This document shows, piece after piece, positions 1 to 64,000 of a DNA stretch of 64,000 nt. Position numbers and translations under genes: made by a program. How positions within the stretch are numbered: the stretch's first letter is position 1; every line of letters starts with the position of its first letter. The stretch is from an uncultured Alphaproteobacteria bacterium. Its GTDB lineage: Bacteria; Pseudomonadota; Alphaproteobacteria; Rs-D84. The notes beneath the pieces are model-generated. The model was not told the origin of the DNA. It saw only the letters and a list, made by a program, of their open reading frames with translations, and did no database searches. The stretch covers positions 1 through 64,000 of the forward strand of contig CALXXY010000003.1 of the NCBI GenBank assembly GCA_944392815.1. The letters are read 5' to 3'.

Positions 1-182
1 AAATGCTCCCACCCCTCGGTATTGTCGCTGGTTCCACAATTGCTGATGTAATACCCCTCGGCACAGCTGGTATATTTTTTATACGACGGACACGAATATC
101 CGGCGGCCAACGCCGAATGCGTCACAAAAAATGCAACAAACAAAGATGCACAAATCCCCAGAAAACAGCGACTTTTTCCCAT
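1..182 (-). CDS. Secreted Cys-rich protein, N-terminal part (runs off the window)
   Basis: Not in the ORF track. Manual translation from ATG 182 with upstream GAGAGGAAAG RBS: MGKSRCFLGICASLFVAFFVTHSALA-AGYSCPSYKKYTSCAEGYYISNCG..., a signal peptide with ALA cleavage followed by Cys-rich sequence. Confidence 0.75.
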   Translation of the reverse strand, partial: MGKSRCFLGICASLFVAFFVTHSALAAGYSCPSYKKYTSCAEGYYISNCGTSDNTEGWEH

Positions 183-317
183 ACTTTCCTCTCTTTTGTA
201 TTTCATTGTAGAAAAAAACACGCATACGGTGCAAGGGGAAAAACAATTTTATTTACAAAAAAATTACACACACCAAAAACGACAAAATAAAAAACACGCC
301 ATTGGCGTGCACTTGTG

Positions 318-394
318 TGGTGGGTTAGGTAGGACTTGAACCCACGACCAAAGCGTTATGAGCGCTCCGCTCTAACCAACTGAGCTACTAACCC
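318..394 (-). tRNA. tRNA with CAT anticodon, most likely tRNA-Ile2 (lysidine)
   Basis: GGGTTAGTAGCTCAGTTGGTTAGAGC...AGCG-CTCATAA-CGCT...GGTTCAAGTCC...CCCACCA; GGG start and CGCTCATAAC arm resemble Ile2; no initiator features. Confidence 0.9.
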
Positions 395-485
395 ACGCGC
401 ACCATTATATATTATTTGCGATTCCATGCAAGTGATTTTTATTATCCGCTTTATTTTTTCCGCTGTTTGTGCCAATATATGTCAC

Positions 486-1766
486 ATGTCTGAATTGGTG
501 CCCATTTTAAGTGACGTACAGATGGCGGCGTTTAACACAATTGAACGCACCAATTCCAATTTGTTAATCCTGGGCCAGGCGGGCACAGGCAAATCCACAT
601 TCGTGAACTATTTAAAATCGGCATCAAAAAAACGCATAATATGCGCATGCCCAACCGCAGTTTCTGCATTAAACGTTGGTGGGCAAACAATTCATTCATT
701 GTTTCAAATTCAACCGCGTGATTTTATTATGCCTGAATTGTTGAAATTAAAGGCCAAACCACGCAACATATTAACCGCCGCAGATGTTTTGATTATCGAC
801 GAAATATCCATGGTCGCCCCAGATTTATTGGACGCGGTGGATATCCTGGCGCGCATGGCACGCCACAACAGCGCCCCATTCGGTGGACTGCAGGTTGTTG
901 CAATCGGCGATTTATTTCAATTGCCACCGGTCATAACGAGTGACGCAATGAATTATTATCGCGATGAATACGGACATGAAAACGCATATTTTTTTGACGC
1001 CAACGCATACCGGCGCGCTGATTTCGTCCGATATGATTTTGATTTAGTTTATCGTCAAAACGACACAGAATTATTGGAAAACCTGCGGCGATTGCGTCAT
1101 AATGATTTGTCTGCATTAGAATTTTTCAACAATTGCAAAATATTGGACGCAACCCGCCGCGACAACGCGGTTATCATAACACCATTCAGGGCTGTGGCCG
1201 AACGCATAAACACATCGCGATTGAATCAAATTAATGCACCTGAAATCACATACACGGGTCAATTGTCAGGAAATTTTTCCGAACGCGATGTTCCTGCGCC
1301 AATGAATTTAACGCTGCGGGTTGGGGCATTGGTTGTATTTGTTAAAAACGGCGACAAATGGCATAACGGTTCAATGGGACTGGTGCGAAATTTGGGGCCG
1401 CGTGAAATCACGGTTGAATTGTTAAACAAATCACGCGACATTGTCACTGTAAAGCCCGAAACGTGGCAAAAAATAGAATACGTTCGCGACGAAAACGAAC
1501 GATTACAGGAAAACGAAGTTGGCAGTTTCAAACAATTCCCATTGAATTTGGGCTATGCCATGACCATACACAAAGCCCAGGGCAAAACCCTGGACGCTGT
1601 TGTTGTGGATATTTCGCGTGGTGCATTTGCACACGGACAAACATATGTGGCTTTGTCGCGCACGCGAAACGCGGCCGATATGCACGTGGCGTCACCATTG
1701 CGCCCACGCGATGTTATTTTTGATGACCGCGTACTTCCCTTTGTTGACGAATATCATTCAGCATAA
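486..1766 (+). CDS. Pif1-family SF1B 5'-3' DNA helicase
   Basis: GQAGTGKST, IDEISM, PFGGLQVV, GDLFQLPPV, FPLNLGYAMTIHKAQG and GQTYVALSR motifs; start placed at MSELVP. Confidence 0.9.
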   Translation: MSELVPILSDVQMAAFNTIERTNSNLLILGQAGTGKSTFVNYLKSASKKRIICACPTAVSALNVGGQTIHSLFQIQPRDFIMPELLKLKAKPRNILTAADVLIIDEISMVAPDLLDAVDILARMARHNSAPFGGLQVVAIGDLFQLPPVITSDAMNYYRDEYGHENAYFFDANAYRRADFVRYDFDLVYRQNDTELLENLRRLRHNDLSALEFFNNCKILDATRRDNAVIITPFRAVAERINTSRLNQINAPEITYTGQLSGNFSERDVPAPMNLTLRVGALVVFVKNGDKWHNGSMGLVRNLGPREITVELLNKSRDIVTVKPETWQKIEYVRDENERLQENEVGSFKQFPLNLGYAMTIHKAQGKTLDAVVVDISRGAFAHGQTYVALSRTRNAADMHVASPLRPRDVIFDDRVLPFVDEYHSA

Positions 1767-2787
1767 TGTTATATAACATTTCACCATTGCGACGCAGAAC
1801 ATCTGTATCAATACCATTGCCGTCAACCAACTGATTCACAGACATCACAGTGGTGCCATTTATTGCACTTTGTGCGGCGCGCGCCAACGCATTGCGTTCC
1901 GCCCCGAAAATAATTTCGCCATCGGCCGTCAACGGCCATTTTTCGTTATCGGATTTTAACAATCCAGTCAAATTATGTTCTTTGAACGATAATTCTTTTA
2001 AATGACCGCCAATAAAAACGTTCCCGTATTCAGTTTCAAAAAAGCACGGCACGATATCAGCCGAATTTTCATACATCCAACCAGCAAACAAATTGTGGTG
2101 ATTCTGCATCATGGTATCTTCGGCCGACGCAAACGATATAGTATTAAAACGCTGTTTGGTTAATGGCGCAATTGGACTGTGCTGGATAACCACCAATTCA
2201 TGTTGAATGTCCCGCGTATCAGTGGCGCTGTATCCCAATTTTAACATTTCATCAGCCATCAAATTTCCCATTTGCCATATAACAGACGCGCCATGACAAT
2301 GTGCGAAAAATTTTATCCGCTGCAGATTTTTTATCGCCATGTCGGGATTAATTCTGTGACCAGATGCGTCAACAATACGCGGGCGCAACAATACATCAAA
2401 CAATTGCCGCACATAATTTGCCACAGGTTCATTCGCCCGCATTTCTTTCAGTATTTGTTCGTTTTTATCCTGGACAATCGCATTATGCCGCAAACGCCGA
2501 CCGGCTATTTTGAATTGTTCAGTACGTTCCAACCCTGGATTTCGCGACCCAAATTTATATGCCACAGAATAAATATTTATTCCAAACACGCCATTTTCAG
2601 CCAACGCGTGTTGTAAGATTTTCGCATATGAATTTGCACCATGTGCGTTTACAGTCAATTCACCACCAAACGCAACGAATGCAGGCGCGTCCACTGGAAT
2701 ATTTGTCACGGTTATCGCCCCGTGCGGTGCCGCATCAGATTTCGGCACACGTTGGATAACAGTTGCACTGCTGGGGATATACGTCAT
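1714..2787 (-). CDS. Hypothetical protein, possible alpha/beta-hydrolase fold
   Basis: 357-aa ORF coupled to rimI; FFAHCHGAS elbow-like motif. Confidence 0.65.
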   Translation of the reverse strand: MTYIPSSATVIQRVPKSDAAPHGAITVTNIPVDAPAFVAFGGELTVNAHGANSYAKILQHALAENGVFGINIYSVAYKFGSRNPGLERTEQFKIAGRRLRHNAIVQDKNEQILKEMRANEPVANYVRQLFDVLLRPRIVDASGHRINPDMAIKNLQRIKFFAHCHGASVIWQMGNLMADEMLKLGYSATDTRDIQHELVVIQHSPIAPLTKQRFNTISFASAEDTMMQNHHNLFAGWMYENSADIVPCFFETEYGNVFIGGHLKELSFKEHNLTGLLKSDNEKWPLTADGEIIFGAERNALARAAQSAINGTTVMSVNQLVDGNGIDTDVLRRNGEMLYNIMLNDIRQQREVRGHQK

Positions 2788-3170
2788 AATGCTTTCTCCA
2801 TCAAAATGGCGTCAACGCCGTTATAATATTTTGGTCGCACCCCAACACGCACGTATCCATTATGTTCATACAATGCGCGGGCAGGGACGTTGTTTTCTGC
2901 GACCTCCAAAAATATTTTTTTACCGCCACGCTTTTTTACATCATTTTCGACCAATGTCAACATAGCGGCCGCAATTCCACCACGTCGCGCGTCTGGGTGC
3001 ACACCGATTGTGATAATTTCGGCCTCGTCCGCGACAACGCGCCACACGACAAAACCATTTTGGCTGGCCATAATGTCACAGCCCGATTTTTTTAAATCCG
3101 CAAATTCACCCGCCGACCACGGTCGTTCTGGAAAACATGCCCGATGAAGATTTTCCAATTCATTCAACAT
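2784..3170 (-). CDS. rimI: Ribosomal-protein-alanine N-acetyltransferase (GNAT)
   Basis: PWS, EAEIITIGV, RRGGIA, FLEVAENN, LYEHNGY, RPKYY; follows tsaB. Confidence 0.9.
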   Translation of the reverse strand: MLNELENLHRACFPERPWSAGEFADLKKSGCDIMASQNGFVVWRVVADEAEIITIGVHPDARRGGIAAAMLTLVENDVKKRGGKKIFLEVAENNVPARALYEHNGYVRVGVRPKYYNGVDAILMEKAL

Positions 3171-3723
3171 TGCAGTCGTGTTTTTGTTCCGCATAACTGG
3201 GGCGCAAATACATCGGCACCACAGGTTCATTGTTCCCATTTGCCAATTTATTATTCACAATCGATACCGCATTTTTTAAATTAAACGGTTTATGTCCCAC
3301 GGTACGCGGACATTCCATCTGTTTAACCTCTACATCGTCAATTGTCATGGTGCATGGCGCCAGCGTCTGTGACGCAACAAAAAAATCCCCACGTCCAGAA
3401 TCAATCGCGACAAACGCGTCCGGCGTATCGTGCAAATATAATTCAAACGCATTTACCGGCACCACAGGAATATTTAACCCCAACGCCAACCCTTTGGCAT
3501 AGGCGATACCCAAACGAATCCCAGTAAAACTGCCCGGACCAACCACCACACCGATGGCGGTTAAATCGCGCCAATCTGCACCACATTCATGCAAAAAACG
3601 TTCGCATTCCACGGGCAGGGCAACGGACTGTTTATCCGCATCAACATGCGAATATTTATCGTCCAACACGAATTCCAACGCATTCCCAGATGTGTTAATA
3701 ACCAAAATCATTTTATTCCCCAT
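3160..3723 (-). CDS. tsaB: t6A biosynthesis protein TsaB
   Basis: ILVINTS, VGPGSFTGIRLG, PMYLR. Confidence 0.92.
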   Translation of the reverse strand: MGNKMILVINTSGNALEFVLDDKYSHVDADKQSVALPVECERFLHECGADWRDLTAIGVVVGPGSFTGIRLGIAYAKGLALGLNIPVVPVNAFELYLHDTPDAFVAIDSGRGDFFVASQTLAPCTMTIDDVEVKQMECPRTVGHKPFNLKNAVSIVNNKLANGNNEPVVPMYLRPSYAEQKHDCNVE

Positions 3724-5481
3724 TTATGCCCGCACGCCAAATCCAATACGCTTGGCCAACGTGGCAGATTTCCGCACAGCCAACAATTCATCAATTTTTG
3801 ACGATGTGAATTCTGTTTTGACGTCCTGGCAATCGTGTTCCAACAAAGTCCGACGCAACACAGCCGTCAATTCACGTTGCAATTCACGAACACCATCTTC
3901 GGACGTATAGTCGCGAATCAAATGCCGCAACGCATCATCACCAATTACAATATTGTTCACGTCCCAACCCGTATCGGCCGCAGCACGCGCAATTAAATGC
4001 TCGCGCGCAATCTGCAATTTTTCATCTTCGCTGTATCCAGGAATTTCGATGATTTCCATACGATCCTTTAACGCGTTTGACATATTTAAACTGTTCGCGG
4101 TTGCAATAAACAACACATTCGACAGGTCAAAGTCAACCTCCAGATAATGGTCGCGGAATGATTTATTTTGCTCGGGATCCAAAATTTCCAACAACGCGGA
4201 TTCAGGATCACCGCGCCAATCACGCCCCATTTTATCAATTTCGTCCAAAACAATCACTGGATTATTTGTTTTGCAGCGTTTCAACGCGTCCATAATGCGT
4301 CCAGTTTGCGCCCCAATATACGTTTTGCGGTGACCGCGAAAATGCGCTTCGTCAGAAATTCCGCCCAACGATATACGTTGATATTTTCGACCTAATGCCT
4401 CGGCTATGGATTTACACAGCGATGTTTTACCAACACCTGGCGCCCCAACAAAACATAATATACTGCCGTGATTGCCACCAGTTTTTTTCATAACGGCAAT
4501 ATGTTCCAAAATGCGTTCTTTGACCGGTTGCATGCCAGAATGCTGGGAATCCAACACCGCGCGCGCAGTTTTCAAATCAATCGGCGCATTATCAGATTTA
4601 TCCCACGGCATAGACAACAATTCTTCTATATACGTTTTTAACAAACCGCCTTCGTTGGACATGGGCGACATACTGCGCATGCGTTTCCATTCAGACAGTG
4701 CCTTTTCTTTGGCATCGCGGGGCATAGCAGACCGTTCAATCCGCTTGCGCAGATTTTCGGTATCCATTTCTTCGCTGTCATCACCCATTTCGCGCTGAAT
4801 AGCCCGCATTTTTTCCTGCAAAATTGCCTCGCGCCGGCCATTTTCCATTTGTTGTTGAATTCTGCGATTAATCGAGTTTTCGATTTTTGCCGTTTCAGCC
4901 ATTAAATTAATGTGTTCCAGCAAAATCATCAGTTTTTCGCGCCACGATTGCGCACGCAAAACACGCACGGCATCATCAGTGTCCAATTCAATCGTTTGAA
5001 TCACAGAATCAATAAATGCCGCCATCGGATAATTTTGAATAATCGCGCGCATTTTATCGATTTTAAATTTTCGTGCAACAGACAGCGCCTGGATATTTTC
5101 AGCCACTTTGTCCCGCAACGCGATTGTTTGATCCAACGTGCTGTCGTCCTGAAATTCCGCCGCCACAGCATCGGCAACAAACAGTCCATTGTCCATGGCC
5201 ACATCGTGCAAATTCACAACATCAGTCGTGCGAATAATTGCATGCAGCGTTCCATCTGGCATGCGTAAAACCTGGGCAATGTCGCCCAATGTGCCAATAT
5301 CATACAAATCAGCCGGCGACGCCGGATACGACCACGAATGCTGGGGCGTAATGACCAGTTTTTGATTTGCGGCGGCTGCGGCCTCTATACACGCAACAGA
5401 CGCCGGATTATCAATATACACAGGCACGGTTAACCCCGGGTGCACAACCAAATCACGAAAAGGTAAAATATAGTTTTTCAT
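3724..5481 (-). CDS. lon: Lon-family AAA+ ATPase (N domain + AAA+, no C-terminal protease domain)
   Basis: LPFRDLVVHPG N domain, GAPGVGKTS, RGHRKTYIGA, LDEIDK, PEQNKSFRDHY, GVRELQR; ends after the AAA helical domain at about 585 aa. Confidence 0.85.
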   Translation of the reverse strand: MKNYILPFRDLVVHPGLTVPVYIDNPASVACIEAAAAANQKLVITPQHSWSYPASPADLYDIGTLGDIAQVLRMPDGTLHAIIRTTDVVNLHDVAMDNGLFVADAVAAEFQDDSTLDQTIALRDKVAENIQALSVARKFKIDKMRAIIQNYPMAAFIDSVIQTIELDTDDAVRVLRAQSWREKLMILLEHINLMAETAKIENSINRRIQQQMENGRREAILQEKMRAIQREMGDDSEEMDTENLRKRIERSAMPRDAKEKALSEWKRMRSMSPMSNEGGLLKTYIEELLSMPWDKSDNAPIDLKTARAVLDSQHSGMQPVKERILEHIAVMKKTGGNHGSILCFVGAPGVGKTSLCKSIAEALGRKYQRISLGGISDEAHFRGHRKTYIGAQTGRIMDALKRCKTNNPVIVLDEIDKMGRDWRGDPESALLEILDPEQNKSFRDHYLEVDFDLSNVLFIATANSLNMSNALKDRMEIIEIPGYSEDEKLQIAREHLIARAAADTGWDVNNIVIGDDALRHLIRDYTSEDGVRELQRELTAVLRRTLLEHDCQDVKTEFTSSKIDELLAVRKSATLAKRIGFGVRA

Positions 5482-5575
5482 AGTGTTTTTAATATAGGAT
5501 TTTTTCTGGCGATTTTCAAGTCCCATGAAAAAAGGCCCCACCCGGGGCCAATTCGACGTTTTTATCGACCGAATT

Positions 5576-5806
5576 TTAACGGCGACGTCCATTGTACCCG
5601 TTGTATTGGGCGCTGTTGCTGGAACGTTTCGACAAATAACGTGCCGCAATCAATACCAACCATTCAAACGACAACAATCCCAACCAGCCCAACTTTGCGT
5701 CAAATCCCGGCACCCAGCCCAGCACATATACGATTTGCGCAACAAAAGAAATGTATAAAAATCCAAACATACCTGTGAAAAATATTTTTTTAACTTTTCC
5801 GAACAT
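5576..5806 (-). CDS. Small membrane protein (2 TM, basic tail)
   Basis: 76 aa with two hydrophobic stretches; AAAGGA RBS upstream. Confidence 0.6.
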   Translation of the reverse strand: MFGKVKKIFFTGMFGFLYISFVAQIVYVLGWVPGFDAKLGWLGLLSFEWLVLIAARYLSKRSSNSAQYNGYNGRRR

Positions 5807-5859
5807 GATTTAATTCCTTTCTGTATGTGTTTACGACGATAAAAAACAATTGCCGGGTT

Positions 5860-6168
5860 TCTGTTGCCGGGCACCCGGCCGGCCCCGCATTGGCTTAAAC
5901 GGATATAATTAACAATCGCCAATTATACCCAAACGCCTATTAGGCAGCCATTGCAAGGCGAACGTTGTCGTTCGCAGCGATTCTATCGCCATTCAGTTTT
6001 TATTTGGCTTTTAACGACGCCATGTCGGATTCAGCCGATTTGCCTTTACTGCGCCTGTCGAAACTATGTCAGCCCCATAAGATTTATTGGTGGAGCTGTG
6101 GGGTACCGCCCCCCAGTCCAAAACGACTATTCCGCAACGGGTTCAGAATCATCATCGCTTTCGCGACA
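5860..6168 (-). ncRNA. ssrA: tmRNA, circularly permuted two-piece alphaproteobacterial type; tag (A)ANDNVRLAMAA*
   Basis: Acceptor piece ...GGGGCGGTACCCCACAGCTCCACCA (CCA 6090-6088), 11-nt spacer, then GGGGCTGA...TTCGAC (starts 6076); tag ORF 5975-5940; TTGCAT...TATAAT promoter upstream. Ends approximate. Confidence 0.92.
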
Positions 6169-6209
6169 GAATGATTATAATATTTATGGTGGCAAATGCA
6201 AGTTTTTAA

Positions 6210-7734
<1,525 letters not shown>

Positions 7735-7798
7735 TTTTCAGATTTTTATCTGTTAACATTGCAACCACTAAATTACAAAAGCAAAGGAGAACCATATC

Positions 7799-8422
7799 AT
7801 GGCATCATTAAAAGGAACCCAAACAGAAAAAAATCTGTTAATTGCGTTCGCCGGCGAATCCCAGGCACGTAATCGCTATACATTTTTTGCGTCCCGTGCC
7901 AAGGACGAGGGCTATCAGGCAATCAGCAAAATTTTCCTGGAAACAGCTGAACAGGAAAAAGAACACGCGTCGCGCCTGTTCAAGTTTCTAGAGGGCGGTG
8001 AACTGGAAATAACCGCCGCATACCCAGCGGGCAAAATCGGTACCACTTTGGAAAATCTGCAGGCCGCCGCATACGGTGAACACGAAGAAAACACAAACAT
8101 GTACCCGAAATTCGCGCAAATCGCCGCCCAGGAAGGATTCGATTCCATCGCCGAAGTTTTGAAAAATATCGGCTATGCGGAACGTTATCACGAATCCCGC
8201 TATCGCGCATTGATTGACGCGATTGAATCCGGAACATTGTTCAAACAGGACAAAATCGTTATGTGGCGCTGCACAAATTGCGGCATGTGGCACATCGGGA
8301 CCGAGGCCCCAAAGGTATGCCCAGCATGCCTGCACCCCCAGGGCTATTTCATCAGCGAGGGCACAATTTCCCGCTGTGACACGAACGAAGGTTTCTGTGA
8401 ATATGCAAAAATCGATGATTAA
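7799..8422 (+). CDS. rbr: Rubrerythrin
   Basis: AFAGESQARNRY, EKEHA, ERYH di-iron ligands; C-terminal WRCTNCG...CPAC rubredoxin domain; AAGGAG RBS. Confidence 0.96.
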   Translation: MASLKGTQTEKNLLIAFAGESQARNRYTFFASRAKDEGYQAISKIFLETAEQEKEHASRLFKFLEGGELEITAAYPAGKIGTTLENLQAAAYGEHEENTNMYPKFAQIAAQEGFDSIAEVLKNIGYAERYHESRYRALIDAIESGTLFKQDKIVMWRCTNCGMWHIGTEAPKVCPACLHPQGYFISEGTISRCDTNEGFCEYAKIDD

Positions 8423-8440
8423 TTATAACAAATCATCTAA

Positions 8441-8470
8441 TAAAAAATCCGCCAATTGGCGGATTTTTTA
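8441..8470. terminator. Bidirectional intrinsic terminator
   Basis: TAAAAAATCCGCC-AATT-GGCGGATTTTTTA. Confidence 0.85.
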
Positions 8471-8692
8471 TTCAGAATAATAACAATCGCTTTCATAAAC
8501 CCATGTTCCACGCGGGTCGCTAAATTCCTGTTCGCGTTTTACATAACAACCGCGCACACCCCAATATAAATTGCTGTCATCGAACCGTACAACAGTATAT
8601 GGCCCGGCCACATTATTTGACGTTCCCAAAAAATCTTCTATGGAACCACTCGTGCCGGCACCGGGGTGGTTAGAGATTACAAGAATACGCAC
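8468..8692 (-). pseudogene. Start-less C-terminal fragment of a Cys-containing surface-protein-like gene
   Basis: No ATG or signal peptide; ends GCYVKREQEFSDPRGTWVYESDCYYSE*, similar in pattern to the 47867-48127 fragment. Confidence 0.45.
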
Positions 8693-8695
8693 TTA

Positions 8696-8841
8696 CCCCC
8701 CCCTTGTCATCGCGAGCAAAGCGTGGCGATCCAGTAAATAAAAAGTACTGCGGGCGAACGCCCGCAGACATTATCTATACTCTAAACTCTCCACTCTTCA
8801 CTCTTCACTCTGTTATTCCCGCGCGCATGCGCGGGAATAAT
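8696..8841. repeat. Composite palindromic repeat, copy A
   Basis: C8 tract, REP-like hairpin (8709-8730), hairpin CTGCGGGCG-AA-CGCCCGCAG, five ACTCT units at 7-bp period (8779-8811), palindrome TTATTCCCGCGC-GCAT-GCGCGGGAATAA (8813-8840). Confidence 0.8.
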
Positions 8842-8843
8842 TT

Positions 8844-9269
8844 TTACAACAAACCCGTTTTCATTTCGTCGCCAACATAAAATTTATACGTTTTCGGGGA
8901 AAACTGCAACAAAGTCAAATTCGCATCGTCCGCACCGCTATAGCCAAATTCGCTGTATCTGTCGCGCCAATATTTTTGCTTTTCTGCAATATCATTCACA
9001 ACATGCAATTCCCCAAACAGCCGCACAGCATACCGCGTTTGCGCATTAAAATAGTACAGGCAACACCGCGCATCACGCGACAACTGACGCATTTTCGGGC
9101 TGTCTGCGTTTGTTATAAAATGCAATTCTAAACTACTGGCGTCTGCATTCAACGCATTCATCACTGTTCTGCATTCAGGAAACCCGTCCAGCCGATTGGT
9201 GCACAAATCCACATTTTCGCACGATTTCACAACGTCTATGATTGATTGGATATCATTCGTTTCCTGCAT
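8844..9269 (-). CDS. Pyridoxamine 5'-phosphate oxidase-like (general stress protein 26) FMN-binding protein
   Basis: GFPECRTV, FITNADSPK, CCLYY, KQKYW, DANLTLLQFSP. Confidence 0.8.
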   Translation of the reverse strand: MQETNDIQSIIDVVKSCENVDLCTNRLDGFPECRTVMNALNADASSLELHFITNADSPKMRQLSRDARCCLYYFNAQTRYAVRLFGELHVVNDIAEKQKYWRDRYSEFGYSGADDANLTLLQFSPKTYKFYVGDEMKTGLL

Positions 9270-9726
9270 TGGATACCTCCATTTCGTCCAAAATATCGTC
9301 CAGCATACGCAGCGCGCTGTTCTGGCACGCACGCCCACGCCACGTCATCAGTTCTTCGCCAGTTTGCTGATCGGCAACAGATACATTAAAATTCCACCAC
9401 CAAAATCCGTTAAACGTACACCAAATCGGGTTAAACTTTTCGCTGCGTTCAGATACTTTTACAATATACCGCACTTCGTCCGGAATAACAGCGGAATCAA
9501 TTTCTATGCTGTCCGCCCCAGACACCACATCACGACTGGCGGTGGCTGTTCCAACCACAACATGATAACCGCGCGATTGCAATTGTTCTTTGATGCTGCG
9601 CTTCATACCATATCCGCCACGATCGGCATAAATTACCTGACCGGGAATTAACGAATTCGGTTTTACGTACACACTGTTGCACGCAGCCAAAGACAAAACC
9701 GCAAACAAAACAAACAACCGTTTCAT
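9253..9726 (-). CDS. Lipoprotein of unknown function
   Basis: MKRLFVLFAVLSLAAC lipobox. Confidence 0.75.
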   Translation of the reverse strand: MKRLFVLFAVLSLAACNSVYVKPNSLIPGQVIYADRGGYGMKRSIKEQLQSRGYHVVVGTATASRDVVSGADSIEIDSAVIPDEVRYIVKVSERSEKFNPIWCTFNGFWWWNFNVSVADQQTGEELMTWRGRACQNSALRMLDDILDEMEVSNAGNE

Positions 9727-9774
9727 AATTACACCCTTTGCCACAGTTTATACAAAATAATACACACAATACAA

Positions 9775-10012
9775 GTCCAAATCGCGAGGCGCAAAGCATA
9801 AATTAAACCGCCATGCGGCGGTTGAATTTCTGGCGCACCCGGCGGATTCCCTCGCACGACACATTCGTGTCGGCTGCGGGGCAACCGTGACGATTTGCCG
9901 AAACTATCGTTTGGCAAATCTACTTGTTGTCGAACGCCGCGCGTCCAAATCGCGGGGCGCAAAGCATAAATTAAACCGCCATACGGCGGTTGAATTTCTG
10001 GCGCACCCGGCG
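9775..10012 (-). repeat. tRNA-Arg-linked direct repeat (about 70-bp shared block, 168-bp period)
   Basis: 9775-9844 and 9943-10012 are nearly identical and include the tRNA 3' end and a terminator-like hairpin. Confidence 0.9.
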
Positions 10013-10075
10013 CGATTCGAACGCGCAGTCCCCGCCTTCGGAGGGCGATGCTCTATCCAGTTGAGCCACGGGTGC
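9999..10075 (-). tRNA. tRNA-Arg(CCG)
   Basis: GCACCCGTGGCTCAACTGGATAGAGC...CT-CCG-AA...GTTCGAATC...GGGTGCGCCA. Confidence 0.95.
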
Positions 10076-10117
10076 ATTAAAATACGCGTATGATTATATA
10101 CTTGCACGAATATAAAA

Positions 10118-10930
10118 TCAATGGCTTTTGCTGTTTTTATGTTGCGAAACGGCCCACATAACACGCTTGCCAACATTTGTAATATCGCACATCATTTTTA
10201 CCCGGCGCCGATTTAATTCATGCCCAGAAATATTTTCATACACGTCCATTAAATCAGAAATATTAAATCCAAATTGTTGATATTTTGCCGCCATCATACT
10301 GAACGCATAGTTTTTATCAGCAATTGCAACTTCGTCCATATCCACCAAAGCAGCAACACGACCATTGTCAGCCATAACAACATTCTTTGGTGTCATGCCA
10401 CAATGATACAAACCGCGATTTTCTGCACGTCCACGATTCAGCATCCACACGGCCCCGGCATAAATATTTCCCATAAATGCATTATTCACATCTGTCACTG
10501 TTGACAAAGTAACTTGACCCACATGCGAATATTTATATCCATCAATCAAAGAAAAATTCACCTTGTCCATTCTTGCGAACATTTCCGCCAATTGACCATA
10601 TACATTGCGAATACTTTCTTCTGGCATTCCGTCGCCGACGCATTCATACAAAGTTTTTCCATGCACAAACGGATATAATTCCACCCAGTTTCCGTGATAC
10701 TCGTACACACCAACACGCGGCACAGGCACCCCAACCGAATTCAGCATTCCCGCAACCAGGGCATTTTTAAGTGCCAACTTGCGATGGTTGAATTTATGCA
10801 CATATTTACCCAAATCAGAATCCGTAATACACACAGATTTTTGGCTGCCACAAATTTCAGGAATCCGAATATCACGTGCAGACGGCATAATACTTTTAAT
10901 TGTCGCTTCGACAACCTTGTTATTTTTCAT
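10118..10930 (-). CDS. APH/choline-kinase-like phosphotransferase-fold protein (degenerate catalytic loop)
   Basis: YVHK, GVPVPRV, FVHGKTL, YHCGMTPKNVV, LVDMDE. Confidence 0.65.
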   Translation of the reverse strand: MKNNKVVEATIKSIMPSARDIRIPEICGSQKSVCITDSDLGKYVHKFNHRKLALKNALVAGMLNSVGVPVPRVGVYEYHGNWVELYPFVHGKTLYECVGDGMPEESIRNVYGQLAEMFARMDKVNFSLIDGYKYSHVGQVTLSTVTDVNNAFMGNIYAGAVWMLNRGRAENRGLYHCGMTPKNVVMADNGRVAALVDMDEVAIADKNYAFSMMAAKYQQFGFNISDLMDVYENISGHELNRRRVKMMCDITNVGKRVMWAVSQHKNSKSH

Positions 10931-10946
10931 ACGTTATCCATTTTTA

Positions 10947-12030
10947 TTATTTTATTGTTTGATCGCGTTGCAAACACGCCAACATAAAATCGTCTAAATC
11001 CCCGTCCAACACAGCCGCCGAATCCGTTTTTTCAACGCCTGTGCGGACATCTTTGACCAATTGATACGGATACAGAACATAATTTCTGATTTGGCTGCCC
11101 CATTCGATTTTCTTTTGCTGAGCCAACGCAGCATTTTCAATTTCAGCCCGTTTTTGCCGTTCCAATTCATACAAACGGCTGCGCAGCATTTTCATTGCCA
11201 TTTCTTTGTTCTGAATTTGACTGCGTTCATTTTGGCACGTCACCACAACACCAGTTGGAATGTGGGTGATACGCACAGCACTGTCCGTTTTATTAACATG
11301 CTGGCCCCCCGCGCCAGACGACCGATATGTATCAATTCGCAAATCTTTTTCATTAATATCGATTTCTATGGAATCATCAACATCAGGCCACACATCAACG
11401 GACGCAAAACTGGTTTGCCGTTTTCCATTTGCATTGAACGGCGAAATGCGCACCAAACGATGAACACCAATTTCGTTTTTCAGCCACCCATACGCCCGGT
11501 CACCAGTGATACGATATGTAATATTTTTTATCCCAGCGGTATCACCGGGGTGTTCTTCGACCACTTCGCACGCAAAACCATGACGTTCGGCCCAACGCGC
11601 ATACATACGCGACAGCATTTGCGCCCAATCTTGGGCCTCGGTCCCGCCGGCACCGGCCTGGATAAACAAAAACGCGCCGTTATTATCCGCCGGGTCACGG
11701 AACAGGGTAATAAATTTTGCCCTGTGCGCGGCATCAGACAATTTTTCAATCGCCGCCAATACGTCCGCGTCATCTGGCGCGATTTCATATAATTCAGCCA
11801 GATTTTTATATTCAGATTCCAATTCGCGCAACCCATTCAGCGATTTTTCCAAACCAGATTTTTTTTGCAACAACGCACGCGCGCTGTCTGGATTCGCCCA
11901 CAAATCAGGATTATTAGTTTGTTCGGTTAATTCCGAAATTTGCTTTTCCAATTTATCGGGGTCAAAGAAACCCCCTGACGGCGGAAATGTCGTCTGAAAT
12001 TTGATTTAAAACTTCGTTTGGCATAATCAT
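10947..12030 (-). CDS. prfB: Peptide chain release factor 2 with programmed +1 frameshift
   Basis: GGTEAQDWA, SPF and GGQ motifs; N-terminal ORF MIMPNEVLNQISDDISAVRGFL followed by AGGGGG-TTT-CTT-TGA-C slippery site at 11967-11961. Confidence 0.97.
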
Positions 12031-12153
12031 AACATGCCTATATTACCAGTTCATTCGCCTGAATCAATAAAATTGTGCATAACATGTTAAATGAACGATT
12101 GCGTTTTTTTTCGCAATATGATAAAATTTGCATAAACGAGAGGGGATTTCATC

Positions 12154-13404
12154 ATGAAACATACATTTTTGGCGTGGGGATTTGCGGCATGTTTATGCAC
12201 AACATCTGCATTTGCTGTGTCTGCGGGCACGGTGGCAACGGATTCAGTATCCCGTGGTACAGCGGCATATTCCACATCTGGCACAACGAACACAGTTAAT
12301 CGTGGATACCAGGGATTGGCCAATTCGTATTTAACCAATCAGCGCAACACATATTACATGGTGACCCAACCGGACGTTGATTCCGCATGTCGTGAAAAAA
12401 TTTATAATTGCTTGGCCGAATATTGTGGCGACGTCACCGTGGTTGACGGACAAATGTCAAACCGCTGTCAATATGCAACGGAAAGCGAACTGTACAATTA
12501 TGCGTTATTATGCCTGCAACGTGACACATCACCGTTGTTGCCACAATACAGCGCGGGCATGCGCATCAGCAACGGTGGCATGAACACGGCCGCCCGCCTG
12601 TGCCCATCTTATGTCCAGCAAGAGGTTATGTCCTATCTGTCCATGGCAAACATGGCGGACGAATTGTCAAAATCGCACAGTGCTTTGTGCCTGGAACGCC
12701 GCCAGGAGTTGGAGGCCGCAATGGCATGCCATTCGGTTGCATTGGCATACGGCAACGAAACAACCAGCATGTTAACCACGCAATTAACCGACGCATGTGG
12801 TGCGGGCGTGCCGGGCGGTTCCGCCGAAATGGTGACCCGATTTGCAAACGCTGGCAATGTTGGCGCCAACGTTTGGGGGTGGGCTGAAAAAATCCTGAAC
12901 CTGGATATGAATAACAAGGGCGAAGATTGGCAAATGGCGGTTGATTCCGTATTGGCCAGTTATACGAATCGTATGAATTTGGCATGTGGCGATGATTTAC
13001 AGATTAACACTGCGTCCACATCAACATCCAATTCGTCCCAGCCGTCCACATTGCAAACTGTTGCGGCATTGGCAACGGGCGTTGCGTTCCCATCGGCAAC
13101 GAACACCATGGAAAATCCATATCAAAACCAAAGTTTATATATGGAATTGAACACTATGTCCGAAGTGTACGATTACCAAACCGCGTATCAATTGGTCCAG
13201 GCGGCCATGAGCAACCCGTCCACGACCCAAAACGCGTTTTTAACAACCGCGCAATTGAACGACATGCAAAACGCATATATCCGCGGGACCAAGGTATTCA
13301 TTATCCGCGACAGTGCGCGTTGCTATATCATTCCGGTCGTCACCATGACAACCCAGGAAAATAACCTGATATCGCAAATGTTCGCCAGTTGCGTCAGCAA
13401 ATAA
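12154..13404 (+). CDS. Secreted Cys-rich protein of unknown function
   Basis: Signal peptide ending SAFA; about 12 Cys in the mature part; RBS GAGAGGGG and own terminator. Confidence 0.75.
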   Translation: MKHTFLAWGFAACLCTTSAFAVSAGTVATDSVSRGTAAYSTSGTTNTVNRGYQGLANSYLTNQRNTYYMVTQPDVDSACREKIYNCLAEYCGDVTVVDGQMSNRCQYATESELYNYALLCLQRDTSPLLPQYSAGMRISNGGMNTAARLCPSYVQQEVMSYLSMANMADELSKSHSALCLERRQELEAAMACHSVALAYGNETTSMLTTQLTDACGAGVPGGSAEMVTRFANAGNVGANVWGWAEKILNLDMNNKGEDWQMAVDSVLASYTNRMNLACGDDLQINTASTSTSNSSQPSTLQTVAALATGVAFPSATNTMENPYQNQSLYMELNTMSEVYDYQTAYQLVQAAMSNPSTTQNAFLTTAQLNDMQNAYIRGTKVFIIRDSARCYIIPVVTMTTQENNLISQMFASCVSK

Positions 13405-13407
13405 TCC

Positions 13408-13431
13408 AATCCCCCAATTGGGGGATTTTTT
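13408..13431 (+). terminator. Intrinsic terminator
   Basis: AATCCCCC-AATT-GGGGGATTTTTT. Confidence 0.8.
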
Positions 13432-13498
13432 ATAGGCCTTGATTTTTGTTTTTATACCTGGGATAATGACATTACGGTTTTAAACAAAGGATAACCAT

Positions 13499-14377
13499 AT
13501 GCCAAAAGTTGCCATTTTATACATCGCGCTGGGACGTTATATCACATTTTGGAAAAAGTTTTATGAATCATGCGAAAAATATTTATCACCATGTGAAAAA
13601 CATTATTTTGTATGGACCGACAATTCCAATTTCGATTACAGCAAAAACAAAAACGTCACTGTCATTCCTGCGCAAAAGCGCGGCTGGCCATATGACACCT
13701 TGCTCAGGTTCGAAATGTTCCTGCAACAGGAATCGGCATTGAAAAAATTTGACTATATATTCTTTTTCAATGCAAACATGGAATTTGTAAACGCGGTGGA
13801 TTTGGCGGAAATCACCCCACGCGAATGGCACGACGGATTGGTGGCGGGGCTGCACCCGGGGCACTGTGGCGACACATACGCCGACCAACCGGACAAATTC
13901 CCATATGAACGCAGACCTGAATCAACGGCATACATTCCATACGGCGCCGGCAAAGATTATGTTTGTGGCGCATTCAATGGCGGTACATCTGCGGCATTTT
14001 TGAAAATGTGTCACACACTGGCCAAAAACATTCAAACAGATTTGAAACATGACTTGGTCGCCCGCGTAGATGACGAAAGCCACCTGAACGCATACCTGAT
14101 TAATAAAAAATATTTGTTATGCGGCCGCGCCTATGGATTTCCGGCCGGCCAATTGCACAGATTAACCCCCACATCATTGGCAATGGTTAAAATCGTCAGC
14201 CGTGCCAAGGACAGTTTGGAATACGGTGGTACAAAATGGTTGCGTGGCCAAACAAACAGAAAAATTCCAAACAATTGGTTCACGCGCAACATCATGCGCC
14301 CATCGTGCAAAGCAATCGCGATATTTATTCCTGTGCGCAAATGGCGGCGTAAAATCCGCACTTTGTACGGGGCATAA
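13499..14377 (+). CDS. Family 6 glycosyltransferase (alpha-1,3-Gal/GalNAc transferase, BoGT6a-like)
   Basis: ILYIALGRY..FW..FYESCEKY, YFVWTD, WPYDTLLRF, FFNANM (NXN), YERRPES.AYIP, GAFNGG, DESHLN. Confidence 0.88.
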   Translation: MPKVAILYIALGRYITFWKKFYESCEKYLSPCEKHYFVWTDNSNFDYSKNKNVTVIPAQKRGWPYDTLLRFEMFLQQESALKKFDYIFFFNANMEFVNAVDLAEITPREWHDGLVAGLHPGHCGDTYADQPDKFPYERRPESTAYIPYGAGKDYVCGAFNGGTSAAFLKMCHTLAKNIQTDLKHDLVARVDDESHLNAYLINKKYLLCGRAYGFPAGQLHRLTPTSLAMVKIVSRAKDSLEYGGTKWLRGQTNRKIPNNWFTRNIMRPSCKAIAIFIPVRKWRRKIRTLYGA

Positions 14378-14458
14378 TAAAAAACGGCGGGAATTCCGCC
14401 GTTTTTATTCCTGTATAAAACTTGAACGCGCCCCGAAAATTTGGTATAATTATGCAAA

Positions 14459-15631
14459 ATGAAACTCACCCGGCGCACAGTTTTGAAAATATCTGGATTA
14501 ACCACAGTTATTGTGGCGCTGTTGCCACGCATGGCGTTCGCGGCACGCAACACGCTGCGCACTGTACGCACGGGGATTCAGCCCGGAAACAAAACCCGCC
14601 TGGTTATCGAAACGGCCGAACGGCCATCGTATTCGTTGTCGTACGAACCAAATAAATTAATCGTCACACTGTCGAACACCGCGGCAAATACCGCATTGGC
14701 GCCGGCCATGGCCGCGGGCACATTGGTCACCGCCATCACCCAGGCACAAAGTGGCGATAAACTGCAAATTATTGCGGATTTGGCCAAACCCATTGACGAA
14801 ATCCCGCGCGACAATATTTTAATGCTGAACCCAAACGGTGATAATGATTATCGCCTGGTGCTGGATTTCACCGCGGGCAGTGGCGCCGCAACCGCGGCAA
14901 CCGCCACCACAACGACAACCACAACCGCGCCGAAAAAATCCACCAAGCCAACGCGCAAATACATTGTCGTTATCGATGCCGGCCACGGGGGCAAGGATCC
15001 CGGCTGCATAGGCAAGGGCGGAACCCAGGAAAAAACAGTCGTTCTGTCTGTGGCGAAAAAATTAAAAAACAAACTGGACGCCGCGGGATTCCAAACATAT
15101 TTGACCCGCAGCAATGACACATACCTGAAATTGGCACAACGCGCCGCAATCGGGGAAAAGAAACACGCCGATTTATTCCTGTCACTGCACGCGAACGCAA
15201 ACCCCAGCCGCGCCATGCAGGGATTTTCGATTTACACATTATCGGAAAAGGCATCTGATGAAGAGGCCGCCAAACTGGCCGACGCCGAAAACGCCGCCGA
15301 TAAAATCGACGTCAGCGGATTTGAACAATTTGACAAGGATATCCGTATCGCATTGTCATCACTGCAACAACACGCAGTGGCCGAAATGTCGGTGGAATAC
15401 GCAAACGGTTGCGCGTCTGCATTCAAACGCGCCAAAATCACCCAGCAACCGGGCCCAGACGTCCGCCATGCGCCATTTGCGGTACTGCGTTCAACTGTCC
15501 CCGGGGCATTGATTGAATTGGGACACCTGTCAAATGCAGCCGAAGAAAAACTGTTAAAATCCTCCGCACACCAGGATAAATTGGTGGCCGCAATCGTCAA
15601 ATCCGTCCAGGGATATAATTTTGATGTTTAA
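14459..15631 (+). CDS. amiC: N-acetylmuramoyl-L-alanine amidase (AMIN + Amidase_3), Tat signal
   Basis: TRRTVLK Tat motif, TRLVIE, IDAGHGGKDPG, EK, LSLHANA, FAVL, LIELG. Confidence 0.9.
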   Translation: MKLTRRTVLKISGLTTVIVALLPRMAFAARNTLRTVRTGIQPGNKTRLVIETAERPSYSLSYEPNKLIVTLSNTAANTALAPAMAAGTLVTAITQAQSGDKLQIIADLAKPIDEIPRDNILMLNPNGDNDYRLVLDFTAGSGAATAATATTTTTTTAPKKSTKPTRKYIVVIDAGHGGKDPGCIGKGGTQEKTVVLSVAKKLKNKLDAAGFQTYLTRSNDTYLKLAQRAAIGEKKHADLFLSLHANANPSRAMQGFSIYTLSEKASDEEAAKLADAENAADKIDVSGFEQFDKDIRIALSSLQQHAVAEMSVEYANGCASAFKRAKITQQPGPDVRHAPFAVLRSTVPGALIELGHLSNAAEEKLLKSSAHQDKLVAAIVKSVQGYNFDV

Positions 15632-15660
15632 TAAAAAACGCCCAACCGGGCGTTTTTTAT
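15631..15660. terminator. Bidirectional intrinsic terminator
   Basis: ATAAAAAACGCCC-AACC-GGGCGTTTTTTAT. Confidence 0.85.
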
Positions 15661-16328
15661 TAGAAATTATATCTAATTCCGGCACTTATATTAAATATAG
15701 AACCTATATCGCTTTCGCTGACGGTCGGAATAAACATACGCAACATAGCAGAAAAATCTACATTTGATGTAATTTGTTGCAAGTACCCAATTTTTAGCCC
15801 AATAAAGGAACCCGTATCATCACCATCTGTTGTATCCAATCCATATTCATAGCCCAATTGTGTTGCCGCCGTTCGAATGCGTTCTGTGCCATTTGTATAC
15901 CCAACCCCTAAAACTAAATCGCTGCGTTTCCCGGCGTTGTCAGCAAATCTTATATAATTATCAAAATAAATACTGATGGCTGAAAAACCAGTACTTATTT
16001 CAGAAACCAACTGATCATATGGATACCCAATATCTGCGGCAGAATCAAACATATAATCATATGCAACGCTTACCCCAAAATTATATATTTTATCGGCCGC
16101 ACCAAATTTTATACCGGCTTCGGCCCCCAATCCTAAATTTAACCCTGGCAATTCTGTATTTATTTGATCCATTATATCATTTACATCATCTGACCAGACC
16201 GGCATTGTCATTGCCACATTCGCACCAAGGAATACCTTTATTGGTAATTCCGATGTCGGTGCAGTTTCTGCCCATGCCGTTCCAACCAGTCCCAGTGCAC
16301 ATATACCGGTTAATATTGCTTTTTTCAT
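15660..16328 (-). CDS. Outer-membrane beta-barrel protein (about 8-stranded)
   Basis: Signal peptide AWA; amphipathic strands; C-terminal BAM-type motif SAGIRYNF. Confidence 0.8.
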   Translation of the reverse strand: MKKAILTGICALGLVGTAWAETAPTSELPIKVFLGANVAMTMPVWSDDVNDIMDQINTELPGLNLGLGAEAGIKFGAADKIYNFGVSVAYDYMFDSAADIGYPYDQLVSEISTGFSAISIYFDNYIRFADNAGKRSDLVLGVGYTNGTERIRTAATQLGYEYGLDTTDGDDTGSFIGLKIGYLQQITSNVDFSAMLRMFIPTVSESDIGSIFNISAGIRYNF

Positions 16329-16349
16329 AACATTTCCCCTTTGTTAATA

Positions 16350-16530
16350 ACAAAACAAAACCACCAATATAAATACTTGGTGGTTGGAGTTTCACAACAA
16401 TTAACCAGAATTGCGCGGGTATTCAATATATTAACCGCACTCCAACCATTACAGATTGGAGATTTTTATCGTCGTCACCGACGCTGGTTAAAGGGTTGTG
16501 AAGCCCCAATATGACAACTCGTCATATCAT
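16350..16530 (-). ncRNA. Structured 5' leader with terminator/antiterminator (candidate riboswitch/attenuator)
   Basis: Promoter TTGCAT(16563-58)-17-TATAGT(16540-35); nested helices; terminator AACCACCAA/TTGGTGGTT followed by TTGTTTT. Confidence 0.65.
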
Positions 16531-16614
16531 TACCACTATAAAAATATATATTGCTTTATGCAAGGTCAAAATCACTTGCAAATAAAAACGAAATCTGTAT
16601 AATCACACTTCGTC

Positions 16615-16704
16615 GGAGACGTGGCAGAGTGGTTGAATGCGCGCGACTCGAAATCGCGTATACGGGCAACCGTATCAAGGGTTCAAATCCCTTCGTCTCC
16701 GCCA
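16615..16704 (+). tRNA. tRNA-Ser(CGA)
   Basis: GGAGACGTGGCAGAGTGG...CGCGA-CTCGAAA-TCGCG, long variable arm, GTTCAAATCC, TCCGCCA. Confidence 0.96.
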
Positions 16705-16844
16705 GAAATCATACCGCACTGCGGTATTTTTTATTGAAATTTTGCCTGTTTTATGATATAATTGTCCACAACAATCGGACGCCACTGCGTCCCGTTTTTT
16801 ATCCCGCCCCACGGGATTTTTTATTTACCAAAAGGATAACCAGA

Positions 16845-17468
16845 ATGAAACAACCACAATTTTTAACAAAACTCGCAACATCACCACCAGACGAACATAA
16901 TCAGAATACGCAAAAAGCAAATCATATGTCACCTGAAAAAAACAATGATCAGATTCGTGAAGAATCTATACGCAAAACAATGGCAGAAGAAGGCGGATAT
17001 ATAGATAATCCAAATCGTATAGATCAGCCAACAAATTCTGGCATAACACAGCCAACACTAAATAAATATAATCAAAGACACCCAGAGGCAGGATTTCCTG
17101 AAAATGTAAGGGAACTGACCGGACTGCAAGCCGAACAAATTTATACAGAACTCTACTATAATGACAGAAATATTGGGGATATAAACAATCCGCGCATAGC
17201 ACACGCTATATTTGATATGGGTGTTATGAGTAATTATTCAAATGTTGGCAGGACAGTGCAGAACACGATTAACGAAACACAGGGAACAAATTTAGCCATA
17301 GATGGCAATATCGGCGCGCAAACGATACAAGCACTGAACAATATTCCTGAAAATCAAGTTGATAGGTTTATGGAAGTTTTAATAGAAAACCGCATTGAAT
17401 ATTTAAAAAATCTCGCGGATTGGGACAGATATGGTCGTGGCTGGGCAGCCAGAACAAACAGATATTAA
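16845..17468 (+). CDS. Glycoside hydrolase family 108 lysozyme with peptidoglycan-binding domain
   Basis: EEGGY motif, TNSGIT, FDMGV, IDGNIGAQT, YGRGW..R; AAGGA RBS. Confidence 0.85.
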   Translation: MKQPQFLTKLATSPPDEHNQNTQKANHMSPEKNNDQIREESIRKTMAEEGGYIDNPNRIDQPTNSGITQPTLNKYNQRHPEAGFPENVRELTGLQAEQIYTELYYNDRNIGDINNPRIAHAIFDMGVMSNYSNVGRTVQNTINETQGTNLAIDGNIGAQTIQALNNIPENQVDRFMEVLIENRIEYLKNLADWDRYGRGWAARTNRY

Positions 17469-17728
17469 AAATTGGAATTTACAGCATTTGTTAAATGTTC
17501 AATATAATTTTTAACAAAGTCCAAAACTGGATTGTATGCCATCAGTGCGGTTAAATTGCCACATTCGTTATAGCATCTGTCCGGATTATACATATCGGTA
17601 ATACTAATAAAAAAATTGTTTCATCACTGAAATTGTACATCTTTTGTATAACCACTGTCAAACGAGTGTTTATACATAAAATCAAAAACAATTTGATTTT
17701 TTATACAAAGCGATACAATATTACCAAC

Positions 17729-18073
17729 ATGAAATCTTTTAACGAACAGGTTTACGACATAGTTGCGCGAATCCCGGCGGGGCGGGTGGCAACATTTGGT
17801 CAAATCGCACGCATGATTGGCCGGCCACGCATGGCACGCTTTGTGGGATACGCGTCAAACAATAAAAACAGTTGGCATCTGCCGTGGCATCGCGTGGTGT
17901 TCAAAGATGGTTCGTTGTGCGGCCCCGGATTTTTCGAGCAACAATACAAAGCCCTGAAATCCGAAGGCGTCAAATTCACCCGTGATAAAAAGGTTCGCAT
18001 GGACGAATTCCAATGGAATCCCGAACGCGACGGCGTGCCAATGGACATTCGGGATTTCCCGCTGGTGTTTTAA
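17729..18073 (+). CDS. Alkyltransferase-like (ATL/YbaZ, MGMT family) protein
   Basis: IPAGRVATFGQIA, ARFVG, PWHRVV (Trp in place of the catalytic Cys). Confidence 0.9.
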   Translation: MKSFNEQVYDIVARIPAGRVATFGQIARMIGRPRMARFVGYASNNKNSWHLPWHRVVFKDGSLCGPGFFEQQYKALKSEGVKFTRDKKVRMDEFQWNPERDGVPMDIRDFPLVF

Positions 18074-18825
18074 TCCTGTTTTTTGATTAATTTTTTCATA
18101 ATCGTATCAGCCGATAGTTTTTGCAATGTTAAAAACCACGATCTGACATCAAACCGTTTGTTTTTATTGCGTATACGGTTGTCCATTTCCGCAACAGTCG
18201 CCGGCGCAGACACAACAACATCATCGCCCGGTTGCCAATCTGCGGGCGTAGATACCCTGAACGCATCGGTCGTTTGCAACGCCACCAGCGCGCGCTGGAT
18301 TTCATCAAAATTTCGCCCTGTGGTTAATGGATAATACAAAATCATTCTGATGATACCCGCTGGGTCAATTATAAACACAGCCCGCACAGTTTTTGCGTCC
18401 GACGCATTATGGTGAATCATACCGTATTTGCGGGCTATATCCATATTCATATCGTCAATGATTGGGAATGTAATCTGCATATCGCGCCACCCGTTATATT
18501 CCAGATTACGAATGGCATCCACCCACGCCAAATGCCCCGTCAGCGTTCCAACCGACAACCCTATAATATCTGTATTCAATTTGTGCAAATCGCCCAACAC
18601 AGATTGAAAAGTCATAAATTCAGTCGTACATACCGGTGTAAAATCGGCGGGGTGCGAAAACAAAATCACCCAACGTCCCGCATAGTCGGCCGGAAAATTC
18701 ACAACCCCATTTGTTGTATTTGCCACAAATTCAGGCGCCGCATCACCGATTAACGGCATTTGCGTCGATGCGTTGCCGCACCTGCAATCAAAATTATCAC
18801 ATAAATCATGTAATATATCGTGCAT
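18070..18825 (-). CDS. Peroxiredoxin (Prx6 subfamily)
   Basis: FSHPADFTPVCTTE, TVRAVFIIDP, YPLTTGRNFDEI, TPADWQPG. Confidence 0.93.
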   Translation of the reverse strand: MHDILHDLCDNFDCRCGNASTQMPLIGDAAPEFVANTTNGVVNFPADYAGRWVILFSHPADFTPVCTTEFMTFQSVLGDLHKLNTDIIGLSVGTLTGHLAWVDAIRNLEYNGWRDMQITFPIIDDMNMDIARKYGMIHHNASDAKTVRAVFIIDPAGIIRMILYYPLTTGRNFDEIQRALVALQTTDAFRVSTPADWQPGDDVVVSAPATVAEMDNRIRNKNKRFDVRSWFLTLQKLSADTIMKKLIKKQD

Positions 18826-18987
18826 TTTATCCCCCCATATTCAGATTATCTGTCACAATTATACCCACAAAAAAATCGCAATAAAACAGGCACTTAATCC
18901 CATAAAAACACAAATAAAAAACTTTATTCTTGCCAAAATGTGTTAAGATATAAATAATATCAGTTAAACAATAAACAGGGGATAAAG

Positions 18988-19266
18988 ATGAAACGTTCTG
19001 ATATAGTGCGATCAATCCAGGTCCAATTCAAACACATGCGTGCGTCTGACGCTGCGGCAATATTGGACACTGTGGCGAATCAAATGATTGAATCCGTCGC
19101 CGACGGCCATCGTATCGAGGTTCGCGGTTTTGGTACATTTCAGCCGCGTGCACGTGCCACAAAAATCGGATACAATCCATGCACTGGTCAACCAATGCAC
19201 TTGGACGCCAGCACAACTATTTTGTTTAAACCCAGCCGCGAATTAACAAAAAAAATGAACGAGTAA
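18988..19266 (+). CDS. ihfB: Integration host factor beta / HU family DNA-binding protein
   Basis: RIEVRGFGTF, NPxTG, FKPSREL. Confidence 0.8.
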   Translation: MKRSDIVRSIQVQFKHMRASDAAAILDTVANQMIESVADGHRIEVRGFGTFQPRARATKIGYNPCTGQPMHLDASTTILFKPSRELTKKMNE

Positions 19267-19270
19267 AAAC

Positions 19271-21013
19271 ATGTTATTTGGCAAAAAAGCAGGAATTAAA
19301 AACAGAAATCGCGAACGCTATGAACGCATTCGCCGCCTGATGTGGATTAAATGTGAATCATGCGGGCGTTTGGTATATTACAAAGATTACAAAGACAACC
19401 ATTACATTTGCCCACGTTGTGGTCGTGCATTTATCATGACACCAAAACAGCGTTTTGATTTGCTGTTCGACAATAACGAATGGCAACGCGTGGAATTACC
19501 AATCGTATCGGACGACCCGCTGAATTTCGTTGACCGCAAACCATACAAAGACCGCCTGGCCGAGGCCCGCGCCGACACCGGCTATAACGACGCCATCACC
19601 ACGGCCGACGGCGTAATTGGCGGTATTCCGTCAACAATCTGTGTATTAAACGGCGATTTTATGTTGGGTTCCATGGGCCGTGCGGCTGGCGATGGTATTG
19701 TGGCCAGCATAGAACACGCCATTGAACAAAAACGTCCATTTATCATGGTGACGTGCAGCGGCGGCGCCCGTATGCAGGAAAACATTTTGTCACTAATGCA
19801 AATGGCACGCACTGTTGTGGCGGTCAATAAATTACACGCCAGTGGCACACCTTATATCGTATTACTAACAGACCCAACATTTGGCGGTGTGACGGCTTCG
19901 TTTGCAATGTTGGGCGACATACACATTGCCGAACGTGGCGCCCGAATTGGATTTGCAGGCCGCCGTGTAATCGAACAAAACATTCGTGAAAAATTGCCGT
20001 CCAATTTCCAAACAGCGGAATATTTATACGACCACGGCATGGTCGACATGGTTGTGCCACGTGCCGAATTAAAAGAAAAACTGGAAAAAATCCTGGCGGT
20101 GTTAACCAAACGCCCGCACACACCACGCGCGATAAATGTCGCCACACCAACGACTGACAATAAAAAAGTTCGCGGCATGGGCGAAAATGATGCATATGAC
20201 AAAGTGCTGTTGGCGCGTAATGAAAACCGCCCGCATTTTCTGGATTACATTAACGGCATAGTTGATGATTGGACATATTTGGCCGGCGACCGCCTGTTTG
20301 GCGAAGACCCCGCCATGTGTGGCGGTATTGGTTATTGGCGCGACATTCCGGCCGTCATAATCGGCCAGGAAAAGGGTCGCACAATTGAAACCCGCCAATT
20401 TCATCGTTTCGGCATGCCCAACCCCGAGGGCTATCGCAAAGCCCAACGTCTGATGCGATTGGCTGAAAAATTCAAATTACCGTTGATATCGTTGTTTGAT
20501 ACCGCGGGCGCATTCGCCGGCAGTGCCGCCGAAGAACGCGGTCAATCCCAGGCAATCGCCGAATCTATCGCAACGGGATTGTCCATAAAAACGCCATACG
20601 TCGCGGTTAATGTAGGCGAGGGCGGCAGTGGCGGTGCCATCGCCATCGGCACAGGCGACCGCGTATTAATGCTGGAAAACACGATTTATTCGGTGATTGC
20701 ACCGGAATCCTGCGCCAGTATTTTATGGAAAGATAACAAATACAAGGCCACAGCCGCCGCCGCAATGAAATTGACTGCGCGCGACATGGCCGATTTGAAT
20801 GTTATCGATAAAATAGTGGACGAACCGTCCGGCGGCGCACACACAGATTGGCAAACAACCATGGAAATGTTGGCCACATCTGTGTCTGAACAAATCAGGG
20901 AATTACAGAAAATCCCAACCGACACATTGCCGGCACGCCGTGGCGAAAAATTTTTGGCCATGACGCGTGACGTGGAATTCTGTGCACCGGCACATGACGC
21001 CGACGATAAATAA
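19271..21013 (+). CDS. accDA: Fused acetyl-CoA carboxylase carboxyltransferase beta-alpha (AccD-AccA)
   Basis: WIKCESC...CPRC zinc finger, SGGARMQE, PTFGGVTASFA (AccD), then FGMPNPEGYRKA, GEGGSGGA, YSVIAPESCASILW (AccA) in one frame. Confidence 0.93.
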   Translation: MLFGKKAGIKNRNRERYERIRRLMWIKCESCGRLVYYKDYKDNHYICPRCGRAFIMTPKQRFDLLFDNNEWQRVELPIVSDDPLNFVDRKPYKDRLAEARADTGYNDAITTADGVIGGIPSTICVLNGDFMLGSMGRAAGDGIVASIEHAIEQKRPFIMVTCSGGARMQENILSLMQMARTVVAVNKLHASGTPYIVLLTDPTFGGVTASFAMLGDIHIAERGARIGFAGRRVIEQNIREKLPSNFQTAEYLYDHGMVDMVVPRAELKEKLEKILAVLTKRPHTPRAINVATPTTDNKKVRGMGENDAYDKVLLARNENRPHFLDYINGIVDDWTYLAGDRLFGEDPAMCGGIGYWRDIPAVIIGQEKGRTIETRQFHRFGMPNPEGYRKAQRLMRLAEKFKLPLISLFDTAGAFAGSAAEERGQSQAIAESIATGLSIKTPYVAVNVGEGGSGGAIAIGTGDRVLMLENTIYSVIAPESCASILWKDNKYKATAAAAMKLTARDMADLNVIDKIVDEPSGGAHTDWQTTMEMLATSVSEQIRELQKIPTDTLPARRGEKFLAMTRDVEFCAPAHDADDK

Positions 21014-21039
21014 AAAACGGGGCAACGCCCCGTTTTTTT
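21012..21039 (+). terminator. Intrinsic terminator
   Basis: AAAAAACGGGGC-AAC-GCCCCGTTTTTTT. Confidence 0.85.
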
Positions 21040-21116
21040 CTGCGGTGTGCGAATAAAACAAATTTCGCCCTTGCATTTAATTTTTCATTTCTGTATAATA
21101 CCCCACGCAACCACGC

Positions 21117-21205
21117 GGAGCGTTGGCAGAGTGGTAATGCAGCAGATTGCTAATCTGTGACCGTGTTTTAGCGGTCCATAGGTTCGAGTCCTATACGCTC
21201 CGCCA
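21117..21205 (+). tRNA. tRNA-Ser(GCT)
   Basis: GGAGCGTTGGCAGAGTGGTAATGC...GCAGA-TTGCTAA-TCTGT, long variable arm, GTTCGAGTCC, TCCGCCA; TTGCAT...TATAAT promoter. Confidence 0.96.
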
Positions 21206-21344
21206 GAAATTTTTTAAATGACTATTCGTATTATTAATTTTTACTGTTGTTGTCGATAAATTCGCCGTACTGCGAACATTTTTGTTTGCAATTATTCACC
21301 CATTTCAATAACATTCTTTTATATTCAGCAAAGGAACACGCATA

Positions 21345-22772
21345 ATGACAATCAGATTATTTAACACCATGACCCGCAAAATCGAAGAATTCAAACCATT
21401 AACCCCCGGCAAAATGGGATTTTATTCGTGCGGCCCGACTGTTTATCACTATGCGCACATCGGCAACCTGCGCACAATGATTCATAATGACATTTTAAAA
21501 CGCATGTTTGTTGAAAACGGCTATGCCGTGCACCACGTCATGAACATCACAGACGTTGGCCATCTGACCAGCGACGACGCCGACAGTGGCGATGACAAAA
21601 TGGAACGTGGCGCGGCACGCGACCATAAATCCGTCTGGGAAATAGCAAAATTTTACACAGACGAATTTCTGCGCGATTTTGACGATTTGAACAACATTCG
21701 TCCAACCGACATGCCGCGCGCCACTGATTACATTGCTGAACAAATCGATTTGGTTAAAAAATTACAGGATTTGGGCTATACATACGAAATTCCGGGTGAC
21801 GGCATTTATTACGACACCAGCAAATTCGCCGCATACGGTGCATTAACCGGCGGTTCAGTTGCGGGCAATCGCGCGGGTGCACGTGTTGAATATAACAACG
21901 AAAAACACAACCCAACTGATTTCGCATTATGGAAATTTTCCCCAACCGACCAAAAACGTCAAATGGAATGGGACAGCCCCTGGGGCATCGGGTTCCCCGG
22001 CTGGCACGCAGAATGCAGCGCGATGAGCATGAAATTATTGGGCAACCATTTTGACATTCATACCGGCGGCGAAGATTTATCCCGCATTCATCACACCAAC
22101 GAAATCGCCCAAAGTGAACCTATTACCGGCGCCCCGTGGGTCAGTTATTGGGTGCATTTCAGTTTTCTGGTTGATAAATCCGGCGAAAAAATGAGTAAAT
22201 CAAACGGCGAATTCCTGGGGCTGGACGTCATTCGCAAACGCGGATATGACACAATGGTATACCGCTATTTGATTTTGCTGGGGCACTATCAAACGCAACT
22301 GGCATTTTCATGGGACGCCATGGACGCGGCCGCGAACGGATATAAAAACATTGTTCGGCGCGTGGCTGAAATTCTGGCGGACACAGACCCGGGCGCACTG
22401 GTTGAATCCACATTCAACGAATGGCACGACCGCATTTTGAATCCCGTATCAGACAACATGAAAACAGCGGAATCATTGGTCCAGGTCCAAGAATTACTGC
22501 GTGACAAATCAATAAACGCATCGACCAAAATCGCACTGTTTGAATTTATCGACCGCCTGTTGGGATTACAATTCATCGACCGCGCGAAAAAATTAAACGA
22601 CACAGAATCCGAAACCGCCCCGGCGGAAATCATCGCAATGGCCGACGCCCGCGCCGCCGCCAAATCCGCACGTGATTGGGCACGCGCAGACGAATTGCGT
22701 GCACAAATCGACGCGGCCGGCTGGACTGTGATTGACACCCGCGACGGCACAAAAATTGTGAAAAAAGTGTAA
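21345..22772 (+). CDS. cysS: Cysteinyl-tRNA synthetase
   Basis: CGPTVY, HIGN, NITDV, DFALWK, GFPGWHAECSAM, KMSKS. Confidence 0.97.
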   Translation: MTIRLFNTMTRKIEEFKPLTPGKMGFYSCGPTVYHYAHIGNLRTMIHNDILKRMFVENGYAVHHVMNITDVGHLTSDDADSGDDKMERGAARDHKSVWEIAKFYTDEFLRDFDDLNNIRPTDMPRATDYIAEQIDLVKKLQDLGYTYEIPGDGIYYDTSKFAAYGALTGGSVAGNRAGARVEYNNEKHNPTDFALWKFSPTDQKRQMEWDSPWGIGFPGWHAECSAMSMKLLGNHFDIHTGGEDLSRIHHTNEIAQSEPITGAPWVSYWVHFSFLVDKSGEKMSKSNGEFLGLDVIRKRGYDTMVYRYLILLGHYQTQLAFSWDAMDAAANGYKNIVRRVAEILADTDPGALVESTFNEWHDRILNPVSDNMKTAESLVQVQELLRDKSINASTKIALFEFIDRLLGLQFIDRAKKLNDTESETAPAEIIAMADARAAAKSARDWARADELRAQIDAAGWTVIDTRDGTKIVKKV

Positions 22773-22895
22773 ATTTTCACAATTTTGCCAATTTACGCCA
22801 AAAAATTCATTTTATGGCGTAATTTTGTGCAAAAAGGGCTTGAATTCAGGGGCATTTTGGTATATATTACCCCCAGCAAACAAGAGGAACGTTCT

Positions 22896-23426
22896 ATGAA
22901 TTACCCATATATGCCAAAATCCACCGCGTTGTGGTTGATTGAAAACACGTCATTGACGTTTGAACAAATCGCTGATTTCTGCGGCCTGCATGAACTGGAG
23001 GTTAAAAGTATCGCTGATGCCGAAACGACCAAGGTCCAGGGATTGAATCCGATTTTAAACGGTCAATTAACACGCGAAGACATCGAACGTTGCGAATCCG
23101 ATCCGTCGGCACGCCTGCAACTGCGCCAGGAAATTATCAACGCGCAACAGGCCCAAAACAAACGTGGTGTTGGCTATACACCAAAATTGCACCGTCAAAA
23201 TCGTTTGGGTGGCATATTATGGATTTTGAAAAACTATCCTGAATTATCAGACGGCCAGGTCGCACGCCTGATGCGCAGCACAAATCCGACTGTGGCGTCT
23301 GTACGCAACAAAACACACAAATCGTATTCCATTATTCAAATTCAAAGTCCGATTGTGTTGGGGCTGGTGTCCGAATCCGCGCTGCATGACGCGGTTGCCA
23401 AGGCCAGAAAACAATCCAACAAATAA
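22896..23426 (+). CDS. trcR: DUF1013 family transcriptional regulator (TrcR)
   Basis: PYMPKSTALWLIENTSLTFEQIADFCGLHELEV, GQLTREDIERCE, YTP, PELSDGQV. Confidence 0.88.
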   Translation: MNYPYMPKSTALWLIENTSLTFEQIADFCGLHELEVKSIADAETTKVQGLNPILNGQLTREDIERCESDPSARLQLRQEIINAQQAQNKRGVGYTPKLHRQNRLGGILWILKNYPELSDGQVARLMRSTNPTVASVRNKTHKSYSIIQIQSPIVLGLVSESALHDAVAKARKQSNK

Positions 23427-23462
23427 TAAACACATTTGACACAGGCGAAGAAGGGCGCGTTC

Positions 23463-25550
23463 ATGGCAAAAAAATTGGACCAAGCAACCAAATTACTGAT
23501 TGATTCATTACCGGAAAATCTGCAAAAATTGGCCACAACCGCGGTCGAGATTGGCTATTTATCCAAAATGGATTTTGATGCCGCCACCGAAGCGGACGAA
23601 GTCCCATCGGACGAACAGGACGAAGTTCTGGATTTTTTTCAACAGGATTTAGGCCTGGAAATTTTGGAAACAGATAATTTTGCCCAAAATATTAACAAAT
23701 ACTATGACGACGATTCCGACGAACAGCAATTGGACAAAACCCGCAATCTGTTAAATGCGGACGCCGAACAGGTCGACGTCAACGATGACGATTACGAACA
23801 CTATGCCAAACAATTGGAACGCAGCCAAACGGGCAATCTGGTTCTGGGGGTCCAGGATTCAGTTCAATCATATTTGAAACAAATCGGCACAGTGCAATTA
23901 TTAACCGCCGCAGGCGAGGTTGCCATCGCCCAACGTATCGAGGCCGCGTCCCGCCTGATGGTATACGGTCTGTGCGAAAGCCCGATGACTATCCAGGCCA
24001 TGTTGGATTGGTATCAACAATTATTAAATGACGACATTCGTCTGCGCTATATCGTAAATTTGGAAGTAATGTATTCCAGCGACGCGGAACAAAAATCTTT
24101 GGCCGCGATTTCTGAAACATTAAAATCCAAGGGCGTCGAACACGTCGACGAATTGGACGATGACGACCTGGACGATCTGGAAGAATCCACCATGTCCGAC
24201 GATGACGACGACGAAGAAGATGACGACGATGAAGAAGATGGTATCAAAAAAGAAGATACCCCGCGTGGTACATCTGGCGTTCCAATCCCAGTAATGGAAG
24301 AAGCGTTAATGCCGATGATGATGGAATTATTCGGCAAAATTAAGCGAATATTCAACAACATGCAAAAATTACAGGCCAAACGTCTGGAAAATCTGGAAAC
24401 ATCGTCAAAACCAGACGACGCACTGGAAAAGAAATATAACAAAATGCGCCTGGAATTGTTTGAACACGTCAGCAAAATCCGCCTGAACGACGATCGTATC
24501 GCTGAAATTTTGGAACAATTAACCAAACGCGACCAGTTGTTAATGGGGCTCGAGGGTAAATTACTGCGCCTGGCCATGGCCAACAAAATCAAGCGCGAAG
24601 ATTTCCTGGCCGAATACACCGGCAACGAAATCAATCGCAATTGGGTCAAAAAATTAATGCGCAGCAAAAACCCAACCTGGGCAAATTTTGCAAAAAAACA
24701 TGAAAAAGATATTCTGAAAATCCAACAGGATATCACCGCCATTGCAATCGAAACAGGCCAGCCAACCGCCGAATATAAAAAGGTCGTCGAATTGGTTCGT
24801 CGTGGCCAGGCCGAAGCCGCCCGTGCAAAACGCGAAATGATCGAGGCCAACCTGCGTCTGGTTATCAAATTCGCAAAAAAATCCAGCAACCGCGGATTGG
24901 GACTGGACTTTTCCGATTTGGTCCAGGACGGCAATATTGGTCTGATGAAGGCCGTTGATAAATTCGATTATCGTCTGGGCAATAAATTTTCAACATACGC
25001 CACCAACTGGATTCAACAGGGCATTTCCCGCAGCATAGCGGACCAGGCCCGCACAATCCGCATTCCTGTGCATATGATTGATAATATCCACAAAATCCAG
25101 CGCGCCACACGCCAATTCATGCACAAATATGGCCGCCAGCCCACACCCGAAGAATTATCAAAAATCATCTATCTGCCGGTGGACAAAATCCACAAAGCAT
25201 TAAAAGTTAACCTGAAACCAATATCACTCGAGGCCCCCGTCGGAACCGAGGACGACAGCAGCCGCATTGAAATCATCGCGGACGAAACGGCCAAAAATCC
25301 GTTTGTGTCGGCCGCCCAGAAAAACCTGCGCAAAATCGTCACGCAGATTCTGTCGGAACTGGACCCCAAGGAAGAAACTGTTCTGCGTCAGCGTTTCGGT
25401 ATGAGCACCAACAAAACCAGCACCCTGGAAGAGGTTGGCGAATACATCGGCGTCACCCGTGAACGCATTCGCCAAATTGAACAAAAGGCGTTGCAGAAAC
25501 TGAAACACCCGACACGCGCACGCAAACTGCGCAGCTTTCTGGAAGATTAA
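23463..25550 (+). CDS. rpoD: RNA polymerase primary sigma factor (sigma70)
   Basis: Region 1.2, long acidic non-conserved region, EANLRLV, GLMKAVDKF, QARTIRIPVHM, TLEEVG, TRERIRQIE. Confidence 0.96.
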   Translation: MAKKLDQATKLLIDSLPENLQKLATTAVEIGYLSKMDFDAATEADEVPSDEQDEVLDFFQQDLGLEILETDNFAQNINKYYDDDSDEQQLDKTRNLLNADAEQVDVNDDDYEHYAKQLERSQTGNLVLGVQDSVQSYLKQIGTVQLLTAAGEVAIAQRIEAASRLMVYGLCESPMTIQAMLDWYQQLLNDDIRLRYIVNLEVMYSSDAEQKSLAAISETLKSKGVEHVDELDDDDLDDLEESTMSDDDDDEEDDDDEEDGIKKEDTPRGTSGVPIPVMEEALMPMMMELFGKIKRIFNNMQKLQAKRLENLETSSKPDDALEKKYNKMRLELFEHVSKIRLNDDRIAEILEQLTKRDQLLMGLEGKLLRLAMANKIKREDFLAEYTGNEINRNWVKKLMRSKNPTWANFAKKHEKDILKIQQDITAIAIETGQPTAEYKKVVELVRRGQAEAARAKREMIEANLRLVIKFAKKSSNRGLGLDFSDLVQDGNIGLMKAVDKFDYRLGNKFSTYATNWIQQGISRSIADQARTIRIPVHMIDNIHKIQRATRQFMHKYGRQPTPEELSKIIYLPVDKIHKALKVNLKPISLEAPVGTEDDSSRIEIIADETAKNPFVSAAQKNLRKIVTQILSELDPKEETVLRQRFGMSTNKTSTLEEVGEYIGVTRERIRQIEQKALQKLKHPTRARKLRSFLED

Positions 25551-25605
25551 CAACCACAAATCCCGCCACCTTTGCGGGATTTTATTTTAACCAAATGGAC
25601 ACAAA

Positions 25606-26301
25606 ATGAACAATGGACATATGATAGCAATCGAAGGCACCGACAAAGCAGGCAAACACACCCAGGTTATGAAAATTCTGGAATATCTGCGCGCGCATGG
25701 CATCGCGGCCGAAACACTGGATTTTCCGCAATACAATGCGTTTTTTGGCCGCATGGTGCGTGATTATCTGAACGGCAAATTCGGCGCCACGCGTGATTTA
25801 CCGGCCGAATACACTATGTTGCCATACGCCCTGGACCGGTTGCAGCACCAGCCCAAAATCGCCACATGGTTGCGCGACGGCAAATGGGTAATTTTGGACA
25901 GATACACATACAGCAATTCTTTTTCTGTTGCGAAATACCCACGCGAACAATGGCCAGACAAAATAAAATTTATGGAAGATTTAGAATTCAACCAACTGGG
26001 CATAATCAAACCCGATTACAATATATATTTATACCTGGATCCGCGCATATCATACAACATGCGCCACACAGGATTAAAACAATATCAAAACGGCCGCCCA
26101 GACATTCACGAAAGCGATTTTAAATTGCTGTACGATGTATCAAACGTATACAAACAAATCGCGACATCAAACCCAACAACATGGACAGTTGTGGACGAAA
26201 TGCGTCCCGACGGCACCCGCATGGGCATTGACGAAGTATTTTCGCACCTGACCCCGGTGATTGATAAATTAATCACCACCCACAACACAAAAATACGTTG
26301 A
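25606..26301 (+). CDS. tmk: Thymidylate kinase family protein
   Basis: IAIEGTDKAGKHTQ P-loop, YALDR, ILDRY, KPD, DIHE. Confidence 0.85.
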   Translation: MNNGHMIAIEGTDKAGKHTQVMKILEYLRAHGIAAETLDFPQYNAFFGRMVRDYLNGKFGATRDLPAEYTMLPYALDRLQHQPKIATWLRDGKWVILDRYTYSNSFSVAKYPREQWPDKIKFMEDLEFNQLGIIKPDYNIYLYLDPRISYNMRHTGLKQYQNGRPDIHESDFKLLYDVSNVYKQIATSNPTTWTVVDEMRPDGTRMGIDEVFSHLTPVIDKLITTHNTKIR

Positions 26302-26305
26302 TTAT

Positions 26306-26330
26306 AAAAACGCCCCGATGGGGCGTTTTT
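26306..26330. terminator. Bidirectional intrinsic terminator
   Basis: AAAAACGCCCC-GAT-GGGGCGTTTTT between convergent genes. Confidence 0.85.
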
Positions 26331-26332
26331 GA

Positions 26333-28261
26333 TTACACATGTCCCTTTAATGCGATGTAAATTTGCCCCAAATCTGTTTTGGCCAACGTCCCGGCCAATT
26401 TATCTGTACCATCGGCCGCACGCGCCGCATTCAGCACTTTATCAAAACTGCGCACAAATTGCGTTGCCTGTGACCGGAACACCGAATCAGATTTCAACAT
26501 TTCGCGCACCTGCTTTTTATCCGCCGCAGACATTATTTTCGCAAACCATTTGGAAAATATTGTTTTATCCCCCGCATGATATTTTTTCCACACCACGTCC
26601 GGAATTTCCACGCCCGCCGCCCGGGTTAAATCCAACGTCTGCTCATGCAGTTTTTCCAACATTTTATCACTTTGTTTCAGAAAATCGGACGCACTGACCC
26701 GCCCATATGTCGCGGCCGACGGCGTGGCACTTATCGCGTCCATCGGCGCAGTGGCGCGTGCAACCATCATTTGTTTATTCAACGTCTGCATGGTATTAAC
26801 GGCCTTGGTATAATCAGACATCAAATCAATCATTTGTTGACGTGAAGTGCCGGCCAAATCCTCCAGTTTCACGGCAGATTCAGCAATAGTTTCAGTGGAT
26901 TCCGTCACCGTCTGTTTCATCAGCGCAATTTTTTCATTCAGATTTTCAACAATTTTCTGCAAATTATCGCCAGTATTCACAGAATCACGCGCCAAATCGG
27001 GCAGGGCCGAATAATATTTTTCAATCAATTCAGACAGCGGCTGCAATTGCGCCGTGGTTTCGGCCGACATTTTTATCAAATTTTCCGACTGTCCCGACAA
27101 CTGTGTATGCGCCGTATTCATTTCCATCAATGTTTCGCGCACCCCGGTTGCCATTGCGCGCACAGATTCCGAAAACGCGCCCGCCGCGGTTTTTGTATTT
27201 TCCAGCGTGGAATTCGCCACCCCAGACACAGTTTTCAATTCGCCAACAATATCATTTGTGAAACCGGTAATATCTTTGTTGAAATGATTGCACAGTTCGG
27301 TCAATTCCTTGGACACATTACGCACAGACGATTCCGTCGTGGTGGCGGACGCCATCAGGCCCTCGACCGCGTCAGTCAATTTGCGCACCTGGGATTCGAT
27401 GGACGTTTCGGACAAACGCACCTGGCCGGCGACAACATTCGCGGTATTTGTTAAATTATTCACCTGGCTGGTCAATTGTTTTTTTGCCTGTTTCCCAAAC
27501 GTATCCAATTTGTTCAGATGCCCGTCCAGGGCTTTGTTATTATTTTCCATAATTTCGGCATAATCAGCCGCCGCAGTTTTCACATTTTCAAACCCCGCCG
27601 CGGTATTTTGTGTTAACTCGCCCAATTTTTGCTGCATGGCATCATATTCAGCATTTAAATTTTTCATCTGTTCGGTATTGGATTCGAATTCAGATTTCAA
27701 ATTATCAGACAATTCCGCACCCGACGAAATCCAGTTATCTATATTCGATTGAATTTGTGCAACGTGCGTTGCAACATCTTGATTTGTCATATCAATTTGC
27801 GACAATAATTCATTGACTGTGGCGCGGAATTTTTCAGTTGACAATTCCACATCATGCCACCCATTTGAATCCACAACACCACGTAAATCTGACACAGTAT
27901 TTTCCAACCGCTGGGACATAACCGCTATTTTTTTTGTCGCATCATCAGTCGACGCAACCAGCAGACCATTTTGTGTATCCAAATCATTTTTTAATTCAGT
28001 GGCGGCCGCAATTTGCGCCCCCAGCGCGTCACGAATTTTTTGGAAATTCGATTCCATTTTAATCATTTCATCAGCCAGGATATTATTCAACACCCGCACA
28101 GCGTCCTGAACCCGGGCACGTTCCGGTTGGGTCATAATTTTTAACAGTGAATTCATAACCTTTTGTGATTTTCGCGACACAAAAAACAACACAACCAGCG
28201 CGCACAGCAACAATCCGCCCAAAATTGCGCCACCAATCAAATACATTTGCACAAATTCCAT
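26333..28261 (-). CDS. Membrane-anchored long coiled-coil protein, TipN/polar-landmark-like
   Basis: N-terminal TM, about 480-aa heptad region, C-terminal WKKYHAGDKTIF...FRSQATQFVRSFD...TDLGQIYIAL resembling TipN-type tails. Confidence 0.65.
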   Translation of the reverse strand: MEFVQMYLIGGAILGGLLLCALVVLFFVSRKSQKVMNSLLKIMTQPERARVQDAVRVLNNILADEMIKMESNFQKIRDALGAQIAAATELKNDLDTQNGLLVASTDDATKKIAVMSQRLENTVSDLRGVVDSNGWHDVELSTEKFRATVNELLSQIDMTNQDVATHVAQIQSNIDNWISSGAELSDNLKSEFESNTEQMKNLNAEYDAMQQKLGELTQNTAAGFENVKTAAADYAEIMENNNKALDGHLNKLDTFGKQAKKQLTSQVNNLTNTANVVAGQVRLSETSIESQVRKLTDAVEGLMASATTTESSVRNVSKELTELCNHFNKDITGFTNDIVGELKTVSGVANSTLENTKTAAGAFSESVRAMATGVRETLMEMNTAHTQLSGQSENLIKMSAETTAQLQPLSELIEKYYSALPDLARDSVNTGDNLQKIVENLNEKIALMKQTVTESTETIAESAVKLEDLAGTSRQQMIDLMSDYTKAVNTMQTLNKQMMVARATAPMDAISATPSAATYGRVSASDFLKQSDKMLEKLHEQTLDLTRAAGVEIPDVVWKKYHAGDKTIFSKWFAKIMSAADKKQVREMLKSDSVFRSQATQFVRSFDKVLNAARAADGTDKLAGTLAKTDLGQIYIALKGHV

Positions 28262-28402
28262 CAATCCCCCCATTGGTTAACTTTGACAATTATCACACAC
28301 AGCGCCCCAAATCACAATCATAAAACGCCGCGCCAAACCATATATATACCTTGCAGTTCTATGAAATATATACTAGAATCCCAAAAATAAAGCAAGGGCA
28401 TA

Positions 28403-31057
28403 ATGGCTAAAAAATTCACACTTTCACCGGCCCAGGATACCGCCGCAAATCCCGCGGAAAACGTATGGGTCCAGGCAAACGCCGGCACAGGAAAAACCAG
28501 CGTTCTGGTTCAACGACTGTTGCGTATTTTGTTTCGCACCGACCAAATTGATGATTGTGGCATATTATGCCTGACGTATACCAAGGCCGCGGCCGGCGAA
28601 ATGCGCAACCGTATTTTGCGCGAATTACAAAATTGGGCCATGGCGTCCGACGATGAATTAATTGAATTATTGGACAACGTGTCCGAACGCAAACCCGCGA
28701 CACTGGACGACATCGCCCACGCCCGCATGGTGTTTTTTAAATACATCGATGACCCAGAATTGTTAAAAATCAAAACAATCCACGGTTTTTGCGAAGAAAT
28801 CCTGCGCCAATTTCCTATCGAGGCCGGCATATCCCCATCATGGACATTGGTATCAGACGACACACAACGCGTACTATTACAGGACGCATTTTCACACCTG
28901 GTCAATTCCACGAATAACGCAACTGTGTCGGACGCATTTTCATATTTGGTGGAACGAATTGATGAAAATCGCATCGGTGATTTAATGACATTGTTGGGCG
29001 AACATTATCGTACATTTTTTCAGATAAACGATATTATTAATTATCGCAAATATTTCATTGATACGATTACAGAATTTTTAAAATTAAACGACCCGATTCA
29101 GACCGAAATTTCACCCGAAAAACTGCAAAAGATCATCGATTTGGCCACAATCGATATAAATGCATCAAAAAAGCCGGCACAATACTTGATAGACATTGTT
29201 AATATTACAAAACAATACATTAACAAAACGGCAGATTTTGAAAAATATAAATCTGCGTATTTAACGCAAAGCGGTACACCCATCAAGAATGTTTCGCGCA
29301 AAGATTATCTGACGACCGAACAACAACGCGTATATGACGTAAATCAGTACAATTTATCAAAACAAATCTTTGACGACACAATGGCTATATTCGAATTGTC
29401 GGCCGAATTTGCAAAAATTTACGGCAAATTAAAATCCGAACGCAATCTGTTGGACTTCGACGATTTGATTTTATACACAAAAAAATTGTTTTCATCACCG
29501 GACACCATGGGTTGGGTTTTGTCGCAATTAAATGTGCACCTGGCGCACATTCTGGTGGACGAAGCCCAAGACACCAGCCCACTGCAATGGGATATTTTAC
29601 GCATGTTGTCGGGCGATTTCTTTACAGACGGCGACACAAAAAACAACCACCATTCATTATTCGTCGTCGGTGACACAAAACAATCAATATATGGATTCCA
29701 GGGCGCGGATCCGCGCGCATTCGCCGCCAGTCGCGACGAAATTTCGAACCAAATTCAACAAAATATGCGTACACTGCAAAATATTCCATTGGTGCAAAGT
29801 TTTCGTTCTATGCCGCAAATTTTGTACGCTGTTGACGCATTTTTTAACAACCCAGACGTTCGCGAGCAAACGGGATTTATAAACAATTCGCACAAATGGG
29901 CAAAAACGGATCCGAACGCATTTGTGGAATTACACAAACTGGTCGATGCGAACACAACGGACACAAACATAAACGAATACCTGGGACAAATCGCGGACAA
30001 AATCCAATCGGTTATAACCGATGACAAATTCAGCCCAAACGACATCATGGTGCTGGTACAAAATCGTGAACCAATGACGCCATTGCTTGTTCGCGAATTA
30101 AAACGTCGAAATATCCCCGTCGCAGGCAGCGACCGCATTATTTTGCCAAAATTTCCGGCTATTCGCGACCTGTTAAACCTGACACGTTTTTGTATTAACC
30201 CCGACGACGATTTCAGTTTATGTTGTACTTTAAAAAGTCCAATTTTCAGATTGTCCGAACGTGATATTTTTAATATTTGCAAAATTAAAAATGACGAAAA
30301 TAATACGCGCAAAAACGCATGCAGCGATTACAAACCAACCACTGTTTTTGATGTTTTGTTAAACACCCACCCGGACATTCATGCCCAATTGTCAAAAATG
30401 ATAAATTGGTCAGCAACAGTGGCCCCATATTCATTTTACACGAACGTATTGGACACAAACAATATTCGCAGCAGCATGATTGCAGCGCTGGGGAACCAGA
30501 TTGTTGACCCATTGGAAGAATTCCTGACCATATGCCTGGCATATGAACGCACACAATGCGGGACACTGCGGCACTTTTTAAAATGGTTCATCACCGGCGG
30601 CAGCACCATCAAACGCGATATGGACACGGCCCCCGGCGTACGCATAGTGACAGTCCACAGCAGCAAGGGCCTAGAGGCCCCCGTAATATTCCTAATCGAC
30701 ACAGTACGCACACCTAAACAGGAACATGTTTTTCCAATAGCCCCGGAAATGCAGTCCGCCACATTACGCGCCCGTGGCGCAAATTTACCATCACCATGGC
30801 TATGGTCACCACGAGCAAACAATTCCACCGCCCGCGATCGCGCAGTCGCGTCCACATCAAAAACAAAAATCGCCGAATACTATCGGTTATTGTACGTCGC
30901 CATGACGCGCGCGATAAAACGATTGTACATATATGGATTTGCACCAAAAACCAAACCTGCCGCAGAATTGTCATGGCACACCCAACTGTGGCGCGTATTG
31001 TCCACAAACGAAAAATCAACCGTCACCGACGAAATCATCAGGATAAACGATGTCTGA
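28403..31057 (+). CDS. addA: AddA-type UvrD/SF1A helicase (helicase domains only)
   Basis: WVQANAGTGKT, LTYTKAAAGEM, TIHGFC, LVDEAQDTS, VGDTKQSIYGFQGAD, TVHSSKGLE, RLLYVAMTRA. Confidence 0.9.
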   Translation: MAKKFTLSPAQDTAANPAENVWVQANAGTGKTSVLVQRLLRILFRTDQIDDCGILCLTYTKAAAGEMRNRILRELQNWAMASDDELIELLDNVSERKPATLDDIAHARMVFFKYIDDPELLKIKTIHGFCEEILRQFPIEAGISPSWTLVSDDTQRVLLQDAFSHLVNSTNNATVSDAFSYLVERIDENRIGDLMTLLGEHYRTFFQINDIINYRKYFIDTITEFLKLNDPIQTEISPEKLQKIIDLATIDINASKKPAQYLIDIVNITKQYINKTADFEKYKSAYLTQSGTPIKNVSRKDYLTTEQQRVYDVNQYNLSKQIFDDTMAIFELSAEFAKIYGKLKSERNLLDFDDLILYTKKLFSSPDTMGWVLSQLNVHLAHILVDEAQDTSPLQWDILRMLSGDFFTDGDTKNNHHSLFVVGDTKQSIYGFQGADPRAFAASRDEISNQIQQNMRTLQNIPLVQSFRSMPQILYAVDAFFNNPDVREQTGFINNSHKWAKTDPNAFVELHKLVDANTTDTNINEYLGQIADKIQSVITDDKFSPNDIMVLVQNREPMTPLLVRELKRRNIPVAGSDRIILPKFPAIRDLLNLTRFCINPDDDFSLCCTLKSPIFRLSERDIFNICKIKNDENNTRKNACSDYKPTTVFDVLLNTHPDIHAQLSKMINWSATVAPYSFYTNVLDTNNIRSSMIAALGNQIVDPLEEFLTICLAYERTQCGTLRHFLKWFITGGSTIKRDMDTAPGVRIVTVHSSKGLEAPVIFLIDTVRTPKQEHVFPIAPEMQSATLRARGANLPSPWLWSPRANNSTARDRAVASTSKTKIAEYYRLLYVAMTRAIKRLYIYGFAPKTKPAAELSWHTQLWRVLSTNEKSTVTDEIIRINDV

Positions 31058-31499
31058 CACAAAACTGCGCGATATCATATCGCAAATGAAACACACAAAA
31101 ATCGCAACCGACACAGGTAAAAAAATGCACACGAAAATGCAGGGCATCATCATTTCCGACACCGCCCCACACGGCGACGCTGAAATACGCGCAAAAATCG
31201 CACAACGCCCTGAATTGACGCATTTTTTTGCGACAAATTCTAAAACTGAGGTTCCCATCGCAGGTCACATAAACGGCAAATTCATCAGTCGCCGCATCGA
31301 CAGATTAATCATCGACGACACAAACAAAACAATAGACATTCTGGATTACAAAACAGACACGAACAAGACCGCATTTATTGATAAATACACCGCACAAATC
31401 AACGAATACGCCACGTTATTGCGCGACATATATCCGAATTACACAATTCGCGGCTATATTTTATGGCTGCATGATTTTGAATTGACCAAAATCATATAA
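31050..31499 (+). CDS. PD-(D/E)XK RecB-type nuclease (separated AddA C-terminal domain)
   Basis: G..MH, TEVPIAG, RIDRL, ILDYKTD, Q..EY..LL..IYP. Confidence 0.85.
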   Translation: MSDTKLRDIISQMKHTKIATDTGKKMHTKMQGIIISDTAPHGDAEIRAKIAQRPELTHFFATNSKTEVPIAGHINGKFISRRIDRLIIDDTNKTIDILDYKTDTNKTAFIDKYTAQINEYATLLRDIYPNYTIRGYILWLHDFELTKII

Positions 31500-31504
31500 A
31501 AACC

Positions 31505-31540
31505 TTGAAAAACATCACACAGTACGACTATAATTCAGGC
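31505..31540 (+). promoter_or_regulatory. sigma70 promoter of recN, leaderless-type
   Basis: TTGAAA(31505)-18-TATAAT(31529-34), 6 nt before the ATG, no SD. Confidence 0.6.
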
Positions 31541-33193
31541 ATGTTAACACGGCTGTATATATCTAATATAGTTTTAATAGAAAAACTGAACCTGGAATTC
31601 GGTGCGGGATTAAACATTTTGACCGGCGAAACAGGGGCGGGCAAAAGTATTCTGTTGGACGCCCTGGCACTGGCGCTGGGCGCGCGTTCCGACACGGGCC
31701 TGGTGCGTCACGGTTGCGACAGCGCAAATGTAATCGCAGAATTCGACACCATTCCCACCACACTGAAAAATATATTGGACGAAAACGGCATTGAATTTGA
31801 CGACGCATTAATATTGCGCCGTACATTGACATCAGACGGCAAATCACGCGCATGGGTAAACGATATTCCTGTATCGATAAAAACGCTGAAACAAATCGGT
31901 GACGAATTGGTGGAAATTCACGGTCAATTTGCAAACCATACACTGCTGAACCCGACAACGCACCGCAATTCATTGGATATATTCGGGACAAAAAACAACC
32001 CTGAATACAACGCGTTATTGGAAACAGTTCGCGCAAATTATAACGAATATCACACCGCGCAAAATAAATTGACCGAACTGCAACAAATGTTGGAAAAATC
32101 GGCCACAGAACGTGAATTTTTGGAACACAATGTCCGCGAATTGGAATCTTTGAACGTTCAACCGGGCGAAGAAAACGAATTGGCCACCAAACGCGCCACC
32201 ATGATGAACGCGGAAAAAGACGCGGCAATTTTATCCGACGCCATTGCGGCATTAAACCCACACGGACAATCGCTGTCCGAACACATTTTTGCAGCCGCGA
32301 ACACATTATTGCATATAAAAACAGACCCAAATCCATACGCTGAACAAATCGACAATTTATACGGCGTGGCCAACGCATTATCTGAAATAGAAGAAAAATT
32401 GGCACCCAACGAAATAGACACAGCCGACCTGGATTCAATCGAAGAACGTCTGTTTGCCATTCGTGCCGCCGCCCGCAAATATCGCGTTTCGGCCGACGAA
32501 CTGCCGCAAACACTGACAAAAATGGCCGCGGAATTAAACACGATTGAAAATTCAGACGCAGAATTAAAAAAATTAACTTCCTGCGTCACCCAGAAAAAAA
32601 CCGAATTTGATAAATCGGCCACAAAATTAACCGTCGCCCGCACAGCGGCCGCCGAACAATTGCGCGCACAAATATTGGCCGAATTGCCGGATTTAAAACT
32701 GGGCACCGCGGATTTCATGGTGGAAATCACGCCATGCGCGCCATCTGCAAACGGGATTGATAATATCACGTTTATGATAAAAACGAACCCGGGCATGCCA
32801 TTTGCGCCATTGCACCGTGCGGCGTCTGGTGGCGAATTGGCACGCCTAATGTTGGCATTGCGCGTGGTGCTGGCGGATACAAACACTGCGCACACATTCA
32901 TATTCGACGAAATCGACACAGGCATCAGCGGCGCCACGGCGTCCGCCGTGGGCAACCGGTTAAATCGCCTGGCTGCCACGTCCCAGGCGTTGGTAATCAC
33001 CCATTCGGCCCAGGTTGCCGGCTATGCCGACAAACATTTCAAAATTGCGAAATCTGTGGAAAATGATGTCACAAAAACAACAGTGACCGAAATCATCGGT
33101 GACGCGCGCATAAATGAAATCGCCCGCATAATCAGTGGCGCCGAAATCACCCCAGAATCACTGGCCACCGCAAAAACATTGATAAAAAATTAA
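31541..33193 (+). CDS. recN: DNA repair protein RecN
   Basis: LTGETGAGKS, EIHGQ, ASGGELAR, IFDEIDTG, ITHSAQVA. Confidence 0.96.
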   Translation: MLTRLYISNIVLIEKLNLEFGAGLNILTGETGAGKSILLDALALALGARSDTGLVRHGCDSANVIAEFDTIPTTLKNILDENGIEFDDALILRRTLTSDGKSRAWVNDIPVSIKTLKQIGDELVEIHGQFANHTLLNPTTHRNSLDIFGTKNNPEYNALLETVRANYNEYHTAQNKLTELQQMLEKSATEREFLEHNVRELESLNVQPGEENELATKRATMMNAEKDAAILSDAIAALNPHGQSLSEHIFAAANTLLHIKTDPNPYAEQIDNLYGVANALSEIEEKLAPNEIDTADLDSIEERLFAIRAAARKYRVSADELPQTLTKMAAELNTIENSDAELKKLTSCVTQKKTEFDKSATKLTVARTAAAEQLRAQILAELPDLKLGTADFMVEITPCAPSANGIDNITFMIKTNPGMPFAPLHRAASGGELARLMLALRVVLADTNTAHTFIFDEIDTGISGATASAVGNRLNRLAATSQALVITHSAQVAGYADKHFKIAKSVENDVTKTTVTEIIGDARINEIARIISGAEITPESLATAKTLIKN

Positions 33194-34425
33194 ACTTTCA
33201 CAACGCCATCGGCGAATTCAATCGACGCAGGACGTGCACCGTCCGCCCGACTGATTATTTGATTTTTTTCATCACGCACAATTGCATATCCGCGCGATAA
33301 AACGCTTTTATAACTTAACGAATTCAACATTTGCCCTAAATGATTCAATCCCTGGGTCATGACCATCATTTTATTTTGCAATATGTTCGGAAACGCAGCC
33401 ACGGCGTCCATACGCCCACGCGCAGCAACAATTTTCCCGTTAATTATCACATTCAAAGTACGCGAAATATCGTCCAAACGCTGTTGCTGTTCCATCACCA
33501 ATTGTTTTGGATTTTTTACAACAATGGATTCCACGCGCGCCCGGGCATTGGTCAAACGCGTAGTAAAATTATTCGACAACCTGTGCCACAAATTATCCAA
33601 TTCCTGAATCAACGACAACTTGGTCGGCACAACCATTTCGGCCGCCCCAGTCGGCGTCGGCGCGCGCACATCGGCCGCATAGTCAATCAGCATCCAATCC
33701 GGTTCGTGTCCGACACCGGAAATCAACGGAATTTCACTGGCCGCAGCGGCACGAACAACAATCTCTTCGGAAAAAGGCAACAAATCTTCCAACGCACCGC
33801 CACCACGTGCAACAATAATCACATCAACATTTTTTGCACGATTAAAATATTCGATACCGGCGGCAACCTCGGCCGCGGCAGTTGTGCCCTGAACAGTCGC
33901 AGGATACAACACAACCGTCACCGGAAAACGTTCACGCAATCTGTTTTGAATATCCTGAAACGCGGCACCGGTCGGACTTGTCACCACGCCAATTCGCTGA
34001 GGCAGTCGGGGCAGCGGCTTTTTACGTGCCTGGTCAAACAGTCCCTCGGCGGCCAGTTTACGTTTGCGTTCCTCCAACATTTTCAGGATTGCGCCCACAC
34101 CCGCCATTTCTATTTCAGACACAATAATTTGATAATTGCTGCGCGCGGGATACGTTGTAAAACGCCCGGTAATAATAACCTCCAACCCGTCTTCTAATTT
34201 AAACGGAACGGGCGTACCGCGCCAAATAATCACAGATATGGCCGCCCCAGCATCCTTTATCGTCATATACATATGCCCGGACGTGGCGCGCGTAATCTGC
34301 GACAATTCACCACGCACACGAATGCGCGGGAACGCCGTTTCCACGACGTTTTTCAATAACGCAGACGCATCAGTCACGCTAAACACTGTATCCGGCTGGA
34401 CAAAAGGTTGTGGTTTTTCCAACAT
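33190..34425 (-). CDS. xseA: Exodeoxyribonuclease VII large subunit
   Basis: VRGELS, SGHMY, EGLFD, VTSPTGAA, ARGGG, SGVGHE, APTPTGAAE. Confidence 0.95.
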   Translation of the reverse strand: MLEKPQPFVQPDTVFSVTDASALLKNVVETAFPRIRVRGELSQITRATSGHMYMTIKDAGAAISVIIWRGTPVPFKLEDGLEVIITGRFTTYPARSNYQIIVSEIEMAGVGAILKMLEERKRKLAAEGLFDQARKKPLPRLPQRIGVVTSPTGAAFQDIQNRLRERFPVTVVLYPATVQGTTAAAEVAAGIEYFNRAKNVDVIIVARGGGALEDLLPFSEEIVVRAAAASEIPLISGVGHEPDWMLIDYAADVRAPTPTGAAEMVVPTKLSLIQELDNLWHRLSNNFTTRLTNARARVESIVVKNPKQLVMEQQQRLDDISRTLNVIINGKIVAARGRMDAVAAFPNILQNKMMVMTQGLNHLGQMLNSLSYKSVLSRGYAIVRDEKNQIISRADGARPASIEFADGVVKV

Positions 34426-34427
34426 AA

Positions 34428-34919
34428 TTAACGCCTATCAAGTTCTTTTTTAATTTCCGCAATAAATTTTTCTTTATTGGGTGTTTTCATATCACCCATA
34501 CGGCGATTAATCGGCGTTCCCAATTCATACGGCACGCGCAGCGGCGCAAACTGATCCCCGGTGGTATCAAACGGAATATCCAATTCACGATTGTGCAAAA
34601 ACACCACAGGCGCATGTTCCCACGCCCCCAACTTTATCGCAGACGGTTGCCACACGGTATCCCCACCATACAAATTATAAATGCAAATCGTGGACAGGGC
34701 ACAAAAACCCTTGGGATACGGGACGAACCCCATAAACGGCATATTGCCAACATATTTTTTGCGAAACGCTGCGTCTTTGAATTTATTGCGCAACACGTAC
34801 GAAATATCATACAATGTATATTCAGCGTCGAATTTATCCAGCATTACGCTGTCAATTCGCTGTGCTGTTTCCAAAACTTTGCGGGTTGCCGCATCATATT
34901 TTTCCAAATAATCATTCAT
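34428..34919 (-). CDS. Hypothetical protein, transglutaminase/papain-like motif
   Basis: GFCALS...VW...FLHN...DTTGDQF..PY. Confidence 0.6.
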   Translation of the reverse strand: MNDYLEKYDAATRKVLETAQRIDSVMLDKFDAEYTLYDISYVLRNKFKDAAFRKKYVGNMPFMGFVPYPKGFCALSTICIYNLYGGDTVWQPSAIKLGAWEHAPVVFLHNRELDIPFDTTGDQFAPLRVPYELGTPINRRMGDMKTPNKEKFIAEIKKELDRR

Positions 34920-34958
34920 AATGCGTTAATTATAGCACATCTGGCATTAAAAACAAGT

Positions 34959-35507
34959 TTATCTGCTGCCGCGTCCCAACGCCCGCAACGAATTAACAAA
35001 AACCACATAGCCCAAATCAATACCCAACCGTCGCGCAAAAGTATACGCACGTTTAAATTCGAAATCGCTGCTGTTATAATCGCCCACTTTGTCATACGGA
35101 ATTTTTAAATATTCCCCATCATCACCCACAAATTGGTCAAAGGTCAAATCCAGTGGTTCGCCCGTAAATTTATTTTCCAACCACACATGATCCCACTTGT
35201 CCCCGACTATCAGTTTTAATCGCCAAACTTCGTCCCCATCTGGCATACGAAATAAATGATTCCACGTATAACTGGCAATACCACAAAAACCAGCAGAATA
35301 CGCCCCATGCGCAACACGGGCCTGTTCATATTTTTGTTGTAAAACCCGCCTGCGCAAACGCGTGTCACAAAACGCCCTGCGGAAATCGCGCACCATACAC
35401 GACATATCATATTTCGGATTAAAATCGGACGGCAAATTTAACCATTGTGATTGTACCTGGTGCACCAATGATTCAGTGGCCTCATTATACCGCATCATAT
35501 CAACCAT
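34959..35507 (-). CDS. Hypothetical protein, transglutaminase/papain-like Cys-His-Asp motif
   Basis: GFCGIAS...VW...HVWLEN...DLTFDQF...PY. Confidence 0.65.
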   Translation of the reverse strand: MVDMMRYNEATESLVHQVQSQWLNLPSDFNPKYDMSCMVRDFRRAFCDTRLRRRVLQQKYEQARVAHGAYSAGFCGIASYTWNHLFRMPDGDEVWRLKLIVGDKWDHVWLENKFTGEPLDLTFDQFVGDDGEYLKIPYDKVGDYNSSDFEFKRAYTFARRLGIDLGYVVFVNSLRALGRGSR

Positions 35508-35508
35508 A

Positions 35509-36639
35509 TTATAACTCCGTCAACGGCCAACGGGGGCGGGGCGCCACAGGCGACGTGACAACGCGTCCCAACCTGTAATTTTCCAACCCGGCCCACGCAA
35601 TCATGGCACCATTATCCGTGCACAAATTCATCGGTGGCGCAGCAAACACCACACCATGCGCCGCCGCCAAACGTTCCATCGCACTGCGCACAGCACTGTT
35701 TTTCGCAACACCGCCCGCCACCACCAAAGTTTTTGGCGCGGCCGCAATCACCCGCGAATCAGCATACGCGTTTTCCAACCGATTAATAATGCAATCAACC
35801 ACAGCCGCCTGGAACGACGCACAAAAATCGTTTATATATTCATCACTGTACGGCGGTGTTTGCCGCGACAAAAACGTACGCGCAGCCGTTTTAATTCCAC
35901 TGAACGAAAAATCACACCCAGGCCGGTCGCACAACGGACGCGGGAAATGAAACGCACGCGGATTCCCGGCCGCAGCACGTTTATCAACAACCGGCCCACC
36001 GGGATACCCCAATCCCAACATTTTTGCAACTTTATCAAATGCCTCGCCAGCACTGTCGTCCAGCGTTTGACCAATCATTTCATACTGGCCAACACCGCGC
36101 ACCAATAAAATCTGGCAATGCCCGCCCGACGCCAGCATCAACAAATACGGAAAATCAACATTGGTCGCGCCGTCCGCACCATTTGCCGCCGCTGCATGTA
36201 AACGCGGAACCAGGGCGTGACCCTCCAGATGATTAACGGCAACCAACGGTTTGCCTGTTGATTGCGCAATACCTGTTGCGGCCAACCAACCAACCAACAC
36301 GCCACCTATTAACCCAGGCCCGGCCGTCGCAGCAACAACATCGATATCATCAATCGATTTGCCAGCCGCGTCCAAAGTTCTGTGAATAACGTCATCAATC
36401 GCCAAAATATGCGCACGCGCCGCCAATTCAGGCACCACCCCGCCATACTTTTGGTGTTCAGGAATTTGCGAATAAATAATATGTGCCAAAATATTACGGT
36501 CAGAATCCACCACAGCCGCCGACGTTTCATCACACGATGATTCTATGCCCAAACACAATGTCGCGCGTGGCGTGGCACCATCATGCTCGTCACCATGCAA
36601 AGTGCCCATATCCATCTGAATAATTTTATCCGTATTCAT
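35509..36639 (-). CDS. tsaD: t6A N6-threonylcarbamoyltransferase TsaD
   Basis: GIESSCDET, GGVVPELAARAH, NHLEGH, SGGH, DDSAGEAFDK, TDNGAMIA. Confidence 0.97.
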   Translation of the reverse strand: MNTDKIIQMDMGTLHGDEHDGATPRATLCLGIESSCDETSAAVVDSDRNILAHIIYSQIPEHQKYGGVVPELAARAHILAIDDVIHRTLDAAGKSIDDIDVVAATAGPGLIGGVLVGWLAATGIAQSTGKPLVAVNHLEGHALVPRLHAAAANGADGATNVDFPYLLMLASGGHCQILLVRGVGQYEMIGQTLDDSAGEAFDKVAKMLGLGYPGGPVVDKRAAAGNPRAFHFPRPLCDRPGCDFSFSGIKTAARTFLSRQTPPYSDEYINDFCASFQAAVVDCIINRLENAYADSRVIAAAPKTLVVAGGVAKNSAVRSAMERLAAAHGVVFAAPPMNLCTDNGAMIAWAGLENYRLGRVVTSPVAPRPRWPLTEL

Positions 36640-37322
36640 TTTACTTCCACCAACATAATTCCCAAATTATTTTTATTTTCTGCGCGCGCACGGGCATATT
36701 GATAAAAATCCACGTCCATCACACGCCCATATTGCGACGACGCATGCCGCAATACACCGCCCGGCAATAAAAATCCCATATGCCGCACGGCTAAATCAGT
36801 ACCTATTTTACCACTTTTTTCAAATTGTCCAGAAATAAATAACACTATCATGGGTTTTGTCACATTTATCCCAGCCACTTGTTCATACGGGATATAATTC
36901 AAATCAACCGCCACAGGCGCAAAATCTGAATCAATTCCATGCACGGCACGCAACCAACTTTGTTTATCAATCACCACATGACGCACAGACACATCACCAT
37001 ATTGTTCTGTCACATCAGTCACCAAATCTGCATTGTTTGCCAACCAATCAGTTTCAATAAAATGATTACGATTTACAAAATCAACAACGCCGCCTTTGTA
37101 CCTGATTTTATTTAATTTTTGTACATCACCGCCCGCCAACGACGTTTCCACAAACGTCACACAATCAAACGCATCATCGCGAACAAGTGGATCAGAATCA
37201 GGCGCAACACCTTCGCCCAATGGATCGGCCACATATGCCGCCCCCAAATATTCACGCCCAGGGTCATCAATGTCGCACACCGCGCACCCAACCAACGCGA
37301 ATAAAAACATCAGCCATTTCAT
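36636..37322 (-). CDS. DUF1460 NlpC/P60-like peptidoglycan amidase
   Basis: LGAAY...LGEG, FDCVTFVE, RNHF..DW, HMGF, LRHASS. Confidence 0.85.
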   Translation of the reverse strand: MKWLMFLFALVGCAVCDIDDPGREYLGAAYVADPLGEGVAPDSDPLVRDDAFDCVTFVETSLAGGDVQKLNKIRYKGGVVDFVNRNHFIETDWLANNADLVTDVTEQYGDVSVRHVVIDKQSWLRAVHGIDSDFAPVAVDLNYIPYEQVAGINVTKPMIVLFISGQFEKSGKIGTDLAVRHMGFLLPGGVLRHASSQYGRVMDVDFYQYARARAENKNNLGIMLVEVK

Positions 37323-37324
37323 GA

Positions 37325-37630
37325 TTAATTATTTTGATTCACCAAAATCCCAGTATTGCACAACGACACAGCGTCCCGCACAGCCATCTCGCCACTTCCC
37401 GGCAGGGTTGCAACCTTGTCCACACATTGAACCAATAATTCCAAATTATCTGTACTGGCAATAATAATCTGGGCGGCGGTTGTGCGTCGCGCCACATCAG
37501 CGGCACGCCATTGCCGCAAATTTCCATTTTCCAAATCACTGGATTTCATGGCAAAGAAAAACACCACAACCACAAAAATCAAAACAGCAATTCCGATAAC
37601 AATTTTTAAAATTTTTTTAAACGAATTCAT
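37325..37630 (-). CDS. Hypothetical single-TM protein
   Basis: N-terminal hydrophobic anchor and two Cys; in operon context. Confidence 0.65.
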   Translation of the reverse strand: MNSFKKILKIVIGIAVLIFVVVVFFFAMKSSDLENGNLRQWRAADVARRTTAAQIIIASTDNLELLVQCVDKVATLPGSGEMAVRDAVSLCNTGILVNQNN

Positions 37631-37648
37631 ATGCGCCACCACAATCTG

Positions 37649-38002
37649 CTATTCACAACGGACCAACCACAAATCATAATCCGCATTTTGCACAGGATTA
37701 TCACCGGGTTCATTCGCGCTGGTCCAACCGCTGTAAATTTTCCCCTCGTCCGATTTGTTAATTTCGATAAACATGTAAAAATCCTGGGCATCAAAAGGAT
37801 CCGTTTGCTTGCACGAACGCACCACCATGTCCAATTTTTCAAACTGCGTCGGCACGCCAACGGGCAGGGCAACCGTCTGCACTTTACCGGCGGCCTTGTT
37901 CATAATGCGCACAACGGCGGTTTGTCTGTCAACATATGCGTCCGCCGGACGCGCCGCCCCAAACACAGCCAAAATCAAACCAAACAAAAATAATTTTTTC
38001 AT
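37649..38002 (-). CDS. DUF2155 family periplasmic protein
   Basis: AVVRIMNK, VRSC, IYSGW, YDLWLVRC. Confidence 0.8.
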   Translation of the reverse strand: MKKLFLFGLILAVFGAARPADAYVDRQTAVVRIMNKAAGKVQTVALPVGVPTQFEKLDMVVRSCKQTDPFDAQDFYMFIEINKSDEGKIYSGWTSANEPGDNPVQNADYDLWLVRCE

Positions 38003-38115
38003 AACAAATATTTTACAGACACACGCCCCCAAAGTCAAATCGTTAATCGCCCAGCGCCCCAAAACAAAAATCCCGCACACAGCGGGATTTTTGTTTACAA
38101 TAATTTCGCACAAAA

Positions 38116-38517
38116 TTATTTGTCTTCTGCTTTGGCCGCTTTTTCAGCAGACGCCGCGGACAAATCTTCGACAATACGTGCCTTTTTACCGGACAATCCA
38201 CGCAAAAAGAACAATTTTGCACGACGAACTTTACCTGTGCGAACCTTTTCAATTTTTTCAATCGCAGGGCTGTACAGCGGGAATTTACGTTCCACACCAA
38301 CACCATACGATTCACGGCGCACTGTAAAGGACGCATTATTCCCGGCACCACCATCGCGCGCGATTACGACACCTTCGAAAACCTGGATACGGAATTTATC
38401 GCCATCTTTGATTTTCACGTGTACTTTTACTGTATCACCGGCCTTGAAATCCGGGATTTTTTTATCGCCACGCAGTTTTTCAATTTGTGCCTGTTCAATT
38501 TTTTTAATAATGCTCAT
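38116..38517 (-). CDS. rplS: 50S ribosomal protein L19
   Basis: [41 protein letters not shown]. Confidence 0.98.
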
Positions 38518-39200
38518 TTTTCATTTTCCTTTATTAAATCCGGACGACGTGATTTTGTTATTTCGTCCGATTGTTGTTTCCGCCATCTTTCTATATTGCC
38601 GTGATGGCCAGACAGCAGGACTTCTGGGACATTACGTCCACGCCATGCCGACGGGCGGGTATATAACGGCCATTCCAACCCCCCGATTTCAAAACTTTCA
38701 TTGCGTGTGGCCTCGGCGCCACCGCCCAGGACATTATCCATCACACGAACCACGCTGTCAATAAAAACTTGCGCGGCAATTTCGCCACCCGACAGTATAT
38801 AATCGCCAATGGACAATTCCATTATGTTATACTCGTCTATGACCCGTTGATCAATGCCTTCGTATCGGCCACACAACAGGGTATAATTCGCATCACGTAC
38901 CGCGGCAAATTCGCGCACCATTTTTTGCGTCAATTGCGGTCCACGCGGCGAAAAGTATATGATTTTACCGCGATTTTTAATCGAATCAATTGCGTCACCC
39001 AAAACATCTGCACGCATAACCTGGCCAACGCCACCGCCGAATTGTTCGTCATCGACACTGCCATAGTTGTCATGTGCAAAATCGCGAATGTTTATGGCAT
39101 CATACGACCAAACCCCATTGGACAGCGCACGCCCAACAACCCCGCCACCCACAGTGCCGGGAAACATTTCCGGAAAAATGGTCAGTATATTGAAATGCAT
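38514..39200 (-). CDS. trmD: tRNA (guanine37-N1)-methyltransferase
   Basis: [45 protein letters not shown]. Confidence 0.97.
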
Positions 39201-39202
39201 GT

Positions 39203-39475
39203 TTAACGCTGTTTGCCCCCACAGTTTTTACACAAATAATCCGCCAACTTTATCACGATATCGGTCATATGTTCGTCGGGCAACGCCGCCGAACGAATAA
39301 CCTTGATACGACCTGGAACCTCGCGCAATACAGAATGTTCCAATTCCAGCCCGTCCAGATATTTCAACACATGGCACGACGCCATATCAGCGTCACATCT
39401 GTTGAAAACACTTTTACGCCCCATTGAATCAAAACGAAAGACAACCTGTATAGATTTTTTATTAATATTCGGCAT
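39203..39475 (-). CDS. Hypothetical protein
   Basis: About 90-aa ORF with AAAGGTGG RBS inside the rpsP operon. Confidence 0.55.
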   Translation of the reverse strand: MPNINKKSIQVVFRFDSMGRKSVFNRCDADMASCHVLKYLDGLELEHSVLREVPGRIKVIRSAALPDEHMTDIVIKLADYLCKNCGGKQR

Positions 39476-39509
39476 TAACTTTCCACCTTTGTATATTGAT
39501 ATAACAAAA

Positions 39510-39803
39510 TTATTTTGATTTTTGCCACACACGTTTATAAACATGCACCAAACCGCCATCAAAATAAAATTTACCGTCCATAAACAAACGCTGACCATTG
39601 CAATCCGGCAAATTACCATACTGATTTACAATATACGGACATTTTGCCCCAGACGGAATAATTCTGTATCCATCATCAGTGTATTTATAATTGGCAAATA
39701 CAGGACACACATGCACACACGGACAACGCCCAGCACGAATAACCCCACGTGGCACATAAACACGGTCTTTGACATCTTCTAAGACAAATGGTTTTGGCAT
39801 CAT
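39510..39803 (-). CDS. Hypothetical Cys-rich small protein
   Basis: 97 aa with CPCxxxC...CP...C. Confidence 0.55.
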   Translation of the reverse strand: MMPKPFVLEDVKDRVYVPRGVIRAGRCPCVHVCPVFANYKYTDDGYRIIPSGAKCPYIVNQYGNLPDCNGQRLFMDGKFYFDGGLVHVYKRVWQKSK

Positions 39804-39815
39804 ATTGTTTTCACC

Positions 39816-40280
39816 CTATAATTTTACAATTTTATTATCAAAATCCACATTTGCACCAACAAACGAAACAAAATCGCCGTTATCCAGTTCGATAATATCG
39901 CCGGCCCCAAAATTTTGAAATCCGGCAATGCGCCCGATTTCCACACCATAGCGCAGCACACGCATACCAATTAAATCGGCCTGATAATATTCCCCAGCAC
40001 CCGGCGCCGGCAAATCATCACGATTGATAAACAATTCAACACCACGCAACATTTCAGCCGCATTGCGGTCATTCACACCATCAATCCGGGCGATAATAAC
40101 AGACGACGACGGCACCACGCGCACGAAATGAAACGCCCCATCTGGAACATGCGTCCCATGCACCCGCAAATCTTTCATATCAACGGGTGTGGCGGTATAT
40201 GTTTGGACACGAACCTCGCCCCGGACGCCCTGGGGTGCGACAATTTTCCCGACCAAGATTTGTTTACCGTTATCGTGCAT
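39816..40280 (-). CDS. rimM: Ribosome maturation factor RimM
   Basis: VGKIVAPQGVRGEVRV, DRNAAE.LRG, EYYQADLIG, NFGAGDII. Confidence 0.93.
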   Translation of the reverse strand: MHDNGKQILVGKIVAPQGVRGEVRVQTYTATPVDMKDLRVHGTHVPDGAFHFVRVVPSSSVIIARIDGVNDRNAAEMLRGVELFINRDDLPAPGAGEYYQADLIGMRVLRYGVEIGRIAGFQNFGAGDIIELDNGDFVSFVGANVDFDNKIVKL

Positions 40281-40515
40281 TTTCTTGTTTTTTGTCCGCC
40301 AATTTTTTCCGCAGCAATTCAAAGAACGCAAACGGATTTTCATGTTTTTGATCCGCCAGATATCTGCAATACACCGGCATAGCAGGGCAATCGCCATACT
40401 GATAAACGTAAATTTTACTGTTTTTATACGCAGATATTTTCAATTGACGTTGAAATTCAGCATTTTGTTGCGAATAAGTGCATTCAATATCTGGATTAAT
40501 TGGACATTTTGGCAT
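40270..40515 (-). CDS. Hypothetical small protein
   Basis: 81 aa with CP...C...CP...C; overlaps the rimM start. Confidence 0.5.
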   Translation of the reverse strand: MPKCPINPDIECTYSQQNAEFQRQLKISAYKNSKIYVYQYGDCPAMPVYCRYLADQKHENPFAFFELLRKKLADKKQENAR

Positions 40516-40572
40516 TTATCAACCCCATACATTCGAAAACTATGCCCGGGAAATCCCGGGCATATTGCAAAA

Positions 40573-41040
40573 TTATTCGGCAACAGGTGCAGTTTCTTCT
40601 GCAGCAGGCGCTTCCTCGGCCGGGGCACTTTCTTCGGCTGGCGCTTCGGCGGCCGCCTTGGCAGCGGCCTCGGCTGCGGCTTGTTCTTCGGCTATTTTGG
40701 CCAATTTTTCCTGTTTATCTTTGATTTTCATCAAAGTTTTTTCTGACTGTTGATTTTTCTTGGTCTGATTTGGCACCACACGTGCAGCCACCAACCCAGC
40801 ATTCGCCAGAAAACGATACACACGGTCAGATGGTTTTGCACCCTTGGCCAACCAATCTTTGATTTCATCAATTTTTAAAATAACGCGTTTTTCGCTGTCG
40901 CGCGGCAACATCGGGTCATATTTACCCACAGTCGCCAAAATATTGCCAGAATTACGCGCATTGCGTGAATCCGTGACAACAACATGATAATACGGGCGTT
41001 TTTTTGCACCGAAACGCGCCAATCTGATAACAGTTGCCAT
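40573..41040 (-). CDS. rpsP: 30S ribosomal protein S16 with Ala/Glu-rich extension
   Basis: IRLARFGAKKRPYY, DSR, GKYDPML, GAKPSDRV. Confidence 0.97.
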   Translation of the reverse strand: MATVIRLARFGAKKRPYYHVVVTDSRNARNSGNILATVGKYDPMLPRDSEKRVILKIDEIKDWLAKGAKPSDRVYRFLANAGLVAARVVPNQTKKNQQSEKTLMKIKDKQEKLAKIAEEQAAAEAAAKAAAEAPAEESAPAEEAPAAEETAPVAE

Positions 41041-41084
41041 AATTTTGCTCCTTTTTTCATTAACTGTTTAACCCCATACAGAAA

Positions 41085-41180
41085 ACCACACACCAAAGAC
41101 GAACACTCGTCAGATGATGTACCAAGTGCATACCGCACACTGGGATAACTGTGATGGCAATCTTTGGGATTTGCGTTGGC
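41085..41180 (-). ncRNA. Structured RNA upstream of rpsP (leader or small RNA)
   Basis: TTGACT-17-CAAAAT promoter; irregular rod ACGCA/TGTGT, CCAAAGAT/GTCTTTGG, CAG/CTG, CCA-GTGTG/TGCAC-T-TGG. Confidence 0.45.
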
Positions 41181-41293
41181 TATTTTGTACTAAAAAACCG
41201 AAAAAGTCAAATATTTTATGTATTTTTATAATGCAAACAAAAATATTCTTTTGTATACTTACATTCGCGAAACAACAATCAAAAGGAGAAAAC

Positions 41294-41707
41294 ATGAAAA
41301 AATTATCCGCATTGGCATTGGCCACCATCGCATTGACCGCATGCGGCGACAACGCGCCAACACCGGCCGATTTCGCCACAATTGAAACAGAAATTCAAAA
41401 TTCTGCCACCGCCGACACACCAATTTCCATTGTTGCCCTGGGCGCAAATGGCGACTATGTAATCGCTTTGCCGGCGAACGAAACAGTGACGGCCATTGCC
41501 GCGAAAAAGAAATCCGTCGCATTCCTGTCCGTTGAAAATCCGGCGCAATACGTGACCGAGGGCAAATGTTTACTGAACATCATTCCACAAAACACAATGA
41601 TGGCAATGAACACCCCAGAAAACAAATGTAATTTCCGTTTGTTCTGTGGCACAGCCGACGACATCAACAACAACGAATTCTATGCAGTTGAACTGTGTTC
41701 GGAATAA
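41294..41707 (+). CDS. Lipoprotein of unknown function
   Basis: MKKLSALALATIALTAC lipobox; AAAGGAG RBS. Confidence 0.8.
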   Translation: MKKLSALALATIALTACGDNAPTPADFATIETEIQNSATADTPISIVALGANGDYVIALPANETVTAIAAKKKSVAFLSVENPAQYVTEGKCLLNIIPQNTMMAMNTPENKCNFRLFCGTADDINNNEFYAVELCSE

Positions 41708-41720
41708 TAAAAACACAAAA

Positions 41721-41752
41721 ATAAAAAATCCCGCAAATGCGGGATTTTTTAT
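41721..41752. terminator. Bidirectional intrinsic terminator
   Basis: ATAAAAAATCCCGC-AAAT-GCGGGATTTTTTAT. Confidence 0.85.
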
Positions 41753-43005
41753 TAATACCAACCGCGCAATTTCATAGCGGCCGCCACACGTTTGATTGAA
41801 TGCATGTATGCGGCTTCGCGCATAGACACATTGTATTCTTCTTTGATTTTATAAATCGCATCAAACGCAGATTTCATCGCGGCGATTTCTTTTTGTTCCA
41901 CTTCGGATTCAGGCCAATAATACCCATACCGGTTTTGCACCCATTCGAAATATGACACAGTCACACCGCCGGCGTTTGCCAAAATATCCGGAACAACCGT
42001 CACACCGTTTTTCAGCAAAATTTCTTCGCCGTCCAGTGTTGTCGGGCCGTTGGCGCCTTCGACCACCAGTTTTGTTTTAATCAATGGCGCAGTATCATCA
42101 TTGATTGTATTTTCCATCGCACACGGCGACAACACATCAACGTCCAGCCCCCAGAATTCTTCGGCACTGATTTCTGTCGCACCTGGGAATCCCTGGATAT
42201 TGCCTTTGTGTTGCGCCTTGTATTCCATTAACGCATCGATATCCAACCCGCCTTCGTTATACAGCGTCACATTCCATTCGGCAATCGCAACAATTTTTGC
42301 GCCCATATCATGCGCACATTTCGCGGTAAAACTGCCGACATTGCCAAATCCCTGAACAGCAATACGCGCACCACGAATGTCTTTGCCTTGCTTTTTCAAC
42401 GCTTCGCCCATGATAATGGAAATCCCCAGGCCTGTTGCCTTGCCACGACCCAAAGATCCCGCTAATTCAACGGGTTTGCCTGTAAATGTACCAAACGCAG
42501 ATTCACCAGATAATTTGATATATTCGTCCGTCATCCACGCCATAATCTGGGCGTTGGTATTAACATCAGGGGCGGGCACATCGCGCTTTTCACCCAAAAT
42601 AGGATAGATCGCATCAACATATCCACGACACAAACGTTCCAATTCACCGGCGGACAATTCTTTTGGATTAACGATAACGCCACCTTTGCCGCCGCCATAC
42701 GGAATGCCGGTCACAGAACATTTAAATGTCATCCAAATGGACAGGGCAGCAACCTCGTCCCGGGTCACATTTTGATGGAATCGAATTCCACCCTTGGACG
42801 GGCCCACAGCGGTATTATGCTGGGCACGGAACCCAGTAAACACGCGCACAGAACCATCGTCCATTTTAACAGGAATCGACACTTCGACCATACGTTGCGG
42901 ATATTTTAAAATTTCATAAACGTCCGCCGGCATGCCCAATTTTTCACACGCGACACGCACACGCTGCTGTGCAGCAATTAACGGATTTAAATTTTCATTT
43001 GCCAT
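41752..43005 (-). CDS. gdhA: Glutamate dehydrogenase (Glu/Leu/Phe/Val family)
   Basis: GPSKGGIRFH, MTFKC, GGGKGG, DVPAPD, QGFGNVG, EGANGP, NAGGVTVSYFEW. Confidence 0.95.
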   Translation of the reverse strand: MANENLNPLIAAQQRVRVACEKLGMPADVYEILKYPQRMVEVSIPVKMDDGSVRVFTGFRAQHNTAVGPSKGGIRFHQNVTRDEVAALSIWMTFKCSVTGIPYGGGKGGVIVNPKELSAGELERLCRGYVDAIYPILGEKRDVPAPDVNTNAQIMAWMTDEYIKLSGESAFGTFTGKPVELAGSLGRGKATGLGISIIMGEALKKQGKDIRGARIAVQGFGNVGSFTAKCAHDMGAKIVAIAEWNVTLYNEGGLDIDALMEYKAQHKGNIQGFPGATEISAEEFWGLDVDVLSPCAMENTINDDTAPLIKTKLVVEGANGPTTLDGEEILLKNGVTVVPDILANAGGVTVSYFEWVQNRYGYYWPESEVEQKEIAAMKSAFDAIYKIKEEYNVSMREAAYMHSIKRVAAAMKLRGWY

Positions 43006-43084
43006 AACTTTTCCCCTTTATTGGTTTGCATACAGCAATGAAAAATCCTAGAACCATAGTATAAAAAAATCAATCACAAAATCA

Positions 43085-44299
43085 TTACCGCCGGTTTACA
43101 GCACGCAAAATTGGATTCAGCATTACAACCAATACAAATGCCAACGCAAAAAACAAAATAATTGTTGGAACGATACCGAAACTATCCAGTATTGGCTTTA
43201 ACAAAATCATTATTACGCCAGACACCCCACTTTTTATCATAGAACCAATTGAAATAACCGTGCCACGTTCATGCGATTCCGTGCGTTCATGAATAAAACC
43301 ATTAAACACTAATTTTACCAACGCCTGGACGGCCGGCACAATCGCCATAATCACACACAACACATAAACAATTGGCATATTACCCGCGGCCCAAATTGCG
43401 CCCAACGCTGCCCCAAAACCAGCAAAAATCCATATTACTGACAACCACAGGGTTTTATTATTGCCCAACCGTTCAATTGATTTATACGCAAATTTATAAC
43501 ACAACATGCGCGCCACATTGTTTATCCCCAGAATCACACCAAACAACGCCACCGGCACCAACGCCGCAACCATAACGGGCTGCATCAACCACAGCACAAT
43601 TGTAGCAAATGTCCCATACAATGCCGAATACAGCATCAGTTTTGGCAACTCTGGGTGCCGGGCCGTCATACTAACAATTTTCAAACAATCCCGCAGCGGG
43701 CTGGATTCTGGGGCAACCTTGCGTTTTACTTCTGTTATTTCTGGGATAAAGAACAGTATTAAAAACATAATCAATGCCGCCATAGCATTTACCGCCAAAA
43801 CTAAATTTTGACTGATTGCGAATAACGCGCCACCAATCAAAGTTCCAACCATTGTCCCAGCTGTGCCAATCGTATTAACTGAACCATTTTCGCGCAAATA
43901 CGTCTTTTCTGCACCATCGCGTTTCAGCAAATCATATATGTATGCTTCTTTGGTTCCGCTGAACAGCGCAGTTGCCACCCCCAATCCGGACTCGCACAAC
44001 AGCACCGCCCAAAAACCAGTTCCAAACAATAATATTGAAAAAGACAAAAACGTCGCAAGCGCGCCCAAAATCAATATTTTCCGCCGCGAAAAAACATCTG
44101 CCAAATACCCACTGGGGATTTCAAACAAAAACGCGACAATGCGAAATATTCCCTGAATCATAAAAAAATCGCCCAATCCGACCCCTTTGTTTTGATAAAT
44201 CAAAACGATAACAGGCAATATTGGAACAAACAGATGGAAAAATTCGGCAACCTTCAAAATCCATAACGCGGTTTTCGTTTCCCGCGACAACATAGACAT
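43085..44299 (-). CDS. MFS transporter
   Basis: About 12 TM; FEIPSGYLADVFSRRK, ALFSGTKEAYIYD. Confidence 0.9.
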   Translation of the reverse strand: MSMLSRETKTALWILKVAEFFHLFVPILPVIVLIYQNKGVGLGDFFMIQGIFRIVAFLFEIPSGYLADVFSRRKILILGALATFLSFSILLFGTGFWAVLLCESGLGVATALFSGTKEAYIYDLLKRDGAEKTYLRENGSVNTIGTAGTMVGTLIGGALFAISQNLVLAVNAMAALIMFLILFFIPEITEVKRKVAPESSPLRDCLKIVSMTARHPELPKLMLYSALYGTFATIVLWLMQPVMVAALVPVALFGVILGINNVARMLCYKFAYKSIERLGNNKTLWLSVIWIFAGFGAALGAIWAAGNMPIVYVLCVIMAIVPAVQALVKLVFNGFIHERTESHERGTVISIGSMIKSGVSGVIMILLKPILDSFGIVPTIILFFALAFVLVVMLNPILRAVNRR

Positions 44300-44320
44300 T
44301 TTGTGGTCTTTTTATTTTTA

Positions 44321-44505
44321 TTGGTGCGCGACGCGAGGATACCCGACTCACACCAACCCAAACGTATTTCTGGTGCGGGCGAAGGGAATCCGAACGATTA
44401 AGCACCCGACGCGCGCCGTTATTAGGCGCAAGTCGTTGGTGCGCGACGCGAGGATACCCGACTCACATCAGCCCAAATAAATCTCTGGTGCGGGCGAAGG
44501 GAATC
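44321..44505 (-). repeat. tRNA-Gly-linked direct repeat (about 70-bp shared block, 115-bp period)
   Basis: 44321-44390 and 44436-44505 share TTGGTGCGCGACGCGAGGATACCCGACTCACA...TCTGGTGCGGGCGAAGGGAATC. Confidence 0.9.
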
Positions 44506-44559
44506 GAACCCTCGTCTTCAGCTTGGGAAGCTGACGTGCTACCATTATACCACGCCCGC
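44486..44559 (-). tRNA. tRNA-Gly(CCC)
   Basis: GCGGGCGTGGTATAATGGTAG...TCAGC-TTCCCAA-GCTGA...GGTTCGATTCC...CCCGCACCA. Confidence 0.95.
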
Positions 44560-44609
44560 GCACTGCGTGATTCTATACCACGCACAAAAAAATGTCCAGT
44601 TTTTATTTT

Positions 44610-45248
44610 TTATCTGCTTTGCGAATATACATTTATTGGACGCCTGTCCCAACTCGCATTTTCTTTGACAACACGTGCAGGGTTCCCAGCAATAACACAA
44701 TTTGGTTTGTCAAATGTTCCGCTTACCACCGCACCAGTGCCAATAATGCACCCATCTGCAATTTTTGTATTTTTGCATATTGTGGCACCATAACCAACCC
44801 AGACATGATTTCCAATTGTCACATATTTGCCAAAATTTGTCACATTACCCTGCATATCTGTAATCGTATGCGTATCACTGGCCCAAATAATAATTTTTTC
44901 TGAAAACTGACAATCTTCGCCTATGGATATATTGACATTATCTTCGCGCACACGAATATCAGCAGAAACAAACGTAGTTCCAGCCCCAACAGATAAAGAA
45001 CAATTATTGCAATCGCCAGCCCCAAACCCCAGGTGTACCGCCAATCCCCCACCCACAGAATCGATACGTACACGGTTATTATCACCATAAATGCTCAATT
45101 TTGGTACAGAATGTTTCCCAACCACAACATCGTTGCCAACACCATGAATTCCGCGATAATTTTTAATACTATAACTGATAATCTTTATGCCGAACACATA
45201 TATATGAACACGTCCAGAATCACTAATCGTCTTTTTTATAATGCGCAT
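44610..45248 (-). CDS. Left-handed beta-helix (hexapeptide) O-acyltransferase
   Basis: SIGEDCQFS, SDTH, IGNHVWVG, IIGTGAVV, IAGNPARVVK. Confidence 0.85.
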   Translation of the reverse strand: MRIIKKTISDSGRVHIYVFGIKIISYSIKNYRGIHGVGNDVVVGKHSVPKLSIYGDNNRVRIDSVGGGLAVHLGFGAGDCNNCSLSVGAGTTFVSADIRVREDNVNISIGEDCQFSEKIIIWASDTHTITDMQGNVTNFGKYVTIGNHVWVGYGATICKNTKIADGCIIGTGAVVSGTFDKPNCVIAGNPARVVKENASWDRRPINVYSQSR

Positions 45249-45260
45249 ATCCCCCCCCCA

Positions 45261-45476
45261 TTATCGTTGCTTTGCATTTAATTCGCGCTGTAATTTTTCA
45301 AATTGTGCAGGTGCGGCCCGCAACAGTTTTCTGTTTGGATTGCTGCGCGCCATAGATTTACGCAATGCCGCCAATTTTCCCAAAATCGTAAACGCCCCGC
45401 ATGATTTCGCACAATTTTCCGCCGATGAAATCATCGCCAACAATTGATTCCAATCTAATTCGCGTTTTGCGTCCAT
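45261..45476 (-). CDS. Hypothetical small protein
   Basis: 71 aa, start overlaps the LysM gene stop (TAATG). Confidence 0.55.
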   Translation of the reverse strand: MDAKRELDWNQLLAMISSAENCAKSCGAFTILGKLAALRKSMARSNPNRKLLRAAPAQFEKLQRELNAKQR

Positions 45477-46630
45477 TATTTTCCTGTACCACCAGTTGGA
45501 ATTTGTAAATTTTGATTTGGGAAAATCAAATTTGGATTTTCGATATTATTACGTTCGGCGATTATACTGAACAACACGCCACGACGCAGGAAATTGCGCG
45601 CAATAATCCACAAACAATCACCACGACGCACAGTATAATACGTATCGTCATCACCGGTCATTTCCGGCATAGTAAATTTATGATTTACTTCGGCAATAGT
45701 GCGCCCATCGCCATCATGCAAACGCACAGTCAATTTATATTCCTGGCCAGATTTTAAATCGCCAACGTCCGCACCCAATCCAAAATGTTTGTAATCAGAA
45801 ACGCGTGCAAACCCCAGATATTTATCGTCCAACGACAACGACACACGCAACCGTGGCAATGAATCACCCGTCACCACAATACGCCCAGTATCCAGATAGT
45901 CAATTTTGGACACAACCAAATCGCCATCAACCAACATAGTTGGTGCCTGCAACAAAGTGCTGCCATCATCTGTCATCAATAACGATACAGAATTTTGATA
46001 TCCACGTTCAGAAATATACACAAACACATTTTCATCAGATTTCACATTTCCACGAATGCCAATCAATGAAATTGTATAGTTTCCTGCCTCAAACGCACGG
46101 GCGGGCGAATACACAAACTCGCCATTTTTGTCTGTGCGTTCTGTTGCAACAATTTCGCCATTTATAACAATGGAAACACTGTCATCTGCGACCCAACGTC
46201 CCGCGACAACAACTGTACCCTGGGGTTCAATACGCACAATATCAAACGTCGGCACGCTGACCTGTTCAAACGTTTCGGCCACAATACGTGTTGTTGGTTC
46301 TGCGACCGGTGGCACAACGACGACAGTATCACTTGGGCGATGAAAAAACGCCACCCATACCGCCACCAACACAACAAACACAGCACACAGAATAGGGAAC
46401 CAATACGCAGCCACCCCACCACGACGCGTTTCTTTTTTCTGACCCGTCGGATTTTTATCTGCATCATGTGTCGGATTTGGACGGGCAAAAATATTCAGCG
46501 TTTTCAAAAAACGCCGCGCAAAAGTACGTCTGTTTTCCATCCAATCATTTTGCTGCGCAATTGCACTGTCAATCAAATCGTCCGTTGAACGTTTTGTTTT
46601 TCCCATACTAGATTTATTGCTGGCGACCAT
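45476..46630 (-). CDS. Membrane-anchored LysM-domain protein with Ig-like regions
   Basis: TM segment, PTFDIVRIEPQGTVVVAGR, YTVRRGDCLWIIA...IENPNLIFPNQ. Confidence 0.85.
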   Translation of the reverse strand: MVASNKSSMGKTKRSTDDLIDSAIAQQNDWMENRRTFARRFLKTLNIFARPNPTHDADKNPTGQKKETRRGGVAAYWFPILCAVFVVLVAVWVAFFHRPSDTVVVVPPVAEPTTRIVAETFEQVSVPTFDIVRIEPQGTVVVAGRWVADDSVSIVINGEIVATERTDKNGEFVYSPARAFEAGNYTISLIGIRGNVKSDENVFVYISERGYQNSVSLLMTDDGSTLLQAPTMLVDGDLVVSKIDYLDTGRIVVTGDSLPRLRVSLSLDDKYLGFARVSDYKHFGLGADVGDLKSGQEYKLTVRLHDGDGRTIAEVNHKFTMPEMTGDDDTYYTVRRGDCLWIIARNFLRRGVLFSIIAERNNIENPNLIFPNQNLQIPTGGTGK

Positions 46631-46744
46631 ACTGAAATCTCCTGATAAATTATTAAATTTAATCTTTGGACAAATTATTGCAAATATAATTTCTTTGTCA
46701 ACTTATTTATGATATAATAGGGTGTTAATAAAACGGGGAAATTC

Positions 46745-47824
46745 ATGAAAAGAATAGGCATCATGACAACCGGCGGCGATTGTTCCGGTTTGAATACAGT
46801 AATCCAGCGTTTATACCGTGGCGCAACATTGCGTGGTTGGCGCACCATCGGAATTCTGGACGGCACAGACGGCCTGTGCACAACGCCACCAATGGTTCTG
46901 GAATTTGACAACGACACTTTACCGATTGAATCGGCACGCCTGGCGGGCAGTTTTCTGCACAACGGTCGCGCGGGCGCATTAAATTTTGAAACCGCGGCCG
47001 AAACGGGAAAATTGTCACAATTTAATAAACAATTACGCAAATCATTAACAGATTTAAAACTGGACGCGTTAATTTTAATCGGCGGCAATGGCAGTTTATC
47101 ACTCGCATGGCGCAATCGCGACATATATTCAGATCTGCAACTGATATGCATTCCAAAAACAATTGATATGGATATCCCGCTGACCGATAAAACAATCGGA
47201 TTCAACACTGCGGTTCAACAATTAACATCTTTCTGTGATCAATTAATGTTAACCGCCCGCAGTCATCACCGCTGGTTTGTGGTGCAAACAATGGGGCGCG
47301 ACTGCGGCCAGTTGGCTTTAAATGCAGGCATTGCAATCGGCGCAACCGCGATATTAATTCCAGAAATAAAATTCGACGTAAATTCATTAATCGAACACAT
47401 AAAAAATTTCCCACGCGATTATGGAATAATCCTTGTATCCGAAGGCATATCCCTGCGGGGACATTCTGGCCGCCCGGCGGATATGATATCCCGCAAATTA
47501 ACCGCGGCAAAAATATGCAATCGCACCGCATACCCCGAACACACCCAGCGTGTTGGCGACACCACCGCAGCGGACAGAATCCTGGCCGCCCGCATGGCGG
47601 ATTGTGCACTGCGTGCAATTGAAAATAATGAAACATATGTAATGACGGCGATCAAGGATTGCAAATGCGAAACGGTCAGTTTGGCGGACTTTTTCGCGGC
47701 GGGCGACGTGACGGCCGACCCCAATATTCCAGATTTACAAACGTCCGACGCATATGTATCACCGGACGACCCATTACTGGACATCGCAACCAGCATGGGC
47801 ATATACCTGGGCGAAATAAAATAA
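46745..47824 (+). CDS. pfkA: 6-phosphofructokinase (PfkA family, divergent)
   Basis: TTGGDCSGLN, IGGNGS, PKTIDMDI, IGFNTA, MGRDCG, HTQR. Confidence 0.85.
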   Translation: MKRIGIMTTGGDCSGLNTVIQRLYRGATLRGWRTIGILDGTDGLCTTPPMVLEFDNDTLPIESARLAGSFLHNGRAGALNFETAAETGKLSQFNKQLRKSLTDLKLDALILIGGNGSLSLAWRNRDIYSDLQLICIPKTIDMDIPLTDKTIGFNTAVQQLTSFCDQLMLTARSHHRWFVVQTMGRDCGQLALNAGIAIGATAILIPEIKFDVNSLIEHIKNFPRDYGIILVSEGISLRGHSGRPADMISRKLTAAKICNRTAYPEHTQRVGDTTAADRILAARMADCALRAIENNETYVMTAIKDCKCETVSLADFFAAGDVTADPNIPDLQTSDAYVSPDDPLLDIATSMGIYLGEIK

Positions 47825-47866
47825 TCCCACACCACGTGGGATTTTTATATTTCTTGTTTTTATTGA

Positions 47867-48127
47867 AGTCAATGGGGACATTGTTTTCGGGACCTAGAAA
47901 ATCCTGTAAGTATACACCCTGGAAGAAAACAAACACTGCTATTGTCGTATGATTATATTACTATCGCACAGGATGCCTGTTCAGATGGCTATATATCCGC
48001 CGGTACAGCCACCAGTTGCCTGGCACCCAATCCGGGCGGTTCGTGCATAATGTACGCCCCGGTGGGCGTATCGTATACAGACGCCACCGGCACATATGAA
48101 TTCGAACAACCCTGCGCCATGGAATAA
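47867..48127 (+). pseudogene. Start-less fragment of a small Cys-containing secreted-protein-like gene
   Basis: Open frame from TGA 47864 with no ATG before the conserved part and no signal peptide; ends CIMYAPVGVSYTDATGTYEFEQPCAME*. Confidence 0.5.
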
Positions 48128-48169
48128 AATACAAACCGTCGCGTTCTAAAATGCCCACCGCCACCGGGT

Positions 48170-48398
48170 CCCGCGCAAACATAGTTTGCGTGGGTGGTTC
48201 CAGGGCGGGGGGGGGGGTGACGGTCGTCAGACCGTCGGGGGGTGGAGCACAATGACCACCCCATCGCAGAACAAAGTTCCCCTCTACGGAGGGGTGGCAC
48301 GTAGTGCCGGGGTGGTATCCCGCGCCATTGGCGCGGACAACATCTACACTCTACACTCTAAACTCTATTATTCCCGCGCCGATGGCGCGGGAATAATA
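48170..48398. repeat. Composite palindromic repeat, copy B
   Basis: Several hairpins, G11 tract (48207-17), CCCCTC-TACG-GAGGGG, CCGCGCCA-T-TGGCGCGG, three ACTCT units at 7-bp period, TATTATTCCCGCGCC-GAT-GGCGCGGGAATAATA. Confidence 0.8.
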
Positions 48399-49178
48399 CT
48401 ACATAACCTTGCCCTGGGTGGGGTAAAACGTCAATTGGATTTTTTCCCATTTTTCAAATTCATTGGTGGGCAACATTTTAAATGGCTGACAAACATTTAT
48501 CGCACTGCGAATAGTATCCAACACATACGCAAACGCAGGATCCGTTTCTGCACGCGCGGCTGATTCAAACCACACGTCACGCACGGTACCATTCCGCCGC
48601 ATCGTCAAATGTGCCACTGCACGAATATCGCCAATGTCATCGCGCGTTGTGTCAATTGTCCAACACCGCGTCATCGCCACACGCAACGCGTCAACCACAG
48701 ATACCGTCAATGTTCTGTCTAATGACACAACCTCGCGATTAACACGGATAACCGTTTTTTTCTTTTTCGGTTTTTCAACCGTTTCGTCGGATTTAACAGT
48801 ATTCACCACGGGTTCCGGTATTTCGGGCGCATCCGGCGCACTGTCCACCAAACTGGGCGCAACAATTGGTTCGGGCTCGCTATCTGCGGGCTGCGCCTCG
48901 GGCTCAGGCGCCTTGACCGGTGCGGGCGGGGTGGGGGTGGCGGCATCGCTGTCATCGTCCATTTCCGCATCAGCATTCACATTATGCAAAATTGTTTCAT
49001 CGCCACTGACCCGCACAGAGCCCAAATCAATTTCCAAAATTTCAATCCTGTCCGGGGCAACCAATCCGGCGCGTTCAACCACCACGGCAAACGACGTCAG
49101 CATTATCGCCAACAATGCCAAATGTCCGCACACAGACATCAAAAAATTTTCCGATGAAAATCTGTCGCCAAATTTCAT
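48399..49178 (-). CDS. tolA: TolA/TonB-like protein
   Basis: SxxxH TM motif (SVCGH), Pro/Glu-rich linker, C-terminal RCW...AINVCQPF...FYP; follows tolQR. Confidence 0.75.
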   Translation of the reverse strand: MKFGDRFSSENFLMSVCGHLALLAIMLTSFAVVVERAGLVAPDRIEILEIDLGSVRVSGDETILHNVNADAEMDDDSDAATPTPPAPVKAPEPEAQPADSEPEPIVAPSLVDSAPDAPEIPEPVVNTVKSDETVEKPKKKKTVIRVNREVVSLDRTLTVSVVDALRVAMTRCWTIDTTRDDIGDIRAVAHLTMRRNGTVRDVWFESAARAETDPAFAYVLDTIRSAINVCQPFKMLPTNEFEKWEKIQLTFYPTQGKVM

Positions 49179-49190
49179 GTTTTATATCAA

Positions 49191-49604
49191 TTATTCCGCA
49201 TCTATTTCTGTGCGCAGTCCAACACGTTGAAAACCCGCATCCTTTAATTTCCCCATAACAGCCATCACCGCGCCATAATCAGCCGCCGCGTCGCCATTTA
49301 TCATTATGGTCAAATCAGGATTTTCCCCGCGCATCGCAACCACACGTTTAACAACATCGTCACGCGTCAATTCAGTCGTTCCCACATAATAACGCCCGGC
49401 CGCATCAACGCTGATTTGAATGGCGTGATCATTACCGGTCAAAGCAGAATTTCCCGCCCGTGGCAAATTTAAATCTATCCCTGTGGTCAACATAGGTGTT
49501 GTCACCATAAACACCGCCAACAACACCGTCATAATATCAATCATCGGCGTCAGCGAAATATTGACATCAGTATTTCTGTATCTTCTGCGTGTCATGGGGT
49601 ACAC
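49191..49604 (-). CDS. tolR: TolR/ExbD
   Basis: LTPMIDIMTVLLAVFMVTTPM, GDAAADYG. Confidence 0.9.
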   Translation of the reverse strand: MYPMTRRRYRNTDVNISLTPMIDIMTVLLAVFMVTTPMLTTGIDLNLPRAGNSALTGNDHAIQISVDAAGRYYVGTTELTRDDVVKRVVAMRGENPDLTIMINGDAAADYGAVMAVMGKLKDAGFQRVGLRTEIDAE

Positions 49605-50108
49605 CTATTTATGTTTAAAACTTTTGGCCTTTAATTCTTTGACATGTTCGGTCAAAACATCATACAGGTCATCTGATTTTTTACTGAAATATTGATACGC
49701 AATCGCCGCAGGCACCGCCGCAATCAACCCCAACGCGGTCGTCCCCAGCGCAGTCGCCAACCCCGGTGCAATAACACCAATTGACACAGATTGATTTACA
49801 CCAATCGACGCAAACGAATCCATCACGCCCCAAATCGTACCGAACAAACCGATAAAAGGCGCGACATACGACACCATGGATAAAAACCACAAATTTTTAT
49901 CAAACGGCCGAATTAATTTATCCGCGATAATGGATAAATTATCATTGGCCCTGACCTGGACAGGGTGCTTTTTCTGTCCGTGCCACATACGAATTTTTTC
50001 AATAATCACAGCCCATGAAATAACACTGCCCAACACCAAAACGATTGATATAAACAGCGTCATCAAATCGCCTGTAAATAACGTAGTCAAAGAAAAAGTA
50101 TTCGTCAT
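49605..50108 (-). CDS. tolQ: TolQ/ExbB proton channel (short)
   Basis: SVISWAVIIEK, APFIGLFGTIWGVM, TTALGLIAAVPA. Confidence 0.9.
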   Translation of the reverse strand: MTNTFSLTTLFTGDLMTLFISIVLVLGSVISWAVIIEKIRMWHGQKKHPVQVRANDNLSIIADKLIRPFDKNLWFLSMVSYVAPFIGLFGTIWGVMDSFASIGVNQSVSIGVIAPGLATALGTTALGLIAAVPAAIAYQYFSKKSDDLYDVLTEHVKELKAKSFKHK

Positions 50109-50130
50109 TATTTATTCCCCCATATTAAAA

Positions 50131-50508
50131 TTATTCCCGAAACGGCGCGGCCACACTTTCTGGAATCCGCTTTGGTTGCATATCGGCCCCTATATACGCC
50201 GCTGTCCCAGACAGTATAGCACAAATTTCACCATCTTTCACGAATTTTTGTTCAACCGACATAGACGCCGCGCCAAATTTAGTCACAGTTGTTTCAACAA
50301 CAAACTCGTCGCCCAAAAACAACGGCCGCACATAACGAATGCTTAAATCGCGGATAACAAACCCCACATCGCCATCTGGGAATTTTATACCACGTAAAAT
50401 ATTCATACGTGCGCGTTCTGCGATTTCGATATATCGTCCATGATACGCGATACCACCCGCATCAGTATCTGCATACGCAATCGCAAAAGGAAAAGTATAC
50501 GTTTTCAT
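50131..50508 (-). CDS. ybgC: YbgC-family acyl-CoA thioesterase
   Basis: DTDAGGIAYHGRY, ERAR; position upstream of tolQ. Confidence 0.9.
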   Translation of the reverse strand: MKTYTFPFAIAYADTDAGGIAYHGRYIEIAERARMNILRGIKFPDGDVGFVIRDLSIRYVRPLFLGDEFVVETTVTKFGAASMSVEQKFVKDGEICAILSGTAAYIGADMQPKRIPESVAAPFRE

Positions 50509-50541
50509 TTTTTATTTCCCCACAATTAAAAAAACATGAAA

Positions 50542-51540
50542 TTATTTGACCAAACCCAAATGTGCATAGCCCGCATCAGTCACTACGCGTCCACGCGGTG
50601 TACGCTGGATAAATCCCAATTGCATTAAATATGGTTCGATAACGTCCTCGATAGTATCGGCGGGCTCGGACAATGCCGCCGCCAGATTTTCAATCCCAAC
50701 CGGTCCACCGGCATAGTGCCGCACAATCGCATTCATGTATTCACGGTCCATTTCGTCCAAACCACTGGCGTCAATATGCAATTGCACCAACGTTGTATTA
50801 ATCGTATCGGCGGAAATCACATCACGCCCCAGGGCGGTGGCGAAATCACGTGCACGCTTTAATAATCTATTGGCAATACGTGGCGTGCCACGCGCACTGC
50901 GTGCCAGCATATTGGCGCCATCTGCATCAATTGGCGTTCCCAAAATATTCGCACTGCGCATGATAATTTTTGCCAAATCATCGGGCGAATAAAACGACAA
51001 ACGTAAATCTATGCCAAATCGGTCGCGCAACGGATTAGATAATAACCCAGTCCGCGTGGTTGCCCCCACCAACGTAAACGGGGGCAGGTCAATCCGCACA
51101 CTTTTGGCAGACGGCCCTTCGCCCAGCATGATATCCAGTTTAAAATCTTCCATCGCGGAATACAAAACTTCTTCGATTGCAGTTGGCAAACGGTGAATTT
51201 CATCGATAAACAACACGTCCATCGGTTCCAGCGACGTCAGTATCGCCGCCAAATCACCCTGTTTGGTTAACATAGGCGCGGCAGTCGCCCTGAAATTGGT
51301 TCCCAATTCATTCGCGACAATATGCGCCAACGTTGTTTTTCCCAACCCCGGCGGCCCATACAGCAAAACATGATCCATGGCCTCGCCCCGGGATTTCGCG
51401 CCCGAAATGAACACAGACAAATTCTGTTTCAACGCATCATGCCCGATAAAATCAGACAACGTACGTGGCCGAATTGTTGCAGCCATATCGTCCGGGATAT
51501 TTGGATCCAAAAAACGTTCAGTATTATTTTGCATATCCAT
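50542..51540 (-). CDS. ruvB: Holliday junction branch migration helicase RuvB
   Basis: [47 protein letters not shown]. Confidence 0.98.
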
Positions 51541-51547
51541 TTATTAA

Positions 51548-52207
51548 TTATAACAATTTGTCATCTGCATTTTCACGCCCGACATACGCCTTTAAATCAT
51601 TATACATCTGGCGCAGGTCAGCAGGTTGCGCATAATGTTCATCTGCATTTTTAACCCGAATAGTTTCCAAATCAATTTGCGCCTGTTTTTTCAAAACCTG
51701 GGTCAGATGCGTTGCAAACGCTTTTGCTTCATCAGATTCATTTGCGCCCTGCAACAACAACCCACGATTTGGACGTGGCGATAAAAATGCAAAATCGGCA
51801 ATCGTCGGATCAGGCGACACCAACGCAAACCCAGAAACCTCGGGCCGGCGCATCATCGCCTGCAACACGTACCACGCCCCCAATTGATTCCCAGCCAACC
51901 ATATACGATCGCTGTCTTCATTTTTATTTTGAATCCAATCAATTACCGTCGCGATATCCAGCATATTTTCAGCCGTGGTTCCGATTGCGCCCTCGGAATT
52001 ATTCACACCCCGATAATTAAAACGAACAACAGAAAACCCGATGTCCATAAACGCACGAAACATCGCATACGACACGCGGTCATTCATATGACACTTTTGC
52101 CGCGGATTCCCAGCCAGCACCACCGCCAACGGGGCGGCCGGCGTATCAGATTTATGATACACCGCGTGTAATTTGCCGGCTTCGCCTGAAATCATTAAAT
52201 CAACCAT
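51548..52207 (-). CDS. Alpha/beta-hydrolase-fold protein (catalytic Ser absent)
   Basis: RFNYRGVNNSEG, WLAGNQLGAW, MMRRPE, FAFLSPRP. Confidence 0.8.
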   Translation of the reverse strand: MVDLMISGEAGKLHAVYHKSDTPAAPLAVVLAGNPRQKCHMNDRVSYAMFRAFMDIGFSVVRFNYRGVNNSEGAIGTTAENMLDIATVIDWIQNKNEDSDRIWLAGNQLGAWYVLQAMMRRPEVSGFALVSPDPTIADFAFLSPRPNRGLLLQGANESDEAKAFATHLTQVLKKQAQIDLETIRVKNADEHYAQPADLRQMYNDLKAYVGRENADDKLL

Positions 52208-52344
52208 AATTACGCCTTTCTTGGAATTTATATTCTGATAATACTTATAGAACAATCCAAACACAATTTTCAACAGAAATTTTTGCTTTGACACAATGCC
52301 TGCGAATGTTTTAAGATTTATCAGAGAGAAAAAAGGCGTTGACT

Positions 52345-53268
52345 ATGGCAAGATTTATTTTAACAACGGTTTTTGCCGGACTGGTTGCGTTTTCGGCGTA
52401 CGCCGCAACCCAGGATATTGTTTACGATAATTTCCAAACAATATATACGGAAACACCTGTTCAATCGTATTACGCGTATCCAGACGATCCGAATTTTATT
52501 CCGGAAACTGAATTCATGAACCGCGCCGACAGTTTGGATTACGATTTGAATATAGAGGCCGCCCGCCAAAGCGAATCCATGGCACACCCGGGTGTTATGT
52601 TTGCCGATCGTCCGATGGTTATATGCCGCAATTTTGGTTGTACACGCCTGAACGACCGCATAACGCGCACATTTTTATTCAACAGTTTGGCAAATATGTT
52701 CATGATGAACACGCATTCGCGCCTGTATATATGCGAGGCCGACCCGTTTTCACGTGACTGCCTGCAATCCGGCATTTCATTCCCAGTTCGCAGTGGTATT
52801 GCCAACGCATTGGTCAAAATACCCAAGGCCACAATTTCCCAGGTCAACATTTCAACCGGCCTGTCACGCGCCACGGTCAGCATGACATACGAATTTCTGG
52901 TCAACGGCATTGCCCGCACATGCGAACCAACCATTATGGACATCGTAATCCCCGTCAATTCCCAGGCCACATTATCCAATCGCGAATTCGCATGCAATAT
53001 GACCAGTGACGGATTAAGCAACGTATCACTGCTGGTAAATATCGATTACATAGATTTGGATTACGGCATTTTGGGCGGTTATTATTCATTGGGCATGCAG
53101 GGTCCAACCACGGGCGGCGGCACAGGTTATGCACTGTTCAAAACAGAATTCACCACTGGCGGCATGCAATTCCGCGCAGCCGTCACAGGCGAAGAAGACA
53201 TTGCCGGCACAAATTCTGCCATGACTATCCAGCCCGGCGAATATGCAGTGGAACCATTGAAAAAATAA
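52345..53268 (+). CDS. Secreted hypothetical protein
   Basis: Signal peptide AYA; paired Cys; 307 aa. Confidence 0.7.
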   Translation: MARFILTTVFAGLVAFSAYAATQDIVYDNFQTIYTETPVQSYYAYPDDPNFIPETEFMNRADSLDYDLNIEAARQSESMAHPGVMFADRPMVICRNFGCTRLNDRITRTFLFNSLANMFMMNTHSRLYICEADPFSRDCLQSGISFPVRSGIANALVKIPKATISQVNISTGLSRATVSMTYEFLVNGIARTCEPTIMDIVIPVNSQATLSNREFACNMTSDGLSNVSLLVNIDYIDLDYGILGGYYSLGMQGPTTGGGTGYALFKTEFTTGGMQFRAAVTGEEDIAGTNSAMTIQPGEYAVEPLKK

Positions 53269-53293
53269 ATTTGTGTTCCATATTAGTTCTGTA

Positions 53294-53962
53294 ATGAATA
53301 AAACAGTTTTAATTATTGACGACGATGATATGTTGCGCAAAACGCTGGCCAGTGGTTTGCGCGACAATTCTTTTGACGTATTAACCGCCAACAGCGCGGA
53401 AACAGGCGCAGAAATTTTGTCACGTGTATCCGTGGACGCCATTATATTGGACAGAATGCTGGGCGGTACAGACGGATTGACCATGTTGCACGAAATGCGC
53501 GCACGCGGCGTCACAATTCCTGTTATAATGCTGACGGCCATGGGCGGGGCGGAAAATACAATCGACGGCCTGGCGGGCGGGGCAAATGACTATCTGGCAA
53601 AACCGTTTCAATTGCGCGAATTGGTGCTGCGACTGAACAATATTATTCGCGCCACCCCAACGGGCACAGCCACCAAATTACCAGACGGCCTGGTATTTAC
53701 AGACGACGAGTTTTTTATCACAGACGCACATAATCCGGGCACCGCGCCACGAATATTGCCATTATCGGGCGAAGAAAAAAAATTATTGCGTAATTTAATC
53801 ACGCCCATCGGAAATGTGGTACCCGCGTCACCAATGGTTGCAAAACGCTTGCGCAGCAAATTAAATGTAGTATTATCTGATACAGATATCGTCACAATCC
53901 GCGGCCGTGGGTATAAATTAATACACATGGCGACGGGCAAAAACAACGGTGAACAGGAATGA
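53294..53962 (+). CDS. OmpR-family response regulator
   Basis: LIIDDD, ILDRML, IMLTAM, GANDYLAKPF, TIRGRGY. Confidence 0.9.
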   Translation: MNKTVLIIDDDDMLRKTLASGLRDNSFDVLTANSAETGAEILSRVSVDAIILDRMLGGTDGLTMLHEMRARGVTIPVIMLTAMGGAENTIDGLAGGANDYLAKPFQLRELVLRLNNIIRATPTGTATKLPDGLVFTDDEFFITDAHNPGTAPRILPLSGEEKKLLRNLITPIGNVVPASPMVAKRLRSKLNVVLSDTDIVTIRGRGYKLIHMATGKNNGEQE

Positions 53963-55239
53963 GATTAATACCACGCAGCTTTTTATGGCGCACCATTTTG
54001 ATGATTTTAATACCCCTGATTATCGCCCAGGTTATCATTGCCAACGTATTTTTCGGCAATCACTGGACGCGCGTGCATGCAACATTGGCACGCAGTTTGG
54101 CGGTCGATATCGTCACAATGATGAATTTTATGGACGACGGCAACGCTGACGCCGCCCGCACCATGGCACGTGATACGGGGATAAACGTTTCAATTAATAC
54201 AAAATTAAATCGCCCCAGTCATAACGACAACACCTCGCGCGAGGCAGGCCTGTTGGCCAGCGAACTGTCCACACGCCTGAAACGCCCGGCACAAATTTAT
54301 ATTGATAAAGCCAAACGTTTGGTATTCATTGACGTACCAACAAACGATGGAAAAATCGCCACGTTTGGAACATCGCTGTACCGGATATATTCCACCAGTA
54401 CCGAAGTATTTATAATCTGGCTGATTGGGTCGATATTAATTGTATCAATATTAATAACGCCATTTATTATCATGCACACGCGGTCTATCCGCCGCATAGC
54501 GCGCGCCGCCGGCCGTTTTGGTCGTGGATTGGACGCGCCTGGTTTCCAACCAACTGGTTCCAAAGAAATCCGCGAGGCCGCCGCCGCAATGATTACAATG
54601 AAAGAACGTCTGAACAGATACAATCGCACCCGCAGCGACATGTTAAACGCGGTCAGCCACGATTTAAAAACCCCGCTGGCACGCATGCGCCTGGCGGTGG
54701 AAACAGATTCGGCATCAAAAGAAAATCTGTTGCAGGACATTGACCGCATGACCGAAATGGTTAACGGATATCTGGCGTTTGCGCGCGGCGAAATGCCGGA
54801 AATCGAACAAACAACGGAATTGCCGGCTATGTTGCTGCGCACTGCGCGCGACGCGGCCCCGGATAAAAATATTCAAACGGATTTCCCGGACGAACCGGCA
54901 CAATTCTATGCACGCCCAATGGCACTGGCACGCGCATTCAGCAACATTATTGAAAACGCGGCCAGATATGCAAAAAAAACGATTCGCATCACAGAACACG
55001 ATTCCGCGGATCAAATAGAAATTATTATCGAAGATGACGGTCCCGGTATCCCAGACGACAAAAAACGTGACGCTTTGCGCCCATTTGTGCGCCTGGACGA
55101 ATCGCGCAGTGATAAAACTGGCGGCACAGGGTTGGGGCTGTCTATTGCCCAAACAGCCATTGAAAATCATGGCGGGCAAATGTTTTTGGAAAACAGCGAT
55201 TTGGGCGGTCTGCGCGTGCGCGTTGTATTACCAATATAA
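53959..55239 (+). CDS. EnvZ-like sensor histidine kinase
   Basis: PRSFLWR, 2 TM, HAMP, SHDLKTPL, NIIENA, EDDGPGI, GTGLGL. Confidence 0.92.
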   Translation: MRLIPRSFLWRTILMILIPLIIAQVIIANVFFGNHWTRVHATLARSLAVDIVTMMNFMDDGNADAARTMARDTGINVSINTKLNRPSHNDNTSREAGLLASELSTRLKRPAQIYIDKAKRLVFIDVPTNDGKIATFGTSLYRIYSTSTEVFIIWLIGSILIVSILITPFIIMHTRSIRRIARAAGRFGRGLDAPGFQPTGSKEIREAAAAMITMKERLNRYNRTRSDMLNAVSHDLKTPLARMRLAVETDSASKENLLQDIDRMTEMVNGYLAFARGEMPEIEQTTELPAMLLRTARDAAPDKNIQTDFPDEPAQFYARPMALARAFSNIIENAARYAKKTIRITEHDSADQIEIIIEDDGPGIPDDKKRDALRPFVRLDESRSDKTGGTGLGLSIAQTAIENHGGQMFLENSDLGGLRVRVVLPI

Positions 55240-55258
55240 AATCATACGGATATAAAAA

Positions 55259-56968
55259 ATGAACTTGTATAAATACGTATCAGAATCAATAAACGATAAA
55301 TTGGGATTCCCCGCCAATTTGGAAACGCCACGCAATCGTGACTTTGGCGATTTTGCAACGAATGCCGCGATGGTCATGGCGAAAACTGCGGGCAAAAATC
55401 CGCGGGAATTGGCAAATGAAATTTTGCCAAAACTGCGTGAATTGGATTTTGTGGCGGACGTATCGGTCGCCGGCCCCGGGTTCATTAACATTAAACTGCG
55501 TGACGATTTCATATGGCGCGCCGCAGCCGAACCACACAATATACAAACTGACAAGCCATTAGTAATTGATATGGATTATGGGTCATATAACGTTGCAAAA
55601 TCATTACATATTGGTCATTTGCGCACATCCATTGTTGGCGACACACTAAACAGAATTGCAAAATACATTGGCCATAAAACAATATCTTATAATCACATGG
55701 GCGATTGGGGGCGTTCAATGGGATTGGTCATTGCGTGGATAAAGCGTAATCACCCCGATTGGCCATTCTTTCAGCCCAATTTTGACCCAGACGCAGATTA
55801 CAGTAAATACGCCATGTCCGCCGAAGAACTTGACACATATTATCCAGCCGCCGCTGCATTGGCCAAATCTGATGATGCATTTATGGAAGATGCGCGTCAA
55901 ATTACCGCGGAATTACAACGCGGTCATCCTGGATATAACACATTGTATAATGTATTTTTACCCATAGCGACCAATTCCATGATGGAAACAGTAAAAAAAT
56001 TAAATATCATGCCATTTGACCGAAATCTTGGCGAACGCAATGCGGCCAAATATATTGAACCGGTTGAAAAAATGCTGCGTGAAAAAAATTTATTGGTCAA
56101 ATCGGACGGGGCTGAGGTAATTATTGTCAAAAAAGACACTGATACCGCCCCAATGCCGCCAATGATGTTTTATAACTCGCGCGGGGCTGTGCCATATGAC
56201 GCCACAGATATTATGGCATTGTACTATCGTAAAATAACTGATAACCCGAACAAGATTATATATCTGACTGATGTGCGCCAAAAATTACATTTTGAACAAC
56301 TGTTTCGTGTTGCAGAATTAACAGGTTTGTTCCCAGCCGCCGATTTAGAACATATTGGCTATGGCACAATTAACGGCGCAGATGGGAAACCATTTAAAAC
56401 CCGCGATGGCAATGCGGCTGGATTAAACGACATAATCGAAATGATAACCAATGCTGTCCAAAAACGTGTAAGTGACAGCGGAAAAAAACTGCCGCCCGAA
56501 ACTGTGGACGAAATTGCACTGGCGGCATTAAAATTTAATGATTTGATGCACGATTTACGTTCTGACTATGTTTTCGAACCGGAATCGGTCACCAGTTTCG
56601 AGGGTCGTACCGGCCCATATATTCTGTACACGGCGGTGCGTCTGAACAGCGTTTTAAAACGGGCAGGGGAATTCCCAGCCGCACCGGCCACAGATTTAAC
56701 AACCGATGAACGTAATTTGTTAATCGAAACGCTGGATTTTGAACGCACGGTACAAAGCGCATTTGACAATCGCGCGACCGACATGATTGCAAATTACGCG
56801 TACGATTTATGTCAATTGGCGAACGCATTTTACCACAATTGCCCAATTTTACGCGACGACGTGGACGCACGCACCCGCGCACGCCGCCTGGGGATTACAA
56901 AAATTGCACGCGACACATTGGCCACCGCAATAGATTTGATGGGATTAAAAATCCCGAATGAAATGTAA
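55259..56968 (+). CDS. argS: Arginyl-tRNA synthetase
   Basis: GDFATN, AGPGFIN, NVAKSLHIGHLR, GDWG, KPFKTRDG, EGRTGPYILY. Confidence 0.96.
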   Translation: MNLYKYVSESINDKLGFPANLETPRNRDFGDFATNAAMVMAKTAGKNPRELANEILPKLRELDFVADVSVAGPGFINIKLRDDFIWRAAAEPHNIQTDKPLVIDMDYGSYNVAKSLHIGHLRTSIVGDTLNRIAKYIGHKTISYNHMGDWGRSMGLVIAWIKRNHPDWPFFQPNFDPDADYSKYAMSAEELDTYYPAAAALAKSDDAFMEDARQITAELQRGHPGYNTLYNVFLPIATNSMMETVKKLNIMPFDRNLGERNAAKYIEPVEKMLREKNLLVKSDGAEVIIVKKDTDTAPMPPMMFYNSRGAVPYDATDIMALYYRKITDNPNKIIYLTDVRQKLHFEQLFRVAELTGLFPAADLEHIGYGTINGADGKPFKTRDGNAAGLNDIIEMITNAVQKRVSDSGKKLPPETVDEIALAALKFNDLMHDLRSDYVFEPESVTSFEGRTGPYILYTAVRLNSVLKRAGEFPAAPATDLTTDERNLLIETLDFERTVQSAFDNRATDMIANYAYDLCQLANAFYHNCPILRDDVDARTRARRLGITKIARDTLATAIDLMGLKIPNEM

Positions 56969-57059
56969 ATGTGAAAAACAACTATTGCATAATATTGTAA
57001 TTTCAGGTATAATTGCACAGACAAGATCGTAACAAGTCAATTGCCACAGGGGGGACGGA

Positions 57060-57284
57060 ATGTCGCATTGGGTAAAAACAATTGTTGCCACATTCGCTAT
57101 TTTTCAACTGACGCCATTATTTGCGGCAGAAACGCAGCAAATTGCATCGGTTTCATATGTTAACAAAATAACAGATGAATTGGATACCAAGGTTGATATG
57201 GGATCAGCCCAAACAATATCCGGGGAAAAAACTTTTTCAGCCAGTCCGTTGGTTCCAACTCCACCATTACCACAGGATTTATAG
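57060..57284 (+). CDS. Small secreted protein with a tail-fibre-like motif
   Basis: Signal peptide; IASVSYV...AQTISGEKTFSASPLVPTP; TAG/GTG overlap with the next gene. Confidence 0.6.
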   Translation: MSHWVKTIVATFAIFQLTPLFAAETQQIASVSYVNKITDELDTKVDMGSAQTISGEKTFSASPLVPTPPLPQDL

Positions 57285-59089
57285 TGTTCAAAAAAATCTG
57301 TGCCGCCATACTTGCAATATTTTTAATACTGCCAAATGTTGCAATCTCGGCGGAAATGGTAAATGTTGAATACGTTCACAATATCCTGCGTTGGCGCTGG
57401 GGAATTGATTTACCATATAATACAAACCTGACAAATCCTCATGTCGCTGCAAATATGAAATATTTGTTAACGGTTGTTGATATTGCAAACAAGCGACTGA
57501 ATGGTAAACAAACAACAGATTATGGCAACAGCGACTACGCCACACTGGCGGCGGCGGACACAGTTGCCACGAACACAGCGATTGACACATTGGTTCGTGG
57601 GCCTGGATTTTATTTGACGACCACTCCAGATACGACGAATTTTTCAATTACTATTACCGCCGCTGGAACTTTTGCAATTGATTGGGGTGACGGGGAACGC
57701 GAATCCATTGTCGATAAACCAGTTGCCGCAACAACATACTCTCACACATTTAAAACCCCGCAATCACACACAATTCGCATAACTGGCACCGCCACAGATT
57801 ACAGCGATGCCAACAACGTCAAAACATTATCTTTTAATAACAACACTGCTATTGCCAGAATTAATGGCAACCTGGGTTCTATATTTCCAACACTATCGGA
57901 CGGGACAAATCCGCGTTTTACCGAATTGTTTAACGACGCGACCAATTTGACGGGCGAAATTCCATCAGATTTATTCGACGGCATTACCGGTGCAGCAACG
58001 ACATATATGTTCGGCAGCTTGTTTCGCAATTGCTCGAAATTAACGGGCGAAATTCCCGCCGATTTGTTTGCGGGCATCACAGGCCCATTGGCCCAAGGTA
58101 CATTCGAAGCATCTTTTTATAGTTGCAGTGGACTGTCCGGCAGTATTCCTGGCGAATTATTTTCACGCATAACCAGCGACACACATGAAGTTTTATTTAA
58201 TCAAACCTTTCGCGGTTGCACTGGATTATCTGGTTCAATTCCCGGTGATTTATTCCAGGGTATCCGTGGCACGCCACGACGTGCAATGTTTTTTGCCGCA
58301 TTCCGTAACTGCAGCAACATAACGGGTTCAATCCCAGGCGAATTATTTGCCGGCATCCAGGGCGCGCCAGCAACTTCTGTATTTGCCGAAACATTTGCAT
58401 ACACGGGACTAACTGGTTCTATTCCCGGCGAACTGTTCTCGGGCATCCAGGGAGCACCAGCCCATCAATTATTCAGCTATACATTTGCTGGTAATCGCAG
58501 ATTAACCGGTCAAATTCCAGGTGAATTATTTGCAGGCCTCCAGGGTGCACCAGCCCCATATGTATTCTCGAATACTTTTGTTCAATGCAGCGGCCTTGAT
58601 AATCATATCCCAGCCGACCTGTTTGCGGGCATTCGTGGACAACCAGCCGAAGGAATGTTTGAGAGAACATTCAATGATGCCGGTGTAAGTTCAATACCCG
58701 ATGGCTTGTTTGCTGACATCCAGGGTGAACCCGCGAACTTTATGTTTGAATCAACTTTTAACTGGAACCCAAGGTTAAACACAATTCCAGATGGTTTATT
58801 TGCTGGAATTTCTGGATCTCCGGCAACAAACATGTTTAGCAATACGTTTAATTATACGAGTATAACAAATATCCCAGACAATTTGTTCGGCACATTCACA
58901 GATAACCCAGCGAATGGTATGTTTACCAGCACATTCGCCAATTGTCAAAACCTGACGGGACCATCTGCCAAAAATGGCGACGGCCGCTATCTGTACGAGG
59001 TATTCACAAACATCACATCTGATATGAACACATACGCAAATTCACCAAATTTGTCGGATTACGACCAAATTCCAAACAACTGGAAATAA
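57284..59089 (+). CDS. Secreted leucine-rich-repeat (BspA-like) surface protein
   Basis: Signal peptide, PKD-like IDWGDG segment, 11 repeats of 29-31 aa with consensus LTGxIPxxLFxGIxGxPAxxxFxxTFxxC. Confidence 0.85.
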   Translation: MFKKICAAILAIFLILPNVAISAEMVNVEYVHNILRWRWGIDLPYNTNLTNPHVAANMKYLLTVVDIANKRLNGKQTTDYGNSDYATLAAADTVATNTAIDTLVRGPGFYLTTTPDTTNFSITITAAGTFAIDWGDGERESIVDKPVAATTYSHTFKTPQSHTIRITGTATDYSDANNVKTLSFNNNTAIARINGNLGSIFPTLSDGTNPRFTELFNDATNLTGEIPSDLFDGITGAATTYMFGSLFRNCSKLTGEIPADLFAGITGPLAQGTFEASFYSCSGLSGSIPGELFSRITSDTHEVLFNQTFRGCTGLSGSIPGDLFQGIRGTPRRAMFFAAFRNCSNITGSIPGELFAGIQGAPATSVFAETFAYTGLTGSIPGELFSGIQGAPAHQLFSYTFAGNRRLTGQIPGELFAGLQGAPAPYVFSNTFVQCSGLDNHIPADLFAGIRGQPAEGMFERTFNDAGVSSIPDGLFADIQGEPANFMFESTFNWNPRLNTIPDGLFAGISGSPATNMFSNTFNYTSITNIPDNLFGTFTDNPANGMFTSTFANCQNLTGPSAKNGDGRYLYEVFTNITSDMNTYANSPNLSDYDQIPNNWK

Positions 59090-59183
59090 TTACGGTATAA
59101 TTATACCACACACATTTTACTTGACTTTTCTGGTGGGTTGGGGCATAATAGCCCCGCTAAATTCAATAAAAAGGTAAAAAACT

Positions 59184-59657
59184 ATGGCAGCAACAAAATC
59201 GTTAAAACGTTGTGAATTGGACGCCAAATGGTATCTGATTGACGCAACCGATTGCACGCTGGGGCGTTTGGCGGCATACACCGCGAACATTCTGCGTGGT
59301 AAAACCAAGCCGACATGGACACCCAACATGGATTGTGGCGATCATGTTATCATTATCAATGCGGACAAAGTTGCCCTGTCTGGGAAAAAGGCCGAAAAAA
59401 CAAAATTCTTTTGGCATTCCCTGTGGACCGGCAGCACCAAGGAACGCACCCTGGGCCAGATGCGCAGCGAAAAACCAGAAAAATTGGTATACAACGCTGT
59501 AAAGCGCATGATGGGCCGTCGCACAGCCGTTGCATTGGCGAACAAACGTTTGACCAAACTGCACGTATATGCTGGTGCGGAACACAAACATGCCGCGCAA
59601 AACCCAATTGTTATCAATTTTGCCGAATTGAATCGTAAAAATAAAAGGGGCGAATAA
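59184..59657 (+). CDS. rplM: 50S ribosomal protein L13
   Basis: [35 protein letters not shown]. Confidence 0.97.
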
Positions 59658-60157
59658 TGACAGAAGCAAAAAAAACTGCGACCAAGGCAGCAACAAAAAC
59701 TACCAAGAAAGCCGCCCCGGTCAAAGCGACAGCCGCCGCAAAAAAAACAGCCGTGGCCGACGTTAAATTAACAAACGCGACATACGCCACCGGCAAACGC
59801 AAGGATTCTGTCGCACGTGTATACCTGATTCCGGGCAAGGGTCAGATTATCGTCAACAACATTCCGATGACAGAATATTTCCGTCGTCCTGTGTTGCAAA
59901 TGATTATCGCCCAGCCATTCGGCATCACAAAACGCGAAACGGCATACGACGTACACGCCATTGTTATGGGTGGCGGTCTGTCGGGCCAGGCGGGCGCCGT
60001 TAAACACGGTATTTCCAAAGCATTGGAAAAAATCGAACCAGATTTGCGTAAAACACTGAAATCCGCAGGTTTCCTGACCCGCGACAGCCGTGTTGTTGAA
60101 CGTAAACACTTTGGTCGTCACAAAGCGCGTCGTTCCACACAGTTCAGCAAACGTTAA
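59657..60157 (+). CDS. rpsI: 30S ribosomal protein S9
   Basis: [37 protein letters not shown]. Confidence 0.98.
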
Positions 60158-60172
60158 TCTGTGTATTTATAC

Positions 60173-60199
60173 AAAATCCGCCGTTTGGCGGATTTTTTT
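60173..60199 (+). terminator. Intrinsic terminator
   Basis: AAAATCCGCC-GTTT-GGCGGATTTTTTT. Confidence 0.85.
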
Positions 60200-60281
60200 G
60201 TTATATTAAAAAAGTGTATTGCGTTTATAAAAAAACTGTGTATAATCATTCGGCAATTCATTATTTAATGGGGAAAATACT

Positions 60282-61577
60282 ATGTTCAAGAAAGAAAAAA
60301 TCAAAGATTTACACTATTCTGTAAATGGCGTCATCACCGCAGATGAACTGCAAAACGCGGCCGACGAAATTTTAACCGAATACGGGAAAAAGGCAAAAAT
60401 GCCGGGATTCCGTCCGGGTCACATTCCATTATCCATTTTACGCCAAAAATACAATGCCTCTGCCATGTCCGAGGCCATCGACAAATTAATGAACCGTGAT
60501 TTAAACGAATACGTCGCAGACAAAAAAATCCGTTTGGCGGGTTCACCACGTGCCGATTTGGCAAAATGGGAAATGGGCCAGGACGCAGAATACACATTGG
60601 AATTCGACATTCTGCCGACTTTGCCGGCGATTGATTTGGAAAAATTCACAGTGACGAAAAAAACGACCACCCTGGACGAGGCCGAAGTTGAAAAATCACT
60701 GGAAAATATCCGCAAATCCCGCAGCATCGCAGAAAAACAACCGGACGATTATGTCGCGCAAAACGGTGACACAGCCGTCATCGATTTTCGTGGGTTCATC
60801 GACAACGAAGAATTCGCCGGTGGCGCCGCAGAAAAGCATCACCTGGTGTTGGGTTCTGGCGCATTTATCCCTGGATTCGAAGATCAGGTTATCGGCCACA
60901 AATCCGGCGATGAATTTGATGTAAATGTCAAATTCCCGTCCGATTATCACGCAGAAAACCTGGCCGGCAAAGACGCACGTTTCGCGGTCAAGGTTCACGA
61001 AGTTCGCAAACACCAATTGCCTGAATTAAATGACGAATTGGCAAAATCCGTTGGCCATGAATCTGTGGACAAATTGCGCGAACACATTCGCACCATTTTA
61101 ACCGAACAATATGACGAGGCCGCCAAACGCGACATGCGCAACGAATTGTTGGACATTTTGGCCGACAAAGTAAAACTGGATTTACCAGAAAACTTGGTTG
61201 ACCAGGAATACAACATGGCTAAACAGGAATACGAACGCGCGGCCAAAAACGGCAGCACCGAAAAATGGGACGAAAAACAGGAACGCCGTGACGCCGAACG
61301 CCGTGTGAAATTGGGGCTGATTTTGGCGGAATGGGGCACCCAGAACAAAGTAGAGGTCACCCGTGACGATTTGCAACAGGCCGTCTGGGCCGAAGCCGCC
61401 CGTTATCCTGATCCGAAACAGGTATTTGAATTTTACAACAAAAATCAAAACGCTTTGGCAATGCTGCGCGGCATGATTTTTGAACGCAAGGCATTGGACG
61501 CAATGTTAACCCATGTCAAGACCAAGGAAAAATCCGTGAAACCATCGGAATTGTTCCAACAGTCCGACGTTCGTTAA
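60282..61577 (+). CDS. tig: Trigger factor
   Basis: PGFRPGHIP signature, FKBP domain FIPGFEDQ, FPSDYHA, RRVKLGL. Confidence 0.96.
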   Translation: MFKKEKIKDLHYSVNGVITADELQNAADEILTEYGKKAKMPGFRPGHIPLSILRQKYNASAMSEAIDKLMNRDLNEYVADKKIRLAGSPRADLAKWEMGQDAEYTLEFDILPTLPAIDLEKFTVTKKTTTLDEAEVEKSLENIRKSRSIAEKQPDDYVAQNGDTAVIDFRGFIDNEEFAGGAAEKHHLVLGSGAFIPGFEDQVIGHKSGDEFDVNVKFPSDYHAENLAGKDARFAVKVHEVRKHQLPELNDELAKSVGHESVDKLREHIRTILTEQYDEAAKRDMRNELLDILADKVKLDLPENLVDQEYNMAKQEYERAAKNGSTEKWDEKQERRDAERRVKLGLILAEWGTQNKVEVTRDDLQQAVWAEAARYPDPKQVFEFYNKNQNALAMLRGMIFERKALDAMLTHVKTKEKSVKPSELFQQSDVR

Positions 61578-61634
61578 TTAACCGTAAAAACGCGTGCTGT
61601 TGCGCGCGTTTTTTAATACCACAGGACGATTTAC

Positions 61635-62591
61635 ATGAAAGCATATTTGGATATTTTGGACAACATCATGACCAACGGCCATGATTTACGCATGAACAGA
61701 ACAGGCATTCCAGATATTGGACTGTCTGCGGGCGCAGTATTTGAACACGACATGTCAACAGGGTTCCCATTGGTGACAACCAAAAAAATGGGATTAAAAA
61801 ACATCGCCACCGAATTGGAATTTTTCCTGCGCGGAATCACCGACAAAAAATGGTTGCAGGACAGAAAATGCCACATCTGGGACGAATGGGCAAACCCGGT
61901 CAAGGTCGAGCAAACATACAACATCGCCACCAGTCACCACCCAGAATTATCCGACACAGAACGCACACAACTGCGTAATTCTATTATGGACATGGAACGC
62001 GATTTGGGGCCAATTTACGGATTCCAGTGGCGTCATTTTGGCGGCGAATACCAATGGAACGCAAACCGCATAAACGCAAATCCTATGGACAATTTTGACC
62101 CGAAAAACCCAGGCATAGACCAGGTACAAAATGCCATCGACAAATTGAAAAATAATCCAAATGACCGCAGAATTTTGGTCAGCGCATGGAATCCTGTTGC
62201 CATTCCGCAAATGGCACTGCCGCCATGCCACGTCATGCACCAACTGGTCGTGCGCGATGGAAAATTATCCCTGATATGGACCCAGCGTTCATGCGATATG
62301 TTCCTGGGGGTGCCGTATAACATCGCCAGTTATGCGTTGTTGTTATTGCTGTACGCCAAAGAATCGGGGCTGACCCCTGGCACGTTAAAGGGCGAATTAC
62401 ACGACGCGCACATATACAAAAATCATATTCCCCAGGTTCGTGAACAATTAAAGCGCACCCCATACCCGTTGCCGACGGTTGAAATTCCAAATGAAAATTG
62501 GCGCGGAATGTTGAATTGGTCGGCAAACGGCGGATTCACGTTAAAAGATTACATTTGTCACGAAAAATTACGTGGCGACGTTGCGCGATAA
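61635..62591 (+). CDS. thyA: Thymidylate synthase
   Basis: RTG, FPLVTTKK, IWDEWA, LGPIYGFQWR, MALPPCH, QRSCDMFLGVPYNIASY. Confidence 0.97.
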   Translation: MKAYLDILDNIMTNGHDLRMNRTGIPDIGLSAGAVFEHDMSTGFPLVTTKKMGLKNIATELEFFLRGITDKKWLQDRKCHIWDEWANPVKVEQTYNIATSHHPELSDTERTQLRNSIMDMERDLGPIYGFQWRHFGGEYQWNANRINANPMDNFDPKNPGIDQVQNAIDKLKNNPNDRRILVSAWNPVAIPQMALPPCHVMHQLVVRDGKLSLIWTQRSCDMFLGVPYNIASYALLLLLYAKESGLTPGTLKGELHDAHIYKNHIPQVREQLKRTPYPLPTVEIPNENWRGMLNWSANGGFTLKDYICHEKLRGDVAR

Positions 62592-62666
62592 AAAACATTG
62601 ACATATGTCCCCACAGTGCTATAAAAATATGCGGTAAAAATTTTATTAACACTGGGGGTGACATAT

Positions 62667-63152
62667 ATGGAAACCAAATTAATGCCTATATTCGCATTGC
62701 GTGCCATGTTGCTGCAACAGGTCAGCCCACAATGTTTTGCGCGCAATCACGATTTAATCACACGCACATCTCTGGCGGCCCAGGACTATGTTCGTTCGGG
62801 TAAATTTTACGAATACGATCGTCGCACAGGCCACGCATTCAAACAATTACCGGGCTATATTGCCGTACATAAACGTTATAACATACCATATAATCCAACG
62901 TCGTCCCAATTGGGGCTGTCCACTGTTAACCCAGGCCTGGTTATGGATTTGGCATGGGCATTGAATTCAGACATGTTGGCAAACATAGTTGACCACAACG
63001 GCAACATAATTGCCCCCGACCGCCTGTTTTCATCAGAAGTCCTGCGTGTATATCACAATTCAAACGCATATGGCGTGCCAATTGACGCATTCAACGCGAT
63101 TCAGCGTCCCCAACGCACCGCCATGTTGTCGAAATTGCAACGCACAAAATAA
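62667..63152 (+). CDS. Hypothetical protein
   Basis: Own promoter (TTGACA...TATAAA), GGGGG RBS and terminator. Confidence 0.65.
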   Translation: METKLMPIFALRAMLLQQVSPQCFARNHDLITRTSLAAQDYVRSGKFYEYDRRTGHAFKQLPGYIAVHKRYNIPYNPTSSQLGLSTVNPGLVMDLAWALNSDMLANIVDHNGNIIAPDRLFSSEVLRVYHNSNAYGVPIDAFNAIQRPQRTAMLSKLQRTK

Positions 63153-63179
63153 AAAAATCCGGCCCCGCCGGATTTTTTT
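63151..63179 (+). terminator. Intrinsic terminator
   Basis: AAAAAAATCCGGC-CCC-GCCGGATTTTTTT. Confidence 0.85.
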
Positions 63180-63239
63180 ATTCACCTGTTGAAAAATTCA
63201 CCAAAACACGATACAGTACTCTCGCAAGGGGGCAAACAC

Positions 63240-63698
63240 ATGAAAAAATTTTTATTTGTATGCCTGGCGGCGGTGGTATTGACCGCATGCGGGGCAAATT
63301 TAAACAACGACAGATACGAAACATCTGGCACGGGTCACGTTAACACCGTGTCCCAGGGCGTAATCATAAACGCCCGCCCGGTCACCATCGCCACCGAAAA
63401 TGGCGAAGTGGGACAACTGGCCGGTGGCATAGTCGGCGGCGTTGCCGGCAGTATGGTCAGCGACAACACCCTGGCACAAACAATCGGCGCGGTTGGCGGG
63501 GCTGTTTTGGGCGGATACCTGGGCGGCAAAGCGCAACAGGGTCTGTCCACCCAGGGCGGCATGGAATACATAGTCAAACTGGATTCCGGCAAATCCATCA
63601 CATTAACCCAGGGTGACGACGAAATATTTTCGGTCGGTCAACATGTATACGTTTTGGACGCGGACTATGACGAACGCGCCCGCATAATTGCACAGTAA
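63240..63698 (+). CDS. SlyB-like glycine-zipper outer-membrane lipoprotein
   Basis: VLTAC lipobox, GGIVGGVAG...GGAVLGGYLG zipper, GMEYIVKLDSG. Confidence 0.85.
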   Translation: MKKFLFVCLAAVVLTACGANLNNDRYETSGTGHVNTVSQGVIINARPVTIATENGEVGQLAGGIVGGVAGSMVSDNTLAQTIGAVGGAVLGGYLGGKAQQGLSTQGGMEYIVKLDSGKSITLTQGDDEIFSVGQHVYVLDADYDERARIIAQ

Positions 63699-63760
63699 AA
63701 AATGGTGCCACGGCACCATTTTTTATAATTGCTTGCTTTTTCTAAATTTTTCATCTATAA

Positions 63761-63847
63761 TGGCCGCAGTTTCGCGGGTGGGCGCGGAACTGGTCCGATT
63801 AACCCCACAAGTCCTCGCATTTTTTCTATAACACATGCGACGGCCAA
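63761..63847 (+). promoter_or_regulatory. Structured rpsA 5' leader
   Basis: TTGCTT...TATAAT promoter; TGGCCG...CGGCCA inverted pair; internal TCGCAT/ATGCGA and GGGT/ACCC stems. Confidence 0.5.
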
Positions 63848-63865
63848 CTTTGTATGAACTTTTTT

Positions 63866-64000
63866 ATGAAAGATTTATCCAAAGATTTATTTAATCCATT
63901 ATCCGGCGAAGATTTCGTCCAAATGTTTGATAAAAACTATGGTTCCCAGGAGACTTTGCAGGGTTATGCAACCAAGGGCACAGTCAAAGACATTCGCGGT
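63866..64000 (+). CDS. rpsA: 30S ribosomal protein S1, N-terminal part (runs off the window)
   Basis: MKDLSKDLFNPLSGEDFVQMFDKNYG...LQGYATKGTVKDI resembles the S1 N-terminus. Confidence 0.75.
   Translation, partial: MKDLSKDLFNPLSGEDFVQMFDKNYGSQETLQGYATKGTVKDIRG

What the first reader, a model, noticed from the sequence alone, without database searches (positions are those of the whole stretch)
16350..16563. Candidate new riboswitch/attenuator upstream of an outer-membrane beta-barrel gene
Seen (minus strand): promoter TTGCAT-17-TATAGT, a 5' hairpin ATATGAC/GTCATAT, a 15-nt outer helix with one mismatch TTGGGGCTTCACAAC (16509-495)/GTTGTGAAACTCCAA (16398-384), and an 8-bp TTAACCAG/CTGGTTAA helix closing a junction with three inner hairpins (CGTC/GACG, CTCCAATC/GGTTGGAG, GCGGTTA/TACCCGC). 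An intrinsic terminator (AACCACCAA/TTGGTGGTT + TTGTTTT) follows just before the RBS. TGGTTGGAGT (16448-439) is a perfect 10-nt complement of ACTCCAACCA (16390-381), which overlaps the terminator 5' arm, giving mutually exclusive terminator/antiterminator folds. I do not recognise a known riboswitch consensus. Inference: a ligand-, protein- or antisense-controlled switch. The cloverleaf is loosely reminiscent of phage C4/CI antisense RNAs, which is an alternative origin.
Basis: partly seen in the sequence, partly recalled or inferred. Interest (0 to 1): 0.8.

Follow-up and report, generated by a model that had tools for sequence, protein, structure and literature searches.

The report
Multi-copy terminator-switch leader RNA family
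The structured RNA in front of this outer-membrane protein gene is real and is one copy of an uncatalogued family of on/off transcription switches that precede dozens of surface-protein, regulator and phage genes in tiny-genome gut bacteria; what flips the switch is still unknown.

Summary
The 196-nt stretch folds far better than chance (z -6.65).

It is not a one-off. The 927-kb genome holds 12 copies. A covariance model finds it in 134 of 151 genomes of the order, and in 107 of 107 of the genus. It also hits 9 of 149 other alphaproteobacterial families. One genome has 49 matches.

No Rfam 15 family matches.

On 126 copies, 45 of 49 pairs of the terminator-state fold show compensatory changes. 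The three helices specific to the antiterminator state also covary, in 17 of 19 pairs. Both states are therefore under selection.

G·U outnumbers A·C 541 to 87, so this strand acts as RNA. Of 163 copies with enough flank, 153 have a same-strand ORF start within 120 nt.

Downstream genes encode OMP barrels, secreted Cys-rich proteins, XRE regulators, glycosyltransferases and, on one viral contig, an Ant anti-repressor.

Thermodynamically the default is termination.

Verdict: a new cis-acting attenuator family. The effector is unidentified. Known antiterminator proteins and second-messenger synthases were not found.

The parts
16535..16563 (-). Promoter: -35 TTGCAT (16563-16558), 17-nt spacer, -10 TATAGT (16540-16535). 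The inferred transcription start is near 16529-16527.
   Evidence: Sequence. Conserved TTG and TATAAT-like boxes stand at the same distance in 125 family members. The start site is inferred, not mapped.
16509..16527 (-). P0: 5'-terminal hairpin (element nt 5-23), a likely 5'-end stabiliser.
   Evidence: Present in the MFE fold. All 8 pairs show compensatory changes across 126 copies (helices 1-2).
16492..16507 (-). G-run plus 5' arm of P1 (nt 25-37). Together with nt 37-40 the same stretch forms the alternative local hairpin Px (25-28:37-40).
   Evidence: P1 covaries (helices 3-4). Px covaries (helix 2: 92.8% paired; variants such as CGAGA../..TCTCG). Px is the MFE for nascent chains of 42-134 nt.
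16484..16491 (-). P2 5' arm (nt 41-48).
   Evidence: All 7 P2 pairs are compensatory and 97.7% of cells are paired (helix 5).
16470..16483 (-). P3 hairpin (nt 49-62).
   Evidence: Present in the MFE fold. The region folds at <= -3 kcal/mol in 104 of 126 copies. Covariation is seen by eye, but P3 is not in the model.
16440..16461 (-). P4 hairpin: seg1 CTCCAATC (16461-16454) paired with seg2 GGTTGGAG (16447-16440).
   Evidence: At least 7 of 8 pairs form in 104 of 125 distinct copies. Covariation, helix 6.
16415..16438 (-). P5 hairpin with the conserved loop GAAUAUAUUGAAUA(A). In some relatives a hairpin is inserted between the GAAUA and AAUAA halves.
   Evidence: Stem covariation, helices 7-8. 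Loop variants.
16398..16413 (-). P2 3' arm (16408-16401) flanked by CAAUU/AAUUG, which form the alternative hairpin P6 (nt 119-123:130-134).
   Evidence: nt 120:133 is U-A in 63 and A-U in 38 of 125 rows. It assorts independently of 93:142. P6 appears on its own when the antiterminator is forced.
16381..16398 (-). P1 3' arm (16398-16384) and seg3 ACTCCAACCA (16390-16381). seg3 pairs either with the G-run plus the terminator 3' arm, or with seg2 to form the antiterminator.
   Evidence: At least 9 of 10 antiterminator pairs can form in 100 of 125 copies.
16350..16386 (-). Intrinsic terminator: AACCACCAA / TTGGTGGTT stem, 9-nt loop and a U-rich tail.
   Evidence: MFE fold. The stem covaries (helices 9-11). 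A T-rich tail is present in 115 of 126 copies.
15660..16340 (-). Shine-Dalgarno AGGGG (16340-16336) and a 222-aa gene for a small outer-membrane beta-barrel.
   Evidence: ORF. AlphaFold on an 11-sequence alignment gives pLDDT 84. The best PDB matches are the OmpA transmembrane domain, Ail, OmpX and NspA.
15627..15664 (.). Bidirectional terminator-like hairpin that ends the cassette.

Best explanation
The element is the 5' leader of the mRNA for the outer-membrane protein. It works in cis as a transcription attenuator with two alternative folds, and it is one member of a large, uncatalogued family.

**How it works (inferred)**
- Transcription starts about 7 nt after the -10 box, so the P0 hairpin caps the 5' end.
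- As the chain grows, the local hairpins Px, P3, P4 (seg1:seg2), P5 and P6 form.
- When the 3' strands of P2 and P1 emerge, they displace P6 and Px and close a four-way junction.
- The G-run then captures the CUCC of seg3. AACCACC is left free to pair with GGUGGUU, and RNA polymerase stops at the U-tract about 25 nt before the start codon. This is the OFF state, and it is the default.
- In the ON state seg2 leaves seg1 and pairs with seg3 in a 10-bp antiterminator. Px and P6 persist, the terminator cannot form, and the gene is transcribed.

**What is shown and what is inferred**
- Shown: both folds are conserved through covariation, the structure is specific to this RNA strand, and the element sits directly before genes.
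- Inferred: the order of folding, that read-through is regulated, and the effector.

**My odds for the effector, given that it is a cis attenuator**
- About 45%: a sequence-specific macromolecule. This could be an unknown RNA-binding protein, or leader-derived RNA acting in trans as in phage C4/CI/IsrK systems.
- About 30%: a small ligand, making it a true riboswitch.
- About 25%: no sensor at all, so that a fixed fraction of read-through sets expression of self-contained gene cassettes.
For: **Fold**

**Copies and distribution**
- There are 12 copies in the genome at E<=1.2e-6.
- Matches occur in 36 of 41 relatives and in 134 of 151 genomes of the order, 107 of 107 in the genus.
- 9 of 149 other families of the class have a hit. 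The aligned examples keep seg2:seg3 complementarity with different letters, such as GGCAGGAAG / CUUCCUGCC.

**OFF fold**
- 93.4% of 5838 cells are paired, against 67.8% in shuffles and 40-45% when partners are slid.
- 45 of 49 pairs are compensatory, and 0 of 500 shuffles reach the observed values.

**ON-specific helices (not part of the model that built the alignment)**
- 89.7% are paired, against 81.2% in shuffles and 32-64% when slid.
- 17 of 19 pairs are compensatory, 0 of 500 shuffles.
- The four haplotypes at nt 93/120/133/142 occur 53, 17, 10 and 5 times. They keep 93:142 and 120:133 paired in every combination.
- Forcing only the antiterminator makes RNAfold add Px and P6 unprompted.

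**RNA on this strand**
- G·U plus U·G total 541, against 87 for A·C plus C·A.

**Cis position**
- 153 of 163 copies with at least 300 nt of flank have a same-strand ORF start within 120 nt. The median is 21 nt, which leaves no room for another promoter.
- A T-rich tail follows the terminator stem in 115 of 126 copies.

**Default OFF**
- seg2 pairs with seg1 in 112 of 126 minimum-energy folds, and the terminator forms in 114 of 126.

**Not a known family**
-.
Against: - There is no direct evidence of transcription, of a terminated ~175-nt RNA, or of regulated read-through.
- The OFF fold is 16-20 kcal/mol more stable than the ON fold (-69.0 vs -48.7; at 160 nt, -57.1 vs -41.0). The ON state therefore needs kinetic control or a strong effector.
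- 11 of 126 copies lack a T-rich tail. Upstream members of tandem arrays often lack one too.
- The downstream genes share no metabolic theme that would point to a ligand.
- In the 96.8%-complete genome I found no GGDEF, RelA/SpoT or DAC. I also found no Hfq, CsrA or CAT_RBD, and only one NusG.
- The ANTAR search was silent in its controls as well, so it says nothing.
- The alignments were fitted to the OFF structure, which inflates its pair counts.
- The copies are related sequences, so the shuffle controls overstate significance.
Confidence: 0.75

Rival explanations
1. It is a true riboswitch. A small molecule or ion, perhaps derived from a partner or host, binds the junction or the P5 internal loop and shifts the co-transcriptional choice between terminator and antiterminator. 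It would control a regulon of surface and regulator genes.
For: - The element has a multi-helix junction with covarying stems and conserved unpaired nucleotides.
- The expression platform has mutually exclusive folds.
- There are many copies per genome before varied genes. This resembles what I recall of c-di-GMP-I riboswitches in Geobacter; that comparison was not checked here.
- None of the known antiterminator protein families searched was found.
Against: - The best-conserved letters are the switching segments, not a ligand pocket. There are 19-28 variants of seg2/seg3 against 52-73 for other helices, in 81 copies.
- The gene set has no metabolic or transport theme and includes XRE regulators and a phage anti-repressor.
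- No synthases for c-di-GMP, (p)ppGpp or c-di-AMP were found.
- The gap of 16-20 kcal/mol between the states is large.
Confidence: 0.22
2. It is a dual-function or trans-acting RNA of phage type, working like P1 C4, P4 CI or Gifsy-1 IsrK. The terminated ~175-nt leader accumulates and base-pairs, through the shared seg sequences, with nascent leaders of all copies of the same specificity. It would link dozens of cassettes in an RNA-only network.
For: - seg2/seg3 are nearly the same in most copies of a genome: CTCCAACC in 9 of 12 own copies and 13 of 37 copies in G013, alongside a few other types. Purely cis hairpins would not need this.
- In the seg1-seg2-seg3 layout, two sequences are complementary to one.
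- A copy on a viral contig precedes an Ant-type anti-repressor gene. A DNA-binding protein gene lies divergent to it and an endolysin gene is nearby.
- IsrK is a leader sRNA with a leaky terminator before an anti-repressor gene, and its short form acts in trans on the read-through form (PMC4825925; abstract and passages read).
- XRE-type regulators are the largest downstream class, 23+14 of 153.
- Tandem arrays exist.
Against: - There was no match to the Rfam C4 family, even at E<=10.
- In the stable fold seg2 is buried in P4, not exposed in a loop.
- The palindromic P5 loop that could kiss is lost in variants with an inserted hairpin.
- The 8-mer is not avoided elsewhere in the genome: 4 occurrences, against a median of 4.5 for same-composition words.
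- The parallel with P4 seqA/B/C and P1 a/b sites is recalled, not read here.
Confidence: 0.2
3. It is a constitutive module with no sensor. A 5' stabilising hairpin and a leaky terminator travel with self-contained gene cassettes ('morons') and set a low, insulated expression level.
For: - The 940-bp unit of promoter, leader, OMP gene and terminator is skipped in contigs of related strains (joint 15629/16570).
- Copy number varies from 1 to 49 within the genus.
- 3 of 12 copies lie 82-154 nt from a tRNA gene.
- The default fold is OFF.
Against: A mere leaky terminator does not explain selection for three antiterminator-state helices (AT, Px, P6) through compensatory changes. Nor does it explain the conserved four-way junction and P5 loop.
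Confidence: 0.15
4. It is a DNA-level repeat, such as a REP/MITE-like element, a recombination site or an operator, with no RNA function.
For: - It is a multi-copy dispersed sequence with inverted repeats.
- The cassettes are present or absent between strains.
- AATATATT in the P5 loop is a DNA palindrome.
Against: - G·U exceeds A·C by 541 to 87, which is strand-specific and points to RNA.
- The orientation relative to the next gene is fixed in 153 of 163 copies.
- A promoter stands upstream and a U-tract terminator downstream at fixed distances.
- Stems vary freely in sequence while keeping pairing.
Confidence: 0.03

Closest known systems
Classical terminator/antiterminator attenuators and riboswitch expression platforms (1:2 / 2:3 / 3:4 hairpin logic, as in trp and pyr leaders and T-box leaders; from general knowledge)
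   Same: Three segments compete. seg1:seg2 together with the terminator gives OFF, and seg2:seg3 gives ON. An intrinsic terminator stands just before the ribosome-binding site. The element acts in cis in the 5' leader.
   Different: - There is no leader peptide and no T-box or other Rfam match.
- The switching segments lie inside a four-way junction.
- Two further local hairpins (Px, P6) belong to the ON state.
- Copy number reaches 49 in a 1-Mb genome.
Phage leader-derived regulatory RNAs: P1/P7 C4, P4 CI (Rfam C4 family; recalled) and Gifsy-1 IsrK (PMC4825925, abstract and passages read)
   Same: The RNA is a promoter-proximal structured RNA ending in a terminator that must be read through to express the downstream gene. 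One viral-contig copy precedes an anti-repressor gene, like c4-icd-ant and isrK-orf45-anrP. One sequence is complementary to two others on the same transcript.
   Different: - There is no sequence or structure match to Rfam C4.
- At about 175 nt it is roughly twice as long.
- seg2 lies in a stem, not a loop.
- Most copies precede chromosomal surface-protein genes, not immunity genes.
- Trans action is untested.
Multi-copy signalling riboswitch regulons such as c-di-GMP-I (GEMM) (recalled, not checked here)
   Same: Many copies per genome stand before heterogeneous genes for surface, secreted and phage proteins, with terminator-based control.
   Different: The fold is different and there is no Rfam hit. 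No diguanylate cyclase, RelA/SpoT or DAC was found in this genome.
Protein-dependent antitermination targets (BglG/SacY RAT, ANTAR hairpins, RfaH/LoaP/UpxY leaders; from general knowledge)
   Same: Termination is the default and is relieved by stabilising an alternative structure that overlaps the terminator. RfaH- and UpxY-type regulons also cover surface structures.
   Different: No CAT_RBD was found. Only one NusG-family gene is present. The ANTAR search was uninformative. The RNA is far larger than a RAT or an ANTAR target.
Phage 'moron' cassettes such as lambda lom/bor (recalled)
   Same: The unit is a self-contained promoter-gene-terminator module that encodes a small Ail/OmpX/Lom-like barrel. 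It is present or absent between strains and lies next to a tRNA gene.
   Different: Here the cassettes share an elaborate, conserved, switch-like leader.

Membership tests
Any Rfam 15 family | Covariance-model match at the family's gathering score | tested here: not met
   In the window, only tmRNA and tRNAs reach gathering score. Inside the element at E<=10 there are only far sub-threshold hits, such as RT-11 at 12.7 bits against 143.5. In 16 further loci, only tRNAs reach gathering score.
C4 antisense RNA family (P1 C4 / P4 CI / IsrK) | Match to the Rfam C4 model | tested here: not met
   It is not among the 11 matches at E<=10 in 16250-16720.
C4 antisense RNA family (P1 C4 / P4 CI / IsrK) | Lies in a phage immunity region upstream of an anti-repressor gene | tested here: inconclusive
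   One of the 2 viral contigs whose genes I scanned (L204) has Ant directly downstream. The window copy precedes a chromosomal OMP gene.
C4 antisense RNA family (P1 C4 / P4 CI / IsrK) | The mature RNA acts in trans by pairing with complementary sites on the transcript, after processing by RNase P | not testable with these tools
   It needs RNA-end mapping and genetics.
Riboswitch (strict sense) | Conserved structured domain with covariation | tested here: met
   45 of 49 pairs are compensatory.
Riboswitch (strict sense) | Expression platform with mutually exclusive terminator and antiterminator | tested here: met
Riboswitch (strict sense) | Direct binding of a small ligand | not testable with these tools
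   It needs in-line probing or ITC.
Riboswitch (strict sense) | Downstream genes share a link to one metabolite or signal | tested here: not met
   The downstream genes are OMPs, PAP2, Stealth, GT8, trypsin-like proteins, XRE-HTH proteins and many unknowns.
T-box leader | Rfam T-box match, including Stem I and the conserved T-box sequence | tested here: not met
Intrinsic terminator | G+C-rich stem followed by a U-tract | tested here: met
   The window copy has a 9-bp stem followed by UUUUGUUUUG. 115 of 126 copies have a T-rich tail.
REP/MITE-type DNA repeat | No fixed orientation to genes, and strand-symmetric pairing | tested here: not met
   153 of 163 copies are oriented toward an adjacent ORF. 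G·U 541 against A·C 87.
BglG/SacY-type or NusG-paralogue antitermination | The cognate protein is encoded in the genome | tested here: not met
   CAT_RBD gave 0 matches and NusG gave 1, in a 96.8%-complete genome. Absence is not proven.

The most novel reading that the evidence does not exclude
This would be an orphan riboswitch-like class, or an RNA-only cross-talking leader network of phage ancestry. It would serve as the master switch for the surface proteome of an obligately partner-dependent, reduced-genome gut bacterium. It would gate up to about 5% of all genes (49 copies in about 1 Mb) in response to a partner- or host-derived cue, in a cell that seems to lack the usual second messengers and RNA chaperones.
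Probability: 0.3. Interest if true: 0.85.

Novelty: new variant of a known kind. Interest (0 to 1): 0.72.

Why it matters
Ca. Enterousia and the wider Rs-D84 order are uncultured gut bacteria with genomes under 1 Mb. They are thought to depend on other cells (PMC12306168; passages read). How such cells regulate genes with very few regulators is an open question.

Here a single RNA design precedes from 1 to 49 genes per genome. Most of these genes encode surface, secreted or regulatory proteins. The design is conserved across an order and appears in other small alphaproteobacterial genomes.

Both of its conformations are visible in the covariation record. That is rare, and it makes the switch directly testable by mutation.

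If a ligand or factor is found, it would name the signal that governs the surface of these organisms. It would also add a new class to the list of attenuators and riboswitches. The family is ready for curation, with more than 1,000 matches in 151 genomes.

Tried and rejected
- **Known families.** Rfam at gathering score and at E<=10 gave nothing credible.
- **Leader peptide.** I read a TTG-started frame through the P5 loop by eye in two copies. It is open to the terminator in one and stops early in the other. Indels and stem covariation argue against coding, so I did not pursue it.
- **tRNA-like acceptor end.** The idea was that 'AACCA' after P1 mimics a tRNA 3' end. Position 151 is G about as often as A, so I dropped it.
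- **P2+P6 as a simultaneous pseudoknot.** The P6 loop varies from about 5 to 12 nt. I therefore read P6 as an alternative hairpin, not a coexisting one. Px+P1 could still be an H-type pseudoknot, and that remains unresolved.
- **Avoidance of the seg 8-mer elsewhere in the genome.** There is none: 4 occurrences against a median of 4.5 for 168 same-composition words.
- **Expression evidence.** Four runs were laid, and all of them are contigs. The metatranscriptome contigs did not cover the leader, and one (X17) covered part of the OMP gene. This says nothing about transcription, starts or ends of the leader. X15 is probably DNA.
- **Literature.** A search for 'Enterousia' returned 16 papers, none of them on RNA elements judging by titles and abstract starts. 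PMC12306168 has no occurrence of 'riboswitch' or 'noncoding'. Searching the motif letters returned only primers and siRNAs. I found no description of this element. Supplements were not available and may list RNA predictions.
- **OMP structure.** Single-sequence AlphaFold of the OMP was useless, with pLDDT 32. I replaced it with an 11-sequence alignment.
- **ANTAR.** The search was silent in all control genomes, so it carries no information.
- **Not attempted.** I did not try phylogenetic profiling for a protein partner. I made no metagenome-contig scan.
Full report
**1.

These are the promoter hexamers, the 5' hairpin, the 15-nt outer helix with one mismatch, and the 8-bp helix closing a junction with three hairpins. 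They also include the terminator with its U-rich tail, the Shine-Dalgarno sequence, and the exact 10-nt complementarity between 16448-16439 and 16390-16381.

RNAfold gives the same architecture as the minimum-energy structure. The energy is -71 kcal/mol against -43.2 (sd 4.2) for shuffles, so z is -6.65, and 0 of 200 shuffles fold as well.

The generic scan lists neither this promoter nor this terminator. Its rules exclude both: the -35 matches only 3 of 6 positions, and the terminator loop is 9 nt.

Below I number the element from nt 1 = window 16531, so nt n = 16532-n.

**2. It is a family, not a singleton**

- BLAST found 8 paralogues at 71-76% identity in the window's own 927-kb, 18-contig genome.
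- Their alignment shows stems that change sequence while keeping pairing. RNAalifold predicts 49 pairs, 23 of them with compensatory changes, among only 8 sequences.
- A covariance model built from them finds 12 copies at E<=1.2e-6 in the genome.
- It finds matches in 36 of 41 relatives.
- It finds matches in 134 of 151 genomes sampled from the order. That covers 107 of 107 in the genus, 117 of 121 in the family, and 16 of 29 in five other families.
- It finds matches in 9 of 149 genomes of other families of the class, all of them rather small genomes.
- Full searches gave 49 matches in G013 and 26 in G003 at E<=0.001.
- Exact-motif hits in public genomes carry titles such as Candidatus Enterousia and uncultured Alphaproteobacteria or 'Rickettsiales' MAGs from chicken, ruminant and human gut.

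Enterousia and the order Rs-D84 are described as reduced-genome, probably partner-dependent gut bacteria (PMC12306168; passages read).

**3. It is not a known RNA**

In the window, Rfam 15 at gathering score gives only the two-piece tmRNA and five tRNAs. At E<=10 the region gives only far sub-threshold noise. Sixteen other loci, including the most distant members, give only tRNAs. My literature searches found no description.

**4. Two conformations are written in the covariation**

*The OFF fold.* I used a 126-copy alignment, of which 81 copies were found by the model alone and 45 lie in loci fetched with a motif pattern. The OFF fold comprises P0, P1, P2, P4, P5 and the terminator.
- 93.4% of 5838 cells are paired, against 67.8% in shuffles and 40-45% with slid partners.
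- 45 of 49 pairs show double changes, and 0 of 500 shuffles reach the observed values.
- This alignment was fitted to that structure, so the figures lean toward it. The independent MAFFT alignment shows the same helices.

*The ON-specific helices.* I then tested three helices that are not in the model: the antiterminator AT (nt 84-93:142-151), Px (25-28:37-40) and P6 (119-123:130-134).
- 89.7% are paired, against 81.2% in shuffles and 32-64% when slid.
- 17 of 19 pairs show double changes, 0 of 500 shuffles.
- Telling columns are 93:142 (G-C 81, U-A 21), 87:148 (U-A 90, C-G 12) and 120:133 (U-A 63, A-U 38).
- The four combinations of the 93:142 and 120:133 states all occur, 53, 17, 10 and 5 times. 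They are therefore separate events and not one inherited haplotype. The model's alternative 93:120 pair fails in the mixed classes.
- Distant members keep seg2:seg3 complementarity with other letters, such as GGCUGGAAG/CUUCCAGUC, GGUCGGGG/CCCCGACC and GGCAGGAAG/CUUCCUGCC.

*Energy model.* When only AT is forced, RNAfold adds Px and a P6 hairpin by itself. Px is also the minimum-energy fold of nascent chains of 42-134 nt.

P6 encloses the 3' arm of P2, and Px encloses the 5' arm of P1. The ON state therefore locks away both long-range strands.

**5. RNA on this strand, acting in cis**

- G·U/U·G cells number 541, against 87 A·C/C·A. A DNA-level or opposite-strand function would not give this asymmetry.
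- Upstream, 125 copies share a TTG at -32..-30 and a TATAAT-like box at -9..-4 from the model start. The P0 hairpin therefore sits at the very 5' end of the RNA.
- Downstream, 115 of 126 copies have a T-rich tail.
- Of 174 copies, 163 have at least 300 nt of flank. Of these, 153 have a same-strand ORF start with a Shine-Dalgarno-like motif within 120 nt, at a median of 21 nt. Most of the rest are inner members of tandem arrays.

There is no room for a second promoter, so the gene can only be expressed by read-through.

**6. What is controlled**

The window gene has no Pfam match. With an 11-sequence alignment it folds confidently (pLDDT 84) as a small barrel. Its best PDB neighbours are the OmpA transmembrane domain, Ail, OmpX and NspA.

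Other copies precede:
- OMP_b-brl/Opacity barrels, a PAP2 phosphatase, a Stealth capsule enzyme, a GT8 glycosyltransferase, a trypsin-like protein and HTH_3 regulators;
- many small Cys-rich secreted proteins.

74 of 153 products have a signal-peptide-like start by a crude rule. The largest clusters are XRE-type HTH proteins (23+14) and a 'TKCV' secreted family (12).

The motif also occurs on 4 IMG/VR contigs.
- On L204 a copy precedes an Ant-type anti-repressor gene. A DNA-binding protein gene lies divergent to it and an endolysin gene is nearby.
- L201 carries a tail protein gene.

**7. Default state and the missing effector**

- In 112 of 126 copies the minimum-energy fold pairs seg2 with seg1.
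- In 114 of 126 the terminator forms.
- Truncating the RNA before the terminator's 3' arm does not change this.
- For the window copy OFF beats ON by 20 kcal/mol (-69.0 vs -48.7). At 160 nt the gap is 16 kcal/mol.

Read-through therefore needs kinetic trapping or an effector.

In the 96.8%-complete genome I found:
- one NusG-family gene and one cold-shock-domain gene;
- no CAT_RBD, no CsrA and no Hfq;
- no GGDEF, RelA/SpoT or DAC;
- an ANTAR search that was uninformative.

None of these absences is proof.

One clue is that the switching segments are much less diverse than other helices. In 81 model-found copies, seg2 and seg3 have 19-28 variants, while other helices have 52-73. CTCCAACC occurs in 44 of the 81. 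This could come from the triple pairing constraint, or from recognition by a shared sequence-specific factor.

A second clue is the P5 'loop'. Its conserved halves GAAUA and AAUAA can be separated by an inserted hairpin. It therefore behaves as an internal-loop motif, a likely docking or binding site.

**8. Comparison with known systems**

The logic is that of classical attenuators and riboswitch expression platforms. The family itself is new.

The closest functional parallels are the phage leader RNAs C4 and CI (recalled) and IsrK. IsrK is a terminated leader before an anti-repressor gene, and its short form acts on the read-through form (PMC4825925).

Membership in that family fails, because there is no Rfam C4 match. 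Trans action remains possible.

The gene units behave like 'moron' cassettes.
- Contigs of related strains join 15629 directly to 16570, skipping the whole 940-bp unit.
- 3 of 12 copies lie within 160 nt of a tRNA gene.

**9. Verdict**

This is a real, conserved, strand-specific RNA switch of a new family, acting in cis on transcription read-through (confidence about 0.75). The effector is unknown, and I lean toward a macromolecule over a metabolite. No expression data could be obtained.

Noticed in passing
window 15630-16569: Contigs of related strains in two runs join 15629 directly to 16570. The 940-bp unit of promoter, leader, OMP gene and terminator is therefore a present/absent cassette between the amidase gene and tRNA-Ser. 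One of these contigs is about 87% identical on its left side, so it comes from a relative.
   Followed up: partly
window 16615-16704; G000:C1:27213-27289; G000:C4:90359-90435: Three of the 12 leader copies in this genome lie 82-154 nt from a tRNA gene on their promoter side. tRNAs also stand next to copies in other genomes. By my rough estimate chance would give about 0.3 of 12.
   Followed up: partly
L049:847-1668; G013:C3:144094-145413; G013:C4:26935-27832: There are tandem arrays of 4-6 diverged leader copies on one strand. Upstream copies often lack a U-tract and are followed by TTGCAAT, a likely -35 box for the next copy. The last copy precedes an XRE-type gene.
   Followed up: partly
L204:4726-6884; L201:7803-13164: On viral (IMG/VR) contigs, a leader copy precedes an Ant-type anti-repressor gene next to a divergent DNA-binding protein gene. 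Another copy lies 3.2 kb downstream of a tail protein gene.
   Followed up: partly
element nt 29 and 118 (window 16503 and 16414): Position 29, the unpaired base after the G-run, covaries with position 118 as C-G/U-A (score 0.68, 81% paired). No helix in either fold explains this. It could be a tertiary pair.
   Followed up: no
window 5849-6205 (-): A two-piece (permuted) alphaproteobacterial tmRNA gene.
   Followed up: no
window 13499-14377 (+): A family-6 glycosyltransferase, the family of the blood-group transferases (PF03414, E 7.9e-28). This is notable in a gut symbiont.
   Followed up: no
window 16860-17468 (+): A GH108 lysozyme with a PG_binding_3 domain, just beyond tRNA-Ser. This is an architecture I recall as typical of phage endolysins. 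I did not examine whether it marks a prophage remnant.
   Followed up: no
L014:1328-1486 (-), L028, L039, L040, L046, L063: Several leader copies precede very small proteins (53-91 aa) with a basic N-terminus followed by a helix. They have no Pfam family. They are candidates for a trans-acting factor, but this is untested.
   Followed up: no
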